Assembly: GCA_000165345.1 (NCBI GenBank)
Contig: CM000431.1
Span: 480,001 to 544,000 of the forward strand
Length of the DNA: 64,000 bases
Reading direction: 5' to 3'
This document shows, piece by piece, positions 1-64,000 of the stretch. The number at the start of each line of letters is the position of its first letter. Within the stretch, counting starts at the first letter, position 1. Below the pieces are notes generated by a model that saw only the letters and a program-made list of their open reading frames with translations, made no database searches and had not been told where the DNA came from. A program made the translations under genes and the position numbers.

Positions 1-1589
1 AAAGGAGAGCTAGTAAAAGACTTGATGTAGTTGTCATAGAATCCAACAATGTCTATTCCATGCTCCAAATGTGCAACTCCTCCAATCTTCGAAAAGGACC
101 TCACTGATAAGCAAATGAATAAGAATACAGAAGCTTCTCTGGTAACATCAGACTTAGTGATTTGATACTTGCAGTAGTTACCGCTTTTCTCATTAAACTC
201 CTCCCAGTCAAAGATAGATGAACTTCCATGCGCATCATTTGAAATGCCATTCAAGAGACTGATAATCAAATTACTCAATAGTTCACTCAGCTTTGTGTAG
301 TAGAACTTCCCCAAATTCTTGATGCATTCCAAAGCTGCAGATCGTTTGGAAGTTGAATCACAAACATCATTTATATCCCAAAGGTATTTGTATACAAAGT
401 CCTTGGGAGTTTCTTCAATTATGTTTAAATCATTAATATCCAAAAATGTACAAGGTATGAGGATCTTCTCAACAAGATGATCCAATACTCCAGAATCCAT
501 AAATGCATTATCAGACCATTGTGTAGCTGCTAGAGAACCAATCAGCCTTAGACCTTCATCAATTAAAGAAGATATAGAACTGGACAATTCAGGATTTGTA
601 TCTATAGTATTATTATTCTGAGAAACCATCTTTGTGAGTAGGATTGCCACAGTTGAAAGAGACTTCCTAGCATAAATATCAAACGGTTCTTGGTACCTAT
701 CAGAATATATCCTTAAATTCTCAAATATCTGGCTCTTGATATTAAGGCAGATAATAAGCTGATCCTCTGAATCCACCAAACCAGGAGTAGTGTCTAATTC
801 CAAAATAGCTTGGAAGGATTCCATAAATGGCCCAATTCTATCCTCAAAAAATTCAGGAATATCACAGCAATGAAGAATATAAAAGAGCTGGCAGCTTAAG
901 AGGCAGATATTCATAACCAACTGTCTGCTTGTATTATCTTGGATTACCGGAAGTCTTCTTAAAAGGCATTGAGAAGAATAAACAAACATTCTATACATAG
1001 GCTCACAAACCACCTTGAGAATTTCCTTCAGCTCAAGCAAGACCTTGTTTGAGGATTCAGCATATCTATATTTGTCCAAAATTAATTTAATCATAGAGAG
1101 GGTGCTTTCATATTGTTGCAATTTAGAAACCAATGCATTCAGATCACTCCCAAGAAACATCCCATTATTGGAAAGAAGGTCAGTTTGCTCATCAGGTAAA
1201 AACTTGACAATAATGACAAGAAGGTCATTCCAATATACAGGAAAGTCTCTGATAGAAATATAAAGGAGCATTTCACCAATTTGGGACTGAATCATCTTTG
1301 GTGTGTTCATATATATGTTCACAATGTTGCCTTTAATAATATCCCTATCATGTTTATTCATCCCACCATGTTCCCAATCAATATCCCACTTTCTCTTGAC
1401 CAAATTCTTCATATAAATACAACCAACTTGTCTAATATGTAATTCAATATCAGTCTTAGTAACGATCATGAGCAAAGTTTCAATAAACCCTGGCATTCCC
1501 TCCTTCATATTTAAGGAGTTCTCAGCCATTTTCACATCAGCAGGGTTGATGCTGGTACTAAGACCTAATAGAGTTACAATCTCTTCCAT
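1..1589 (-). CDS. CSE1: Exportin-2 (CSE1/CAS, importin-alpha re-exporter), N-terminal ~530 codons; gene runs off the 5' window edge
   Basis: Manual minus-strand translation from the ATG (reverse complement of 'cat' at 1587-1589, with an in-frame TAA just upstream): MEEIVTLLGLSTSINPADVKMAENSLNMKEGMPGFIETLLMIV...IRQVGCIYMKNLVKRKW. The frame stays open to position 1. Importin-beta N-terminal-like start, plus CSE1-specific matches 'GEMLLYISIRDFPVYWNDLL' and 'CCDIPEFFEDRIGPFM' (yeast Cse1 'CQDIPEFFEDNI'). The ORF track omits it because it is open at the window edge; track ORF 1015..1263(+) is antisense noise inside it. Confidence 0.7.
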   Translation of the reverse strand, partial: MEEIVTLLGLSTSINPADVKMAENSLNMKEGMPGFIETLLMIVTKTDIELHIRQVGCIYMKNLVKRKWDIDWEHGGMNKHDRDIIKGNIVNIYMNTPKMIQSQIGEMLLYISIRDFPVYWNDLLVIIVKFLPDEQTDLLSNNGMFLGSDLNALVSKLQQYESTLSMIKLILDKYRYAESSNKVLLELKEILKVVCEPMYRMFVYSSQCLLRRLPVIQDNTSRQLVMNICLLSCQLFYILHCCDIPEFFEDRIGPFMESFQAILELDTTPGLVDSEDQLIICLNIKSQIFENLRIYSDRYQEPFDIYARKSLSTVAILLTKMVSQNNNTIDTNPELSSSISSLIDEGLRLIGSLAATQWSDNAFMDSGVLDHLVEKILIPCTFLDINDLNIIEETPKDFVYKYLWDINDVCDSTSKRSAALECIKNLGKFYYTKLSELLSNLIISLLNGISNDAHGSSSIFDWEEFNEKSGNYCKYQITKSDVTREASVFLFICLSVRSFSKIGGVAHLEHGIDIVGFYDNYIKSFTSSP

Positions 1590-2002
1590 TTTTCTTTAAA
1601 ACTATCTTAATGTGTTGAACCCTGGACTCCTTTATTTGCAAGAGTCCTTTCTGCGCTTCCTCCTAGTTCCCTATATTCGCTTATAGGGGAAAAATAACCT
1701 TAATTTCAAAAAAAATTAAATTATTTCTGCCCCTGTTTTAAATTTTTTTTATTGATAATTATTTTATTTTTCCCTTGCAAATTTTTCAATTTTGTAATCT
1801 CCTATACCGGCACTGCCAATATTTTTTTTAAATAACTAGTTGTGGGGATGCCGCCCAAATGCAAATTTAACAAATAACGTAATCTTGGAAATATAAACCT
1901 ATAATCAAATGAAAAATTCAATTATTTTAGTCAAGTTTATTATTTTTCTATTCTAAATAATTATATCTATGGAAAAATACTTCTTTTTTCTCTAAAACTA
2001 AT

Positions 2003-3688
2003 TCATTTGATTGTTTTGTTTTCGTGGTAGTTATATACTGGTAAAAGCTCTAGCGATGTTCTGAAACTGCTTTCTTCTATGGATTGTTTGGCCATAAAAA
2101 GGCCTGTATAAATTATTCCAATAAGATTAATTGCAGTAATTAATAGGAATTTTTCGGAAATATTAATTAACTTAAAACTGTAGTTGTTGATAATTTGGTC
2201 AAGTATGGGAGCAGACAACAAAATAGTGTGAATTATTGCTAGAACCATTGATTTTATTTCTGAAGGTGTAAATTTGATTGAAAAGTAGAGTGCATTTATA
2301 GAGGGAACTACACAACTGATGTGGAATATGCCATGACAGAGTGTGAAAGCAGAAATAAAGTCAGTAAAGGTCTTGACTGGAATCTCATGGAGCATATATG
2401 TACATAGGGTTAGTCCAAATGATACCATTGATAGAATGGCAAAACAATAAACCTGGAGAATTACTGGAGAAAATGTGTTGGACATATATGCAAGAAAAAT
2501 CGACAATATCAACGATATAATTGCTTCGTATATAAATGAGTAAAGTTCCCACCACTCAATATTAAATGCTGTTTGGTCAATTACTATCCACTTGTGGAAG
2601 TTATTACCCGATTGTATGAAATATATTATCCAGTATGGAATTACTAGGAACCAAAATAAATTACTTTTATCCCCTATAAATTCTTGAATGTTTGTTGAAT
2701 ATTGTTTAATATTTTGATAGTTAATTTGGTAAATTGAATTATTTGTGAAATTTAATTTTAGTTTATGTTCAACTAAGTAATATCCAAATGGAATCATTAT
2801 TAGTAAAACCAATAAATTAAAGCAATAGATATGAATATAGTCAATTTCAATTGTCTTGTTGCTAAATTTTAAATTTTTTTGGGTTAATAACTCTAAAATC
2901 GATATAAATGTAAGTCTTGAAATTAATAAACTTAAGTAACTTCCAATATTATAAAAGCAAATTTCGCTCCATCCTGCAAAATCAATATATGAATTAGAAT
3001 ACCTAGTGTTGTAATCGTCAATACTACTATCCACAATTAAAATGTTCAAATTGTAGTACATACTATTGGAACTTGATTGTAAAATACAGCATATGGCGAA
3101 AAGTATCAATGTAAAAACAAGCACAGAAACACTATTGGGCTTTAATTGTAAATTTGAATTATTTTCATCCAACTCAACTTTGTTTCCAAAATTCATTTCA
3201 GAGCTTCCTGGAGCTAAATCAGCCTCTTCTCTATGAATATTATTCATAATATTTGTTGTTTCATCAAAAATTAAAATATTATCATTTAATGTTTCGCTAT
3301 TAAAAACATACAAGCCTCCACTTCTTCCAGAATACCTTAATATATCCAATTTGAGAAATTTGGTTTCAATAAATAAGTTCGTTAATACAATTAATAATAC
3401 TGCCAAAACTGATCCCAACATTATCTTTAACGAATACTTTAAAGACGTTTTTTTAGACTTCAAGTCTGAGGTCATTCCCAAGAAAAAGCAAAACAAACCC
3501 TCAATTAAAAACATTATCGCCTGAAAAGGGAGTCTTAGATAATCACCAACCACTAATAACGGCCATATCATTGTAATGCAAGAGTTAGCCCAGGAAGAGA
3601 TTAGAATCAAAAGCATCATATATAGCTTTGAATTTCTCTCCGGTGGGACAAACCCTCCTTCCGCTCTAAGTAAGGAAGTATTATCCAT
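2003..3688 (-). CDS. Multi-pass integral membrane protein, 561 aa, about 12-13 hydrophobic helices; function not recognisable (size and topology fit an ER glycosyl- or acyl-transferase such as a GPI-pathway enzyme, but I see no diagnostic motif)
   Basis: Long ORF with ATG start. Regularly spaced 18-25 residue hydrophobic segments throughout, and Asn/Ser-rich loops. Confidence 0.55.
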   Translation of the reverse strand: MDNTSLLRAEGGFVPPERNSKLYMMLLILISSWANSCITMIWPLLVVGDYLRLPFQAIMFLIEGLFCFFLGMTSDLKSKKTSLKYSLKIMLGSVLAVLLIVLTNLFIETKFLKLDILRYSGRSGGLYVFNSETLNDNILIFDETTNIMNNIHREEADLAPGSSEMNFGNKVELDENNSNLQLKPNSVSVLVFTLILFAICCILQSSSNSMYYNLNILIVDSSIDDYNTRYSNSYIDFAGWSEICFYNIGSYLSLLISRLTFISILELLTQKNLKFSNKTIEIDYIHIYCFNLLVLLIMIPFGYYLVEHKLKLNFTNNSIYQINYQNIKQYSTNIQEFIGDKSNLFWFLVIPYWIIYFIQSGNNFHKWIVIDQTAFNIEWWELYSFIYEAIISLILSIFLAYMSNTFSPVILQVYCFAILSMVSFGLTLCTYMLHEIPVKTFTDFISAFTLCHGIFHISCVVPSINALYFSIKFTPSEIKSMVLAIIHTILLSAPILDQIINNYSFKLINISEKFLLITAINLIGIIYTGLFMAKQSIEESSFRTSLELLPVYNYHENKTIK

Positions 3689-4830
3689 TTTCTACCACCC
3701 CAAACTAACTACTCTAATTATATAATTTAAACTCAAAGCGCTGTGTTATATAATTTTACTTGTGCATGCACCCACACATTGTCCCTATAATGTATGCATA
3801 TAACAGACTTTCATTAGGAAAATTTTAAACTACTACTACCTTATCAGATTATTCAACTAAATTATCATTAAAGCTTCAAAAAAAAATTACTTCCAGCGTA
3901 ATTATCATTGCTCGAGACGTTTTATTGTCCTAATTTAATATGTAAATAAACGCCCTTGCGAGAATAAAAATGGTGCCGCTAAAACAGGTTAAGAAGCGCC
4001 AACAAGAATATTTATAAACTGGGGAATATTATTCAGCGTTCTGAAAAGCAGAAGATCATTCCAATCTCTATGAACTATTTGAATACATCTGGCTTTGCTG
4101 GATCTGAACTAAGTGTGTGAGGTTTCCTTGAAGGCGTACAGAAATATCCATGATTTGATAGAAAACGAAATTAACTACACAGAATAAACGTCAGTTTTCA
4201 AAACTGATTAATGTATTAAAAGTTAGCAATTCTGGTAGCTAATGGAATTGCCTAACTAGCTATCTAATAATAATTTATTTTATGTTTATTTTTTTCCTTA
4301 TTTTTAAATTTTTAATATCTTTGTGAAACAATATATCTTTATCTGGGATAGTAATAAATACATATTGCCCAAATACCGCCAAATATGGCCCGCCTTCCGA
4401 GGGTTTAAAATAGTTTAAAGCGAAATAATAAATGAACAAGGATAAAGGCCCGATTTAAGTAAAAGAAATTAGGAATTTTGGACGGGAAAAAGTATATTAA
4501 AAGGGGGGTTCATGTATTAAGGTGAATTAATTTACTGTTATCCCGAAATATTCAAGTTAGAAAAACTATACAATCTCAAATATTTAGCCGTTAGGTAAAG
4601 ATATACGGAGCTGAAGTGCGACAAGGTCTGAGAATTCAAAAAGCAAAGATTAGTCGGACTTTAGGGCGGAGATTTGAACGCGAATACTGCGAGGTAGCAA
4701 ACTCAAGGTGGTAGTGAGGAGAGGAACCAAACAGACTATATGTAGGCAACTAGGAAAAGGATTGTAATCATTTTATGTGAGTTCAGTATATAAGCGAGGA
4801 TAATTAAAAGAGTGATCAATAAAAAGAGAG

Positions 4831-6126
4831 ATGGAGGTCCGAGTGGGAGGAAAATATAGATTGGGTAGGAAGATAGGAAGTGGCTCATTTGGTGATATAT
4901 ATTTGGGCACAAATGTTACAAATAGTGAAGAGGTTGCAATCAAACTAGAAAGTGTTAAATCAAGACATCCACAGCTTCTATACGAATCAAAGTTGTATAA
5001 AATACTAGCAGGTGGTATAGGGGTTCCAACAGTGCATTGGTACGGAATTGAAGGTGATTACAATGTTATGATTTTGGATCTTTTAGGCCCCTCTTTGGAG
5101 GACTTATTTACTATTTGTAATAGAAAATTCTCCTTAAAAACGGTTTTAATGCTTGCGGATCAAATGCTGAATCGTATTGAGTTTGTTCATTCAAAAAACT
5201 TCATACATAGAGATATTAAGCCCGATAACTTTTTAATTGGTAGAGGGAAAAAACTCAATGTAGTATACATTATAGACTTTGGGCTCGCAAAGAAATACAG
5301 AGATCCTAAATCCCAGGCACATATTCCTTATAGAGAAGGTAAAAACCTGACTGGAACAGCTCGTTATGCTTCAATCAATACCCACTTGGGAATTGAGCAA
5401 AGTAGAAGGGATGATTTAGAGGCATTAGGTTATGTACTTATGTACTTTAACAGAGGTACACTGCCCTGGCAAGGGCTTAAAGCAACTTCTAAGAAGGATA
5501 AATATGACAAAATTATGGAAAGAAAGATTGCAACCCCAATAGAAACACTTTGCAAGCATCATCCATTTGAGTTTATTACTTTCCTTAATTATTGCAGAGC
5601 TCTTAGATTCGAGGATAGGCCAGATTATGCCTATTTGAGACGATTGTTTAAAGACTTGTTCTTTAGAGAGGGCTACCAATATGACTTCATTTTTGACTGG
5701 AGTTTTCTCCAGCCAGAAAAAGACAGGAGAAGAACAGGAAATTCTGTAGGTGTCGGAGTTGGCGTCCCAGTTGGAGCTGCTGTAGCAAATGCTGGAGCAA
5801 ATGGCCCCATACCTACAAATGGAATGGGAGTTGGAGTTACACAGGGAAATATACCTGCTGGGCAGTCCACCAATGTAGTAGCCGCAGGAATAGGAACTGC
5901 TACGGGTGCTATTCTTCCCCACAATGCAAGTCTTCCTAACCAAGCTGGTCCTTCTCAATGCATGATGCCCGGGGGCCCCTCCAGCCCTGCAGGAATCCCA
6001 GTTGCCGGAGGAGCAACTCAGGTAACATATACTCAGACAAATGCAAACTGTGTAGCGGGTGAAGGTGGGCAGAATGTTTATCATGAATCACAGCAAGATG
6101 AACAGTGGGGAGGAGTTGTCAAATAA
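4831..6126 (+). CDS. CK1: Casein kinase 1 (CK1) with a C-terminal Gly/Val/Ala/Pro-rich low-complexity tail
   Basis: Translation: [18 protein letters not shown]...EVAIKLE...[12 protein letters not shown]...[12 protein letters not shown]...[12 protein letters not shown]...[32 protein letters not shown]. These are the canonical CK1 catalytic-domain motifs. Confidence 0.93.
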
Positions 6127-6706
6127 AGACAGCCAAGTATGCCAATTTTCCTCCTTAATCCAAGTCCCATTCAAGACCTCATACATGGTTGTTTTCGTAC
6201 TTTCTAGTCTATATATCCACCCCTTCTCCAAATCTGAGTTTGCAAACTAAAAGTACTAAGATAAAGCACAGCTGAATTCTCAGTTTTCACGGAATACTTT
6301 GAGAATTCGTGGTTTGTATGATGGTACAGAATCTGCCCCATTTTTTTGGGGCTTTTGCTTCTAATTACATAATTATTAATGCTCCCTATTTATCTAATTA
6401 TAACACCTGCAACTCGCAAAATTTGATTTCATTTAAGTTGTAGCAGAACCATAGTAATAATTGATTTAATGAGTTATTAATCTCAAATAACAAACTAGAG
6501 TTTTTCATGTCATTTTAAGTGTCAGAGCCTGCTTTAGTATCTGTTTATCAGTGTCAGGATGGCATCCAAAGTACTATCATCACCTCTTTCGCGTAGTTTC
6601 TAAAGTTTAACATATTTTTAATTAGAATAGAATCAACAAGACGTCATGCGATTTATCAGCTATTCCAGCGACTTGCTTGAACGTTTTTTTGCAGAATATT
6701 GCAACT

Positions 6707-6808
6707 CCTCCCCACACTGTTGCTTTGTGTGGCGCCAAATAACCTTTAATGTTAATTAACTCTGAAAATTTGTTGAATTAGAGCACCTCCCCACTTGCCG
6801 CCCAAACA
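6707..6808. promoter_or_regulatory. Duplicated composite element upstream of SEC23: CCTCCCCAC followed about 20 nt later by an E2F-like site (TGGCGCCAAAT at 6730-6740; GCCGCCCAAAC at 6798-6808)
   Basis: gcaaCTCCTCCCCACactgttgctttgtgTGGCGCCAAATaac ... gagcaCCTCCCCACttGCCGCCCAAACaat. Two copies about 80 nt apart, 250-350 nt upstream of the 7051 ATG. Confidence 0.4.
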
Positions 6809-7050
6809 ATCTATGAACCCCAAATTTTGAAGAGCAAAGTAATCTTTCCAGGTATTGGAATATCTATTAAGAGGTATTTTTTTCTCTTTTTGAATTTTCC
6901 CAGGGAACGTACTGGGAAAGGAAGAATATTGGAGGGCCTGTTACACTTACAGACAAGTAAGAATTGACTTAAGGATAAGAAGAGTAAAAAAGGAATTAAG
7001 AGTGATAAAGATTTAAGGAATAGAAATTGTCAGAGTAGCTAAGCTAGAGA

Positions 7051-9324
7051 ATGGATTACCAAGAACAAGAAAGCCAGACTGGGGTCCGCTTCAATTGGAA
7101 TATTTGGCCATCAACAAAGCTGGAGGCTACAAGAGTGGAGATCCCTTTGGGATGTTTGTTTACTCCGCTTAAAGAGAGTAGCAAGCTGCAACTTGTGGAA
7201 TATGAGCCAATTCGCTGTAGAGCATCAGGATGCATTTTGAACCCATATTGTCCAGTGGATTTCAGGTCCAAAGTTTGGACTTGTCCATTTTCTTTACAAA
7301 GAAACCCATTTCCTCCCCATTATGCCGAGCACATTAGCGAGACGGTATTACCAGCAGAGCTAATGTACCCTTCTGTTGAGTATATATTACCTGGAATCCC
7401 TGCAAATAACGTCAGTCCTCCCGTATTCATTTTTGTGATTGACACATGCCTAATTGAAGCAGAATTGACAGAACTTCGTGACTCGATCCAGCAGGCAGTT
7501 TCTCTAATGCCTTCAGACGCTCTTGTAGGTTTAATTACATATGGAACAGTATGTTGTGTGCACGAGCTAGGGTTTACAGAATGCCCCAAATCATATGTCT
7601 TCAGAGGCACTAAAGACGTTACTTCTCAGCAATTGCAACTTCAATTAGGTCTAACTTCTCGTGGAGACACTCGCAACCAGATGGCTGAGGGATCCTCCAG
7701 AAGGTTCCTTTTGCCTGTTTCAGAATGTGAATATTCCTTAATGAACATATTAGACGATTTACAACCGGATTCATGGCCAATTCCTGCTGACACTAGGCCT
7801 CAGAGATGCACTGGCGTGGCTCTAGCGGTAGCAACAGGATTGATGGAAGCTTGTTGCGTGCAACAAAGTGGAAGGATCATGCTCTTTGTTGGAGGGGTAT
7901 GCACAGTTGGTCCTGGAACCATAGTTTCACTTCCACTGGCTGAGTCAATTCGTCATCACTTGGATCTTCAAAAAAACTCTAACTCTGCAAGGCACGTGCA
8001 AAAGGCCCTTAAATTCTACTCCTCCTTGGCGCAGAGAGCTGTTCAAAATGGTCATGCAGTCGATATCCTTGCTTGTTCTCTCGATCAAGTTGGACTGCAT
8101 GAAATGAGAGTTCTATGTGACCGTTCTGGAGGTCATATGGTAATGAGCGATTCCTTTAGTATGAACATATTTAGAGACTCATTCAAGAAAATGTTTGAGC
8201 CTGATGCTTCTGGATACATTAAACAAGCCTTTAATGGCAGAGTGGAAATCCTTTGCTCAAAGGATGTCAAAATTAATGGTGCAATTGGTGCATGCACCAG
8301 TACTGGTAAAAAAGGCGCCCAAGTTGGTGACACCATGATAGGAGAAAGTAATACATGTGAGTGGGCATTTGGCGCCATGGATAAAAATACTACCGTTGCA
8401 TTTTATTTCGAAGTAGTAGCACAGGGAGTGAATCAGATTCCGCCAGGGAAACAATCTTTTATACAATTCCAAACTTTATATAATCATCCATCTGGGCGAA
8501 AAAGGCTGAGAGTTACCACAGTTTCCTATAGATATTCAGAACCCAATATTTTGGATTTAGCACCAGGATTTGACCAGGAGTCAGCTGCCGTACTTATGGC
8601 AAGATTGGCTGTATCTAAAACAGAAAGTGAAGATGGATTAGATGTACTTCGTTGGCTTGACAGAAAACTTATCAGACTTGTTTCGAGGTTCGCGGATTAT
8701 CAAAAGGACGATCCCAACTCTTTCCATCTTTCTTCGGAGTTCAGTATATACCCACAATTTATGTATCATCTCCGTAGAAGCCACTTCCTTCAGACTTTTA
8801 ATGCCTCGCCAGATGAAACTGCATACTACAGAACTGTTCTTTTAAGGGAAAATGTTATGAACTCTTTAGTTATGATCCAACCAGCCTTACTACAATACTC
8901 ATTTGATGAAGGTCCTCCTCAACCTGTGCTTCTTGATGTACAATCTCTTAAGCCTAATGTTATTCTCCTTCTTGATTCTTTCTTCCATATTGTTGTCTGG
9001 TACGGAGAAATGATCCACCAGTGGAAAGAGCAAGGCTATCACGAGAACCCAGAATATGAAAACTTTAAGAATCTATTACTTGCTCCAGCAGAGGATGCCA
9101 AGTCTATCCTTCAGGACAGATTTCCCGTTCCAAAGTTTGTTCTGTGTCACGCAGGAGGTTCTCAGGCTAGGTTCCTTCTTGCTAAAGTTAATCCTTCTGC
9201 CACCCACAACACCCTTTCAGGTGCCACTTTTGATTCCGTCTCTGATGGATCAATTGTTATCACTGATGATGTCTCGCTTAAAGTATTCATGGAGCATCTC
9301 ATCAAACTCGCCGTACAGTCATAA
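7051..9324 (+). CDS. SEC23: COPII coat protein Sec23
   Basis: 757 aa. Sec23-like N-terminus ([15 protein letters not shown]...[12 protein letters not shown]), Cys-rich zinc-finger region, and trunk, helical and gelsolin-like regions of the right length. ATG start verified. Confidence 0.9.
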
Positions 9325-9374
9325 AGTAACTATACCTACTCAATTATTATACTAAGTCTAACAAAACTAACTGT

Positions 9375-12300
9375 TCAGATTAATATTAAAAGCAATACTA
9401 AAGATATCGTTAAAACCCCTGGTATCTTTCTATCTATTGAATTTGATGTTATCAGCCTCTGCTTTATACAGGTTCCTGGAATATTTGGAGTAACTGAGTA
9501 ATTATAAGAACTTATTATTTCACTAAAGAACTTGTATTTCAACACCAAAGGCTGACTGGACGTTTTTTCTTGAGAGAGAATAGGAACTTCTGGAGGGCAT
9601 ACCTTTAATGCTTGTATGCTTGAAGGTACCGTATACAAATTATAATAATGAGTTGAAATTAATGCCTTCCTGAATTGATAGTAACTCTCAAAATAAGTTG
9701 GACTGGGATCTAGTCTCAGTTTCCAAGTATTTACCTTACTTTTTTTCTTTATGATAAAATTATAATTAACTCTCTCATTTGGGCTTGTGTCATCTGCTGA
9801 ATATATTCCATTATCGTATGTTTCTATGTCGTCTTCTTCAATAACCAAGGTTATCAAGCTCATTATGAATTTCTCTTTTGAACTTAAAAATTTGGATAAC
9901 AACCTCTTAACTAAAGCAAAGTTTTTATCCTTCGATCCACTGCTTTTGTTGCTATTTCTTTCCTTGTCCAATCTTGAGTATTTCACAACTTTATCACATT
10001 TTGAACCCTTAAAATATCCATTCCCAAGGACGAGAATTATTTGACAAGAAGAAGATCCCAAATTACCTATTTCCCTTGTAACTATATCAATCTCTTTACC
10101 ATCTAAAGAAGGCTCAGAAATTATATATAAGAATCTAAACTTTTCCATATACATCAACTTAGTGACTAAATAATTTGGTGAATTTGTTTCTAGCTCTACA
10201 ATCTGATCTTTGAGCATTGGAAAAGGATGAAAGGATGTGTGGCTTTGTTGGACAGATATTACCTGAAAAATATAATTTTCTCCCTTAACATATTGTAGTT
10301 TATTTGCAACTGGGGTTTTATAAGGACCCTTAAAATTTTCATGTACGCTTAGAAACAAGAGAGATGTAAGATAAGGTGAATCCATGGTAGAAACTGAGCT
10401 TGAAATATTAAACTCAACATATTCTGTTAAATGCATAGAATTAATTACAACAGGTCTTGTGATATCTATTGAAAGTCCCCACCATCCTTCTCTAAACCCT
10501 TCATTTGACTCTAAAGTTATAGCAAGAATTCTTTCTTTTGCATATTTTGTAATTTTGACTCCTCCACCCGAAAATGTTTTAGAAATATCATATGATTCTG
10601 GAGGTATTACCCGAACATTCAAATCTGTGTTTATGTATTCTGTAATAGATTTTGGAATAAGCATACTAATTGTCATCATTCTATTATATTGATGTCCTAT
10701 TAAAAAAAAATATACTACCATTGAATATTTTTCTTTAGTATCAACGAATACAAAAGGTCCCCCAATTTCAGAGATCTCAGTTTCCCTTGGATCAAGAATC
10801 TCCCCCAATAGAACTTTTTTTGTGATAACTTGCACATTTTCTTCTTCATCTTGAACAATTTCATCACCAATTGAGAAGATTTCCACCTCCCACTCCTTCT
10901 TCTGAGCTTCAAATATGTTTTCCTGATATTTTGAGTTTCTTTTAGATTTGGGTCCTTCTACTAATAAAATACATTCCAATGGATTATCTGGATCTACATT
11001 CCTAAGCAAAATAGAATCACTTTTTGTCTCAAACTCAATGGATAATTCCTCCTGAAGTCTGGATTTATCATATATCAAGGCATTCAAAAGAACATTTGAA
11101 TATCCAATTCTTTGGTCAAGTTCTTTTTTAACAAACTGGGCCCCCTCAACAAGAGGTTTTACCCGAATATTATAGCTTCCTTGAACCTTGTCATTCATCT
11201 TACCTATCCTTAACAAAATTGGATATGTTTCTGAATTACTTACTCTATATCTAATTTGTATGCCAATATCTCTCGTCTTAGGGAGTTTATATGTTCCAAT
11301 TGAGACAGATGAATAAGATAAGCTATTATTATTATTCATTAAATTTGAAACTGTTTGGTCTTTAATTAAAAACTTGATCCACTGACCAATACATTGGTTC
11401 TTTTTGGTAATTTCTTCAACGGTAGATACGTTTAAATTTAGAAACTCAGGCTTTGAAATAGGAACTGAGGGAATCAAAACTTCGATTTTAAGTTTGTAGT
11501 TTGCTTCTGACTTGAATGGAATTACAAGATCCTTGATTCCAACTTTAAGGGGGAAAATACTATTTAGGTTATTATTATCTATTGCTTCAGATAATCCAAT
11601 GCTTAATACGAGCTCTGGTTTTTTTCTTTCCAAATAACATTCATATTTATGCCCATATATTTGACAAAATGTCTCACTATTTTTTGAGTTAATTGAGTAG
11701 CAATCATTTTGGTTTTCACAGGCTGGAAATGTTAATCTTATTCTAATTGGCTCTAATTCTCCAATTTCTGATATCTGTTGATTTATCTTATTTGATCCAT
11801 TCCATTTCAAAGAGTTTATGATAAAACTGAATTCTCCTTTTTGGCTACCAGTATAATACGAATTAAATGTAGCATTTTTAACATTTAGTGGACCCAACAT
11901 AGGTCCCAGAGTTCTTGAAACTGAAGTTTGATCTATATATGTTAAACAAAAGGGCGTTGTTGGGAAGTTATTTTTTGTGCTTGTAATACTAAGATTCCAG
12001 TTACCTGCAAATTCTTCTTTAATTGGATTCTGTAAGTCAAATCTAAGAACATAACTCCCATTTGCAAGATTTCCCATCATTTTAAGTGATTCTGTACCTT
12101 TGGTTTCATATTTTGGTACTTCCAAGCATTTACTTGAATTCTGCGAAACCACCTGCCAAGTTTGGAATCCCAAAGAAGTAAATACTTGAATTAGCTCATT
12201 CTCGGCATCTTTTCCAAGATCACAAGAAGGAATTTGTTCATTTACTATATTGTCAAATGCAAAAAGAGAATTTTTAGTATCAATAGAACTAGACTTTTCA

Positions 12301-12674
12301 ACGATTCCTTTTTCAACTTTGTGTTCCAGATAAGATTCATTTTCTTCCAAACAACTAGTTTCGTAATCTTCAAATTTGCCAATATTACTAGATGGAAGTA
12401 ACTTCAATTGATTAATTTTGTAGCTTTTTGGAACAGAAACAGTTATTATTGGGCTATAGAATGTACAGGGTATTTGAAACTCAAAATCCACAATGTTAGA
12501 TTTTGAACCATAAAAATGAGTATTTAAATTGGAAACTACTGGTCGGTAAATACATGCATTACATGCAATTTTCGTTGTATTTATGCAAAAGACATAATTA
12601 AGTAAAAATAGACCAGAAAAAAACAATAACAGTAGTTGATTTGAGCCTCTTTTAGAAATTCTTGGAATCTTCAT
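9375..12674 (-). CDS. Large secreted protein (1099 aa) with N-terminal signal peptide, many N-glycosylation sequons and a hydrophobic C-terminal tail (possible GPI signal); lineage-specific surface/adhesin candidate
   Basis: N-terminus MKIPRISKRGSNQLLLLFFSGLFLLNYVFC is a signal peptide. C-terminus ...RKIPGVLTISLVLLLILI is hydrophobic. Dozens of NxS/T sequons. I recognise no homologue. Confidence 0.6.
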   Translation of the reverse strand: MKIPRISKRGSNQLLLLFFSGLFLLNYVFCINTTKIACNACIYRPVVSNLNTHFYGSKSNIVDFEFQIPCTFYSPIITVSVPKSYKINQLKLLPSSNIGKFEDYETSCLEENESYLEHKVEKGIVEKSSSIDTKNSLFAFDNIVNEQIPSCDLGKDAENELIQVFTSLGFQTWQVVSQNSSKCLEVPKYETKGTESLKMMGNLANGSYVLRFDLQNPIKEEFAGNWNLSITSTKNNFPTTPFCLTYIDQTSVSRTLGPMLGPLNVKNATFNSYYTGSQKGEFSFIINSLKWNGSNKINQQISEIGELEPIRIRLTFPACENQNDCYSINSKNSETFCQIYGHKYECYLERKKPELVLSIGLSEAIDNNNLNSIFPLKVGIKDLVIPFKSEANYKLKIEVLIPSVPISKPEFLNLNVSTVEEITKKNQCIGQWIKFLIKDQTVSNLMNNNNSLSYSSVSIGTYKLPKTRDIGIQIRYRVSNSETYPILLRIGKMNDKVQGSYNIRVKPLVEGAQFVKKELDQRIGYSNVLLNALIYDKSRLQEELSIEFETKSDSILLRNVDPDNPLECILLVEGPKSKRNSKYQENIFEAQKKEWEVEIFSIGDEIVQDEEENVQVITKKVLLGEILDPRETEISEIGGPFVFVDTKEKYSMVVYFFLIGHQYNRMMTISMLIPKSITEYINTDLNVRVIPPESYDISKTFSGGGVKITKYAKERILAITLESNEGFREGWWGLSIDITRPVVINSMHLTEYVEFNISSSVSTMDSPYLTSLLFLSVHENFKGPYKTPVANKLQYVKGENYIFQVISVQQSHTSFHPFPMLKDQIVELETNSPNYLVTKLMYMEKFRFLYIISEPSLDGKEIDIVTREIGNLGSSSCQIILVLGNGYFKGSKCDKVVKYSRLDKERNSNKSSGSKDKNFALVKRLLSKFLSSKEKFIMSLITLVIEEDDIETYDNGIYSADDTSPNERVNYNFIIKKKSKVNTWKLRLDPSPTYFESYYQFRKALISTHYYNLYTVPSSIQALKVCPPEVPILSQEKTSSQPLVLKYKFFSEIISSYNYSVTPNIPGTCIKQRLITSNSIDRKIPGVLTISLVLLLILI

Positions 12675-13157
12675 AAATTCTATTTAAGACCTTTTCTCTA
12701 ATTTTACTTAGGATTTTACGATGATTTGTCTATTTTAAGCAAAGTGTTATTATAATTAAAGATTCAATAGCTTTTTATAAAACGCAAGATAGAAAATTTA
12801 ATCCAAACCCCCAAAAAATATGGGAAAAATGAGTTATCTCGTATAGAACTCTTGAAAAAAAGGAAAATTTTCACTTTCAAATTACAAAAACAATACCGAA
12901 AATTTGGATAGACTTGTAAATACTATTCCACGAAACATACTGATCAACAGCCTTAATAAAGATAAATTCTTCAAAATATAGACAAAAAAAGTTTTGTAAA
13001 AAGTCTTATTTTTATCCCACACCTAACATTTCTCAATACAACGTGTAAATTGCAAGTGTGGGGAAATTGCATGCAGGTGGGAGATTTGCAAGTATGCACT
13101 CAAAATATATATGCTGTGTATAAATATGAATTAATTATTTTGAATACTAATTAACAA

Positions 13158-16100
13158 CTATAATTTCGAGTTTTGTAATTCTATTTGGATATTTTCAATA
13201 GTACTAGTAAGCTTCTGAGACTGGTCAGTAGAGTATGCGTTTTGAAGATAAGCTAAAGTACTAATTAAAAAGTTATTTGCCATGGAAACATGATTTTTAT
13301 TAAGTGGGGAAAGTTTCCTATTTTTAATCCAGCTGTCAAGAATTCCAATAATGCACTTTCTTAGGTGCAGAATAAAGAAATCGTGGTGATTTATAATAGG
13401 CTCAAACTTGAAAATAGGTGATTCAAGGGCTTTAATTCGATTAAAAATTAGCATAAATGGATCTGATGACGAGTTGGAAGCCAAAGAAGAGTCTAGTAAT
13501 GAAATATAGACGTCGAAAAGCAAGTCATATGGAACAGACCATGATTTATTCCAAAGTTGTATTGAAATGGATGTTGGGAGCTGGGATAAGTTGCAAGGAT
13601 CAATTATATTTTGGGATAATGCCGAGATATAATAATTAGTAAATTCAAAGATTGCTGTGATTGAATAAATTTGTTGAAAAAGGTCGTATTTTTCAAAAAT
13701 TTCCTGGTTTGATAATCCAACACAAAGGTAAGTCCTTGGAGTAACAGAAAGAGATCCTAATAATGATGTCCCTGAAATGTTGAGTAAAGGTGTTTGAATA
13801 AACTCTAATAACCTATTAATCGATTCTGAAAGATTATCAGGACCATTAAAACCAAAGAATTTGCTCAGAATTGGGAGTTGTGATCCATAATCAGGATCTG
13901 AGAAATGAAAATAAATTACATGATCTTTTGGCGGAATAAGGCTTTGAAGGAGATAGTCCGAAATTTGGCTGCAGAGATATTCTATATTATTGTCTTCTTG
14001 CTTAATTGACACACTAGATTCAAGTAAAGTTGATACAATCAAAAATGGTTCAATGTATGAGTTACTTTTGATTAGAGAGTTAAGTTCAGAACATGGAAAT
14101 ATCTGGGTGGAAAGAATTTGTATAAGTTGGTTAAAGGTTTGGCCTTGATTATATGCCAGCTTTTCAATATAGTCTAGCAAAGGAATTTGAAGATTTGAGC
14201 AGAGGGAAATAATTCCCTCCAAGTTTGAGATTGCATATTCAAGAGAGTAGTCCATTTGGAATTGATTTCTGTCAAAGTAAGACTCAGTTAAAAGCCTTGG
14301 AAGGAGTTGTGAAACATTCATATCTACTGATATTAAGCCTTTTCCTACTCCTGAAATGCAGATTTCTTTTATGAGCCTCAAGGTTTCAATTCTGGTTCTG
14401 ACATTTTTGCAGTAACTTCCACATAATACATTTTTGTTGAGAGAAAGCTCTGATAACATATTTATACATTTGATATATCCAGAATGTGTTTCTTGGAAAT
14501 CATCTAATAAGTAAATAGTAGAAAGAATGAAGTAATAAGGTGAGTAATTACTTTCAGCTGCTAGTCCATATAAAAATGAAGAGAAGTCATTCCAGTTATA
14601 CTCTTTAAGGTGTTGATTCGAATTTAATGACTTGAATGACTTAGAAATAGAGAAGGCAATAATACCCAAAAGAGACTTCTCTGAACATCTAGTTCTTTGT
14701 AATGAGTCATATCTGGAAATTTCGATAATATCTTCCAATAGGATTTGGCAGCAACATGAATTCCTTTTTTCGGCCCGAGTAAAGGTAGCAATGAACCTAC
14801 TCATCATTACAGGGAATAAATCTCTTAAAAGACGAGCCACACAAGACTCCAGAACCTTTTTATTAAAGCAAGATGAGAACAATGTCTTTAGTGGCTGACT
14901 GAAGCTAAGGAGAATCAGAGACTTCATTGAATTAAAACTTATTTCAGATAATGAAGCATTGCAATCAAATGATTCGATAAATGCGTCACACAAAGAGTCA
15001 GACCACGCCTTAATAATCTGTTCGATGTGTAAAAAGTAAATATTATAGTTTTGGGTATTGAACTCTTCTTGTGAATCTGATCCAATGAAATTCTGTTTCA
15101 ACTTCAATTGCTCAGTCAAAAGATGATCAAAGTGAGATATACAGTCTAAAAGCAGGAGAGTTGTTTCTTCAGTTTTATTGAATGGTTTCAACAATAATGA
15201 TGAAAAGATTTCTCTAAAATATTCATTCTGCGATGGATCTGCTTGAAAGTATTCCCAGTATTTGAAAGGTGGAAGTGAAAATCCTCCAATTGGAGGAAGA
15301 TTTCTGGAAGATATCCTTTCAATCATTGAACTCTCTTTTAAGTGATTATTATACAAGCAATCTCCAACTTCTATAGATAAGTCTGCAACCAATGCAAGTC
15401 TTTTCATGATTTTACTTGACTTTGAATTAACAAGCCAACCAATCTTTTTATATATTAATTTAATTTGGGTGACAAAGCTAATTTCTATTATAGAGCGATC
15501 TTGATAAGAAATCGCTTCCAGAATATTAACCGAAAAAGACTCCACAAACTTTTTAATCTGTGAGACTCCTGTATTTGAAACAATCAAATATAGAATTGGC
15601 ATTTCAGTTAGTAAATTCTGATCATGTTTAACAAATGTTTTAAACGTAAAATCCTTTAGCTCAGGTGGGGATGAATCAAATAAAGTTAGAAATCTGAATA
15701 ATTGGAGTAAAAAGTTGGTTATGTATGCCAATGACTTCAACAAAAATGTTGTAGAGTCTTTGAGATGAGTATCATAGTTTTTATTTAGCTCTTCAGACAG
15801 AATTTGATTGAAGGGCCGGCTCATAGTTGGTGGAATACAAGGGAGCGAAGACGGGTCAAAAACCTCGTTCCCTATTATATTTTGCGACCTCGAAAGAATA
15901 TTCAACAAACTTTGTAGCTTTGAAAGGCAAACTTCAAGAATTTGGGTTGTCAATTGCAATTGCATCTTATTTTCATACTTATAAAATGGAGGGAGCTCTA
16001 AAACACTTTTAAGATCAAAAGCTATCGCTCCAGAAAGAGCTTCAACCCACGGAGATGTCAAAGAAAGATGGTCATCAGTTAAAAATGAATCTTCTGGATG

Positions 16101-18431
16101 GACAAGTCTTCTAAATTGGCTCGAATTTGTACTTGAAGTGAGAGGACACTGTATTAGTTGCATAAATAATCCACTTGCCCCAACAATTTGTTGAAGGCCA
16201 TTCCATTTCAGTACTAAAAAGAAATATCTGGTTTCACCTACAAACACTATGCACCTATCTTTGACCCATCCAAGTAAATCATGCTGTCTATTATTGTTCC
16301 CTAGCGGATTTCCTCCATACTCAAGAAAAACATTTGGAGAAGCTCTGCTCCTCTTACAGGCTGAAGTGTGGAGATCTTCGAAATTATTAAGGTTGTTGTT
16401 GTTACTGTTTTCAGAGTAAGGAGTAAATTCGTGAATTGCTTTAACTTGCTCGTCAAACTCAATAATTATTGGTTCTCCTTTGGAACATTGGCTTGCAGAA
16501 GAGAAATTTCCATTATATCTGAGGTTCAAAGTTGGAGAATTTTGGCTATTCAAAGTCCTGTTCCTAAAATTGGAGCTTGAAGTTATTCCAATATCAGCAG
16601 GAAGAGAACTAAAAAGCCTAAGCTCAACTTGACAAATATTTTTGTTCGGAGTTTTTGAAAAGTCGGTACTGGCATTAACATTTTGGAATGAATAAGATGT
16701 TGCATTCCTGGTAATAATTGTGAGACCATTTCTATAGTAGGAATTTGAGATATTAGAATTCTCATTACGAGAGCTTGAAGCAGGAAGAACATATGTCAGC
16801 CAAAAGCCAAAAGTTAAATCGTTTGATGAATACGAGCTTGAACTCAATTTGGATTGATTAAAAGTGGTTTCAGTCTGAATCTTTTTTTTAGGCGACTCGA
16901 AAAGACTCTCGGGGTCAAATCTAAAGCCATTTATAACACTCTGGATAGAGGGCATTACTTCATTTGTTCTTTTAGAGCATTGGAATTGCAATCTTGTGCC
17001 ATTGTTGGTAAACAGTGAAAGGGAGAGATTGTAGTCAGAAGTAAAAAAAAGTTGGAGGTCATTTATATCAAATTGATTTTGATATTCTGCTCTAATTGAA
17101 TACATAGAAAATGACTCCTCGTTTTTCTTGAATAATGGGTTACCCGGTATCTTGGAGAAAATGTCAAAGATATCTTTTTTCCTCAGCATTGCAACAACTT
17201 TCAACGAACTTGGAGAAGAGAATCTTTTGGAGTCGTCTTTATTAAAAAGACCCAAACTAAAGTTTTCAAGATTTAGGTTTTCAGTTTTTGAAAAGAGTTT
17301 TTCACTATTTTGGAACTCAGATGAAACATAGTTATCCCAGTCTGTTGGCAAGAAAAAGGTATTAATATCCAAGTTAGATGCCCAGTAGCCTAAAGAATTC
17401 ACCATTCTACCCCAGGGAATAATGTTTGAAAGAACTTCCTTGCTATTAATGTCATTCAAATAAGCAGCAAGATAAATATTCTGAGATGTATCAAGAATTG
17501 CCATGAAGCCACAGGGTGACAGAGAGATTTTTTTGATTGAAAATGATCTGGGCATAAATCTCAGAAAAGTATATTTCAAGAAAAGTTCTTTTGTAAATGA
17601 ACTGTAAATCTGATGAGAATGTATGTAGCAATAAGGCGTTATCCAACCTTCACTTGATTGGTAGACCAGCTCGTGGATACTTGAACTGTTCTCTTCTAAG
17701 AAAAAGAATCTGCCATCCAGTGTACCTTGCAAGGAATGGAACTTTGAATTGTGAGAGCCAGGAAGAGAGCATTGGAGCATTCCGATATCCTTACCCCTGA
17801 TATTCATTATTGGGACTTTTATCAACCCAGCTCCTCTTGGAACAGTTTTATCATTGTCAGATACTTGTGAATAATCACCTGCCAAATCAAAGTTATCAAA
17901 TTTCAGAGCTAATAAATGAACAGATTTCTCTGTAATGACACACAGAAGATACTCAACATCACTAGTGAAAATACCAACTCGAGGAAACGTTCCTGTCATG
18001 TTTTTTATTGAAAATGGAAAAACAATGGTAAGTATTGACTCATCACTGGCTGGCTTTCCATCAAATCCTTGTTCAAAGTTAGAGGGAACGCTTCTCATTC
18101 TATCAATACTACGTCTTTCAGTAGAGGAACCAATGGATGATTCTCTTCTTAAAACTTTCTGAATTGTTTCTTCTATAGGGAATATATACAACATATTTTC
18201 CAATCCTACATAGCCATACTTTATATTTGGAATTACACCGTATACAAGTGAAGGCGATTTTCCTATGAGTAGTTGTACACGTTTTACATGCTGAATTATA
18301 GAGTTATGAAGAGGAAATGGCCCCTTCCACTCGATTCCAATGTACCCAACTCCTTCTCCTTGGCTAACAGAATCACTATATTGCTGAAGAATATTTGATA
18401 ATGTACTCGAGCCATTTGGCCTTGATTTCAT
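13158..18431 (-). CDS. Nucleoporin of the Nup155/Nup170 family (about 1757 aa); the track ORF starts at a GTG at 18494, and the first ATG is 21 codons downstream
   Basis: N-terminal beta-propeller-like region including 'GRFFFLEENSSSIHELVYQSSEGWITPYCYI', which parallels Nup155 '[28 protein letters not shown]'. Long alpha-helical C-terminal solenoid. Forward bases 18492-18494 are 'cac' (=GTG), and the first in-frame ATG is at 18431. Confidence 0.55.
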   Translation of the reverse strand: MKSRPNGSSTLSNILQQYSDSVSQGEGVGYIGIEWKGPFPLHNSIIQHVKRVQLLIGKSPSLVYGVIPNIKYGYVGLENMLYIFPIEETIQKVLRRESSIGSSTERRSIDRMRSVPSNFEQGFDGKPASDESILTIVFPFSIKNMTGTFPRVGIFTSDVEYLLCVITEKSVHLLALKFDNFDLAGDYSQVSDNDKTVPRGAGLIKVPIMNIRGKDIGMLQCSLPGSHNSKFHSLQGTLDGRFFFLEENSSSIHELVYQSSEGWITPYCYIHSHQIYSSFTKELFLKYTFLRFMPRSFSIKKISLSPCGFMAILDTSQNIYLAAYLNDINSKEVLSNIIPWGRMVNSLGYWASNLDINTFFLPTDWDNYVSSEFQNSEKLFSKTENLNLENFSLGLFNKDDSKRFSSPSSLKVVAMLRKKDIFDIFSKIPGNPLFKKNEESFSMYSIRAEYQNQFDINDLQLFFTSDYNLSLSLFTNNGTRLQFQCSKRTNEVMPSIQSVINGFRFDPESLFESPKKKIQTETTFNQSKLSSSSYSSNDLTFGFWLTYVLPASSSRNENSNISNSYYRNGLTIITRNATSYSFQNVNASTDFSKTPNKNICQVELRLFSSLPADIGITSSSNFRNRTLNSQNSPTLNLRYNGNFSSASQCSKGEPIIIEFDEQVKAIHEFTPYSENSNNNNLNNFEDLHTSACKRSRASPNVFLEYGGNPLGNNNRQHDLLGWVKDRCIVFVGETRYFFLVLKWNGLQQIVGASGLFMQLIQCPLTSSTNSSQFRRLVHPEDSFLTDDHLSLTSPWVEALSGAIAFDLKSVLELPPFYKYENKMQLQLTTQILEVCLSKLQSLLNILSRSQNIIGNEVFDPSSLPCIPPTMSRPFNQILSEELNKNYDTHLKDSTTFLLKSLAYITNFLLQLFRFLTLFDSSPPELKDFTFKTFVKHDQNLLTEMPILYLIVSNTGVSQIKKFVESFSVNILEAISYQDRSIIEISFVTQIKLIYKKIGWLVNSKSSKIMKRLALVADLSIEVGDCLYNNHLKESSMIERISSRNLPPIGGFSLPPFKYWEYFQADPSQNEYFREIFSSLLLKPFNKTEETTLLLLDCISHFDHLLTEQLKLKQNFIGSDSQEEFNTQNYNIYFLHIEQIIKAWSDSLCDAFIESFDCNASLSEISFNSMKSLILLSFSQPLKTLFSSCFNKKVLESCVARLLRDLFPVMMSRFIATFTRAEKRNSCCCQILLEDIIEISRYDSLQRTRCSEKSLLGIIAFSISKSFKSLNSNQHLKEYNWNDFSSFLYGLAAESNYSPYYFILSTIYLLDDFQETHSGYIKCINMLSELSLNKNVLCGSYCKNVRTRIETLRLIKEICISGVGKGLISVDMNVSQLLPRLLTESYFDRNQFQMDYSLEYAISNLEGIISLCSNLQIPLLDYIEKLAYNQGQTFNQLIQILSTQIFPCSELNSLIKSNSYIEPFLIVSTLLESSVSIKQEDNNIEYLCSQISDYLLQSLIPPKDHVIYFHFSDPDYGSQLPILSKFFGFNGPDNLSESINRLLEFIQTPLLNISGTSLLGSLSVTPRTYLCVGLSNQEIFEKYDLFQQIYSITAIFEFTNYYISALSQNIIDPCNLSQLPTSISIQLWNKSWSVPYDLLFDVYISLLDSSLASNSSSDPFMLIFNRIKALESPIFKFEPIINHHDFFILHLRKCIIGILDSWIKNRKLSPLNKNHVSMANNFLISTLAYLQNAYSTDQSQKLTSTIENIQIELQNSKL

Positions 18432-19425
18432 TTCTCCTGAGCTCAATTTAATTTTTGGGTTACTCCCCCCACATATTTCATCAAGCTGGTTCACTATTAT
18501 CTATAGGATTAATACAGAAAATATTCGATTATATTTAGAGGAAAGAACAAAGTACCTTAAACTTACCTCTGCTCCTCTTCGGAATTGAGATATATTAATT
18601 TCATCTTGCATCTTTACAAGAGAAATATGTAATCAGGTTTGCAAAGAGATGCCTTATGAATTACCATGAACTGCAGTTTGACCAACTTCCTTTTTGAAGT
18701 TTGAGTATTTATTGAGCCAAATTACCTTTAAGTATTTCATTTGATCACGTGCCCGCTCATTTTATTAATTGAATAAAAACCCTCCCTTATTTTACAGCTA
18801 AATGTCAAAATGATTGAGATATAAATGGAAACAGAAATAATTTAAATATACTATATACTTTAAAGTAATTTTGAAAAAGACAATTGGTAAAGATTCTGAC
18901 TGATTTAATTAGAAACAAAAGAAGGCTTCGGAGTTTTGAAAGAAAGTAACTATTGCACTTGTGAAATTTCACAATATAAAATTTAGAAAAAATCCTAGTG
19001 TTAAGATTTTGTCACGAAACAACCACAAAATTTACCACTGTTACGTAAACACAAGTGTTTAGCAATTCAGTAAGACTTTGAGAGTGAATAACACACAGGA
19101 AAGCTATTGCAAAAGCCTAACCTAGTTAAACACATGAAACGGATATTATTACATTGACAATTTTTCTTAAAGTCTAAAAATTCAATTACATATATATTTT
19201 AATATCAGATTAATTCATTTACAAATAATAATCCACCACAGGCAGGCGCCGGCGGCATATCCTTTTTGGATAATTCATTAATATTAACACGACTACACTA
19301 AGGCAGAGATAAAAGATAAAATTCTTGAAAACGACGTGGTTTTTGTGGCAAAGCACCTTACAATTATACCAGAAAATCTATTTCTTGAAGATATTGGCTT
19401 CAAAAGCTGAAGTTCTACCTTTCAG

Positions 19426-20442
19426 ATGATTAGCTTGATCAATGAAGGTGACACGTCATTACCACAGTGGAACAATATGATGGGGTTAAATAGCGATAGC
19501 GATGAAAGCGAGAATGGCTGGGTGCATTGGTATTGCGGATTAAGAGAACATTACTTCTTTATAGTTATCCCAAACGAATATACAAGGGATGCTTTCAACT
19601 TGTACGGTTTAAGACAGTACTTCCCTAAAAACTATGACAGTTTAATTGAGTTAATTTTGTCATCAAATATTCCAGACGAGGATGACTTAGCGGATCCTGC
19701 TCTACAAGATTTACATAGAGAAGCAGGGGAATTGTATGGTTTAATTCACGCGAGATATATTACCACTCCTAGAGGTCTACAGATAATGAAACATAAATAT
19801 GACAAAGGATGTTTTGGAAAGTGCCCTAGGGTACTGTGTAATGGATACAAAGTGCTTCCTGTTGGGATTACGAATGAATTAAGAAGTAGGAGAGTTAGGG
19901 TTTACTGCCCAAACTGTCAGGAAGCATACGACCCAAGAAACGTTAATCTAATTGATATTGACGGTGCTTTCTTTGGCACATCTTTCCCACATATTTTCTT
20001 GCAAGTGTATCCAGAGTACATTTCGACATCCTGCCCAGAGCCATATTATCCAAAGATTTTTGGATTTAGAGTTTCAGACAAGCTAAGCATCATTGAGCGA
20101 AAAGGCATTAATGGCGAATATGGTAAGAGAGCGCAAGTTGAAATGTTTAAGGCGAGGCCTTCATCTGTTCAGCATATAGAAAAACCCCAGCTGCTAAATA
20201 TTGGAACAGGAAAGCTTCAAAATTCAATGGTAGATGGTTCTAATGTAAATTCTTCCTCTAATCAGGATAATTTGAATTCAAGAAACTCCGAATATAACTC
20301 AACAGCTTCTTCTAAAACAATCAAGTCCTCCAATACTTCCAATGCGAATGTTTTGGCTTACCGTCCTGAAGATATAAATATGAACCAAATGCCATATAAT
20401 TTAAATTCAGCAAGTAGAAGTTGTAGTTACAGCAGACAATGA
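19426..20442 (+). CDS. CK2B: Casein kinase 2 regulatory beta subunit with an Asn/Ser-rich C-terminal extension
   Basis: WVHWYCGLREHYFFIVIPNEY...LYGLIHARYITTPRGLQIM...CPRVLCNGYKVLPVGI...RVYCPNCQEAYDP...DGAFFGTSFPHIF. This has the CK2-beta zinc-finger CPxxxC...CPxC and conserved blocks. Confidence 0.9.
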   Translation: MISLINEGDTSLPQWNNMMGLNSDSDESENGWVHWYCGLREHYFFIVIPNEYTRDAFNLYGLRQYFPKNYDSLIELILSSNIPDEDDLADPALQDLHREAGELYGLIHARYITTPRGLQIMKHKYDKGCFGKCPRVLCNGYKVLPVGITNELRSRRVRVYCPNCQEAYDPRNVNLIDIDGAFFGTSFPHIFLQVYPEYISTSCPEPYYPKIFGFRVSDKLSIIERKGINGEYGKRAQVEMFKARPSSVQHIEKPQLLNIGTGKLQNSMVDGSNVNSSSNQDNLNSRNSEYNSTASSKTIKSSNTSNANVLAYRPEDINMNQMPYNLNSASRSCSYSRQ

Positions 20443-20540
20443 TTAGCGAATATATACCCAATTAGATATTATAACCAAAATAGTCTTTAATTCACTTTAT
20501 TTTAGTACAGCAACTTCCCGCGTCTTTTCCATAAGAAAAT

Positions 20541-20560
20541 CGCATGCAAAATTGCATGCG
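20541..20560. promoter_or_regulatory. Inverted repeat of CGCATGCA (cgcatgcaAAATtgcatgcg) between CK2B and the EGF-repeat gene; candidate ApiAP2-type (TGCATGCA) cis element
   Basis: Perfect 8-nt arms separated by 4 nt, about 145 nt upstream of the 20706 ATG. GCATGC-containing motifs recur just upstream of other starts in this window (3763-3770, 29517-29525, 13067-13077, 55953-55963). Confidence 0.4.
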
Positions 20561-20705
20561 ATAGTATTTAGCTTTTATAGTTTCACATGCGTACCACTAC
20601 GGGGTGAGAGGGAGGGAATAAAAAGTTATATGTTTGAAAATTCATGAAGTAGATATAGGAAAGTGAATTTAGGATAATATGCATTTCCGTGTAATATGAA
20701 GTGAA

Positions 20706-22412
20706 ATGATGCTTTTGATTTCTTATATTATTTTTATTTATACATGGCTAATACTTTTCAAAAAAGTAGATGGATCCTTTCTAACAGGTAACAATATTGC
20801 TGCAATAACAACAAAACAAGGAACGAAAAGTAATACGGGCAGTATTTTAGGGAACGCTAACAGTATGGATACAATATTAATGACCGCAAAAATACTTTCC
20901 ACAGCTGACACCATTCAAAAGTCAATTCAAAATGAAAACAAAGACCAGAGAGTAAGGGCTAGTGGAGCAGAAGTCGGCCAAGAGAACTTCACCAATTTAA
21001 AAGGCCAGAATTCCACAAGAGAAGACCTTATAGGACCGGGGATTCAGTATTGTAATATTGATAAAGATGGCCTTTGCTGTTTAATGCCCAATTACTGTTC
21101 TAAAGAAGCAACCTGTAAATCTGACATAGTTGGCCAGCAGACTTATATTGACTATTTGAATGCACTCCCAAGATGTCAGTGCCTGCCGGGATATATAGGA
21201 GATGGAAGAACTAAAGGCACAGGCTGTCAGAATGTGAATGAATGTTTGACAGGAGAGGCAAGATGCGAACAGTTATGCACGGATTATTCTCCTGGATATG
21301 CTTGCAGCTGCAATATGGGATACAGGCTCAATACTAAAGACATGAGATCCTGCATAGATATAGATGAATGTATGGAAGGAAGTCATAGCTGTAGCCATAT
21401 TTGTGTTAATACACGAGGAAGTTTTGTTTGCGAATGCCCAAAAGGATATACTCTTGATAAGAACCAACAGGACTGTATAGATATTAATGAGTGCCAAGAA
21501 AATTCTGGGCTTGGACCATGCGAATTTGGTTGCAAGAATCTTCCAGGAGGATTTGAATGCCAATGCCCAAGCGGTTACAAACTTGATAAAAAAACTCAAA
21601 AATGCATTGATATTGATGAATGCAAAGAAGAAAAGAATTTATGCACAGGATTCGGTGAGGTTTGTTTTAATAAAAAAGGTGGATTTGAATGTAAGTGCGG
21701 TATTGGATTTCAATATGATGAGAATGAGAATGCTTGCAAAGATATAAACGAATGTGTACTAAATACTCATGATTGCAAAAAAGATTCGGTTTGTGTGAAT
21801 GAGGATGGTGGCTTCTCTTGCAAATGTTTAGAGAAGGGTTTCGAGTTTAATAAAGAAAAAAGGGCTTGTGAAGATATTGACGAGTGCTCTAACGGCGATT
21901 CTAAGTGTGATCAGTTGTGTTTTAATACCATAGGAGGTTATAAGTGCGGATGCTATAAAGGATTTAGGCTAAATTTAACAGGCCCTGAGGAGAACAGATT
22001 AGACGTACAATCCAGAGTTTGTATAGATATAGATGAGTGCTTAGAATCACCAGAGTTAACAGGTTGTTCTCATGGATGCATAAACAAAAGAGGAGGTTTC
22101 CAGTGTACTTGTCCAAAAGGCTTTCAGCTAGGAATGGATGGAAAAGTTTGTGAAGATATAGATGAATGTAGGATGCCAGAAAATCCATGCGAGAACAATA
22201 GACAATTTCCGTGCTGTTTAAATACTCTCGGAGGATTCACATGCGTAGAACAAATAATCTCTGGAGATTTATTTAAAAGACATGAGTGCCCTAAAGCTGA
22301 TGGAGATAGCATTAAAAGAGAACCTAAAACTGGAAATGTAAACAATAGCAGTGGCATATTTAAATGGTTCAGATCAAATACAGATACAGTAAATAGATTG
22401 AAAACAAAATAG
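20706..22412 (+). CDS. Secreted protein with about 9-10 tandem calcium-binding EGF (cbEGF) domains
   Basis: Signal peptide MMLLISYIIFIYTWLILF. Repeated 'D(I/V)(D/N)EC...C.N..GS/GF.C.C..G(Y/F)' modules, for example DIDECMEGSHSCSHICVNTRGSFVCECPKGY. No C-terminal TM helix. Confidence 0.8.
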   Translation: MMLLISYIIFIYTWLILFKKVDGSFLTGNNIAAITTKQGTKSNTGSILGNANSMDTILMTAKILSTADTIQKSIQNENKDQRVRASGAEVGQENFTNLKGQNSTREDLIGPGIQYCNIDKDGLCCLMPNYCSKEATCKSDIVGQQTYIDYLNALPRCQCLPGYIGDGRTKGTGCQNVNECLTGEARCEQLCTDYSPGYACSCNMGYRLNTKDMRSCIDIDECMEGSHSCSHICVNTRGSFVCECPKGYTLDKNQQDCIDINECQENSGLGPCEFGCKNLPGGFECQCPSGYKLDKKTQKCIDIDECKEEKNLCTGFGEVCFNKKGGFECKCGIGFQYDENENACKDINECVLNTHDCKKDSVCVNEDGGFSCKCLEKGFEFNKEKRACEDIDECSNGDSKCDQLCFNTIGGYKCGCYKGFRLNLTGPEENRLDVQSRVCIDIDECLESPELTGCSHGCINKRGGFQCTCPKGFQLGMDGKVCEDIDECRMPENPCENNRQFPCCLNTLGGFTCVEQIISGDLFKRHECPKADGDSIKREPKTGNVNNSSGIFKWFRSNTDTVNRLKTK

Positions 22413-22483
22413 GTTAATTATAATTTATAAGTTAGTACATAATTTAATAAAGACAATAATCATAACAAGAAACTCAAATATTA

Positions 22484-22987
22484 TCAGCCCTCTTTAATTT
22501 GCTGATAGTTATTTTCCTCAGTTTCTTCCTTTTTGGGCTCGAATGAAATATTATCTATATTGAAATATGGCCTATTAAAAATATTGGTGTGATCTTCACT
22601 GTAATCCATTTCATCATCGGTCTCCTTCCCTTCTTTAACCCATTCTCCACAGCTAACACAAACAAAGACAAGAGTCATAGCTTCTGAACATACTCTCTCA
22701 GGAAGTTGAAAAAAGACGGCAACATTGTGACCACATCCTCTACAATTCCATTCAAGAGTTCTTCCAAGAGTTGGATCCTGATGCAAACCTCTGGCAACTA
22801 AAATATCTTCCTTTCCTTCATATTGATAGGTAATACAGTTTACAACGTTTTCTTCAGCATTGGTTGGATCGGCATAACTAAAGTATTCGCAATTTCTGCA
22901 AGCGTACAAAAGTTTCCTCCGCTCGATATTCTCTTTTGGACATAATATATTATTGCATTCTGGACAAAATCTAATATCCCTTTCCAT
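22484..22987 (-). CDS. RPB9: RNA polymerase II subunit RPB9-like, with two zinc ribbons and a roughly 50-aa acidic C-terminal extension
   Basis: N-terminal ribbon MERDIRFCPECNNILCPKE...LLYACRNCEY. C-terminal TFIIS-type ribbon CRGCGHNVAVFFQ...MTLVFVCVSCGEW. This has the FFQ...VC pattern of RPB9 and lacks the RSADE hairpin of RPC11/RPA12. Confidence 0.65.
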   Translation of the reverse strand: MERDIRFCPECNNILCPKENIERRKLLYACRNCEYFSYADPTNAEENVVNCITYQYEGKEDILVARGLHQDPTLGRTLEWNCRGCGHNVAVFFQLPERVCSEAMTLVFVCVSCGEWVKEGKETDDEMDYSEDHTNIFNRPYFNIDNISFEPKKEETEENNYQQIKEG

Positions 22988-23247
22988 TTTTACCGAGCAA
23001 ATGTTCTTATTATAAGGTTGTTAGTGATTTCAAGGTATGAAATCCCAACAAATTCAAGCAGAACTCACTGGTAGGAATAAAAGTTGGAAAACCTTCTCCA
23101 ATTAATTAAGCTAGCAGCTCTCTCACTAGATAATTATACTGAACTGAAGCAGACAAATTGATCAAAGGGAATTACGGCCAAACCAACTTATGTTATCAGA
23201 AAATTACTTTTGCAAAGACTTATTTTAGTTATATAAGATCGGAGTGT

Positions 23248-23283
23248 TACCGCCAAAACAGAATAGTACCACTTTTAGCGGTA
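23248..23283. promoter_or_regulatory. Inverted pair of E2F-like half sites (TACCGCCAAAA ... TTTTAGCGGTA) in the divergent RPB9/SART3-like promoter
   Basis: gtTACCGCCAAAAcagaatagtaccacTTTTAGCGGTAtgcc. The arms are reverse complements with one mismatch and 14-nt spacing. Similar single TTTTGGCGGTA sites occur at 36035-36045 and 37851-37862; TTCCCGCCAA occurs at 53007-53016. Confidence 0.4.
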
Positions 23284-23565
23284 TGCCTTTAAGTGGGTTA
23301 TTATGTATTTAGGTTAACGGTTAAGTTCCAAGCGTTTGGTTTAATGGAATTTGAAACCAAAATACTATACTTTGCAGCAAGTATATTTGCTAGTAGTAGT
23401 TTTATCGGTTTTAATGATTTTAAAGTTCGAAAGATTGTAAGGTTTTAGCTGCAAAGTTTCCAAATTTGAGAAATTTCAAGGTAATTGTGAGAATAACAGT
23501 AAGAGAGGTGTGATGATTATGTAAAGCAAGCCTTTGAAGTAATATAATATTTTGAAATAATTAAG

Positions 23566-26500
23566 ATGCGGAATTTGATAAAAGATATTGAGTTATATCC
23601 CACAATAGCGGACAACCATTTAAGATTTATAGAGTCGAATATTAAGGGTGAAGCAGGGTTAAAGGAGGTAGAGCAACTATATGAGGGCGCACTTTCTGTG
23701 TGTGGATTGCATCCTGCCGAGGGGCCAGTAATATGGAGTGAGTATCGACGTTTTTTAAGCCATCAAAATGAGGAGAATTTGTCTTTAAGAGTGAGTAAAG
23801 TAAGGGACTTATTTTACAGGCAGATGTCTTTGCCTTTAAGCGGACTTCCAGACCTTCTGGATGAATACAGGATTTGGGAAGAGGAACTTCCAGCCGAAAA
23901 CAGGGAATCTTTTGATGTAGCAAAAGAGCACTATTTGAGAGGCCAGCAGGAGTGGAGTTTAAGAAAACCATTGGAGATGAGAGTTCAGACTGATAATGTG
24001 TCGAACTTACAAGAATTGTTTGATGCCTGGATGCTCTATATTAACTTTGAAAAAGATAGGATGCTTTCAATTGACTATTCAAGTAACGCTGTGCCTCCTC
24101 AAGAGTCTCATTCTGGCTGTAATAACTGTAATTCCTCCATTAAATATAGGTTCGATACTAAAGACTCCGTTATTATGGCTTATAGAAGGGCACTTGATGA
24201 TTTGGGTTCAATAAGAATTGATCTTTGGCTAGAGCTTGCGAATTTTATTTCAACGACCACAAATTGCCCACATTTACTTTCCACAGTATATGCTTCTTCG
24301 CTCCAACATTTTTCTACCAACCCAAAGCTTTGGATGTTTTATCTATCAGCTAAAGCGGAGTCAATAAAAGATATCACATCTCACTTTTGCCAACTTCATC
24401 ATTTTTATGGTCCTGGATGCAAAGCCCGTTCCAGCGCTACTTGGTATCCACAGAATTACCAAATCCTTAAAATTACAAGCTTGAAAGAAATGCTTGAAAT
24501 TGTTCTTGAAAATTATATATCAGAACTTTCTAAGTTCCAAGAAATCTTTTCAAAGTCAAAACAAGACGCTCTCGAGTTATACTTTGTTGTCACCAACTCA
24601 CTCATTGATATTAATAAATCTCTTAAATCCCAGTTAGATACCGCAAAAACATGCAATATTACGTACGAACAGACACATTTGGAGGGAATTAATATATTAG
24701 AATTGGAGGAATTAATATTTAAAAAGTTAGAGAAGTTATATTTGAGAGGAGAGGAGTTATTATTGGGAAGTAATGTCGGATTGGTAGAAGGAAATACTAA
24801 TGGAACAGGGGAAAAGTTTGATATATTGGAGGAGTCAGCTGCATTGTTCTATTCACGGTGGTTTGATTTTGAATTACTGAGATCAGCAAATTTGAAGGAG
24901 GTGATAATTTCTATTTTGGAAAAGTTTCTAGATAAAGATGAGGAACAAGTTATGAACCTGTTGCCTATAATCATTTCAGTCATAAAAGGTAGACTTACAG
25001 CACAAGATCAAATTGAGATAGGGCCAGTTTTGATAGAAAGATTTAGTGGATGTTCTGAGAAAATCAAAGCAAAAGTTTCTAGTGAGTGGGAAAGCACTGA
25101 AAGTTTTGTAAAATACAAAGACAGTAATAAAAGGCAACGTTTGGAAGCATTCGAGGGAGATCCGAATATATTATACTCTCCAAATATTGGAAAGATTTCA
25201 TTGGGAGTTTCCTCTTCAAGCTCAGAGGGAGTGCCAACACAAGAAGTTTCCCAATGTATCTTGCCGCTACCTATTATACATCAAGGGCCAACGATTAATG
25301 CTAGCTCTAGGACTTCAAGCTTAAGATCCATCTCTAAGAACAATGATATTGAAGGTGATTTCGTATGCTTGAGCGAGATCAGACTTAGAAGAGATAAGAG
25401 GAGGAACCGTAGAAACTTTACAGAAAGTGATTATGATACATCCAGCGAGTGCTCTTCTGAAAGTAATAGTATTTCAGCCTTACTTGGGAGTTCAGGAACA
25501 AATGGAGGGAGGCAGTTTCTCAGAAACTTTACTCCTCCCGGGACCCCCAGTTATTCTATACAGAAAGTACCAGGGGTAATTGCACATCAGAACCACAATT
25601 TGAAGTCTCCGCGTTCTCCCACAATCACGTCTGGATTACAGCAAATAACTCTCCATTCAGATCAGCCAGGTTCGAACTCATTTACTCCCAAAGGGAGTCA
25701 TCTAATAAGATCGCCTGGAATTGTTCCTCAAGATCTGGAAGCGAGAACACAGTGTACTTGGGATGGAAGAGAAGCTATTGAACCCTCTATTGCCCCTCCG
25801 ATACCACCTATACCTACTATATCATCTATTTCATCAGTTTCTTCAAATTCATCTCATTCATCTTTTGGTGCTAGGCAGATTGAAAGATCAATTTCACAAT
25901 CCGTTTCTTTAGGAGAGCAGCAAATTTCGATTTCTGAAAGGATAGTTGACGATCAAAATATGCCTCCACCTACATATACTCCCAAAAAAAATAAGTTGGA
26001 TCGTTCAAATGAGAAGGGCGGGATACAACGGCAGTCATCAATAACATCGGTATCTATGGCAATATCTGCCTGTGAGGATTCTGACTTGAATTCAAGCCCA
26101 AAAGAAATTTTGAAAATGGCCAAAGATTTGCCTTCAGATTCTTACGAGGAGGATACTTTGTTCATTAGGTTTCCCCAGGATCAGGATATGGATGAAGAGA
26201 AGCTTAGAGGAATTCTTTTGGAACATTTTCTCATTCAAATTAGCCAGATAAGGATTGTTAGAGATCCCAAGGGAAAACCTAAAGGCTTTGCATATGTTGA
26301 TATTGAGCCGGAAAAGATTGATGAAATAATGAAGAATTCTGAGGAATTAAAAAGGTTAGAGGAAATTGGAATTCAGGTTAAAGCTTCCAATCCACCTAAA
26401 TCTCAGGCTCCGAGAAAGAGTTTATCATCCCGGGGGAATTCAAAGTATAAAAGGCAGACTAGAAGAAAGCAGGCACAAGATCAGCAGGATTCTAGTACGA

Positions 26501-26976
26501 CTATTCTTATTAAGAATATTGATAAAAGTTTGGATGAAAAACAGGTTATTTCTCATTTTCAGGATAGTCTTGGGCTCAAAGTGAAAAATATTAGCATTTC
26601 TAGAGACCAAAGTGGTGCATCTAAAGGATTTGCATTTATGGATTTCTTCGAATCAGGAGATGCTCTTGCTGCTCATATGCTTAATGAATCGAAGTTGGGC
26701 TCAAGCAGCATTACTGTCAGCTCTTCTACTCGTCCTTTAACATTCCCAAAATCAACAAATTCTGATGTTGGCTTAACTGACTCCCTGAATGCCAGATTTG
26801 TTCCTAGAACTAAGAGTAAGCAGAAACTTCCCTCTGGTCGTATAGGAATGAGAGGTAGAGAAAATAAGGTTAACACTTCTACCTTCCACGAGGACTTGGA
26901 GTTGGGAAATCAACATGAAACAGTGAATAAAGCTCCCTCTTTGACAAATGATGATTTCAGAAAACTATTTTTATAG
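23566..26976 (+). CDS. SART3/Prp24-like U4/U6 snRNP recycling factor (N-terminal HAT/TPR-like repeats, long Ser-rich linker, two C-terminal RRMs, C-terminal F..LFL tail)
   Basis: HAT-like helical repeats at the N-terminus (LYEGALSVCGLHPAEGPVIWSEYRRFL...). Two RRM RNP1-like motifs (KGFAYVDIEP, KGFAFMDFFESGDALAAH). The protein ends ...NDDFRKLFL, reminiscent of the Prp24 SNFFL / SART3 LSm-interaction motif. Confidence 0.55.
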   Translation: MRNLIKDIELYPTIADNHLRFIESNIKGEAGLKEVEQLYEGALSVCGLHPAEGPVIWSEYRRFLSHQNEENLSLRVSKVRDLFYRQMSLPLSGLPDLLDEYRIWEEELPAENRESFDVAKEHYLRGQQEWSLRKPLEMRVQTDNVSNLQELFDAWMLYINFEKDRMLSIDYSSNAVPPQESHSGCNNCNSSIKYRFDTKDSVIMAYRRALDDLGSIRIDLWLELANFISTTTNCPHLLSTVYASSLQHFSTNPKLWMFYLSAKAESIKDITSHFCQLHHFYGPGCKARSSATWYPQNYQILKITSLKEMLEIVLENYISELSKFQEIFSKSKQDALELYFVVTNSLIDINKSLKSQLDTAKTCNITYEQTHLEGINILELEELIFKKLEKLYLRGEELLLGSNVGLVEGNTNGTGEKFDILEESAALFYSRWFDFELLRSANLKEVIISILEKFLDKDEEQVMNLLPIIISVIKGRLTAQDQIEIGPVLIERFSGCSEKIKAKVSSEWESTESFVKYKDSNKRQRLEAFEGDPNILYSPNIGKISLGVSSSSSEGVPTQEVSQCILPLPIIHQGPTINASSRTSSLRSISKNNDIEGDFVCLSEIRLRRDKRRNRRNFTESDYDTSSECSSESNSISALLGSSGTNGGRQFLRNFTPPGTPSYSIQKVPGVIAHQNHNLKSPRSPTITSGLQQITLHSDQPGSNSFTPKGSHLIRSPGIVPQDLEARTQCTWDGREAIEPSIAPPIPPIPTISSISSVSSNSSHSSFGARQIERSISQSVSLGEQQISISERIVDDQNMPPPTYTPKKNKLDRSNEKGGIQRQSSITSVSMAISACEDSDLNSSPKEILKMAKDLPSDSYEEDTLFIRFPQDQDMDEEKLRGILLEHFLIQISQIRIVRDPKGKPKGFAYVDIEPEKIDEIMKNSEELKRLEEIGIQVKASNPPKSQAPRKSLSSRGNSKYKRQTRRKQAQDQQDSSTTILIKNIDKSLDEKQVISHFQDSLGLKVKNISISRDQSGASKGFAFMDFFESGDALAAHMLNESKLGSSSITVSSSTRPLTFPKSTNSDVGLTDSLNARFVPRTKSKQKLPSGRIGMRGRENKVNTSTFHEDLELGNQHETVNKAPSLTNDDFRKLFL

Positions 26977-27105
26977 GCAATAGGAATTTGGGAGATCAAA
27001 CTTAATTAGAAACTCAAAAAGTATATTTCAGGAGTAGGTAGTAGTTAATTATAACTTTGATATATAAATTAAAACCGAATCAAGTTCTATTTGTAGATTG
27101 CCTAT

Positions 27106-29310
27106 TCATTTATACTGAAACGTGACGTCTATACAGACATTTTTGAAATTTGATGATCTAACATCAATTTCTTTCTTACGCTTGAGAGAAATTGAAAGAA
27201 AGCAGTCTCGGATCAACCATGTCTTGGAGGAAGTATCCCACTCTAGAAAGAATGTCCAAAGGTTCGAGTGGCTAGAGGTATGTATAAGAGCAGGATGAAG
27301 CCAGAAATGGGCCAATGCAACAGAAGAATTTGAGAAGCTGCGTCTAGAGGACCCCCATTCATTAATCTTTTTAATTGGGAATTCAACAATGTCTTTATAT
27401 GGTGAGTTCACTGCTGTAATTACATGATTAGAAAACTCCTTCTTGCGCTCCGGGTTTGAGAAATCTATGAGAGAGATGCTTCGGAGCATATGTGCGTTTT
27501 CTTCCTCTTCTTCAATTGGTTTAAGGCTTTCAATGGGATCATAAAGCAAACAGCTCATTTCTGTGGTTTCTGAGTCAACTTCACTTCTTTGATGCATAGA
27601 TTTTGGAGAAAGTGAATGTTTCTGGAGATGCCTCTGAGGAGATTCGTATCCAAAAATCTTTATAACAAACTCTCTCTCAATCCAAGGCTTTGGGCGGTCT
27701 TGAGCAGTTCTAGTGACTATATCTGGCGAAAATGGTTTAGTTTTAAGACTTGAAACAAGTTGTTCAATCTTAGATCTAGCGGAATAGATAAGTTGGCTTT
27801 GATCTTGACCAAAATAGCTCAAAGCTTGCTTATTAGATTCAGATTCTAGCAAAAAAAACTGATAACCTTCTCCTTTTGAATATAAAGATTGGCTTAAATG
27901 GGTACCTGCATGACGTGGATTCCAATCAAAGTTTGTGGTTAAGCCGCTATAAAGGTACTCTGCATCTCGATTATACTCAGAATGGAGGCAGATTTTCCAT
28001 TCAAAGATATCACTTATTTCTCTTTCTTTATTATTGACAACAATGGAGACTGGGAAAACATTGATAGGATGGATTAAACATTGTGGAAGATATATGCATT
28101 GGTCTCTAAGCAGTTCTGAAATCTTCCAATGCCTCTTTTCGCACTTTTGATTGACTCTTCTCAGTTCAGAATTGCAAATATTCCAATAGTATCCAGAACG
28201 GAAACCTCTTTGGAGATCTTCCCAAAAGAAGTTTGAGCCTCGTTTAATAACTGATTCTGGGAAGGTGTGTTTAAGAAGGAAGTTGAAGTAATGAACAAAT
28301 CTGATTTGGGATGGGTTCTTTATTGTTTTGACGCAACCTGGAAGACTGAGATCGGTTCTTCTATTAGAGTAGTACTCAAGAGCTTCTTCTAAGCTTGAAC
28401 AGAGTCTCGAATATAGTAACCAAGCAACCACGACGATTCCAGTTCTACCTTTACCACCTTTACAATGGATTGCCACTACGTTCTTACGATCGCTTACCAA
28501 GTAATTGAGAACAAGGAAGCAAATGATAAACAGAGATCCAAGAGTAGGAACTTGATGATCTGGAAATGGACAAGAAACAATACTATGGAAATAACTAAGA
28601 GAGTAGTGTTCTCGCTCATTACAGAGATTAATAATCATATGGTTGCGGGGATACTTTGTCATGAAAAAAGTTGAAACCTCTTCAATTGGATTTCTGTAAA
28701 TTGCTTCAATATTAATTGCTGGAAGTCCCATAGCGATCACTCTATCAGTAATATAAACCAAATCCAAACAATATTCTTCATTCGTATAGAAGCGTTTATT
28801 CTGACCAACTTGTTTTCGAAGAAAGACAGAAAGACGTTTCCAGTTGGCTGCATAGCCAAGAATTTTACCAAATCCAACAATATCTGTGCTAAGGCCCGTA
28901 ATACTCAGCATTCCAATGACTAAGTTCAGAAACAGCTCCACAGAATTCCTCATAATAATAGTCTCATCCTTCAATTTACCTGAAACCCCATATTTTGCCC
29001 TTAGAAGTTTACAAATATATACTAAAATAACCAATGAGTCATAAATACAGTAAACTGAGATGATTATTCCAATAGGAAAGTATATTTCTTGACAAAACCT
29101 ATTTAAAGCTGAGTTTTGTGTTTTGTTCATAAAAATAGCCAGAAAAATTGCCATATGCAAAATACATAAAAAAATAATAATCCAGTGGACTATTGGAGAA
29201 CTTGCAGCCCTAGATGCTCTATTCAGAAATGTCCCCACCCTTGAACTTGTACCATGGTCATTCACCTTGTTTTGCTCCAGTATGCAAAGCAAGTCTACGC
29301 TATTTCTCAT
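27106..29310 (-). CDS. PTEN-family phosphoinositide/protein phosphatase with an N-terminal multi-helix transmembrane module (TPTE/VSP-like arrangement); the track ORF start at 29367 is a GTG, and the first ATG is at 29310
   Basis: The phosphatase core aligns to PTEN/TPTE: NKRFYTNEEYCLDLVYITDRVIAMGLPA...IYRNPIEEV...NHMIINLCNER...VVAIHCKGGKGRTG (P-loop HCKxGKGRTG with the catalytic Cys intact). It is preceded by three strongly hydrophobic segments: IVHWIIIFLCILHMAIFLAIFM, IYFPIGIIISVYCIYDSLVILVYICKLL and LNLVIGMLSITGLSTDIVGFGKILGYAA. Confidence 0.75.
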   Translation of the reverse strand: MRNSVDLLCILEQNKVNDHGTSSRVGTFLNRASRAASSPIVHWIIIFLCILHMAIFLAIFMNKTQNSALNRFCQEIYFPIGIIISVYCIYDSLVILVYICKLLRAKYGVSGKLKDETIIMRNSVELFLNLVIGMLSITGLSTDIVGFGKILGYAANWKRLSVFLRKQVGQNKRFYTNEEYCLDLVYITDRVIAMGLPAINIEAIYRNPIEEVSTFFMTKYPRNHMIINLCNEREHYSLSYFHSIVSCPFPDHQVPTLGSLFIICFLVLNYLVSDRKNVVAIHCKGGKGRTGIVVVAWLLYSRLCSSLEEALEYYSNRRTDLSLPGCVKTIKNPSQIRFVHYFNFLLKHTFPESVIKRGSNFFWEDLQRGFRSGYYWNICNSELRRVNQKCEKRHWKISELLRDQCIYLPQCLIHPINVFPVSIVVNNKEREISDIFEWKICLHSEYNRDAEYLYSGLTTNFDWNPRHAGTHLSQSLYSKGEGYQFFLLESESNKQALSYFGQDQSQLIYSARSKIEQLVSSLKTKPFSPDIVTRTAQDRPKPWIEREFVIKIFGYESPQRHLQKHSLSPKSMHQRSEVDSETTEMSCLLYDPIESLKPIEEEEENAHMLRSISLIDFSNPERKKEFSNHVITAVNSPYKDIVEFPIKKINEWGSSRRSFSNSSVALAHFWLHPALIHTSSHSNLWTFFLEWDTSSKTWLIRDCFLSISLKRKKEIDVRSSNFKNVCIDVTFQYK

Positions 29311-30204
29311 TTTATCTTTGCTCTGCTCTGCTTCCTTAAGGCCAGATATCCAGGTTTTCGTATTCACTTGGCCTCATTATACGCTCTCAAGCATTCCAAT
29401 TTTCTTCCAACCCTAAGCCCTATAATTTTTTTCAAATTAACACGTCTATTGAGATTTTTCCAAAAATATATTATATTCCTATATTTGACGGAGTGCCGCC
29501 TAACATATTTTTTTTTATGCATGCGAAGTAATTATATACCGGTAAAAAATATTTGTGGGGAAAGTAAAAAAAATTCTGCATTTCATATTTATACGTCACT
29601 GCTATTATTTGACGTATTAAAAAAAGGAATGAAAACAGATTTTACTTTAAGAGCATTAATTTCCTGCAGATTTAATATATTCTAAGTGTGGATATCTCAA
29701 TATACTTCATAAGAATAATTTTCTTAAAAAAAAAATATTGCGAAAAATAAATAATTGCAAAATTTGCATTAGTAATGCATTTAGAGGCTAGACCTAAAGG
29801 TTTTATTTTTTTAAAGTACGCGTTAGCCATTCTTAAGACAGCATTTTGAGAGGAGCTATAGACGAGGTTATATCTATGCTTCTGCGAATGCTTAATGCTA
29901 CATTATGTAATATTACATAAGCCAGAGTGGTCTCAAATTTTAATTATTTTGTACAGCAATTTTAGGCGCCATACTTTACATAGCTATTATGAAATTATTG
30001 GTCCTCATGAAAAAATATGGTCAAATGGGCGGGAATTTCAGAATGTGATATAATGCTGAAGTGGGGAAATCATTAATAAAAGTTAAATTTTTTCTGTTTT
30101 TGCTGTTAGGAGTTAAATTTGAACATCGTTTTCATTCCAGTTAAATTGGGGAGCAAGTCAAGTTTAATTAGCAGGAAGTCGTTAGGGCTCACAGATAAAG
30201 AGTG

Positions 30205-31080
30205 ATGACAGGTAACAATCCATATGGAGGCTACGACTTGGTGATAAGGGAGTTTGATCCTTCTGATAGCGATGGCGTAAGGCGCGTGTGTTTCAAACAC
30301 TTTCGCTCCTTGACATTCCCGTCAGTTTTCTTTTACTTGAGTCAGCATTTGGCGGATATGATAGCCTTGTTGGTGATTGGAAAAGTGTTTATGGACTTTA
30401 AGCAGCTGATTTCAATGCTGGTTTTATTTTGTGTCTATTTGACAGGTAGATCCATATGGGAGGTTGAAACTTATATTAGGAACTGTTGTACAGATTTGAG
30501 AAATGTGCATGAACTTTACATGATTTCTCCTGGATATCATTTTTGGGTTGCAGAGCTTGTCAAGAGGAGAAACTCCATTAGAAAGAGAAGGAGCATGGTT
30601 TTGGGGAGCGGGGGTGGAAGTAATTCGAGAGCAGAGGGCTTAGAACAAAATGATCATGCTTCAAAAAGTATTGAGTGTGAAGATACTCCAAGTAATAGGA
30701 TGGAGGGAGGCGAGTCCATCTTAGTCGGATGCGTCGGCCTAGCCCCATATAGAGATGATCCAAAGATAGGCCGTCTTGTTAGGCTAGTAGTTGGAGTTGA
30801 AAGCAGAAGAATGAGAATAGGAACAAGGTTGTTAGCTCAGATGGAAAATTTTGCAAAGGATTATGGATATAAGGAAATCCACTTATACACGAACAATTTG
30901 AGCACTTCACCAATTAAATTTATTAGCCAACATGGATACCAACTTGTTCAGGTAATTAGTAGAGGATTAATGAGAGGTGACTTATTGCTTTGGAGAAAGT
31001 CTTTTGAAAAAAGCAGCTCTGATAATTCCTACTTGAATAATGAAAGGAACAGTATTGGAGAGAGAGTTATATTAGATTAA
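30205..31080 (+). CDS. Membrane-associated GNAT-family N-acetyltransferase (NAT8/camello-like); the track ORF begins at a GTG at 30202
   Basis: Acetyl-CoA-binding GNAT core: GCVGLAPYRDDPKIGRLVRLVVGVESRRMRIGTRLLAQMENFAKDYGYKEIHLYT. Hydrophobic N-terminal segments: FPSVFFYLSQHLADMIALLVIGKVF and LISMLVLFCVYL. Confidence 0.6.
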   Translation: MTGNNPYGGYDLVIREFDPSDSDGVRRVCFKHFRSLTFPSVFFYLSQHLADMIALLVIGKVFMDFKQLISMLVLFCVYLTGRSIWEVETYIRNCCTDLRNVHELYMISPGYHFWVAELVKRRNSIRKRRSMVLGSGGGSNSRAEGLEQNDHASKSIECEDTPSNRMEGGESILVGCVGLAPYRDDPKIGRLVRLVVGVESRRMRIGTRLLAQMENFAKDYGYKEIHLYTNNLSTSPIKFISQHGYQLVQVISRGLMRGDLLLWRKSFEKSSSDNSYLNNERNSIGERVILD

Positions 31081-31113
31081 ATGATTTAGGTATAAAGTAT
31101 AAAATAACATTAA

Positions 31114-32487
31114 TTAAGAAATGGAGTTCAATAGAGACTCAACATTCAGGTTCAAATTAGACTCGTTTGGTATCATGCAACTACTGTATTTGGTTTCTGT
31201 GATAAATTCAATACATTTAAAGAATATATAGTCAGAGCTGTCTAGCTTACAGGAAAATTTGTCCTGAATGCTGACATTCGATAATTCAAAAATATTCTCA
31301 GATTTGCTGTAGTTATTGCCACAAATGCTATTAAGACATCTGGATGATATGATATTCAAAAGATTAAGTATATTTTCTGTTTCAAACTTGACTTTGACGA
31401 AGACAATTCCAAATTCATTCAATAGTATTTTCTGGTCATTATCTAGAGATAGATTTTCTGTAAGCGTTCCGGAACATCTTACTTTTCCAATTAAAACTTT
31501 GTCCTTAGTATATAATTCATTTTTTTCATTTATATTCAATTTGAAGGTAGTATTATCATCCATTTCTTTGTCTCTGCAATCTTTAAATGACTTATTCTGT
31601 TTATCCCTCCATATAAACCAGTTTTTCTGAGAAGCAGTGCAATACTCTTTGCATTCGGGATACGCATCTTCGTAATCTTGTTCGACATCATACACAGAAT
31701 CTTTTCTTACGAACACCAAACAATCAAAATCTGATAAAGGGCCATGCATTCTGTCATTAACTCCGTAAATATGTAACAAACTATCTTTAGACAAAGGAAA
31801 ATATTTTCCTAACTGTATTCTAATATTTGGAATAAGTTTAAGATTCGAGTCCAATACCATGGAAACATCCATGCTTTCCGCAGTTCTATTAGTGACTCCT
31901 GATTCCTCAATCCTTGAAGATAAGAAATGCAATCTACATTCGGTTGTAGAAATACATATATTCAAATTGTTCCAAACGATCAAATCATTGCAATAAAAGG
32001 TATTCTGATCTTGATTATATATTCCATCAATGATAGTCAATCCAGTATGAGCAAATGGGACATTCTTTACGGTAAAAATTCTCCATCCATCTTGGTTTCT
32101 CAGTTCACAATATCCATTTCCTTGAATTAACATGCTCCTACTTCCTGTACAAATTGGAAGTAAAAGCCAATCTTGAGGGTTTTCCTGTATGCTTTTGTAC
32201 CCTTCGGAAAGTTTAGACAACCATGTATACTCTATTAGCTCTTTAGACCAAACTTTTGAAAGCTTCCAATCTTTGATAAACTTTGAGTGAACTTTTTCAC
32301 TTTTGCCTTTGGGTTTAAAATACTCTTTGTCTTCTGTCCTCTGAAATTTGAGAAACTTTTGTCGCCTTTCCGTTCTTAGCTTCTCCAGCATTCCCCTAAG
32401 CTTCTTATCTATAGAGGACATATCAGAATGTTTTTCCTTTATAAACCCATGATTGAGTTTGTAGTAGCTATTATAACTAGAATTCAT
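31114..32487 (-). CDS. SNUPN: Snurportin-1 homologue (m3G-cap snRNP import adaptor); the track ORF start at 32526 is a TTG, and the first ATG is at 32487
   Basis: N-terminal basic IBB-like stretch (LRTERRQKFLKFQRTED). The cap-binding domain aligns with snurportin and the capping-enzyme nucleotidyltransferase fold: WLLLPICTGSRSMLIQGNGYCELRNQDGWRIF...TIIDGIYNQDQNTFYCNDLIVWNN...CRLHFLSSRIEE (human SPN1 'WMLVPCPVGKRCLVVA...[22 protein letters not shown]'). Confidence 0.7.
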   Translation of the reverse strand: MNSSYNSYYKLNHGFIKEKHSDMSSIDKKLRGMLEKLRTERRQKFLKFQRTEDKEYFKPKGKSEKVHSKFIKDWKLSKVWSKELIEYTWLSKLSEGYKSIQENPQDWLLLPICTGSRSMLIQGNGYCELRNQDGWRIFTVKNVPFAHTGLTIIDGIYNQDQNTFYCNDLIVWNNLNICISTTECRLHFLSSRIEESGVTNRTAESMDVSMVLDSNLKLIPNIRIQLGKYFPLSKDSLLHIYGVNDRMHGPLSDFDCLVFVRKDSVYDVEQDYEDAYPECKEYCTASQKNWFIWRDKQNKSFKDCRDKEMDDNTTFKLNINEKNELYTKDKVLIGKVRCSGTLTENLSLDNDQKILLNEFGIVFVKVKFETENILNLLNIISSRCLNSICGNNYSKSENIFELSNVSIQDKFSCKLDSSDYIFFKCIEFITETKYSSCMIPNESNLNLNVESLLNSIS

Positions 32488-32816
32488 CCTAAATAGAAAT
32501 AGATTAACTCCCTCTACTAGAGGCAAAGATTTGAAAATCCAAAACTTCGAACAATTTCATTTAATTCGAAACTTATCAGAGCTGTAATCATTTTTTATTA
32601 GTTTATTTTCTGCCTTTAGACATTTGGCGCCAGGCTGAATAGATGCATGTAAATTCCTAGTTTTTATATTTAGAAAAGTTAAATAATATAAAAATTGAAA
32701 GAGAGAGGAATTAAGGAGTTTATTGGTGATATAAAATTATGGAAGAGTAATTAATGCATTTAATATGGTAGATTTATGAATATTCTAAAAAGGAATTTAA
32801 AGTTTAGAGACGTAAA

Positions 32817-33602
32817 CTACTCTTGTAGTGGCTTAAGGCCTAGTTTCTTTCTATAAACATTCCACTGTTCAACAGATAAGCTTAACTCATTTTTGGAAGA
32901 ATAGATAGAAGTTTTTCTGGCTTTTTCCTTTCCTGGATTTTGAGTATTATTACCTTCTATAGATGATACAGAGGGAGATCTTGAGAATGATTTTCTTCGC
33001 TTTATATTAGATTCATTTTCTGTTTTGGAAATTGGGGAAGAACCCCCACTGTTAGAAGGGACATATTCAAGCATTGATTTTCTTGGAAACTTCAAATGAC
33101 CTTGCTTTACCAAGACTGCTCTTTTATGAATATAAGGAAAGTCCAAATCTAGGAACTTTTTTTCGCAGAGACAAATTTCAACTAGCTCATCTAAGTGTAT
33201 AATATCAAAAGATCCATCCAAATTTCGAATCCGAATCCTTCTATAGTCTTGGTACAAATGCTCAATAGACTTGTGTATAACAATAGAAGATTCAGTGAGT
33301 CTAAGATACACTATTCCCAATGCAGTCAAATATTTGAACCTTGGGTTGTTAATATACTCTAAGACGATTTCTGTACTAGGCCTAATTTGCAAAAGCTTTA
33401 CTAATAAGCATAGAAATGGAGTTGCCTTTCTATCACCACCATAAGTCGTTCCAATATAATCCAACAAAACAGCCTTATCCAGAATTGTTTCACTGTCTAA
33501 GGCAAAACATTCTCCTTTCCAATAAATGCTTGAGAACACACGATCTCTAAGGATTGAACTAACTGAAAACAACTTATGGTGGCTGTTTTGCTCATTTCTC
33601 AT
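32817..33602 (-). CDS. PRP38: Pre-mRNA splicing factor PRP38
   Basis: IYWKGECFALDSETILDKAVLLDYIGTTYGGDRKATPFLCLLVKLLQIRPSTEIVLEYINNPRFKYLTALGIVYLRL...LYQDYRRIRIRNLDGSFDIIHLDELV is near-collinear with the PRPF38A N-terminal domain. It has a Ser/Arg/Lys-rich tail. Confidence 0.88.
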   Translation of the reverse strand: MRNEQNSHHKLFSVSSILRDRVFSSIYWKGECFALDSETILDKAVLLDYIGTTYGGDRKATPFLCLLVKLLQIRPSTEIVLEYINNPRFKYLTALGIVYLRLTESSIVIHKSIEHLYQDYRRIRIRNLDGSFDIIHLDELVEICLCEKKFLDLDFPYIHKRAVLVKQGHLKFPRKSMLEYVPSNSGGSSPISKTENESNIKRRKSFSRSPSVSSIEGNNTQNPGKEKARKTSIYSSKNELSLSVEQWNVYRKKLGLKPLQE

Positions 33603-34039
33603 ATTAGTTTATGCACGATAAAAAGGATTTAGCACAAACTGCAGAGCCAAAGTCCAACATTATTAGGGAAGCCTATGATTCTTTAGTAGAAACTATTACT
33701 TGTGCTTTTTACCCAAACCTGCCTTAAACTATTTTTGTCGCCTAAATAGCCATTTAGCCCGCCAAAATGTGAATTTAACAAAAATTAGATGCGAAATATA
33801 AGGCAGTATCAACCGTAAAGAGAATATAAATTAACTACTGAATATTATTGGATATCTATAGATCTTAATAGGCTATCATTGAGCTCATTTTTCTCAATTT
33901 CGAGGAAGTTAATTTTTAGTAGTTCATGTCAAACTAGACATATAATATGTATACGTCTAAGAATCAGAAAAAAATGTGAGTAATGGAGAATAACTTGCCA
34001 TAAAGATAAATGTGAGCGTTAAGAAAAGGGTGAAATTAT

Positions 34040-35026
34040 ATGATGGCATCAAGAAAACAAGAAGAAGTTCTTGTAATTTATATTAAGTCAGTAATTCAAC
34101 TAATATGTTCATTGTGTGTAATAATCATCATCTTTAATAAGGACTGGATTTCAGGTCAAAATACGATTTCTGAATCTTTTGTAGTTGGATTTTTGGACGA
34201 GCTATGTATAAGAAGTTCAGTTTTGCCTCTTTCAAGACAGTCATGGAAGGAATCTGATGTGGGCAAAAGTTTTAACTTGAATGAATCAGAGAAATCTCCT
34301 TTTCAAGCTCGGAAAAGTAATTCTGATATTATTAAGAATAAGTTAGGGAAAACTTTGGACTCTGAGATTGTAAATAGTTCAATATTGAGGCATAAGAAAC
34401 TTTCTCATAGGCATAAGTTAAAATTGGATGTGGAAGAAGTAAATAATTTATTTCAGCAGAAATTGTTGGGTGAAAATGGAAATATTACTAGTTTAAAGGG
34501 AAATGAAAGCAAATTGAATAATGGGGAATCAAAAAAGAGTGGTTTATATTTCTCCTCTTTTGATCAGGTTCAATACTGTATTAGCCATAAAAGTAACAAG
34601 TTGGTGAAAGATTGGTATATTCATCCAAATTATTTGAGTTATTTGGTTTTGTTTATTGTTATAGTTTCAGTGATTTTTAGCTTAAACTTGATTAAGATGA
34701 AAAATAAATGGTCTTCATATGAGTTATTAATACCAATTCTAGATTTTTTAGTTTTCTCAATATCTTTGCTCAACCTAGCACAAATTCTTCATGTTTTAAC
34801 TCCACTATTAACCTATCTACAGAAACACAACTTCATGGCGTTTTTTTCAACCAACTTTTTTATGCTTTCAGGTTCAATTGGAGGATTTTTCATAGTATTT
34901 TCTCTATCAATAGGAATAATACACTATAGATACGAAGCATTTACAAATCTAAAAAGATTTGAAGATCAAATCGAAAACATACAGTCATTCAGCTCGTTCA
35001 TTCACTTAATTTCAAACAGTAACTAA
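34040..35026 (+). CDS. Hypothetical membrane protein (328 aa; N-terminal anchor plus 3-4 C-terminal TM helices)
   Basis: Only the ORF and hydrophobicity pattern; no recognisable family. Confidence 0.4.
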   Translation: MMASRKQEEVLVIYIKSVIQLICSLCVIIIIFNKDWISGQNTISESFVVGFLDELCIRSSVLPLSRQSWKESDVGKSFNLNESEKSPFQARKSNSDIIKNKLGKTLDSEIVNSSILRHKKLSHRHKLKLDVEEVNNLFQQKLLGENGNITSLKGNESKLNNGESKKSGLYFSSFDQVQYCISHKSNKLVKDWYIHPNYLSYLVLFIVIVSVIFSLNLIKMKNKWSSYELLIPILDFLVFSISLLNLAQILHVLTPLLTYLQKHNFMAFFSTNFFMLSGSIGGFFIVFSLSIGIIHYRYEAFTNLKRFEDQIENIQSFSSFIHLISNSN

Positions 35027-35197
35027 CATTCAAAGTCTAAATAAAAAAAACCAGCGAAAAGAATCAACTTACAACTCAACGGCTAAATCCTGGAAAGTCT
35101 AAATCCGTAATATTCTACAAAACTATTGGAGTTGTTTTGCATAGATATAACAACCATTGAGATAAAATAACAGACTAATTAAATTAAATCTATTAAC

Positions 35198-35716
35198 TTA
35201 GTATCTTTCCTCATTCAAAGCATCCTTGAAATAGATAAATCTGGGGGCAAGATCTCCATCTTCATAATAACCGTAGATAATGATTCCTTCGCAATCAAGA
35301 GATGGGCCCAAGTAAAACTCCAAGTCATCGAATCTCTCCAATAAGTACTTAACAAAAGTCTGAGCATTCTTCATGAAGGTCTCGACTCTATCAGGGTTTG
35401 ATTTTTCCATAGCTTCTTTGATTCTTGCCAAGTAAGCTTTGATGTAAGTCATATACTCCTTCTTAGTGAATGGAGTTGACTCTAATTTGAAGGCGTCAAT
35501 GATGTCATTTACGGTTTCAACATCGGCATCAACGACCTCAGCTTCTCCCTCCTCGGTATTATGGGCAATTCCAAAATCTTCAGCAGACTTTTGGACTCTC
35601 TTACTTTGTACCTCAAATGCAATGTCGTCAAACTCAGCCTTTCCAAATGGAGAGGTTTGCTTGTAAGAGTCAGACATGACCTCGTCTCCTGTGAAAATGC
35701 ATTTGTAGACCTTCAT
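35198..35716 (-). CDS. TCTP: Translationally controlled tumour protein (TCTP/HRF)
   Basis: MKVYKCIFTGDEVMSDSYK...FTKKEYMTYIKAYLARIKEAM...IIYGYYEDGDLAPRFIYFKDALNEE is collinear with the TCTP family (TCTP-1/TCTP-2 signature regions). 172 aa. Confidence 0.9.
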   Translation of the reverse strand: MKVYKCIFTGDEVMSDSYKQTSPFGKAEFDDIAFEVQSKRVQKSAEDFGIAHNTEEGEAEVVDADVETVNDIIDAFKLESTPFTKKEYMTYIKAYLARIKEAMEKSNPDRVETFMKNAQTFVKYLLERFDDLEFYLGPSLDCEGIIIYGYYEDGDLAPRFIYFKDALNEERY

Positions 35717-36149
35717 ATTTACAAATTAATCTCAAAATATCCAAAAGCTGGTAAATGGAAAAAACAAGCAAATTACTATGCTAAAAAAAGTTGCCCTTAA
35801 TATCAACAAATAGGGAAATAAATCTAACTGGTTAGGTATTCAGTTATACTAAAAAAATAATATTTTACGTATACATCTACTAGGTACTTAAAGTATTGAA
35901 TAAACTATTTAATTTATATTCTTCCTGAACGTTTAATTGCGCCAAAGCTGATAAATTATTATTTATAAATTTTACTAATTTTAGTTTATTTAAAATAAAA
36001 AAATATACTAAGTGGCCAAAGTAGGCGCTCTAAGTTTTGGCGGTATGTGGGTCTACATTTTTTTTTTTGACATTGTGTGAAGGATAATAAAAGCGTAGTA
36101 AAATAGTCAGTTATTACTGAATTCAAAAGCTTAATTTATGGCTGTAACA

Positions 36150-36784
36150 TGATCAAAGGAGATACAGAGTGGACAACATTGGCAGCTGGGATTATACTTT
36201 TTAAGAGCGACATAGTAAAAAATGAATCAGGGAAAGAAGAAATTGAACCAAATTTCTTATTGCTCAAGTGTTCCAAAAACTTTCACTGGAGTCCTCCAAA
36301 AGGTAAGAATTAATCAAAATAGTAATTTTAAACACTTACTAAATAAATAAAAAGGGATTTCAGAGTATGATGAAGAAAACGACCTATTAAGGACTGCATT
36401 CAGGTAAGTAGCAAATCATATTTGTTCTAGTTCTTTTTAGTCCAAAAACACTCTTTAGAGAAACTCTAGAAGAAACAGGGATAGGCCCACAGCAAATTAA
36501 GCTTTACAATAACTTTGTAAAAGTAAGTACCGGAAAAGTAGCTTTCTTACTCATTTGAAACACGAGTTCATAGGAAATACAATATGAAGCCTGGAATAAG
36601 AAAAAAACAGTGTTTTACTATTTAGGAGAATGCATGAATGATACAAAAATAGTTATATCACATGAGCACAGTGAATATAAATGGGCAAATATTAGCCAAG
36701 TAAGACAACTAGTAGAATTTGAATCACTAATTCAAATATTTAATGATGCATTTGAAAGGATAGTGATGGAGAAGAAGCTTTAAA
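36150..36784 (+). CDS. Nudix hydrolase, Ap4A-hydrolase (NUDT2)-like, 155 aa, encoded by 4 exons: join(36150..36303, 36365..36404, 36460..36523, 36575..36784). Not in the ORF track
   Basis: Spliced translation: MIKGDTEWTTLAAGIILFKSDIVKNESGKEEIEPNFLLLKCSKNFHWSPPKG/EYDEENDLLRTAF/RETLEETGIGPQQIKLYNNFVK/EIQYEAWNKKKTVFYYLGECMNDTKIVISHEHSEYKWANISQVRQLVEFESLIQIFNDAFERIVMEKKL*. The Nudix box G-x5-E-x7-REUxEExGU (RETLEETGI) is assembled across exons 2/3. The C-terminal block parallels NUDT2 '[28 protein letters not shown]'. All three introns are GTAAG(A/T)...AG and 51-61 nt long; phases 1, 2 and 0 are consistent. Confidence 0.7.
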
Positions 36785-36835
36785 TATAGTAAGCAAAAGC
36801 TCAACGGTAGAGTAGTGATATATATAATATCTATA

Positions 36836-37690
36836 CTATCTTCTTCCACGATTAGAAACGCGCCCCTTTCTACTATTTCTTGTGGATACCCCAATTTCCG
36901 TATGGTTGTCGACAATGGAAGAGTTTTCTGATTTGTATTCGCCTTTATAGTTCACTCCATTTGCATTAGTTTCTGCGTTATTTGCGTCATTACTTACGCC
37001 TCCCATATCCTTATTAGCGCATCTTCTTCCTCTAGTATTTCCTTCAGAAGAAGGATGGATATTTGGCTCGGGAGATTGCGCAGGCGACATTACAAAATGT
37101 CCATGCGAATGTTCTGAGTTTTTCCTTAAGACTAAAAATGTGCGAATAACATCGACAGGATTAATTTCAAAGTTACTAAAATGTTCATTAATTTTTTTGG
37201 ATATTGTAGCTTTGTCTTGCGTCAAATCTATTTCATCAGCTTGCCTATCGTGGAAAAATGATTTATAGCGCCTGTAGAAACCTTCTTCAAATACAGAAAA
37301 GTCGATCTTTGAGAGGTGTTTACTCTTACCCTTATTCTCTGGAGAAGTAACGTCCTTCATTTCTATGTTTTCTTTGTTTTCATCTTGTTTTTCGCCCTTT
37401 AGTGTGCTCTCGACATTTGAATTTGAATTGTTTGAGTTTTCCGTACATACAGCCTCTTCTAGAGTCTTGCCCACGCTCTTGTTTGACTCCTCCTCAACAA
37501 TATGTTGAGATTTTAGTTTCTCCATGAGATCTGTCTCCACTGTTATTGTCCCATTCTCCTTTCCAACAACTTGCCCCTTAACCATTGCTTCTTCTTGATT
37601 GCTATTTTCATGCATTTTTACCTCCTCCTCCAAATTCATTGGGCAAGCTAGATCAGTTGTATTTGCCATGCCAAGTCCTTCACCCTCCAT
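36836..37690 (-). CDS. Hypothetical low-complexity acidic/basic protein (284 aa)
   Basis: ORF with ATG start. Lys/Glu/Asn/Ser-rich with an Arg/Gly-rich C-terminus. No recognisable domain. Convergent with the Nudix gene; the stops are 51 nt apart. Confidence 0.4.
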   Translation of the reverse strand: MEGEGLGMANTTDLACPMNLEEEVKMHENSNQEEAMVKGQVVGKENGTITVETDLMEKLKSQHIVEEESNKSVGKTLEEAVCTENSNNSNSNVESTLKGEKQDENKENIEMKDVTSPENKGKSKHLSKIDFSVFEEGFYRRYKSFFHDRQADEIDLTQDKATISKKINEHFSNFEINPVDVIRTFLVLRKNSEHSHGHFVMSPAQSPEPNIHPSSEGNTRGRRCANKDMGGVSNDANNAETNANGVNYKGEYKSENSSIVDNHTEIGVSTRNSRKGRVSNRGRR

Positions 37691-37962
37691 TATCCTGGTC
37701 TTTTTACAATACTGTTTTTTCCCTCTTTCTTAATCTCTATCCTTTTTTTTTGCTTGTACTGTGATCAAATAATTAGCACTAAAGGGCGCCAGAATCTCCT
37801 TATACAGTGGCTATTTCAAAAATGACGGTATAGGCACTCAGCTGAGCATGTTTTGGCGGTAATACTTATTAGAGTGTACTATTTAGAAATACAAGTTAAT
37901 TTATTTTATTACAATAAAAGGAAATTTACAGCACATAAAATCGAATGGTTTAGCTCTAAACA

Positions 37963-38319
37963 ATGCGTTCCATAACTATTGAAGAACTATCAGAGATCGA
38001 CGACGATAATATCAGACAGCTTGCCGAAATTATTATCAAGGGAAATCTCAATGAGCCATCAGAGTCGAGATATATTAATGAAATCCTAAATTCTACTGGA
38101 GAACAACTTAATCAGAAGGCCCAAAATCTAAGCCAAAGTATTAAAGAAAAAAATAAAAAACTTCAGGAAATGACTGACGAGCTCCAGTTTATGAATATTA
38201 GTCTACAACAGCTCAACTCTCCCAAAGCTCTCAAAAAGATGACACTAAAAGAGCTCAAACAGCATTGCTCATCCCTAAGGTCTATTATGACCAGCTACCT
38301 TGACTCTTTTAATCAATAG
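37963..38319 (+). CDS. Small predicted coiled-coil protein (118 aa), unknown function
   Basis: ORF with ATG. Heptad-like Leu/Lys/Gln pattern. Short intergenic distances on both sides. Confidence 0.35.
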   Translation: MRSITIEELSEIDDDNIRQLAEIIIKGNLNEPSESRYINEILNSTGEQLNQKAQNLSQSIKEKNKKLQEMTDELQFMNISLQQLNSPKALKKMTLKELKQHCSSLRSIMTSYLDSFNQ

Positions 38320-38625
38320 AGCCCCATTATCCAGTTTTCACTTTCTTCTTAGCGCCATACATATCTAACTCAAATACTAATGTTTCGCTATTTTTAGTCA
38401 ACTATCATCACACAATCCATGCATTAAAAAAGCCAGTAAATAATGGATATTATAATTATATTACAGTTTACTATCTAAAATTCTAACTACTATTATTTCA
38501 TTCATAACTTTACCAATATAATGTCAAAGCATTGCCTCTTCATTTTCTTTGCGTCTGACAATCATACTAATTGTAAATTAGGCGGTACGCGTGATCACAA
38601 ATATGGTGCCGCCCTGTGATCAGGC

Positions 38626-38633
38626 TATATAAA
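38626..38633 (+). promoter_or_regulatory. Canonical TATA box (TATATAAA) with flanking E2F-like GC elements (GGCGGTACGCG at 38581-38591, GGTGCCGCCC at 38605-38614), about 1.2 kb upstream of the ApiAP2 ATG; candidate core promoter for a long-leader transcript
   Basis: Sequence ttaGGCGGTACGCGtgatcacaaatatGGTGCCGCCCtgtgatcaggCTATATAAAcatttta sits in an otherwise AT-rich intergenic region downstream of the 37963..38319 gene. Confidence 0.4.
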
Positions 38634-39807
38634 CATTTTACCTTAGATACCTTCTTGTAAGAGGCAAAGATGCTTAGATAAAAATCAAGACTCAAAGAAA
38701 ATTTTAATTTCGTTTGATTAGTTCTGTACCTATAATTCTAAAATTTTAAATTTATTTTTTAGCGGATTTTTCTTACTTGATATGAAATTTATTTTGATAT
38801 TTTTCCCGTAGGAGTGTCTAAATAAAGTTAAATAAAACCTCCGTAGCTAAATAAGTAACACAGGCTTAATTAAGTTTTAGTCAGTAAAACGTCACGTCTC
38901 ACAACTCTAGGTACTCCATTCGACAAATTTCCAGTCAGAAGTGTCTATTTAGAGCAAGATGAGGGTTCATAAATGTAGACAGTACAGATCATTCTTCCGG
39001 GATTTAAAGTGGATACAGTATCCCCACGCAAATAGGACACAAAGTTATTTATTGGAGTGATTAGGCGTATATCAAATAAGTAAATATTAATTTCCTATAC
39101 GTAACAGTCTATGGATATTTGACTAGTATAGTATCTGTTTCTTCCTCAGGTTACAATTGACCCCTCCAATTACTGTTCAATAAGAACTGGATCCGAGGGG
39201 ATAATATGTGACAATCGACTTTTTGACAGGATGACTGAATAATTGGTATTAAATGTGTAACAGATCATTTTCTAGTTGAAGTTCCATAATCCAATGTATT
39301 AATTCTGTTTTCAATTGAAAACAATAATCCTGGCATCTTGAATAGATTTTATTTAATTGAATCAAGAAGCTCTGCTATTGTAAAAATTACTTGCTAATAG
39401 CTGAATTGTTGATGCCCTTTTAACGCATTACTTCTTAAGGTGAGTCATTCAGGAATTCGAAAAACTTGAATTTATTAAGAACTCATATAACTCAGTTACC
39501 TCTGCCTTATAGTATCTAACGCAAGTAAGAATTTTGACTTTTCTTATCGCTCCAGTTTGTGGTTATTTGAACATCTGGTTTATTTATCATTGTTTTTTGT
39601 ACTAAAAATCCCAATAGTTTTATATTGTGGTTTTTGTAAAACTTAATTTATTGCTTCAATACAATCATTATTTTGAGGAGGACATTACAGACTAGGGTTA
39701 AAAGACTTTTTTTACTTTGAAGCTGCCTTTGAAAGAAGAGAACAAGTCTTATTTTACACCAACCTTGACAGACTAGAACTAAACTTTTTTTTTGCATCAG
39801 CTGAGAA

Positions 39808-42639
39808 ATGACGTCTTGTTCGGAAAAAATTAAGGCCTCTGAATCTGGCACCAAGGTTTCAGCTGCTAGCCATGAATCCCTAGCTAAGGATGAGGTATTT
39901 CAAGCTCAGATAAAATCAATTGACCAGGCAAAGAGTTCTCTATTAGAACTTGACCCAGAGATTGTAGAGAATTCTACAAACCAGACCGAAAATGGGTCAG
40001 GTAGCGTAGTTATTACACCAACAGGAGTCAGCAAAACCAACTCCATTGATGATATCACAACTTGTACAACAAGTAGTGACATTTCAACCCCTATTGAGCT
40101 CAGTCTGACGGCAAAGAGACCGAGAGCCGAGACGTCTTTCTCTGATAAGCTCGATTCCGATACTTTGGAACCAACAATAAAGGTGCAGAGTCTAGATCCT
40201 TCAATTGGAATTGTATCCAAAAGCGAAGCCGAAATCCGGAGCTCATTTATTCAGGATCATGGCCCAGCTTCTACTGTGGTATCATCTCCAACTCCTTGCA
40301 ACAGTATTGTGTTTAAGTGTATTGATACCTCAGAAAGCGGAGTTGATATCAATAATCGCACAGAGTCAAACTCTACAGAGGTAATTCCCACATCAGAAGC
40401 GTCGAAGTCTACTACTGCATCTGCATCGCCCTTGAACCAAAGCCAGAGTTGTAAAGATGAATTGAATTCTGGTATTTGCATGGGAGCCAAACAGCCCGCC
40501 TTTCTATCTTCTAAGCAACTCTTTGATGAGCTAGTTCAACTAGCTGCAGTTTCGCCAACTACAGGAGCTAGTGGCATTGCTTTGCTGAATCCACAGCAGC
40601 TCGCATCCTTAGATAATGGAGTTCTCCAACAATCCTTGCAAAATTTTGGTTTGTTAATGGGCACAGGTCTGGGAATGCCATCATTGGGAGCAACAGGAAA
40701 CACTACCCCAATTAAGGTACAGTCCCCGTCAATTTCTGCAAGCCAGCTTATGGTGGGATCAATGGGGCCATCTTCAGCGGAAGATTTACAACAATCAACA
40801 TCTGCAAGCACTACAGCCTCTGCCTCAACCGCTACATCATCGGCAGCCTCTCCACTAACTTCTCCAATCAATCTTTCATCTGCGTCTGCAACACATGGTT
40901 CCGCTGGTCAAATTCCAGGGATGGTTGCTCAAAATCAGTTCATCTCCCAACTAATGGCAAACCCGCTTTTCCAATCTCAGGCGATAGCCAGCCAAAGCTC
41001 CCAAAATTTGAATAGGATGGTTTCAGCAGCCTTTGGAGCCGGATCTCCACAAACTACTCCCGCCTCTAACACATTCGGCTGGCCATCAGGAGGTTCAACT
41101 ACTCCCCAAGGGTTTTGCCCAACTGGTACCCAACCAGGAATGGCAAATTTTGCTGCTCTTCTTGCTGCAGCAAATTCTCAGTTGCACGGTCACAACGCGT
41201 TTCCTGTGTCATTTCCCACACCAGTAAATAGAAGTATTAGTAACGGGTCGAATCCAATTCTAATGCCCATGCAATCTGCAACTCCCTCTGATGGATCTGC
41301 TTTCGAAGGAGCCCAGACATCCACCACTGCAAGCACTGCGTCTCCCAGCGAGGCCAGTACATACCCTTCTATAGGCCAGCAAAATGATCCCTTACTAAGG
41401 CTGGGCGCAGGACTTCCCCACAACTCATCTGGAACTCCCTGTATTCCGCCATTCTGGAACACAAACCCTGCCTTGCTAGCATCTGCTGCTTCCTTAATAG
41501 GCTCTGGAGATATATCCCAAACCATGGCGTTATTAAATGTTAATCCCTTAGGTTTACAACCTTTTGTCCAGGCGCAAACCCCACAGCAAGCCAATACTCA
41601 CAACTCAAATTCTGAAGAGGAAGGTGCCAACAGAGCCCAACAAAACTGCCTTTCTCTCTTGGCATCTTTGCAGCAACCCAGCTTTGACTTCTCTTCACTT
41701 TCTACTTCAAGCCCAGCAACTCTTGCCGCTCTAGCCAGTGCCGCAACCGCTGCAACTAATGCACAACTTTCTTCCGCTGCCCAGACACAACCAGATGCTG
41801 AAAACCATGCTTCCAAGCCCGTAGCTAAGGCTTCTGGTAGTGGGAGGGCTTCCCATGGATCAGGCTCCAGAGCCTTGAATGCGAGCTCTTCAGTTACAGC
41901 GGCTGCTGCTGCTCTTGACCATCTAGATGTAGACTGGGATAGTGTTGGACTTAGAGAGGCAGAACTAGCTGCAATGGAAATTTGCAAGACTGCAAGCACT
42001 CTTTTCGACACCACTGATGGGACCACCCCAGTCCCTAGCTCCCCAGCTGCTGTAGGAGAAGCAGTGTTAACTGCAGCACAGCTCACTATCTCCGCTAGGG
42101 CAATGCTAAAATTTGTGAAAGGTCTGACGCCCACACAACTTGGCATCAATTGGCACGCATGCACTCAAAGATTTTGCGTAACTTACACAACTAGGGATGA
42201 ACAGAATCCCCGAAGTTGGACTTTAGGTGCATACTCAAACGGAAAACTACATTACAAGTACTTTGGGCCAAGATCCTGGACAGTTATGGGTCTAAAAGAG
42301 GCCTTAAGAAAAGCCTTCAAGGCTAGAACTTCTCTGCTTCTCGGGCAGGGAATTATTGAAGAGCCAGAGGATACAGGGTTAAGCAAGGAGGAGTTAACAT
42401 ACCACGCAAGGCAATTACTACAACAACTCAGGGACTCACTCGGAGTCAAGAAGGGTAATGTTCACAAGGGCCTCTACATTTCTTGGCACCCCAAAACAAG
42501 GAGATTTGTTGTTGCTTTAAAATCATGTGAAAGTGGTAAAACTATCTACAAGTACTTTTCTCCAAAGGAGAGGTCAATAAAGGGGATAAAAACTGCTCTT
42601 CTTGATGCACACCAAATGGTTGTAGCTGCTTGCCAATAA
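39808..42639 (+). CDS. ApiAP2-type transcription factor candidate: 943 aa, long Ser/Thr/Ala/Gln low-complexity regions and two tandem C-terminal AP2-like domains
   Basis: Two roughly 60-aa repeats of the form [GI]xWHxxTxRFxVxx...GKxxYKYF(G/S)P...(L/I)KxAL: GINWHACTQRFCVTYTTRDEQNPRSWTLGAYSNGKLHYKYFGPRSWTVMGLKEALRKAF and GLYISWHPKTRRFVVALKSCESGKTIYKYFSPKERSIKGIKTALLDAH. This resembles the coccidian/cryptosporidial AP2 variant 'GVxWDxxxxxWxAxW..NGKRxxKxFSVxKyG.eeAKxLA'. A 1.5-kb upstream leader and GC-richer low-complexity body are typical of ApiAP2 genes. Confidence 0.55.
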   Translation: MTSCSEKIKASESGTKVSAASHESLAKDEVFQAQIKSIDQAKSSLLELDPEIVENSTNQTENGSGSVVITPTGVSKTNSIDDITTCTTSSDISTPIELSLTAKRPRAETSFSDKLDSDTLEPTIKVQSLDPSIGIVSKSEAEIRSSFIQDHGPASTVVSSPTPCNSIVFKCIDTSESGVDINNRTESNSTEVIPTSEASKSTTASASPLNQSQSCKDELNSGICMGAKQPAFLSSKQLFDELVQLAAVSPTTGASGIALLNPQQLASLDNGVLQQSLQNFGLLMGTGLGMPSLGATGNTTPIKVQSPSISASQLMVGSMGPSSAEDLQQSTSASTTASASTATSSAASPLTSPINLSSASATHGSAGQIPGMVAQNQFISQLMANPLFQSQAIASQSSQNLNRMVSAAFGAGSPQTTPASNTFGWPSGGSTTPQGFCPTGTQPGMANFAALLAAANSQLHGHNAFPVSFPTPVNRSISNGSNPILMPMQSATPSDGSAFEGAQTSTTASTASPSEASTYPSIGQQNDPLLRLGAGLPHNSSGTPCIPPFWNTNPALLASAASLIGSGDISQTMALLNVNPLGLQPFVQAQTPQQANTHNSNSEEEGANRAQQNCLSLLASLQQPSFDFSSLSTSSPATLAALASAATAATNAQLSSAAQTQPDAENHASKPVAKASGSGRASHGSGSRALNASSSVTAAAAALDHLDVDWDSVGLREAELAAMEICKTASTLFDTTDGTTPVPSSPAAVGEAVLTAAQLTISARAMLKFVKGLTPTQLGINWHACTQRFCVTYTTRDEQNPRSWTLGAYSNGKLHYKYFGPRSWTVMGLKEALRKAFKARTSLLLGQGIIEEPEDTGLSKEELTYHARQLLQQLRDSLGVKKGNVHKGLYISWHPKTRRFVVALKSCESGKTIYKYFSPKERSIKGIKTALLDAHQMVVAACQ

Positions 42640-53779: not shown

Positions 53780-55702
53780 CTAGAGTCTTCCTTCTGGAAT
53801 GTTATCAAATCTTCCGTCATCAACTCCATGACCATATAATGTTACATTGAACTCCTTTTTTGGAATCCAAGAGACGCTTGGAAGCGGAGCATTTAACACT
53901 GCATCTGGAGCCTTGCGTGCTTGTGTTTCCATACGTGATGACTGCTCATTTCTCAGAGTTCCATCGTCATCCGAAAAATTACCAGGGCTAGAATCAGTTT
54001 TGTTCCCTTGTTGAGCTTGAGATATTTGAGTTTCTATAGCAGAAGCAGCTGCATTCAACCTCTTAGCAACTGCAGACCCAATTTGGGCAGATACCATGCA
54101 GTCTGATGACTTCTTTCTAATATTGGGGCCCAATTGAACAATCATAAATGTCATATTATCGCAACCAATTCCCTCGCTTTCAACTGGATTAGGGGCTAGA
54201 CACTCGTCACAAATTTCCTCACAAATCTTTGAAAGTTGAATTGAAGTCAAGGCAGGTATTGGGGAAGAGCCATCTAGCTTTGTGCTGATTGAAAGCTGCT
54301 CTTTTGATTCAATGGAACCAAACTCTCGATCATTTTGGCCATCCATGTTGGACTCTCTCTTTTTTGAATCATTTCCTGACTCTAAAGCTTCAATCTGCTT
54401 TAAAATTTTGCGACGGACAATATCAACGCATAATTGATTATCTACAACATCCCAGATACCGTCACATGCCAAGACAATGAATTCATCCTCGTTAGTAAGA
54501 GGGATTATTCTGACATCTGGGAATGCTGTGATTTTTTGTTCTTCAGGAGTTAAAGATGAGTCACTTTTATATTGAAGATCGCCAAGAGTACGAGACATAT
54601 TCAAATTACCATCAACACGTCCATTTTCAACGGTCCCATGAGCTTTTAAAATTCTTTCGTTCTCCAATGGAAGTTCAGGCTTGTGATCATGTGAAAGCGC
54701 GATAGCTTGTCCTGATCTGCTTAAAACTGCTCTTGAATCACCTGCATTTGCAACAATTAAATACGGGGTGTCACCAGTTTCATCCGGAAGAATGACAGCA
54801 ACTACTGCAGTAGTACCACAGTGTTCAGGACCACACGCTCCAGAATCAGAAATATCTTCTAAATAGCCATCATCTTCAGCTAAACCATCATCGTCAATAA
54901 ATCCTGCATTGGGGTCATCATATGTTGCATCATCTCGCTTGATATCACTCTCAAATGGTGTAATTTCATCGGAGTAATTCTGGTTTTCGTCCAAATCAGT
55001 CGAGGGAATGTTCTCAGCTGGCTGTCTTCCGTAACTCGAATCTTCGTTTTTAGCAGAGGATTCCTTGATTTCATCCACCTCTTCCACTTTATCTCCATCG
55101 GCATTTCCATTCTCAGATGAGTTAGATTCCTCATCTCCATTGTAGGAAACGATCTGGAGGCAACGGTTCCCATTCTGTTCTACCATCCTTAATACTCTCC
55201 TTTGCCCATCAATTCCACCTAAAAGCTCCTGGAGGAATGTTTTTGGTGGATTAGTATCACTGTTAGTCTTCTTCTTGTCATATATTGCTCTCTGTTCTGG
55301 CCTGGATGTTGGGGAGGCCATTTGCTCGTCTAATTTAATGTATGTTCTTTGAAGAGCCTCAGAGATGGCCACTACTCTATTTGGCAGTTTACTTTTATCT
55401 GGACTGAGATTAATTTCATTCGAGCTTAGCTCCTTCAATACTGTATCTAACTCTTGCTCAAAAATAGACTCAATATGCCTTGAAACCCATTCTGAAATCA
55501 CGGATCCACCGTGGCCATCAAAGACACCGAATAAAGATAGCTCTGGATGCTTATCTAATCTTGGTAATGCAATGTGCGCATCCTCCATAGAAACCCTCCA
55601 TCCCTGCATTCCACTCACACCAAATCTGACACCATATTTATCAAAATCTCCACCTTGGTCAGAATGTTTAGTTGTTGAGGGTTTCGTTAAAAACATACCC
55701 AT
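53780..55702 (-). CDS. PP2C: PP2C-family Ser/Thr phosphatase, PPM1G-like (acidic insert; N-terminal MGxxxT consistent with N-myristoylation); the track ORF starts 7 codons upstream at a GTG (55723)
   Basis: MGMFLTKPSTTKHSDQGGD...YGVRFGVSGMQGWRVSMEDAHIALP...SLFGVFDGHGG matches the PPM1G N-terminus (MGAYLSQPNTVK...SAMQGWRVSMEDAH). Further motifs: GTTAVVAVIL, ANAGDSRAVL, DHKP, ACDGIWDV, CDNMTFMIV. A long Asp/Glu-rich insertion sits between motifs, as in PPM1G. Confidence 0.85.
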   Translation of the reverse strand: MGMFLTKPSTTKHSDQGGDFDKYGVRFGVSGMQGWRVSMEDAHIALPRLDKHPELSLFGVFDGHGGSVISEWVSRHIESIFEQELDTVLKELSSNEINLSPDKSKLPNRVVAISEALQRTYIKLDEQMASPTSRPEQRAIYDKKKTNSDTNPPKTFLQELLGGIDGQRRVLRMVEQNGNRCLQIVSYNGDEESNSSENGNADGDKVEEVDEIKESSAKNEDSSYGRQPAENIPSTDLDENQNYSDEITPFESDIKRDDATYDDPNAGFIDDDGLAEDDGYLEDISDSGACGPEHCGTTAVVAVILPDETGDTPYLIVANAGDSRAVLSRSGQAIALSHDHKPELPLENERILKAHGTVENGRVDGNLNMSRTLGDLQYKSDSSLTPEEQKITAFPDVRIIPLTNEDEFIVLACDGIWDVVDNQLCVDIVRRKILKQIEALESGNDSKKRESNMDGQNDREFGSIESKEQLSISTKLDGSSPIPALTSIQLSKICEEICDECLAPNPVESEGIGCDNMTFMIVQLGPNIRKKSSDCMVSAQIGSAVAKRLNAAASAIETQISQAQQGNKTDSSPGNFSDDDGTLRNEQSSRMETQARKAPDAVLNAPLPSVSWIPKKEFNVTLYGHGVDDGRFDNIPEGRL

Positions 55703-56197
55703 CTTTATTTGTTTTCGTTTCACTACCTTACACTATTCTTGTTATTTTAAAGCAAAGACTATTTTTCAAAAGTCGTCTGCTTGGGGTATTTTTTGGCTTT
55801 CTAGTTACATATAACTTACAGCTTGTGCACAATTGTTTGATTACCTCCGGCTGCAGCCACCGTACATCTTTTCCCCTCAATAATAACCAATCTAAGCAAA
55901 ATGGGCGCCAAAGGCGGTAAAACAAAGTGGGCACTGATTTTAAATTTATAGAGCATGCATGCAAAAAATTTACATTCTCGAAAAGTTTAAATTTACACAT
56001 TAAATTCTACTAAAAATTCAAATAAGGTTTCTCAAAAGCTTTCAAATAATGCAATAGAGCTACTGTTGGTTGAATTGTGTTTTTTTATAACAAAAATAGA
56101 AAGCAGTTTAAAACATAAACCGTCCAACTATTAGGAAAAACAATTAGAAAAATAGTGTTAATAATTAGAATTTGCTAAATTTTCTAATAGGTAGCAA

Positions 56198-57400
56198 TTA
56201 TAAATTAAATAGCCAGCTGTTAAGCGGTAATATTCCCTGATCAATTAGTTCTTTTTTTTTTTGCAAATAATGCGTAAATCGAGTATTTGCATATTCTGTA
56301 AAGTCAAATTCCACAGAGTTTGGCTGGTACCCTGGAGTTCTTGCAATAGACCACAGTCCCCATGTAATATGGGAAATTAGAGTGAATACTTCAACAGCCT
56401 TAGTCATAATGTGCACGATTTGTTGACTTGGCATAACTTGTTCTTGTAATGTTTGAGACAAATACACTGAAATAAATAGCTTTCGTAGCTCTTCACATGG
56501 ATAATCTTCATATTTAAATTTGAAATATGGTTGTTTTTCACTACAGTAATCATATATATACTCGCAAAAGTAGTTTGCGATGTCTGCCCCTGCAAAGTTT
56601 ATAGCTGAATACTCATAATCAATCATTCTAATATTGTTTTGCGTCTGTAATAGATTGTTTTCTTGAAGATCGTTATGAGCAAATACCAAAGAAAATGCTG
56701 GAGAATAAAGTTTTAATTCTAAAGCCCTTTCCATACTGAACTTTTCTCCGCCCATGATCAATTCTTCTAATTGATCAATCTCTTCCAATATCTTTGAGTA
56801 CAGTTCTTTATCAATCTGGAAATTGTTTTTGGACACTTGGATCTTAGCTTCTTCTCTCCAAAGATATATTCTTTTGAAGAGAATTGGCTCCTTGTCAAAC
56901 CTTGAAGGGAAATCTGCTCTTTTTGAATTAATAATGTGTAAAGATCCCATATTCTTTGCCACTTCTACACAAATGTGGGTTAACTGTAATTGTTTAGTTG
57001 TCAAAGGCTCACCATCAATGAACTCTTCTATTCTACCTTCTGGAAAATCTGCAATTATGTTTGGAGCGATATTAATGTTGCTCAGATATCTGAATACATC
57101 AAGCTCCACTTTGGAATCATAAAATTTTCCCACATGTTTACCATAAATTCTAAATAGAATTCTCGGATGTTTTAGAGATAAACTCATGGATTCATTTACA
57201 ATACTTACAACAAAAAGCTGGTTCGTGAGTCCTGAAAAGATCTGTTTAACTTCAATATACGACTCATTAATTTCTTTCCAACCCGGAATATTTTTTCGAC
57301 ATATACCTATTATTATCTCAGTATCTGTAATAGTCGAGAAAGACCTAATTGATTCTGATAATTTGTCACCTAGTTCGATTTTCTTGTTCGGGAATGGCAT
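56198..57400 (-). CDS. Choline/ethanolamine kinase
   Basis: Brenner motif and choline-kinase motif: VFAHNDLQENNLLQ...IRMIDYEYSAINFAGADIANYFCEY. Size 400 aa. Start MPFPNKK confirmed on the reverse complement. Confidence 0.8.
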   Translation of the reverse strand: MPFPNKKIELGDKLSESIRSFSTITDTEIIIGICRKNIPGWKEINESYIEVKQIFSGLTNQLFVVSIVNESMSLSLKHPRILFRIYGKHVGKFYDSKVELDVFRYLSNINIAPNIIADFPEGRIEEFIDGEPLTTKQLQLTHICVEVAKNMGSLHIINSKRADFPSRFDKEPILFKRIYLWREEAKIQVSKNNFQIDKELYSKILEEIDQLEELIMGGEKFSMERALELKLYSPAFSLVFAHNDLQENNLLQTQNNIRMIDYEYSAINFAGADIANYFCEYIYDYCSEKQPYFKFKYEDYPCEELRKLFISVYLSQTLQEQVMPSQQIVHIMTKAVEVFTLISHITWGLWSIARTPGYQPNSVEFDFTEYANTRFTHYLQKKKELIDQGILPLNSWLFNL

Positions 57401-57530
57401 TTCTTTTTTTTTTTTTTATTATTCTTCAAGTGTTCCTCAGTATTTTTCCTAGTTTAAGTTAAAGATAAGCAAAATCTGAATAGAGGCTAAAATAAGTAAT
57501 ATCAAACTTTAAAAGCAATATTATAGCAGT

Positions 57531-57558
57531 ATAATAATAATAATAATAAAAATAATGT
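57531..57558. repeat. AT-only trinucleotide microsatellite, (ATA/TAA)n, in the divergent promoter between the choline kinase and CCA1 genes
   Basis: ataataataataataataaaaataatgtaataataatag, preceded by a 17-nt poly(T) tract at about 57404-57420. Confidence 0.6.
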
Positions 57559-57964
57559 AATAATAATAGTATTAGAGTAGCCTCGGAAGCTTATCAATAA
57601 TTTCACTCAATTTGTATTTATATAATGCTTTAGATAAAAACTCTAAGCTATTAAATCTTAATAGAGTTAAAAGTTAGTATGAAAGAAATGTTCAGTTCAT
57701 AATCCTTAAAAATAAGAGTTTTCTCGAGATATTACTGAATTATTTTAATTAGTCTGTAATGAGGAGGGTAAACTTATATTATTTAGGCGGAAAAAAAATG
57801 TAAAGGAAATAATAATAAATAAACTAAATCTTTAAAATAAAACTTGGTATTCAGAACATACATAAATAATATAAACAGAAATTTTCCATCTTTTCTGCTA
57901 GGATATAATGATTTTATAATAATATTTTGTTCAAGTAACATAAAACAACCTTATAAGAAAAAGT

Positions 57965-59986
57965 ATGTCAACACTATCAAAAAGAAAACTTTATATTACT
58001 TCGGGAGACTACGAGGACTTTATTTTGGAGAAAAAAATTAAGAGGGAAATTGATTATAGCAAAATATTTGTTGAATTAAATGAAGCAGAAAACGAGTTAT
58101 TTAAACTTCTCATTGAATATACGAAATCGAGCAACTTAAAGACAATAGTGAGAGTTGCAGGGGGGTGGGTTAGAGATAAGATCCTAAGATTTATTTACTT
58201 AAATAGTGCAAAAAATAAAGATAGTTGTGCGGATAATGACGAAGAACAAGCTTCTACATTTAAGAAAGATATAGATATAGCACTAGACAATATATCTGGT
58301 AAGGATTTTGCAATCGGGTTCAATAGATGGTTGCAGAGCCACCACAACTACCCTGCACATAATGTGGGGATAATTAACAGAGATCCAGACAAGAGCAAGC
58401 ACTTGGAGACTGCTACACTTGCTTGGAATGAAATTAGTATCGATTTTGTTGGATTGAGATCAGAAACCTATACTTTAGAAAGTAGAATCCCAATAATTAC
58501 TCTCGGTACCGCTGAAGAAGATGCTTTTCGTAGAGATTTTACAATAAATAGCATGTTTTATAATTTGAATGAAAGGAAAATCGAAGACTTGACATGTAAA
58601 GGGATTGAAGACTTATATAACGGAATAATTAGAACTCCGCTGGATCCGATGAAAACCTTCATAGATGATCCTCTCAGGGCATTAAGGGCTTTCAGGTTTA
58701 CTTCTAGGTTACACTTTAGGGTTGATGAGGAGCTATTGAGCGCATGTAAGGATAAATCTATTCACGATGCATTGCAGGCCAAGATAAGCAGAGAAAGAGT
58801 AGGAACAGAAGTTCACGAGATGATTTCTAATAAGTATACTGGGAATCCTGCTATAGGCCTTCGATTAATAATTAATTCCAATTTGGTTGATTCTGTGTTC
58901 AAATTCCCAGATAATGAGGTAATATACAGCTTTATTAATGATTCAGAGTACCATTGTTTTTCAAATTTTGGAGATTGGTATTCCCCAGGACCATACTTGG
59001 TTGAATTAACTCATAGAATTATTGAGATATTAACTTCAAACAATTTAAGTGGCTGTCTTAATAACTCGTTTGATTATAAAAAACTAGATATCATTAGAAA
59101 GTTATTATATATTGATCAAGAATCAAATTGGGGGGTTTCTACATATTTTTCTTTCTTACTTCCTCTTTTCCATCATTACTTTAAGAATGAAAAAAATAAA
59201 GAAATACCATTAGTCAAATACATTATCTCAAATTCATTAAAGCTTTCAAACAAAATTGCCAATTCAGTAATGCAGTTATTCGATTCTTTATTAAAAATAA
59301 TTCACAGAGTTGTGAAATTGGACTCTTTAAATGAGTTAGCAAACTCAACTCTAGCAGAAAACAGTAATAGAGACAAGCTTAAGGTTGATGTTTACTCCAA
59401 AGATTTCTTAAAATCTATCGGAGACTCGTTTTTTCCAGAAATTTGGAATTTCTACTGCAATTATTTCAAATGTTGCTTGGAAAAATGGAGCTTAACTAAT
59501 ATTCATGCATCTAGTGAATATAAGCGGGATCAACAAAGTTGCAAGTTTCTGCAAAGAAGGGTTGAACTTGGAATCTTTGTGTATTTTACCGGTAATCTTT
59601 GGCTTGAAATGTTAATTGCTTTATTTTCACTGGATATAATTTGTAATAAAAGATCATCCACGCACAACATAGGATGCTGGTCAGATTCTGAGCTCTTAGA
59701 GTCACTTAACTTTCATCCATATATGGAGCTTATTAAAGAAATTCTTGAAATTAAAATGGCAACTTTTTACAATTTTAGAAATCCTGTAGATGGAAAAATG
59801 ATTCAAAAACATTTTCCAGAACTCCAAAAAGGACCAAAATATAAGTTTATTATAAATCTCAGTCTTTTGTGGTTTTTGGCTTTTTCACAAGAACCAGAAA
59901 CCCCAAACACTACAGAAGTTGCCAAGTGCATGGAATTTATAACTGAAAATTTCAAAGAAGTCATATTAGACTCTAAGCCTATTTAA
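57965..59986 (+). CDS. CCA1: tRNA nucleotidyltransferase (CCA-adding enzyme), class II, with an extended C-terminal region
   Basis: Head-domain motifs RVAGGWVRDKIL (GGxVRD), DIDIALD (DxD) and RRDFTINSMFYN (RRD/FTIN). 673 aa. Confidence 0.8.
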   Translation: MSTLSKRKLYITSGDYEDFILEKKIKREIDYSKIFVELNEAENELFKLLIEYTKSSNLKTIVRVAGGWVRDKILRFIYLNSAKNKDSCADNDEEQASTFKKDIDIALDNISGKDFAIGFNRWLQSHHNYPAHNVGIINRDPDKSKHLETATLAWNEISIDFVGLRSETYTLESRIPIITLGTAEEDAFRRDFTINSMFYNLNERKIEDLTCKGIEDLYNGIIRTPLDPMKTFIDDPLRALRAFRFTSRLHFRVDEELLSACKDKSIHDALQAKISRERVGTEVHEMISNKYTGNPAIGLRLIINSNLVDSVFKFPDNEVIYSFINDSEYHCFSNFGDWYSPGPYLVELTHRIIEILTSNNLSGCLNNSFDYKKLDIIRKLLYIDQESNWGVSTYFSFLLPLFHHYFKNEKNKEIPLVKYIISNSLKLSNKIANSVMQLFDSLLKIIHRVVKLDSLNELANSTLAENSNRDKLKVDVYSKDFLKSIGDSFFPEIWNFYCNYFKCCLEKWSLTNIHASSEYKRDQQSCKFLQRRVELGIFVYFTGNLWLEMLIALFSLDIICNKRSSTHNIGCWSDSELLESLNFHPYMELIKEILEIKMATFYNFRNPVDGKMIQKHFPELQKGPKYKFIINLSLLWFLAFSQEPETPNTTEVAKCMEFITENFKEVILDSKPI

Positions 59987-60928
59987 TTAACATAAACAAT
60001 TAAATTTTGTTGCGAGTTCAGGAGATATTTCCGACACCTGTTTGAAAATTTCGTTTGCTTCGTCCATCTTTCCTCTATAAGTCAAATCTTTTCCCTTTAA
60101 CCATAGAATATACGCCCTTTGATCTGCCTCACTAGTCAGTATAGGGTTCACTCTCCTATAAAGTATGTCTGTTCTTAAAATATACTTAGTATATCCAGCA
60201 CACAAAGGCTCGCCTTCGTGCATATCTGCAATAAAGAAAGTTACTATTCTACCTGCTCTTGGCTGTACTCTAGTAATAACATTATTTGGGTTTGTTCTCT
60301 CTCGGCCAGATTCGTCAATAAATCGTTTCTGTGTCTTTTGAGATTCATCTACAAATGAAGTAGCACCGCCTCCTTCTTCTGGAATTGTGTTTAAGTATAC
60401 TAAAACTGTCCAAAGAGTGCGAGTATTTGTATCTATACAGACTGAACAATCTGTATGGGGCCCAAAGTGGCCTCCATCACGGTATCTCCCAAAAAACATT
60501 TTTTCATATATTCCAATAGATTTCCATTTCCCAATATTATCTTCCTCGCTATAGCTATCATTTTCATTTATTTCGAATTCATGGTAATTAAAAATGTTCT
60601 TGATTCTTTCCCAAATGAATTTAGATAGTAAATACATATTACCCTCAATTGTATCCACATTTCTATAGCTTTTCTTAGAGGAATGTCCCGGATTCCAAAA
60701 AGAAAATTCTCCACTTTTCTCAAGAGATGCTATCATTTCCTTACATTCATCTTCTGAGAATACATTGTCCCAAATTTCTGCATATGGAAACCCTGGTACC
60801 TTTTGTCTAGTTATATTTTTTGTATCGACGCTCGGATCTTTCTCATGCACGAAGCTAGCTATTACCTTTTCTTCGTCAACCATATCCTTTTCCTTCACAA
60901 TTGACAAATATTTTGAGTAATTTCCCAT
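59987..60928 (-). CDS. 2-oxoglutarate/Fe(II)-dependent dioxygenase, prolyl-4-hydroxylase-like (cytoplasmic P4H/PhyA-type candidate)
   Basis: HxD...H triad context: RYRDGGHFGPHTDCSV ... GGATSFVD ... IADMHEGEPLCAGYTKYILRTDILYR (distal His then basic residue). No signal peptide. The stop codon abuts the stop of the convergent CCA1 gene (59986/59987). Confidence 0.5.
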   Translation of the reverse strand: MGNYSKYLSIVKEKDMVDEEKVIASFVHEKDPSVDTKNITRQKVPGFPYAEIWDNVFSEDECKEMIASLEKSGEFSFWNPGHSSKKSYRNVDTIEGNMYLLSKFIWERIKNIFNYHEFEINENDSYSEEDNIGKWKSIGIYEKMFFGRYRDGGHFGPHTDCSVCIDTNTRTLWTVLVYLNTIPEEGGGATSFVDESQKTQKRFIDESGRERTNPNNVITRVQPRAGRIVTFFIADMHEGEPLCAGYTKYILRTDILYRRVNPILTSEADQRAYILWLKGKDLTYRGKMDEANEIFKQVSEISPELATKFNCLC

Positions 60929-61425
60929 ATTTTTGGTTTATAGCTTTTATTGTTTGTCTTATTAATTTATTTATATCTTAGAAAAGTTGAAGAAAAAACG
61001 CTCATTCATGCTATTTTGATCTTTTTAGTGTGTAATTAAGAAAAACAGTAATTAGACGGCGGCGCAATTTCTAATTTGGGATGGAAAGCCACAAAGGGAC
61101 TTAGTTTTGCTCTTCTAAATTATTTTACTGGAATATCACCAAAGATTTCTTTTCATTTTATCATTAATCGATTCGAAACCTAGCTCGGAATTGGACTACC
61201 TCAATAATTTTCTCACTTAAATCTGCTGGTTAAAGCTTTTTTAAAACCTCGATATAAAATTCAACTCGATTTATTTCAAGATATTGCTGACTTCCAGTGT
61301 TTCTGCACTGAGAAGACATATTTTAGACCAAAATTCACAACATTGAGTCAAACGGTGCTTTAGGGCACGTAAGTGGATCTAACTCTAATTCTAATAGGTA
61401 CTTTTGCCATGCCTGTCAAAATAAT

Positions 61426-62808
61426 GTGACGATTTGTGAGAATCAGAGCGACAATACAGATCTTACGTGCCCACAATGTGGGAATAATGGCTTTGTTGAA
61501 TTAATATCTTTTGGTTCTCAGCAAAGTCAGGGGGTTTCTCTCTTAGGTATTACGGAACCTATAAATCCCCAGGAGGCTTCAACAAATCTACCAAGATCTT
61601 CTTGGATAGATATTTCATCTTTTCCTCAATCTGGCACTGAAATTGGGCCAGAAAATATACTTTCTAGGCTAATTTCAGAAGTTTCTAATTCTCTTAGGAA
61701 CTCAAGTAACAACCCAACGTCATTTGATCCATTGTTACCGAATTATAATACAAGAATTCATCAGGAGCAGCATAATTCTCATCATGCTCATGCTGTGTCG
61801 TTTTCCAGTGAATTGCCGACGGGGAATCCTGGAGCCACTACATTTATGGTAGGGCTTAGTGGTGAATTTAGGGAATTTCCCCTTGGAGACGTTCTTACAG
61901 GAAGCACGCTTTCGAACTTAGTTGAAAGCATGGAGAATGCTCTTGCCGTAGCCCTTAGTACTGAAGATCCTAATAATCGATTTGGAAGCCCTCCAGCTTC
62001 AACACAAGTCGTTGAGCAGCTTCCTAGAGAAACTGTAACAGAAGACAACATTGTAAGAATCAAAATGTGCGGGCCTTGCGTTGTATGCCAGGATGAGTAT
62101 AGTATTGGAGATGAAGTAATGGGCCTTTCGAGAGATGAAGAGGTGTGCCATCATATATTTCATGCAAATTGTCTTCTTCCTTGGCTAAACCAACATAATT
62201 CTTGCCCAGTTTGCAGGTTTGAACTCCCAACTGATGACGAGTTCTACGAGAGTAGGAGAAGGTCTTCGGCGCAAAATATCTCTTCAACATTGGAATCTAC
62301 AAATCAAGCAGGTACCCAAGTAGAGGCTCGGAATGGAATTCAAGATCATTTAGACTCTGCTACTGTTTCAAATAACAATATACAATCTACAAATTCGGAA
62401 TCTCAGGAGCCTCTTATAGAAGCTGAATTGGGTAGCAGTCAGATAAATTCTCAAGAACGAGATCAAGATCATGCTAGAAATGAAGGTAACTCTAACAATG
62501 CTGCTAGTTCTAATTTTAGAACAATAAACTTCTCGAATCCTATAGGAGAAGTAACTACACTCACATCTCAACTACCAGTTATTACAAGCACAATATCTAC
62601 GACCGAAACTTTCCACACAACCTCTAATCAAGATCCGATTTCTACAGACGATATAATAAACGATTTTCACAATTCAACGCACAGAAGAATTCACCAACTT
62701 CACCATTCCGGAATAGATTTGACATCTCGAGATTTGGACCCTGACTCTATTTCAGACTTTACTCCAATTGACACTATTCGCCATTCGAACTCTTGTAGGA
62801 TGATTTAG
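61426..62808 (+). CDS. RING-H2 E3 ubiquitin ligase of the RNF126/RNF115 (BCA2) type; the conserved N-terminal zinc-finger coding sequence extends upstream of the annotated (GTG) start to at least 61327
   Basis: RING-H2: CVVCQDEYSIGDEVMGLSRDEEVCHHIFHANCLLPWLNQHNSCPVCRFEL. N-terminal BCA2-type zinc finger ...RYFCHACQNNVTICENQSDNTDLTCPQCGNNGFVELI (RNF126: YFCHCC...YICPRCESGFIEEL). The first half (YFCHAC) lies in-frame upstream of 61426. 61426-61428 is GTG, not ATG. Confidence 0.7.
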   Translation: MTICENQSDNTDLTCPQCGNNGFVELISFGSQQSQGVSLLGITEPINPQEASTNLPRSSWIDISSFPQSGTEIGPENILSRLISEVSNSLRNSSNNPTSFDPLLPNYNTRIHQEQHNSHHAHAVSFSSELPTGNPGATTFMVGLSGEFREFPLGDVLTGSTLSNLVESMENALAVALSTEDPNNRFGSPPASTQVVEQLPRETVTEDNIVRIKMCGPCVVCQDEYSIGDEVMGLSRDEEVCHHIFHANCLLPWLNQHNSCPVCRFELPTDDEFYESRRRSSAQNISSTLESTNQAGTQVEARNGIQDHLDSATVSNNNIQSTNSESQEPLIEAELGSSQINSQERDQDHARNEGNSNNAASSNFRTINFSNPIGEVTTLTSQLPVITSTISTTETFHTTSNQDPISTDDIINDFHNSTHRRIHQLHHSGIDLTSRDLDPDSISDFTPIDTIRHSNSCRMI

Positions 62809-63150
62809 TTCAAATATTCTAGCCCTTATCCTTAGCGTTGAAGTATATATAAGTATTTATTTGTGCCTTTGTTTTCTGGTTTTCACTACATTGAGACAAC
62901 TTTAGTTTTAACTTCAAATATATCTGGTATTTGTTTCAGATAACTAATGAATAAATAACGGAGATGCATTAAAAGATTCTTTTGTTAAAGTTTTAAACAG
63001 AAGCGCTAGACAGAATGATTGCTAATGTAATTAAATAATTATATTTATAAGTAGTAATAGAGAGTAAGCTAGCTACTAAAATAATGAATAAAGCAATGGT
63101 AAAGTTTTGAAATAAAATATATTTTTAGAGAGTGATCAGAATCCATTTAA

Positions 63151-63630
63151 TCAAGATTGCTCATAATTACCTTCTAGTTCATACAAATTTGGGTGATTAG
63201 GTCCAACAGGGTTTTCACGCATGTGAAAGGAAACAGCTCTAGTAGTTCTGCCAGTTCTTCTTGGACCGACTACCCCTCTAGCCATAAGTTCTAGATTTTC
63301 CATGAATAGGTTGTCAATGGACTCGGGAATATATTCCCATCTATATAACCATGCGCCTTCACTTCTTCCAAATCTTCTCTGAACCCTCTTCCATTTTCGG
63401 GGCTTTCCGGGGACTAATACCAAATTTGAAAACTTTAGAAATTTATTTGGTTGAAAACGACGTTTTATTCCCCCTTCCTCATTTTTGGCTTCTATTTCAG
63501 AAAGCGGCTCTGATTTAGGGTCTACATTTTCAAAGCCATTGCTGGATTGAACAGAGTTTTGGGATTCACCTTCTGGTAATACCTTAATATGTTCCACCTT
63601 TTTTGCATCGACTTTATCTTCGAAGTTCAT
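63151..63630 (-). CDS. Hypothetical small basic protein (159 aa), conserved-looking C-terminus (RRFGRSEGAWLYRWEYIPESIDNLF...VVGPRRTGRTTRAVSFH); function unknown
   Basis: ORF with ATG and compact flanks. No family recognised. Confidence 0.4.
   Translation of the reverse strand: MNFEDKVDAKKVEHIKVLPEGESQNSVQSSNGFENVDPKSEPLSEIEAKNEEGGIKRRFQPNKFLKFSNLVLVPGKPRKWKRVQRRFGRSEGAWLYRWEYIPESIDNLFMENLELMARGVVGPRRTGRTTRAVSFHMRENPVGPNHPNLYELEGNYEQS

Positions 63631-64000: not shown

What the first reader, a model, noticed from the sequence alone, without database searches (positions are those of the whole stretch)
27106..29367. PTEN-family phosphatase fused to an N-terminal multi-helix membrane module (TPTE/voltage-sensor-phosphatase-like architecture) in a protist
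The catalytic core is unambiguously PTEN/TPTE-like, with HCKGGKGRTG and the NKRFY...LDL(T/V)YI...IAMG...YRN...NLC blocks. PTEN itself is soluble. Here the phosphatase is preceded by three long hydrophobic helices, and the linker into the phosphatase (GKILGYAANWKRLSVFLRKQVGQNKRFY) carries spaced basic residues where TPTE/Ci-VSP have the S4-phosphatase linker. Membrane-tethered PTEN paralogues (VSP/TPTE) are best known from metazoa. Such an arrangement in an apicomplexan would be notable for phosphoinositide signalling at a specific membrane. Separately, the ORF-track start is a GTG; the first ATG is 19 codons in.
Basis: partly seen in the sequence, partly recalled or inferred. Interest (0 to 1): 0.6.

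Follow-up and report, generated by a model that had tools for sequence, protein, structure and literature searches.

The report
Cryptosporidium VSP-like phosphatase, charge-poor sensor
This Cryptosporidium parvum gene encodes a membrane-anchored lipid phosphatase related to animal voltage-sensing phosphatases, but its sensor-like membrane module has lost nearly all the charges that detect voltage; databases already label it TPTE-like, and nobody appears to have studied it.

Summary
The ORF at 27106..29367 (-) is real. From its first ATG (29310) it is identical to the annotated C. parvum protein EAK89108.1, "membrane bound phosphatase with 3 transmembrane domains". The C. hominis ortholog was named "transmembrane phosphatase with tensin…" and the C. 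felis ortholog "TPTE2-like".

The catalytic domain is VSP-type, not PTEN-type. It has the HCKGGKGRTG P-loop, its best solved-structure matches are Ci-VSP and TPTE2, and it sits in the VSP clade in 98 of 100 NJ bootstraps. Structure prediction gives a phosphatase plus C2 pair (TM-score 0.80 to PTEN), with large insertions in the C2 region.

The N-terminal module is predicted as an amphipathic helix plus four membrane helices, not three. No direct search recognises it as a voltage sensor. Pfam, profile comparison and a scan of 1.84 billion proteins all found nothing outside Cryptosporidium. Homology to a voltage-sensor domain (VSD) rests on a bridging apicomplexan-like protein, the conserved helix order, and the linker being in register.

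The fourth helix (S4) keeps one invariant lysine where typical VSPs have 4–6 basic residues. My reading is a divergent VSP with a degenerate sensor, probably only weakly gated by voltage or not at all.

The kinship is known at annotation level. The sensor degeneration has not been described in the papers I could search.

The parts
27106..29310 (-). Complete coding sequence: 734 codons plus the stop at 27106-27108, no intron. It encodes the C. parvum VSP/TPTE-like membrane phosphatase.
   Evidence: Exact match to EAK89108.1/QOY42538.1. Orthologs in nine Cryptosporidium entries cover 96-99% of it. The ATG at 29310 was read directly.
29311..29367 (-). The 19 codons between the GTG of the ORF listing and the real ATG. 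This is most likely 5' UTR.
   Evidence: Most orthologs begin at MRN(S/G)VDLL.
29203..29241 (-). Amphipathic helix before S1 (S0-like), residues 24-36, RVGTFLNRASRAA.
   Evidence: AF2 helix H24-36 appears in both models. It aligns with the pre-S1 helix of VSPs, but only weakly.
29128..29196 (-). S1-like transmembrane helix, residues 39-61. His52 sits where VSPs have a conserved Asp.
   Evidence: AF2 H39-61, pLDDT about 90. Alignment A3. Hydropathy peak at residue 52.
28987..29112 (-). S2-like helix, residues 67-108. It carries the invariant YCxYD motif, and Asp91 aligns with the S2 acidic residue of VSPs (yF.lE/D).
   Evidence: AF2 H67-108. Y, C, Y and D are invariant in eight Cryptosporidium species. 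Register.
28900..28968 (-). S3-like helix, residues 115-137. Glu125 aligns with the second Asp of C. muris FDILDGII and with the Asp of P0021 NVLDLSI.
   Evidence: AF2 H115-137. Alignments A1 and A2. hhalign of C. muris against the VSP profile is in register.
28846..28887 (-). S4-like helix, residues 142-155, TDIVGFGKILGYAA. It has a single invariant Lys149 and no arginine ladder.
   Evidence: AF2 H142-155 continues into the linker helix. The S4 window holds 1-2 K/R, against 4-6 in 92 of 95 other VSPs. K is invariant.
28786..28845 (-). Basic S4-to-phosphatase linker, residues 156-175, NWKRLSVFLRKQVGQNKRFY. It corresponds to the phosphoinositide-binding linker of VSP and PTEN.
   Evidence: It aligns in register with the TPTE2 and Ci-VSP linkers. 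R165, N171, K172, R173 and Y175 are invariant or nearly invariant across 32 sequences.
28255..28785 (-). PTEN-fold phosphatase domain, residues 176-352. The general-acid Asp251 lies in PFPDHQVP.
28438..28467 (-). Catalytic P-loop HCKGGKGRTG (Cys283, Arg289). It has the VSP-type Gly where PTEN has Ala126.
   Evidence: GG in 8/8 Cryptosporidium and 105 VSP domains, AG in 211 of 213 PTEN domains. The functional meaning comes from PMC6182344.
28300..28362 (-). Gating/TI loop, residues 317-337, RRTDLSLPGCVKTIKNPSQIR. It has the same length as in Ci-VSP, but Lys-Asn occupies the ET (VSP) / TI (PTEN) positions.
   Evidence: Direct reading of the sequences. The determinants are taken from PMC6182344.
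27109..28203 (-). C2 domain with large lineage-specific insertions, residues 370-734. It includes the HFWLHPALIH motif (equivalent to VSP YFWFHTSFIE) and the final strand CIDVTFQYK.
   Evidence: AF2 gives beta-rich regions at 374-553 and 665-733. Foldseek gives TM-score 0.76-0.80 to PTEN PD+C2, normalised to the target, over about 580 columns. Sequence-profile support is weak, E 0.02-0.04.
27325..27642 (-). Predicted disordered insertion inside the C2 region, residues 557-662. It is acidic and Ser-rich.
   Evidence: pLDDT 25-36 over this stretch.

Best explanation
[quoted passage not shown] Four N-terminal helices, descended from an S1-S4 voltage-sensor domain, hold the protein in a membrane with both ends in the cytosol. 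The last helix runs straight into a basic linker that probably binds acidic phosphoinositides. The linker positions a cysteine-dependent PTEN-fold phosphatase and its C2 domain against the same membrane, where the enzyme removes a phosphate from a phosphoinositide headgroup.

Shown here: the VSP-type catalytic domain and its clade placement, the linker register, the predicted four-helix module and C2 fold, and the loss of the S4 arginine ladder.

Inferred: that the module descends from a voltage sensor, that the enzyme is active, and that voltage gating is weak or absent. If gating is lost, the module would serve as an anchor and orienting device, perhaps responding to another input. The substrate is not determined. 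The Gly P-loop suggests VSP-like 5-phosphatase capacity, for example toward PI(4,5)P2. The unusual Lys-Asn gating loop makes this uncertain.
For: Catalytic domain:
- The best solved-structure matches are Ci-VSP (9e-44) and TPTE2 (2e-43), ahead of PTEN (3e-35).
- Every named hit outside Cryptosporidium in the top 120 is called a VSP/TPTE2 or carries no family name, none is called PTEN, and most hits carry Pfam Ion_trans.
- The P-loop is HCKGGKGRTG in all eight Cryptosporidium species and 105 VSP domains. It is HCKAGKGRTG in 211 of 213 PTEN domains.
- In the NJ tree, VSP + Cryptosporidium + gregarine-like sequences exclude all 64 PTENs in 98/100 bootstraps. The nearest outside neighbour is a VSP in 100/100.
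- The topology groups Cryptosporidium with other protist VSPs, not with animal ones.
- Catalytic Cys, Arg and Asp are conserved across 32 sequences.

Linker and C2:
- The linker aligns in register with the TPTE2 linker.
- The full-length model matches PTEN PD+C2 at TM-score 0.80 and Ci-VSP at 0.73.

N-terminal module:
- AF2, run without canonical VSPs in the alignment, gives S0 plus four helices (pLDDT 75.5, pTM 0.69).
- The bridging protein P0021 passes the Pfam Ion_trans cut-off (2.3e-7, 30.7 bits against 25) and matches the VSP sensor profile at 2.2e-6.
- With the linker excluded, the Cryptosporidium profile matches the P0021 N-terminus at 9.5e-4 over 114 columns. C. muris matches it at 1.5e-4, scoring 30.0 against 12.1±2.4 (maximum 18.9) for 40 local shuffles.

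S4:
- It has 1-2 basic residues, against 4-6 in 92 of 95 VSPs.
- Asp91 (S2) and Lys149 (S4) are invariant in the genus.
Against: - No direct search recognises the N-terminal module as a voltage sensor. Pfam found nothing. hhalign against 45 VSP sensors gave E 0.1-0.2. A Cryptosporidium-only profile searched against 1.84 billion proteins found only Cryptosporidium.
- The Cryptosporidium-profile link to P0021 is modest. One of 40 shuffles scored 26.0 against the real 26.4.
- The full-length AF2 alignment included VSPs, so that model is not independent for the C2 and sensor regions.
- The tree is distance-based only.
- No experimental data on activity, substrate, localisation or voltage dependence were found.
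Confidence: 0.68

Rival explanations
1. It is still a working voltage-sensing phosphatase. Lys149 in S4, perhaps together with the basic residues at the S4-linker junction (K158, R159), moves in the membrane field and switches the enzyme on and off, with a small gating charge and shallow voltage dependence.
For: The whole VSP architecture is kept and the linker is in register. Lys149 and the S2 Asp91 are invariant across the genus and S3 keeps an acidic residue, which fits a retained charge-pair network. The module has been conserved through Cryptosporidium evolution (C. muris matches the profile at 2.3e-32).
Against: There is one basic residue in S4 and no R/K-x-x-R/K periodicity, against 4-6 in 92 of 95 VSPs. 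The S2 position aligned with the aromatic of the VSP y-F motif is Cys, and the conserved S2 Arg position is Ile/Val. The S3-S4 loop is only about four residues.
Confidence: 0.17
2. The N-terminal module is an unrelated, lineage-specific multi-pass membrane anchor that replaced or was added to a VSP/PTEN-type catalytic region. Its four-helix shape would then be a generic bundle, not a descendant of a voltage sensor.
Against: The catalytic domain sits inside the VSP clade, whose members carry a sensor at exactly this position. The linker is in register with the S4 linker. The close relative P0021 has a Pfam-significant sensor that aligns colinearly, S1 through S4, with the Cryptosporidium module and with the same 29-residue spacing from the S3 acid to the S4 Tyr. 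Replacement by an unrelated domain of the same helix number, length and topology is less economical than divergence.
Confidence: 0.1
3. It is a catalytically inactive or protein-directed phosphatase-like scaffold rather than a lipid phosphatase.
For: The gating/TI loop carries Lys-Asn instead of the ET or TI pairs that tune lipid specificity. The C2 domain is heavily remodelled with insertions.
Against: The catalytic residues are intact and invariant: the P-loop His, Cys, Gly, Lys, Arg and Thr, and the general-acid Asp-His. The basic lipid-binding linker is retained. The PD+C2 fold is predicted with TM-score 0.80 to PTEN.
Confidence: 0.05

Closest known systems
Voltage-sensing phosphatases (Ci-VSP, zebrafish VSP, human TPTE/TPTE2)
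   Same: The domain order is the same: S0, four membrane helices, basic linker, PTEN-fold phosphatase, C2. The P-loop is the same HCKGGKGRTG. The gating loop has the same length as in Ci-VSP. The catalytic domain is placed within the VSP clade.
   Different: S4 has one Lys instead of 4-6 Arg/Lys. The sensor is not recognisable by Pfam or profile search. S1 has His where VSPs have Asp, and S2 has Cys at the position aligned with the aromatic of the VSP y-F motif. The gating loop has Lys-Asn instead of Glu-Thr. The C-terminal region is about 380 residues, against about 160-210 for the same stretch in the Ci-VSP ortholog P0099 and human PTEN, and it contains a disordered insertion of about 105 residues.
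PTEN
   Same: It shares the phosphatase + C2 fold (TM-score 0.80), the catalytic Cys/Arg/Asp, and a basic N-terminal lipid-binding motif ending in NKR-x-Y.
   Different: PTEN is soluble, has Ala126 in the P-loop and a Thr-Ile pair in the TI loop. This protein has Gly and Lys-Asn, carries about 155 residues of membrane module upstream, and falls outside the PTEN clade.
Protist VSP-like proteins with reduced S4 charge (P0021, gregarine Lankesteria P0017, P0012, P0014; also P0016/P0024/P0045/P0090/P0091)
   Same: These are its closest relatives in the tree. Like it, they have a short S3-S4 loop or a charge-poor S4, long C-terminal insertions, and the conserved FxWLH-type C2 motif.
   Different: P0021 still passes the Pfam Ion_trans cut-off, and Cryptosporidium does not. 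None of these proteins carries a functional annotation, and most come from unidentified metagenomic or transcriptomic sources.
Voltage-sensor-like domains without gating charges (S1-S4 of TRP channels)
   Same: Both are four-helix S1-S4-shaped bundles that lack the arginine ladder. TRPV S1-S4 domains were among the top, non-significant, Foldseek matches. That such domains serve as structural or ligand-sensing modules is my own background knowledge.
   Different: Those domains are attached to a pore, not to an enzyme. No sequence relationship was shown here.

Membership tests
VSP/TPTE (voltage-sensing phosphatase) | PTEN-fold catalytic domain with CX5R P-loop HCKGGKGRTG (Gly at the PTEN Ala126 position) | tested here: met
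   HCKGGKGRTG at residues 282-291. GG is present in 8/8 Cryptosporidium and 105 VSP domains, and AG in 211/213 PTENs.
VSP/TPTE (voltage-sensing phosphatase) | Catalytic domain groups phylogenetically with VSPs rather than PTEN | tested here: met
   NJ tree of 99 sequences and 169 columns. The VSP + Cryptosporidium + gregarine-like clade excludes all PTENs in 98/100 bootstraps. The method is distance-based only.
VSP/TPTE (voltage-sensing phosphatase) | Basic S4-to-phosphatase linker (phosphoinositide-binding motif) directly joining the last membrane helix to the enzyme | tested here: met
   Query 167-368 aligns to TPTE2 chain 167-367. There are four K/R in the 16 residues before NKR, as in other VSPs. 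AF2 shows a continuous S4-linker helix.
VSP/TPTE (voltage-sensing phosphatase) | C2 domain after the phosphatase | tested here: met
   Foldseek TM-score normalised to target is 0.76-0.80 (PTEN) and 0.73 (Ci-VSP) over about 580 columns. Sequence support alone is weak, E 0.02-0.04. The AF2 alignment contained VSPs.
VSP/TPTE (voltage-sensing phosphatase) | N-terminal S1-S4 voltage-sensor domain recognisable as Ion_trans-type | tested here: inconclusive
VSP/TPTE (voltage-sensing phosphatase) | S4 with periodic Arg/Lys gating charges | tested here: not met
   There are 1-2 K/R and no R/K-x-x-R/K pair in the S4 window. The corresponding count is 4-6 K/R in 92 of 95 other VSPs.
VSP/TPTE (voltage-sensing phosphatase) | Glu-Thr pair in the gating loop | tested here: not met
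   Lys-Asn (Arg-Asn in C. muris) occupies the positions that align without gaps to Ci-VSP ET. The determinants are taken from PMC6182344.
VSP/TPTE (voltage-sensing phosphatase) | Voltage-dependent phosphoinositide phosphatase activity | not testable with these tools
   This needs electrophysiology with lipid sensors.
PTEN | P-loop HCKAGKGRTG (Ala126) and Thr-Ile in the TI loop | tested here: not met
   Gly replaces Ala. Lys-Asn occupies the aligned TI positions.
PTEN | Soluble protein whose lipid-binding motif lies at the extreme N-terminus | tested here: not met
   About 155 residues, with three hydropathy peaks and four predicted membrane helices, precede the motif.
PTEN | Phosphatase + C2 fold | tested here: met
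   7jul gives TM-score 0.80 and E 6e-15.

The most novel reading that the evidence does not exclude
Cryptosporidium and gregarines may retain an ancient protist VSP whose voltage sensor has been turned into a charge-poor anchor or sensor for some other signal. It could be the only PTEN-family lipid phosphatase of these parasites. A 2023 review of apicomplexan phosphoinositide metabolism records the PTEN-C2 domain only as an accessory domain of formin 2 in Plasmodium and Toxoplasma (PMC10543664). The enzyme would then control PI(4,5)P2 or 3-phosphoinositides at one particular parasite membrane, by a coupling mechanism that works without gating charges.
Probability: 0.4. Interest if true: 0.55.

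Novelty: new variant of a known kind. Interest (0 to 1): 0.42.

Why it matters
VSPs are the textbook case of an enzyme driven directly by a voltage sensor, and they have been studied almost entirely in animals. A natural VSP that keeps the whole architecture, including the coupling linker, but has lost the S4 charge ladder is a ready-made evolutionary experiment on what the sensor-like module does besides sensing voltage.

For parasitology, the gene adds a PTEN-family phosphoinositide phosphatase to the apicomplexan lipid-signalling inventory. A recent review focused on Plasmodium and Toxoplasma does not list one. That makes it a candidate lineage-specific regulator in Cryptosporidium.

The practical value is moderate. 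The gene is already annotated and its family likeness is recorded. What is new is the interpretation, not the object.

Tried and rejected
- Pfam on the whole protein and on isolated N-terminal modules of four Cryptosporidium and gregarine-like proteins gave no Ion_trans hit. The only matches were insignificant ones to unrelated membrane families.
- hhalign of the Cryptosporidium N-terminal profile against 45 VSP sensor domains gave E 0.22. Adding P0021 to the target gave 0.097. A global alignment was also insignificant.
- Foldseek of the N-terminal model against the PDB gave nothing below E 0.28.
- The PDB entry for full-length zebrafish VSP (9c49) holds only the phosphatase coordinates in this library, so no sensor-to-sensor superposition was possible.
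- A search seeded with human PTEN returned only vertebrate PTENs and added nothing beyond a vertebrate-only PTEN sample for the tree. A second search with a protist PTEN domain supplied the diversity.
- The source organism of the bridging protein P0021 could not be identified. It is a single 4-kb Logan contig.
- Literature searches for Cryptosporidium combined with voltage-sensing phosphatase, TPTE, or the annotation name found no study of this gene.
- I rejected horizontal transfer from an animal host, because the tree groups the gene with protist VSPs and not with metazoan ones.
- I rejected a bacterial-style GTG start.
Full report
**What is there**

The window is Cryptosporidium DNA: compact, about 35% G+C, with back-to-back long ORFs. 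The flagged ORF, 27106..29367 on the minus strand, exists as described. Its listed GTG start comes from the bacterial-code ORF listing. The first ATG is at 29310. The 734-residue product from that ATG is identical, end to end, to C. parvum EAK89108.1 / QOY42538.1, named [quoted passage not shown]. The same 90% cluster holds the C. hominis, C. meleagridis and C. tyzzeri orthologs. One C. hominis TU502 entry is named "transmembrane phosphatase with tensin …y isoform C". More distant orthologs occur in C. ubiquitum, C. canis, C. felis (named "TPTE2-like"), C. muris and two further entries, covering 96-99% of the length. The gene is therefore real, intron-free and already annotated, and its TPTE likeness is already on record.

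**Catalytic region**

- Against all solved structures, the best matches are Ci-VSP (9.4e-44) and TPTE2 (2e-43). PTEN follows at about 3e-35 and auxilin at 1e-18.
- The alignment to the 520-residue TPTE2 chain runs query 167-368 against chain 167-367. The basic stretch before the enzyme therefore lines up with the S4-phosphatase linker, in register.
- Outside Cryptosporidium, every named hit in the top 120 database proteins is called a VSP/TPTE2 or carries no family name, and none is called PTEN. Most hits carry Pfam Ion_trans. They include proteins from a choanoflagellate, a cryptophyte and a gregarine.
- The P-loop is HCKGGKGRTG in all eight Cryptosporidium sequences and in 105 VSP domains. 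In contrast, 211 of 213 PTEN domains collected here have HCKAGKGRTG.
- I built a neighbour-joining tree of 99 catalytic domains over 169 columns: 64 diverse PTENs, 23 VSPs, 8 Cryptosporidium and 4 gregarine-like sequences. VSP + Cryptosporidium + gregarine-like sequences form a clade that excludes every PTEN in 98 of 100 bootstraps. The first outside neighbour of the apicomplexan group is a VSP in 100 of 100.
- The topology puts Cryptosporidium with the gregarine-like sequences and other protist VSPs, apart from the choanoflagellate and animal VSPs. This argues for vertical descent rather than capture from a host.
- Catalytic Cys283, Arg289 and the Asp251-His252 pair are invariant across the 32-sequence alignment.

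**Substrate determinants**

Leitner et al. 2018 (PMC6182344) showed that Ala126 versus Gly in the P-loop, and Thr-Ile versus Glu-Thr in the TI/gating loop, set 3- versus 5-site specificity. Here the P-loop is VSP-like. The loop has exactly the Ci-VSP length, 13 residues between RT and (P/A)SQ. However, it carries Lys-Asn (Arg-Asn in C. muris) at the ET/TI positions. The substrate therefore cannot be read from the sequence.

**C-terminal region**

Pfam does not report a PTEN C2 domain. Profile comparison gives only weak, correctly placed matches: HFWLHPALIH against YFWFHTSFIE, E 0.02-0.04. The full-length AlphaFold2 model has pLDDT 69.8 and pTM 0.73. It shows beta-rich segments at 374-553 and 665-733, interrupted by a disordered stretch at 557-662. 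Foldseek aligns the model to PTEN over about 580 columns, with a TM-score of 0.76-0.80 normalised to the roughly 310-residue target, and to Ci-VSP at 0.73. The phosphatase domain alone could not give such values, so a C2 domain is present, inflated by insertions. One caveat is that the alignment used for this model contained VSPs.

**N-terminal module**

Hydropathy gives three peaks, at residues 52, 91 and 136. For an independent prediction I ran AlphaFold2 on residues 1-175 using only Cryptosporidium and gregarine-like sequences. The model has pLDDT 75.5 and pTM 0.69. It contains an amphipathic helix (24-36) and four long helices (39-61, 67-108, 115-137, 142-155), the last continuing into the linker helix. 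The full-length model gives the same elements. Four helices put the N-terminus and the enzyme on the same side of the membrane, as in a VSP.

**Is the module a voltage sensor? Direct tests say no**

- Pfam finds nothing.
- A profile of the Cryptosporidium module against 45 VSP sensor domains gives E 0.1-0.2.
- The same Cryptosporidium profile, searched exhaustively against 1.84 billion representative proteins, finds only Cryptosporidium.
- Foldseek finds nothing significant.

**Indirect evidence is better**

- P0021 is a 1166-residue protein from an unidentified sample. It clusters with Cryptosporidium in the tree.
- Its N-terminal module passes the Pfam Ion_trans gathering score (2.3e-7, 30.7 bits against a cut-off of 25). 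It matches the VSP sensor profile at 2.2e-6.
- With the linker removed, the Cryptosporidium profile matches the P0021 module at 9.5e-4 over 114 columns. C. muris alone matches it at 1.5e-4 over 102 columns.
- In 40 shuffles that keep the hydrophobic segments in place, the C. muris comparison scores 30.0 against 12.1±2.4 (maximum 18.9). The genus-profile comparison is weaker, 26.4 against 13.3±3.4 (maximum 26.0).
- C. muris against the VSP profile gives E 0.006-0.02, with S1, S2 (YCIYD against yF.lE) and S3 (FDILDGII against dVlD.vV) in register.
- The full-length BLAST alignment of the window protein with P0021 is colinear from S0 through the phosphatase.
- The spacing from the S3 acidic residue to the conserved S4 tyrosine is 29 residues in C. 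parvum, C. muris and P0021 alike.

I take this as probable, transitive homology: a strongly diverged S1-S4 domain.

**What has changed in the sensor**

In the 24-residue S4 window, Cryptosporidium has 1-2 basic residues and no R/K-x-x-R/K pair. Of 95 other VSPs, 92 have 4-6. The one invariant basic residue is Lys149. Asp91 in S2 is also invariant, and S3 keeps an acidic residue (Glu125, or Asp in C. muris). In the multiple alignment, S1 has His where VSPs have Asp. S2 has Cys at the position aligned with the aromatic of the VSP y-F motif, and Ile/Val at the conserved Arg. The linker keeps its four basic residues. Several other protist VSP-like proteins also have charge-poor S4 segments.

**Mechanism proposed**

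The four helices anchor the protein. S4 runs into a basic linker that binds acidic lipids and places the Cys283 active site and the C2 domain on the membrane, where the enzyme dephosphorylates a phosphoinositide. With a single S4 lysine, steep voltage gating is unlikely. The module probably acts as an anchor and orienting device, or responds to some other input. This last step is inference. A weakly voltage-dependent enzyme remains possible, and I give that 0.17. An unrelated anchor (0.10) and an inactive scaffold (0.05) are less likely, for the reasons listed under the rival explanations.

**What is known**

I found no paper on this gene. A 2023 review of apicomplexan phosphoinositide metabolism focuses on Plasmodium and Toxoplasma. 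It mentions the PTEN-C2 domain only as an accessory domain of formin 2, and lists no PTEN- or VSP-type enzyme (PMC10543664). VSPs outside animals are acknowledged for choanoflagellates (PMC12223298). No named coccidian or haemosporidian sequence appears among the top 120 hits. Weaker hits were not displayed, so absence of the gene from those groups is not shown.

**Verdict**

The family kinship is already recorded in annotation. The degenerate S4, the unusual gating loop and the expanded C2 make this a new variant of a known kind. Interest is moderate.

Noticed in passing
window 29337..29377 (-): A short upstream ORF of 13 codons (ATGAGGCCAAGTGAATACGAAAACCTGGATATCTGGCCTTAA) lies in another reading frame. 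It starts 67 bases upstream of the real ATG and ends 27 bases before it. It might affect translation of the phosphatase gene.
   Followed up: no
window 20706..22412 (+): A 568-aa ORF is packed with calcium-binding EGF domains (EGF_CA 1e-57 with seven stretches, plus cEGF). This is an animal-style extracellular adhesive architecture in a parasite genome.
   Followed up: partly
window 39808..42639 (+): A 943-aa ORF has no Pfam match. It lies in the only markedly G+C-rich part of the window (0.476 at 40001-42000, against about 0.35 elsewhere).
   Followed up: partly
window 30202..31080 (+): The divergent neighbour of the phosphatase gene encodes a GNAT acetyltransferase domain (residues 168-246) preceded by hydrophobic segments. 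The listed GTG start is probably an ORF-listing artefact here too.
   Followed up: partly
window 23566..26976 (+) and 31114..32526 (-): The flanking genes are RNA-processing factors. One is a HAT-repeat plus RRM protein (Suf/Prp39-like N-terminus, RRM at 980-1049). The other has a snurportin-like m3G-cap-binding domain. Neither has any apparent link to the phosphatase.
   Followed up: partly
proteins P0016, P0024, P0045, P0090, P0091: A separate group of protist VSP-like proteins also has only 1-2 basic residues in S4, although several still hit Pfam Ion_trans. Loss of S4 charge in VSP relatives may therefore have happened more than once outside animals.
   Followed up: partly
protein P0010 (cryptophyte transcriptome, 1269 aa): One protein combines a voltage-sensor domain with two PTEN-fold domains. 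The first has an altered P-loop (HCKSGRDRTG). The second is PTEN-type (HCKAGKGRTG). P0011 carries a PH domain and two PTEN-type domains.
   Followed up: no
whole window: No Rfam family reached its gathering score anywhere in the 64 kb.
   Followed up: yes

What the first reader, a model, noticed from the sequence alone, without database searches (positions are those of the whole stretch)
36150..36784. Unannotated four-exon Nudix (Ap4A-hydrolase-like) gene hidden from the ORF track by three roughly 55-nt introns
The 430-nt gap between TCTP and the 36836..37690 gene contains no track ORF. Read with GTAAG...AG introns (36304..36364, 36405..36459, 36524..36574), it gives a clean 155-aa Nudix protein. 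The Nudix box 'G-EYDEEN-DLLRTAF-RETLEETGI' is split across exons 2 and 3, and a NUDT2-like C-terminal block (KKKTVFYYLGECMNDTKIVISHEHSEYKW) follows. All phases are consistent and all donors are GTAAG(A/T). In a largely intron-poor genome, a 4-exon small gene is unusual. It is a good test case for the local intron grammar: GTAAGT donor, AT-rich body, (T)nAG acceptor.
Basis: seen in the sequence. Interest (0 to 1): 0.6.

Follow-up and report, generated by a model that had tools for sequence, protein, structure and literature searches.

The report
Known Cryptosporidium Ap4A hydrolase gene

Summary
The window is Cryptosporidium parvum chromosome 3: 1 mismatch in 6,635 nt to GCA_048859185.1. A four-exon NUDT2-type Nudix (Ap4A hydrolase) gene lies at 36149-36783 (+), between TCTP and a 284-aa gene. 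After that shift, its model gives a 155-aa protein identical to GenBank KAL5369543.1 and WKS76937.1, so the gene is annotated. A second public model of 158 aa (cpbgf_3001950, CPATCC_0032910) ends intron 1 at an AG 9 nt upstream (36353-36354) and adds Gly-Ile-Ser, which includes the Nudix-box glycine. Nine Cryptosporidium species favour the 158-aa model. Among the six close intestinal species, the 9 nt change only at codon third positions. All three introns keep their positions across the genus. Intron 1 splits the same Gly codon, in the same phase, as an intron in Daphnia and an apparent one in a flea. The protein matches human NUDT2 (E 4e-23), and its predicted fold matches Ap4A hydrolase structures (TM 0.8-0.9). 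The catalytic and substrate-binding residues are conserved. This is an ordinary, already known gene; the only useful result is the corrected splice site.

The parts
36149..36302 (+). Exon 1 (154 nt): ATG to the first base of the Gly52 codon. Encodes M1...HWSPPK51 plus G of the Gly codon (phase 1).
   Evidence: An in-frame stop lies 13 codons upstream. The ATG and the PPK|G boundary are conserved in the species aligned.
36303..36354 (+). Intron 1 (52 nt), GTAAGA...AAAAAG, GC 0.15. It contains a TACTAAA branch-point-like element about 12 nt upstream of the AG; that reading is an inference.
   Evidence: The upstream AG is invariant in 9 of 9 Cryptosporidium species. It is the acceptor used in cpbgf_3001950 / CPATCC_0032910.
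36355..36363 (+).
   Evidence: Mean pairwise identity is 0.78, against 0.64-0.76 for exons and 0.46-0.54 for introns. Among the six close species, variation is at codon third positions only (GGG/GGT/GGA; TCA/TCG/TCC/TCT). The downstream AG is absent in C. meleagridis, C. canis, C. felis and C. serpentis.
36364..36403 (+). Remainder of exon 2 (full exon 2 is 36355-36403, 49 nt): EYDEENDLLRTAF plus the first two bases of the Arg68 codon (phase 2).
   Evidence: The alignment to human NUDT2 is ungapped across the exon 2/3 junction.
36404..36458 (+). Intron 2 (55 nt), GTAAGT...CTTTAG.
   Evidence: The position is conserved in 9 species.
36459..36522 (+). Exon 3 (64 nt): completes Arg68, then ETLEETGIGPQQIKLYNNFVK. 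Carries the REx2EE catalytic core of the Nudix box.
36523..36573 (+). Intron 3 (51 nt), GTAAGT...TCATAG.
   Evidence: The position is conserved in 9 species.
36574..36783 (+). Exon 4 (210 nt including the TAA stop): EIQYEAWNKKKTV...SHEHSEYKW...EKKL. Carries the Tyr/Lys phosphate-binding and adenine-stacking residues.
35939..35946 (-). E2F-like site TTTGGCGC in the 432-nt divergent TCTP/Nudix intergenic region. Putative promoter element (inferred).
   Evidence: The motif family is described for C. parvum upstream regions in PMC3734150.
36036..36043 (+). E2F-like site TTTGGCGG, 113 nt upstream of the Nudix ATG. Putative promoter element (inferred).

Best explanation
Window 36149-36783 (+) is the Cryptosporidium parvum orthologue of NUDT2, the asymmetrical bis(5'-nucleosyl)-tetraphosphatase (Ap4A hydrolase, animal/archaeal type). 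Its public locus tags are cpbgf_3001950 and CPATCC_0032910, probably the same gene as cgd3_1950.

The gene has four exons and three short introns of 52, 55 and 51 nt. The product is a 158-aa single-domain Nudix enzyme. By homology, it should bind Ap4A through His46, Lys51, Tyr93 and Lys100, with adenine stacked between Tyr93 and Phe138. It should then hydrolyse Ap4A to ATP + AMP using Mg2+ held by the Glu residues of R68-E69-x2-E72-E73.

Intron 1 most likely ends at AG 36353-36354, so Gly52-Ile53-Ser54 are part of the protein. Some automated GenBank annotations make the same choice.

Shown here: gene structure, conservation, family assignment and fold. Inferred: the enzymatic activity and the splice site actually used in vivo.
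For: Identity of the locus:
- The window differs at 1 of 6,635 nt from C. parvum CM109963.1.
- The 155-aa and 158-aa translations are both exact matches to deposited C. parvum proteins.

Family:
- Pfam NUDIX scores 41.2 bits for the 158-aa model and 35.1 bits for the 155-aa model, against a cutoff of 21.1.
- The best solved-structure matches by sequence are all Ap4A hydrolases: human 3u53 E 4e-23, P. falciparum 5cfi E 4e-19, C. elegans 1kt9 E 7e-16. The next class is at about 1e-5.
- The profile search returns hundreds of animal NUDT2 orthologues at E 1e-32 to 1e-42.
- The AlphaFold model has pLDDT 89.5. The top Foldseek PDB hits are 5cfi, 4ijx, 3u53 and 1ktg, with TM 0.74-0.91.

Residues:
- Pf His43/Lys48/Tyr87/Lys94 and Hs Phe128, as described in PMC4734340, map to H46/K51/Y93/K100/F138 in the alignments.
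- H46, K51, G52, R68, E69, E72, E73, G75, Y93 and K100 are invariant in a 13-sequence alignment.

Splice site:
- The upstream AG is invariant in 9 of 9 species.
- The downstream AG is absent in 4 of 9.
- The 9 nt are conserved like an exon, with third-position-only changes among the six close species.
- The Gly codon is split at the same phase-1 position by an annotated intron in Daphnia and by an apparent, unannotated one in a flea.
- CPATCC_0032910 uses this acceptor. The paper describing the IOWA-ATCC annotation states that its introns are 100% RNA-seq supported (PMC8744675).
Against: - No transcript data for this locus could be examined directly here.
- Two C. parvum records, one C. hominis record and the chipmunk-genotype record use the downstream acceptor. 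In C. parvum that site (TTTCAG) looks more like a canonical pyrimidine-rich acceptor than AAAAAG does.
- The Nudix box has non-canonical spacing: G-x5-E-x9-RE instead of x7.
- No biochemical data exist for any Cryptosporidium orthologue; two searches found none.
Confidence: 0.88

Rival explanations
1. The reader's 155-aa model is the true or major product in C. parvum. Intron 1 would be 61 nt and end at CAG 36361-36363, and the protein would lack Gly-Ile-Ser.
For: This model is deposited for C. parvum (KAL5369543.1, WKS76937.1), C. hominis (KAL3129008.1) and the chipmunk genotype. The TTTCAG context looks like a textbook acceptor. The model still passes the Pfam NUDIX threshold at 35.1 bits.
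Against: - The AG it needs does not exist in C. meleagridis, C. canis, C. felis or C. serpentis.
- It deletes the Nudix-box glycine, which is invariant in every homologue aligned.
- It scores 6 bits lower on Pfam.
- The 9 nt evolve as codons.
- The CPATCC and cpbgf locus-tag annotations use the other site (annotation method).
Confidence: 0.05
2. Both acceptors are used in C. parvum. This would be tandem alternative 3' splice sites 9 nt apart, giving a major 158-aa active isoform and a minor 155-aa isoform without the Nudix glycine. The minor form would be either splicing noise or a regulated inactive form.
For: Both AGs are in frame and downstream of the putative branch point. Independent annotations disagree between the two sites. 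The downstream in-frame AG is present in 5 of 9 species.
Against: The downstream AG is not conserved, so a conserved regulatory role is unlikely. Where it occurs, it is explained by Ser/Ala-Glu codon usage (TCA-GAG, GCA-GAG). No transcript evidence was available.
Confidence: 0.12
3. The protein is a Nudix hydrolase of the NUDT2 fold, but its preferred substrate is not Ap4A. Candidates include Ap5A/Ap6A, other dinucleoside polyphosphates, or 5'-triphosphate/capped RNA. The cause would be the genus-specific 2-residue insertion in the Nudix box.
For: The Gx5Ex9RE spacing is present in all Cryptosporidium species examined and absent from the Plasmodium, animal and bacterial relatives aligned. pLDDT is lowest in the folded core in the 51-60 block (78).
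Against: All phosphate-binding and adenine-stacking residues of the characterised Ap4A hydrolases are retained. In the model, the insertion sits in the stretch just before the main Nudix-box helix (residues 62-74), not at the metal-binding Glu residues.
Confidence: 0.08

Closest known systems
Cryptosporidium parvum bis(5'-nucleosyl)-tetraphosphatase: cpbgf_3001950 (QOY42544.1) / CPATCC_0032910 (WRK31429.1), 158 aa
   Same: It is identical in sequence to the window's translation when intron 1 ends at 36354. It is the same gene.
   Different: Nothing differs.
Human NUDT2 / Ap4A hydrolase (PDB 3u53, 4ijx, 1xsa)
   Same: - About 35% identity over the whole domain, E 4e-23.
- TM 0.82-0.91 to the predicted model.
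- The HW(S/T)PPKG motif, the REx2EE core, Tyr/Lys/Lys on the loop corresponding to PfAp4AH loop L5, and the stacking Phe (Hs F128 = F138) are all conserved.
   Different: - Cryptosporidium has a 2-residue insertion between the Gx5E and RE parts of the Nudix box.
- It has a longer N-terminal beta-hairpin insert (residues about 19-34).
- Ser140 replaces Hs Glu130.
Plasmodium falciparum Ap4A hydrolase (PfAp4AH, PDB 5cfi/5cfj; PMC4734340)
   Same: It is the nearest characterised apicomplexan enzyme: E 4e-19 and the top Foldseek hit. His43/Lys48/Tyr87/Lys94 equal H46/K51/Y93/K100, and Ser135 equals S140.
   Different: PfAp4AH has Pro133 where Cryptosporidium keeps the human-like Phe (F138). PfAp4AH has canonical Gx5Ex7RE spacing.

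Membership tests
Nudix hydrolase superfamily (Pfam PF00293) | Profile match above the curated gathering score | tested here: met
   41.2 bits (158-aa model) and 35.1 bits (155-aa model), against a cutoff of 21.1.
Nudix hydrolase superfamily (Pfam PF00293) | Nudix-box signature residues G...E...RE-x2-EE-x-G-U on a loop-helix-loop | tested here: met
With the upstream acceptor the box reads G52-ISEYD-E58-ENDLLRTAF-R68E69-TL-E72E73-T-G75-I76. G52, E58, R68, E69, E72, E73 and G75 are invariant. The main helix spans residues 62-74 in the model.
Nudix hydrolase superfamily (Pfam PF00293) | Exact 23-residue spacing G-x5-E-x7-RE-U-x-EE-x-G-U | tested here: not met
   The spacing between E58 and R68 is 9 residues, not 7. 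This holds in every Cryptosporidium orthologue but not in the Plasmodium, animal or bacterial relatives. The consensus is a descriptive signature rather than a requirement, and the profile and fold criteria are met. I treat this as a genus-level variant, not an exclusion.
Nudix hydrolase superfamily (Pfam PF00293) | Alpha/beta/alpha sandwich Nudix fold | tested here: met
   AlphaFold2 model pLDDT 89.5, pTM 0.85. Foldseek found 324 PDB matches at E <= 0.001, and all 50 best listed are Nudix proteins.
Asymmetrical Ap4A hydrolase, animal/archaeal type (NUDT2, EC 3.6.1.17) | Closest full-length relatives are characterised Ap4A hydrolases rather than other Nudix subfamilies | tested here: met
   The five best PDB sequence matches are Ap4A hydrolases (E 4e-23 to 7e-16); the next is a MutT-related protein at 8e-6. 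The structural ranking gives the same order. The profile search returns named NUDT2 orthologues.
Asymmetrical Ap4A hydrolase, animal/archaeal type (NUDT2, EC 3.6.1.17) | P1-phosphate binding His/Lys/Tyr/Lys, and adenine stacking by the loop-5 Tyr plus a second aromatic residue (PMC4734340) | tested here: met
   H46, K51, Y93 and K100 align with Pf H43/K48/Y87/K94. F138 aligns with Hs F128. H46, K51, Y93 and K100 are invariant.
Asymmetrical Ap4A hydrolase, animal/archaeal type (NUDT2, EC 3.6.1.17) | Mg2+-dependent cleavage of Ap4A to ATP + AMP | not testable with these tools
   This needs an assay of recombinant protein. No paper on a Cryptosporidium enzyme was found.
Expressed, spliced protein-coding gene | Spliced transcript with the proposed junctions | not testable with these tools
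   The evidence is indirect only. The paper describing the IOWA-ATCC (CpIA) annotation states that all its introns are RNA-seq supported, and CPATCC_0032910 carries the 158-aa model. The ORF is intact and the introns keep their positions in 9 species.

The most novel reading that the evidence does not exclude
The most novel reading not excluded has two parts. First, C. parvum and its close relatives may really use both acceptors 9 nt apart. That would yield a minor NUDT2 isoform lacking the Nudix-box glycine, probably inactive. Second, the genus-wide Gx5Ex9RE insertion may shift substrate preference or create a parasite-specific pocket. A further point is that intron 1 may be an ancient intron, since it sits at the same phase-1 Gly codon as in arthropods.
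Probability: 0.12. Interest if true: 0.25.

Novelty: already known. Interest (0 to 1): 0.1.

Why it matters
It matters little for biology: this is a housekeeping Nudix enzyme that is already annotated.

The practical value is curatorial.
- Public records for this one gene disagree. There are 155-aa, 158-aa, 157-aa, 138-aa, 95-aa and 68-aa versions.
- The comparative evidence here shows which intron 1 acceptor is correct.
- It also shows that a "(T)nAG acceptor" rule would mis-splice this gene and delete a catalytic-motif residue.
- The case is a reminder that short multi-exon genes in intron-poor parasite genomes are invisible to ORF tracks.

Tried and rejected
- Full-text searches for cgd3_1950, CPATCC_0032910 and cpbgf_3001950 found nothing. 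Searches for Cryptosporidium plus diadenosine tetraphosphatase found no paper on this enzyme.
- No supplementary files are held for PMC8744675, so the RNA-seq support for this particular intron could not be read directly.
- The supplement of PMC4637869 lists only cgd3_1950/CHUDEA3_1950, with dN/dS 0.1. I could not prove that cgd3_1950 is this gene; the link rests on the matching numbering of cpbgf_3001950.
- Neither full spliced protein has Logan (public-run assembly) among its listed sources; the Logan members of its cluster are 49-57-aa fragments. No transcript-level check was therefore possible.
- I did not predict a structure for the 155-aa model, because AlphaFold confidence would not discriminate a 3-residue loop deletion.
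- The prokaryote-oriented tools (promoter/terminator scan, phage, plasmid and E. coli collections, bacterial genome collection) were not used because the organism is a eukaryote.
- Pseudogene, chance ORF and non-Ap4A Nudix subfamilies (MutT, ADP-ribose pyrophosphatase, RppH) were considered. They were rejected because the ORF is intact in nine species and the nearest relatives are Ap4A hydrolases.

Full report
**What is in the sequence.**
- The start codon is at 36149-36151.
- The stop codon TAA is at 36781-36783.
- With these coordinates the exons (154 + 40 + 64 + 210 nt) give a 155-aa ORF. With the literal coordinates of the finding, the translation is full of stops.
- The mechanical ORF list shows only a 54-aa fragment (exon 1 read into intron 1) and a 57-aa fragment (exon 4) on the plus strand. 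An ORF track with a 60-aa threshold would therefore show nothing.
- The "430-nt gap" is the 432 nt between the TCTP start (35716, minus strand) and the Nudix start. The two flanking ORFs are 1,119 nt apart.

**Whose genome, and is the gene unannotated?** The spliced protein retrieves Cryptosporidium proteins at E 1e-96 to 1e-52. The window differs at 1 of 6,635 positions from C. parvum chromosome record CM109963.1 of GCA_048859185.1. The same gene order (PRP38, a 328-aa ORF, TCTP, Nudix, a 284-aa ORF, a 118-aa ORF) is present in every other Cryptosporidium locus fetched with sufficient flank.

The gene is therefore not unannotated in public records. It was only invisible to the first stage's ORF track. 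The 2004 Iowa II record was a 95-aa partial (XP_001388104.1).

**A second gene model, and which one is right.** Using it gives a 52-nt intron and a 158-aa protein reading ...HWSPPK-GIS-EYDEEN....

That 158-aa sequence is also an exact public record: cpbgf_3001950 (QOY42544.1) and CPATCC_0032910 (WRK31429.1) in C. parvum. C. hominis has a 158-aa equivalent and C. meleagridis a 157-aa one.

I fetched the orthologous DNA from C. meleagridis, C. sp. chipmunk genotype I, C. ubiquitum, C. canis, C. felis, C. bovis, C. ryanae and C. serpentis. I aligned or exon-mapped these sequences. The results are as follows.
- The upstream AG is invariant in all nine species.
The 155-aa model cannot be made in those species.
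- Among the six closely related intestinal species, the 9 nt vary only at codon third positions (GGG/GGT/GGA for Gly; TCA/TCG/TCC/TCT for Ser). C. bovis has GGA-ATG-GCA (Gly-Met-Ala).
- The mean pairwise identity of the 9 nt is 0.78. Exons score 0.64-0.76 and introns 0.46-0.54.
- Pfam scores the 158-aa model 6 bits higher: 41.2 against 35.1.
- The glycine is invariant in a 13-sequence alignment that includes animal and bacterial relatives.
- The paper describing the IOWA-ATCC (CpIA) annotation reports that its introns are 100% supported by RNA-seq (PMC8744675), and CPATCC_0032910 carries the 158-aa model. This is indirect support, because I could not see the reads.

I conclude that intron 1 is 36303-36354. 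Several automated annotations make the same choice, probably because TTTCAG looks more like a textbook acceptor than AAAAAG does.

**Intron conservation.** All three introns keep their position and phase in all nine Cryptosporidium species, including C. serpentis, whose protein is the most divergent of those examined. C. serpentis is annotated with a fourth intron.

Donors vary between species: GTAAG, GTGAG, GTAGG, GTATG and GTACT. The "GTAAG(A/T)" rule therefore holds for C. parvum here but not genus-wide.

Intron 1 splits the Gly codon of PPK|G in phase 1.
- Daphnia pulicaria has a 62-nt intron at exactly this position and phase.
- In the flea Xenopsylla cheopis, an in-frame 60-nt GTATG...ATAG segment was read through in the deposited protein.
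- The Hydra orthologue is intronless.

This pattern fits either an old intron or repeated insertion at an AAAG|G site. I did not resolve which.

**How unusual is a four-exon gene here?** About 10.8% of C. parvum genes have introns. Intron-containing genes have 2-10 exons, with a mean of 2.6, and the mean intron length is 99 bp (PMC4637869). Three introns in a 477-nt coding sequence is intron-dense for this genome, but it is within the known range.

**What the protein is.**
- By sequence, the best solved relatives are all Ap4A hydrolases: human NUDT2 3u53 (E 4e-23), P. falciparum 5cfi (E 4e-19) and C. elegans 1kt9 (E 7e-16). The next class of match is at about 1e-5.
- A profile search returned 320 proteins at E <= 1e-8. 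The named ones among the best 120 listed are almost all NUDT2 orthologues.
- An AlphaFold2 model of the 158-aa form is confident: pLDDT 89.5, pTM 0.85. Its best Foldseek matches in the PDB are 5cfi, 4ijx, 3u53 and 1ktg, with TM-scores 0.74-0.91.
- I used the residue roles described for the Plasmodium and human enzymes (PMC4734340) and the alignments. The P1-phosphate ligands Pf His43/Lys48/Tyr87/Lys94 correspond to H46/K51/Y93/K100. The second adenine-stacking residue, Hs Phe128, corresponds to F138. The catalytic core is R68-E69-x2-E72-E73.
- H46, K51, G52, R68, E69, E72, E73, G75, Y93 and K100 are invariant.

The most likely mechanism is therefore the standard one: Mg2+-dependent asymmetric hydrolysis of Ap4A to ATP + AMP. 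This is inferred from homology and was not tested.

**One small difference from the family.** All Cryptosporidium orthologues carry a 2-residue insertion between the Gx5E and RE parts of the Nudix box, giving G-x5-E-x9-RE. The insertion is absent from the Plasmodium, animal and bacterial relatives. In the model it lies just before the main Nudix-box helix (residues 62-74), in the block with the lowest core confidence (pLDDT 78 for residues 51-60). It is a minor, genus-level variant of unknown consequence.

**Surroundings.** The 432-nt divergent region between TCTP and the Nudix gene contains two E2F-like sites: TTTGGCGC at 35939-35946 (minus strand) and TTTGGCGG at 36036-36043 (plus strand).
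- The pattern TTTGGCGS occurs 13 times in the window against 1.5 expected.
- Nine of the 13 sites lie in the 26% of the window outside long ORFs.
- This matches the known over-representation of E2F-like motifs upstream of C. parvum genes (PMC3734150; bioRxiv 10.1101/2025.01.17.633476).

**Verdict.** The family assignment is right. "Unannotated" is wrong with respect to public records. The first intron's acceptor is most likely misplaced by 9 nt, which removes a motif residue. The gene is an ordinary, already known housekeeping gene. The residual uncertainty is whether the downstream AG is ever used in C. parvum, and that can be settled only with transcript or peptide data.

Noticed in passing
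window 35939-35946 (-), 36036-36043 (+), 37852-37859 (+) and 10 other sites: The E2F-like motif TTTGGCGS occurs 13 times in the window against 1.5 expected. Nine of the 13 sites are outside long ORFs, mostly 100-450 nt upstream of start codons. Two sit in the TCTP/Nudix divergent promoter. This matches the published E2F-like motifs 3 and 4 of C. parvum.
   Followed up: partly
public records for this gene; L005 2501-3127, L003 2501-3248: The annotations of this one small gene disagree widely. C. parvum has 155-aa, 158-aa and 95-aa partial versions. C. ubiquitum has a 138-aa version that skips exon 3 and so loses REx2EE; my resplicing gives an intact 157-aa ORF. C. tyzzeri has a 68-aa 'TCTP associated protein'. 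C. felis has a 180-aa version with an extra 5' exon not seen in other species.
   Followed up: partly
L011 313-374 (Daphnia pulicaria); L008 about 931-990 (Xenopsylla cheopis); L012 (Hydra vulgaris): The Daphnia NUDT2 orthologue has a single 62-nt phase-1 intron in the Gly codon of PPK|G. This is the same position and phase as Cryptosporidium intron 1. The flea protein record contains a 20-residue insert that is an unspliced in-frame 60-nt GTATG...ATAG intron at the same spot. Hydra is intronless.
   Followed up: partly
L009 731-831 (C. serpentis); L002 and L010 intron 3: C. serpentis is annotated with a fourth intron of 101 nt inside YFLG|ECTN, absent from the other species examined. C. bovis and C. 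ryanae use an unusual GTACTG donor for intron 3.
   Followed up: no
window 36781-36838: The stop codons of the Nudix gene (36781-36783, +) and of the convergent 284-aa gene (36836-36838, -) are only 52 nt apart, so their 3' UTRs probably overlap. A 62-aa minus-strand ORF at 36727-36915 spans both and is probably spurious.
   Followed up: no
window 36836-37690 (-): The 284-aa neighbour has no significant Pfam domain. It gives only a sub-threshold SAP30 Sin3-binding hit (E 0.0066, 17.2 bits against a cutoff of 22.2) at residues 140-186. It is conserved in position in all Cryptosporidium loci fetched with sufficient flank.
   Followed up: no
all Cryptosporidium orthologues, residues 59-60 of the 158-aa protein (window about 36376-36381): There is a genus-wide 2-residue insertion in the Nudix box, giving G-x5-E-x9-RE instead of x7. 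It is absent from the Plasmodium, animal and bacterial relatives.
   Followed up: partly

Follow-up and report, generated by a model that had tools for sequence, protein, structure and literature searches.

The cgd3_2060 locus and its protein

The window considered here, a stretch of 64,000 nucleotides, comes from chromosome 3 of Cryptosporidium parvum and contains the gene cgd3_2060. Judged from its sequence, the product is a CIP8/RNF126-like E3 that combines an N-terminal zinc ribbon with a RING-H2 finger. The coding sequence proposed for it and its two domains are as follows.

61333..62808, plus strand: proposed full coding sequence of a CIP8/RNF126-like RING E3, 491 codons and a stop (open reading frame, translation, dN/dS below 1 in all four segments)
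61393..61506, plus strand: N-terminal zinc ribbon (Zn_ribbon_19) with Cys pairs CHAC and CPQC (Pfam match and RNF126 NZF structure)
62077..62217, plus strand: RING-H2 finger (zf-RING_2), residues 251-297 (Pfam, E=7.7e-12)

Translation in frame from 61327 gives TKIHNIESNGALGHVSGSNSNSNRYFCHACQNNVTICENQSDNTDLTCPQCGNNGFVELI. Residues 23-60 of this translation (nucleotides 61393-61506) match the Pfam family Zn_ribbon_19 (PF14369) along the whole profile (positions 1-35 of 35) with a score of 41 bits, where the cutoff is 30.8. Among solved structures, 2N9O, the N-terminal zinc finger of RNF126, is the only match (E=0.015); it aligns over RYFCHxC...CPxC..GF[VI]E. An earlier note on this DNA had recognized a BCA2/RNF126-type N-terminal zinc finger requiring both Cys pairs, and the full-length profile match and the 2N9O alignment bear this out. 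At the RING region, the zf-rbx1 profile likewise scores above its cutoff.

An N-terminal four-Cys Zn_ribbon_19 followed by a C-terminal RING-H2 finger is also the arrangement of animal RNF126/RNF115 (BCA2) and of plant proteins of the CIP8/RING1/RHC1A type. Outside the genus, the best hits with a name are plant CIP8/RING1 proteins, not animal RNF126, and the gene is given as “similar to CIP8” in the literature. The similarity to RNF126 is at the level of domains only, so that a BAG6-binding NZF surface, like E3 activity itself, is putative. The Cryptosporidium protein differs from the RNF126 and CIP8 types in being longer (about 490 residues), with an extended tail and long linkers of low complexity. 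Its identity to the plant proteins, 25-47%, applies to aligned parts that make up 12-66% of the query, in most cases between a quarter and a third of it.

A conserved reading frame upstream of the first ATG

The unusual feature of this gene is that its zinc ribbon lies in an open frame upstream of any in-frame ATG. The relevant signals are these.

61309..61311, plus strand: second in-frame stop, TGA, within a conserved hairpin (cross-species comparison)
61324..61326, plus strand: in-frame stop, TAG, two codons upstream of the ATT; TAG in six of eight species
61330..61336, plus strand: AAAATTC, invariant start context with A at -3, -2 and -1 (eight-species alignment)
61333..61335, plus strand: ATT, proposed near-cognate (AUU) initiation codon of cgd3_2060, in frame with the ribbon, invariant in eight species and aligned with an outgroup ATG
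61426..61428, plus strand: GTG between the two Cys pairs, the start in a bacterial-code list of reading frames; no biological start is proposed here
61846..61848, plus strand: first in-frame ATG, start of the 320-residue curated models QOY42555.1 and WRK31440.1, possibly used for a shorter isoform through leaky scanning

Plus-strand ATGs occur at 61008, 61081, 61409 (out of frame) and 61424, and none lies in any frame from 61082 to 61408, as had been claimed. This run is itself ordinary, as the gap of 328 nucleotides is one of six plus-strand gaps of at least 324 nucleotides in the window, where about 5.3 are expected. What does stand out is the length of open frame before the first in-frame ATG: 173 codons in cgd3_2060, compared with 1-23 in the 23 other open reading frames of at least 200 amino acids in the window. 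The listed frame does begin at the GTG at 61426, downstream of where the ribbon begins, an artefact that arises because the list allows bacterial start codons.

Public annotations have met this problem with at least five incompatible models, of 320, 484/485, 490, 493 (partial) and 501/515 amino acids. The GenBank entry for C. parvum Iowa II, EAK89272.1/XP_626775.1, is a “ring domain protein, partial” of 493 residues that starts immediately after the TAG. It agrees with the coding sequence proposed here and has the same 493-residue translation, so that the missing start was already flagged by annotators, but its coding sequence is marked 5'-partial without explanation and later annotations give four mutually incompatible solutions. 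The 320-residue model, in which the ribbon is absent, is that of CpIOWA-ATCC, CpBGF, C. tyzzeri and one C. meleagridis annotation; the most heavily curated reference models omit a functional zinc-finger domain.

Comparison across the genus indicates that the upstream codons are maintained as protein-coding sequence. In the more divergent species pairs, dN/dS is 0.14-0.35 between the ATT and the ribbon, 0.08-0.31 within the ribbon and 0.22-0.31 between there and the first ATG, so that codons from the ATT onward are under purifying selection (about 0.1-0.35). The 13 codons that follow the ATT show, over few sites, an excess of third-position changes (minimum changes 7/9/15 by codon position) and no indels, whereas the sequence upstream of the ATT is flat by codon position (14/15/15) and carries indels. 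Twelve species (eleven orthologous loci and the C. ryanae protein) all keep the four zinc ligands and the GF[VI]E motif; orthologues lacking the first Cys pair, which the earlier note had held out as evidence for a degenerate relic, are not found among them.

In all eight species of the intestinal clade, an in-frame ATG upstream of the ribbon is absent, and each has an in-frame ATT 66-78 nucleotides before the first Cys codon region, preceded within 10 codons by a stop. Where the other six have TAG, C. felis and the species represented by SRR31860986 read TGG, and there an upstream TGA closes the frame. The heptamer AAAATTC is invariant in the eight, which are related species so that the counts are not independent. 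By comparison, the aligned downstream coding sequence contains four invariant runs of at least 7 nucleotides in 1509 columns, 9% of third positions do not vary among the eight species, and 16% of codons for conserved amino acids are identical in all of them, AAA and ATT both being among these. A-rich positions -1 to -4 are typical of starts within the window.

Orthologues were aligned to locate their start codons, as suggested earlier. In C. bovis, C. ryanae and C. andersoni, the start ATG aligns with the parvum Ile codon ATT at 61333 (EMQN versus KIHN). In the species represented by SRR31860995, codon-level comparison also places an ATG at this position (MHNYVFN versus IHNIESN), although MAFFT aligned the N terminus differently. 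The outgroup ATG is preceded by a stop at a distance of 2-3 codons in C. bovis and C. andersoni and of 13 codons in the SRR31860995 species.

Two elements stand out in the region preceding the frame.

61050..61071, no strand assigned: promoter-like element AATTAGACGGCGGCGCAATTTC in the bidirectional intergenic region; core GACGGCGGCGC in all eight intestinal-clade species
61291..61315, plus strand: inverted repeat or hairpin CTTCCAGTG-N6-CACTGAGAAG in the leader, 18 nucleotides upstream of the ATT; kept in seven of eight species while the rest of the leader has diverged

The whole promoter-like element is nearly identical in six aligned species. The leader itself contains 0-2 ATGs, where 4-5.5 are expected, in each of six species tested. 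A downstream hairpin of the kind that might aid a weak start was looked for in the predicted folding, and only a small stem is predicted at 61345-61379, which lacks significance (z=-0.7) and shows no real covariation.

Alternative accounts of the start

The strongest competing account, though an unlikely one, is that a short 5' exon supplies the AUG. As used in public models, it would have the following parts.

61081..61103, plus strand: candidate exon 1 of 23 nucleotides, encoding MESHKGT and two bases of a Tyr codon (485- and 490-residue public models)
61104..61373, plus strand: putative 270-nucleotide intron of the 485-residue model, GTTTTG...CACGTAAG (splice-site inspection)

Exon 2 would begin at 61374, and the 485-residue product, MESHKGTYGSNSNSNRYFCHAC..., equals KAL5369555.1 and WKS76949.1; the N-terminal peptide predicted from it is MESHKGTYGSNSNSNR. 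This structure has canonical GT-AG ends in the right phase, leaves the ribbon intact in C. parvum and C. hominis, has been taken up in several public annotations, and draws on an ATG at 61081 that is present in five of six aligned species. Its components are nevertheless poorly maintained. C. canis lacks this ATG, and in some species the reading frame that it opens differs; chipmunk genotype I, C. ubiquitum and C. felis each have a stop at codon 4 of that frame. The acceptor AG at 61372-73 is AA in C. canis and absent in C. felis. The 490-residue model of C. hominis uses an AG that is absent in C. parvum, where 61354-55 is GG. In four control introns of a neighbouring gene, lengths are 47-94 nucleotides, donors are GTAAGT and acceptors are T-rich and end in TAG, all unlike the GTTTTG donor, the CACGTAAG acceptor without a pyrimidine tract and the length of 270 nucleotides, and the supposed intron would hold 13 coding-like codons together with the invariant start-like context. 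A permissive search of eight species, covering every combination of an ATG, a GT or GC donor and an AG acceptor that joins the ribbon in frame, returned many species-specific solutions and none common to all eight, as chance would give; in C. canis and C. felis, no plausible splice solution supplying an ATG was found. CpIOWA-ATCC and CpBGF, which were curated with RNA-seq and Iso-Seq, do not adopt the exon; they show no 5' exon and start at the first ATG, which favours an AUU start only indirectly. Logan contigs with the open reading frame (L001, L010, L011 and L013) are uninformative on splicing because all are collinear with the genome. The short upstream exon that the earlier note had offered as one option exists as a public model, but it works only in C. 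parvum and C. hominis, with atypical splice sites and at the cost of coding-like codons.

Other routes to an upstream start were examined and rejected. The GTAAGT at 61369-61374, which with the AG at 61396-61397 does define an interval of 29 nucleotides that is out of phase, as the note had said, is a chance match in Val-Ser codons and reads GTAAAT in C. canis and GCTGGA in C. felis. The TTTTAG before 61327 could serve as a phase-0 acceptor for an MLF..SC exon at 61008, as in models for the chipmunk genotype and C. ubiquitum, but that exon contains TGA and TAG in C. parvum and C. hominis and has no ATG in C. canis or C. felis, and both C. felis and the SRR31860986 species have GG in place of the acceptor AG. 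Ribosomes that read through or shifted out of the frame of the ATG at 61081 would meet five further in-frame stops before 61327, with no other ATG in any frame.

A different unconventional start, at the near-cognate ATT at 61342 or the AGG at 61396 or by an internal-entry-like mechanism guided by the leader hairpin, is improbable. In its favour, the hairpin at 61291-61315 is kept in seven of eight species amid a diverging leader, and the AGG is likewise kept in seven of eight. The ATT at 61342, however, is replaced by ACT in C. ubiquitum, C. canis and C. felis, three of the eight, the AGG encodes the Arg of the conserved RY[FWY]CH motif and would be a very poor initiator, and codons 61336-61395 still evolve as coding sequence, contrary to any start downstream of 61333.

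Translation solely from the first in-frame AUG at 61846, with the upstream ribbon an untranslated relic, is very improbable even though it needs no unusual mechanism and is the model of the four annotations with a 320-residue product. The 173 open codons upstream, against at most 23 elsewhere in the window, and the dN/dS of 0.08-0.35 over the upstream segments contradict it, as do the retention of the zinc ligands and GF[VI]E in the twelve species and the full-length Pfam match. Nothing was found in favour of a sequencing or assembly error that removed an ATG, and this account is refuted. Over 60929-61430, two independent assemblies of C. parvum agree at every position, and a third differs by three SNPs that create no ATG; an identical 460-residue open reading frame is indexed in 49 blocks and was read in 24 contigs, and the ATG-less state is shared by eight species.

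Near-cognate initiation as a proposed solution

Among the options raised in the earlier note, non-AUG initiation is the best supported by the comparative data, with the ribosome start at the AUU itself a prediction from sequence. The explanation slightly favoured for this gene is that translation starts at the near-cognate AUU at 61333, a state kept ever since an ATG changed to ATT in an ancestor. By this mechanism, the start ATG would have become ATT in the ancestor of the intestinal clade (C. felis, C. canis, C. ubiquitum, C. parvum, C. hominis and relatives) while the N-terminal coding sequence was kept. Scanning ribosomes would begin at the AUU at 61333-61335 by near-cognate recognition, which the A-rich AAAAUUC context and the nearly AUG-free leader would favour. 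The product would have 491 residues, (M)HNIESNG..., with Met from the initiator tRNA, and its predicted N-terminal peptides are (Ac-)MHNIESNGALGHVSGSNSNSNR and (M)HNIESNGALGHVSGSNSNSNR. AUU is usually inefficient as a start codon. Ribosomes passing it would meet only very short out-of-frame reading frames (61409, 61424, 61476 and 61487), and reinitiation at the AUG at 61846 may produce a ribbon-less isoform of 320 residues.

A broader form of the proposal has even chances of being correct: an obligate AUU start would have been fixed clade-wide by one ancestral ATG-to-ATT substitution, and nucleotide-level selection on AAAAUUC, the AUG-depleted leader and the hairpin would jointly set a low or regulated output. 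The same three features might also set the ratio of ribbon-containing to ribbon-less isoforms.

Cellular main reading frames with near-cognate starts include mammalian TEAD1/TEF-1 (AUU) and EIF4G2/DAP5 (GUG) and yeast GRS1 (UUG) and ALA1 (ACG). As in cgd3_2060, conserved protein sequence is encoded ahead of their first AUG, the near-cognate codon is conserved and lies in a favourable context, and a stop closes the frame upstream. Those four are proven experimentally, whereas the start of cgd3_2060, an apicomplexan gene, is proposed from comparison; on the other hand, its ancestral AUG is visible in outgroups, so that the switch from ATG to ATT can be placed on the tree.

A literature search by title and abstract returned no report of non-AUG initiation in Cryptosporidium, and among the matches listed, again by title and abstract, no ribosome-profiling dataset for the genus was found. 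A genuine AUU start would be the first non-AUG start of a main reading frame to be documented in Cryptosporidium, and the practical annotation problem posed by the incompatible public models of cgd3_2060 would be settled. Gene callers restricted to ATG would then systematically mis-model such genes, and comparative annotation that requires an ATG will make the same error in others. A genuine AUU start would also provide a cleanly dated switch from AUG to a near-cognate codon in a parasite whose translational control is almost unstudied, and with it a simple genetic handle on start-codon stringency in Cryptosporidium.

A reading frame open ahead of its first ATG

The window is Cryptosporidium DNA, and its RING gene, cgd3_2060, encodes a CIP8/RNF126-like RING-H2 E3. 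At the N-terminus, the translation of 61327-62808 is identical to EAK89272.1/XP_626775.1 (493 aa, chromosome 3), and a C. hominis RING protein shows 97% identity to it. In a survey of apicomplexan ubiquitin enzymes (PMC2408969), cgd3_2060 appears among the RING fingers as "similar to CIP8 in A. thaliana", in agreement with the plant CIP8/RING1 matches and with the C. meleagridis locus tag cmbei_3002060. Pfam Zn_ribbon_19 is matched over its entire length (41 bits, cutoff 30.8), and the RNF126 N-terminal zinc finger 2N9O is the sole PDB match (E=0.015).

Features around the start
61081, plus strand: ATG, the next being only at 61409
61324-61326, plus strand: in-frame stop TAG
61333, plus strand: ATT, proposed near-cognate start
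61393-61506, plus strand: N-terminal zinc ribbon, Zn_ribbon_19
61426, plus strand: GTG, mechanical ORF start
61846, plus strand: first in-frame ATG

The earlier note had placed zinc-finger coding sequence upstream of any ATG, and all of its sequence statements are correct on re-reading, including the in-frame peptide TKIHNIESNGALGHVSGSNSNSNRYFCHACQNNV, the 29-nt GTAAGT...AG interval and the GTG as ORF start, which the Pfam match straddles. The ATG-free run by itself is unremarkable, with six plus-strand gaps of at least 324 nt in the window against about 5.3 expected. It is the reading frame that is remarkable, with 173 open codons before its first ATG against 1-23 in the 23 other long ORFs of the window. 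Sequence error, one of the explanations then offered, is excluded, as no C. parvum assembly compared creates an ATG: two independent assemblies match the window exactly over 60929-61430, and a third has three SNPs, none making an ATG. The index of the collection has the identical 460-aa ORF in 49 blocks, and the reading covered 24 contigs with this ORF. One C. parvum-like isolate (L001, Logan SRR18691161; 99.5% identity) lacks 60 nt in frame relative to 61618-61677, with the loss of SFPQSGTEIGPENILSRLIS; the deletion is flanked by a 6-nt direct repeat, ATTTCA, and is not GT-AG, so that a deletion polymorphism due to slippage is the probable explanation.

Selection was assessed from Nei-Gojobori estimates in the more diverged species pairs.

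dN/dS along the gene
ATT to ribbon (21 codons): 0.14-0.35
Ribbon: 0.08-0.31
Ribbon to first ATG: 0.22-0.31
Remainder of gene: about 0.15

Counted by codon position, the 13 codons that follow the ATT require at least 7/9/15 changes and have no indels, although these numbers are small, against 14/15/15 with indels in the 56 nt upstream. Both measures point the same way, to a coding function for the region upstream of the first ATG.

The start position across Cryptosporidium

Orthologous loci were compared from C. hominis, chipmunk genotype I, C. ubiquitum, C. canis, C. felis, C. bovis, C. andersoni and the Cryptosporidium assemblies SRR18693150, SRR31860986 and SRR31860995. The orthologue's identity to C. 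parvum is 80% in L012/L013 (SRR18693150, SRR31831731), 53% in L014 (SRR31860986) and 52% in L007 (SRR31860995). Eight species (parvum, hominis, chipmunk, SRR18693150, ubiquitum, canis, SRR31860986 and felis) share a layout of an in-frame stop at most 10 codons upstream, one variable codon, AAA ATT, and a conserved peptide I[HR][NS]... that runs into R-Y-[FY]-C-H-A-C, with no in-frame ATG in this layout in any of the eight. Every one of them has the same heptamer, AAAATTC, which is as long as all invariant runs but two in the 1509-column codon alignment from the ATT onward. No more than 9% of third codon positions stay unchanged across these species, and where a degenerate amino acid is conserved, the eight use one and the same codon in only 16% of cases, as they do for AAA and for ATT. 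The usual start context in the window is A-rich from -1 to -4.

C. bovis, C. ryanae and C. andersoni have an ATG start at the homologous position (EMQN against KIHN), with a stop 2-3 codons upstream in bovis and andersoni. In the SRR31860995 species codon-level comparison pairs MHNYVFN with IHNIESN, while MAFFT placed its N-terminus differently; its nearest in-frame stop is 13 codons upstream.

Leader and neighbourhood

The divergent intergenic region between the 2OG-oxygenase and RING genes contains AATTAGACGGCGGCGCAATTTC (61050-61071). All eight intestinal-clade species have its core GACGGCGGCGC, and the element as a whole is near-identical among the six species that were aligned; it resembles a shared promoter element of the GGCGGCGC (E2F-like) type. 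Another conserved block, TTTTCGTGTG(T/G)A, is found near 61023-61036. From the promoter-like element to the ATT, the six species tested have 0-2 ATGs each against 4-5.5 expected, the single recurrent one being ATG 61081, about 10 nt from the element. An inverted repeat, CTTCCAGTG-N6-CACTGAGAAG (61291-61315), precedes the proposed AUU by 18 nt and has the same stems in seven of the eight species, including SRR31860986, whose remaining leader turned GC-rich. The repeat may act as a hairpin in RNA or be a palindrome at the DNA level, the stems having no covariation to tell these apart.

Gene order (CCA-adding-type nucleotidyltransferase, 2OG-Fe(II) oxygenase on the opposite strand, RING gene, 159-aa ORF, F-actin capping protein alpha) is kept in those genomic loci long enough to display it.

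Neighbouring features
57965-59986, plus strand: PolyA_pol/CCA-adding type
59987-60928, minus strand: 2OG-Fe(II) oxygenase
63151-63630, minus strand: 159-aa ORF, no Pfam family
39808-42639, plus strand: 943-aa ORF, no Pfam match

The first two are convergent with zero intergenic bases (59984-59989), so that their 3' UTRs must overlap on opposite strands. The 159-aa ORF keeps its position, at 158-175 aa, in all Cryptosporidium loci reaching that far. The 943-aa ORF includes the most GC-rich part of the window (40001-42000; 0.476 against about 0.35).

Public models and readings of the start

Public databases show the problem of the missing start without resolving it, as is evident among the 90% cluster members and orthologues.

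Public models of the RING gene
5'-partial, 493/492 aa, TKIHNIE...: Iowa II; C. hominis UdeA01
First in-frame ATG, 320/321 aa, MVGLSGEF: CpIOWA-ATCC QOY42555.1; WRK31440.1; C. tyzzeri; one C. meleagridis
Two-exon, 485/484 aa, MESHKGTY/GSNS: KAL5369555.1; WKS76949.1; one C. hominis
Two-exon, 490 aa, MESHKGTY/ALGH: C. hominis
Two-exon, 484 aa, MNR/HVSG: C. meleagridis
Two-exon, 501 aa, MLFRSFSC/AKIHN: chipmunk genotype I
Two-exon, 515 aa, MLFCSFSC...: C. ubiquitum
Shortened, without ribbon, 413/446 aa, internal Met: C. canis; C. felis

Initiation at AUU 61333, a near-cognate codon, fits all eight species and is, with restrained confidence, the reading favoured by their comparison. A 5' exon specific to parvum and hominis appears unlikely. 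Enumeration of all ATG, GT/GC donor and AG acceptor combinations joining in frame to the ribbon does permit in these two a 23-nt exon (61081-61103) with an intron at 61104-61373; chipmunk, ubiquitum and felis, however, have a stop at codon 4 of the equivalent ORF, canis lacks the ATG, and neither canis nor felis retains the acceptor AG. Moreover, the 270-nt GTTTTG...CACGTAAG interval is wholly unlike four control introns of the neighbouring F-actin-capping gene (47-94 nt, GTAAGT donors, T-rich TAG acceptors). Manual curation against RNA-seq, Iso-Seq and direct RNA went into the annotations CpIOWA-ATCC and CpBGF, and neither has a 5' exon, which is taken as an indirect sign that a junction of this kind is not prominent.

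The MLF..SC exon of the chipmunk and ubiquitum models was rejected, as parvum and hominis have TGA and TAG within it and canis and felis lack an ATG there; its possible acceptor TTTTAG reads T(T/C)TTGG in felis and SRR31860986. The only ATG enumerated in C. canis lies inside the CDS of the neighbouring gene, and the only solution in C. felis deletes conserved codons.

Other unconventional starts are given a slim chance. Production from the downstream AUG only is considered very unlikely, since the dN/dS and codon-position signal upstream of 61846 implies that the 320-aa models omit selected coding sequence.

Literature searches returned no title or abstract reporting non-AUG starts in Cryptosporidium. 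With initiation at AUU 61333, ribosomes missing that codon would next meet only out-of-frame ORFs of 1-6 codons at 61409, 61424, 61476 and 61487, and those passing it might, speculatively, reinitiate at 61846. The simplest history would have ATG change to ATT once, on the stem lineage of the felis/canis/ubiquitum/parvum clade.
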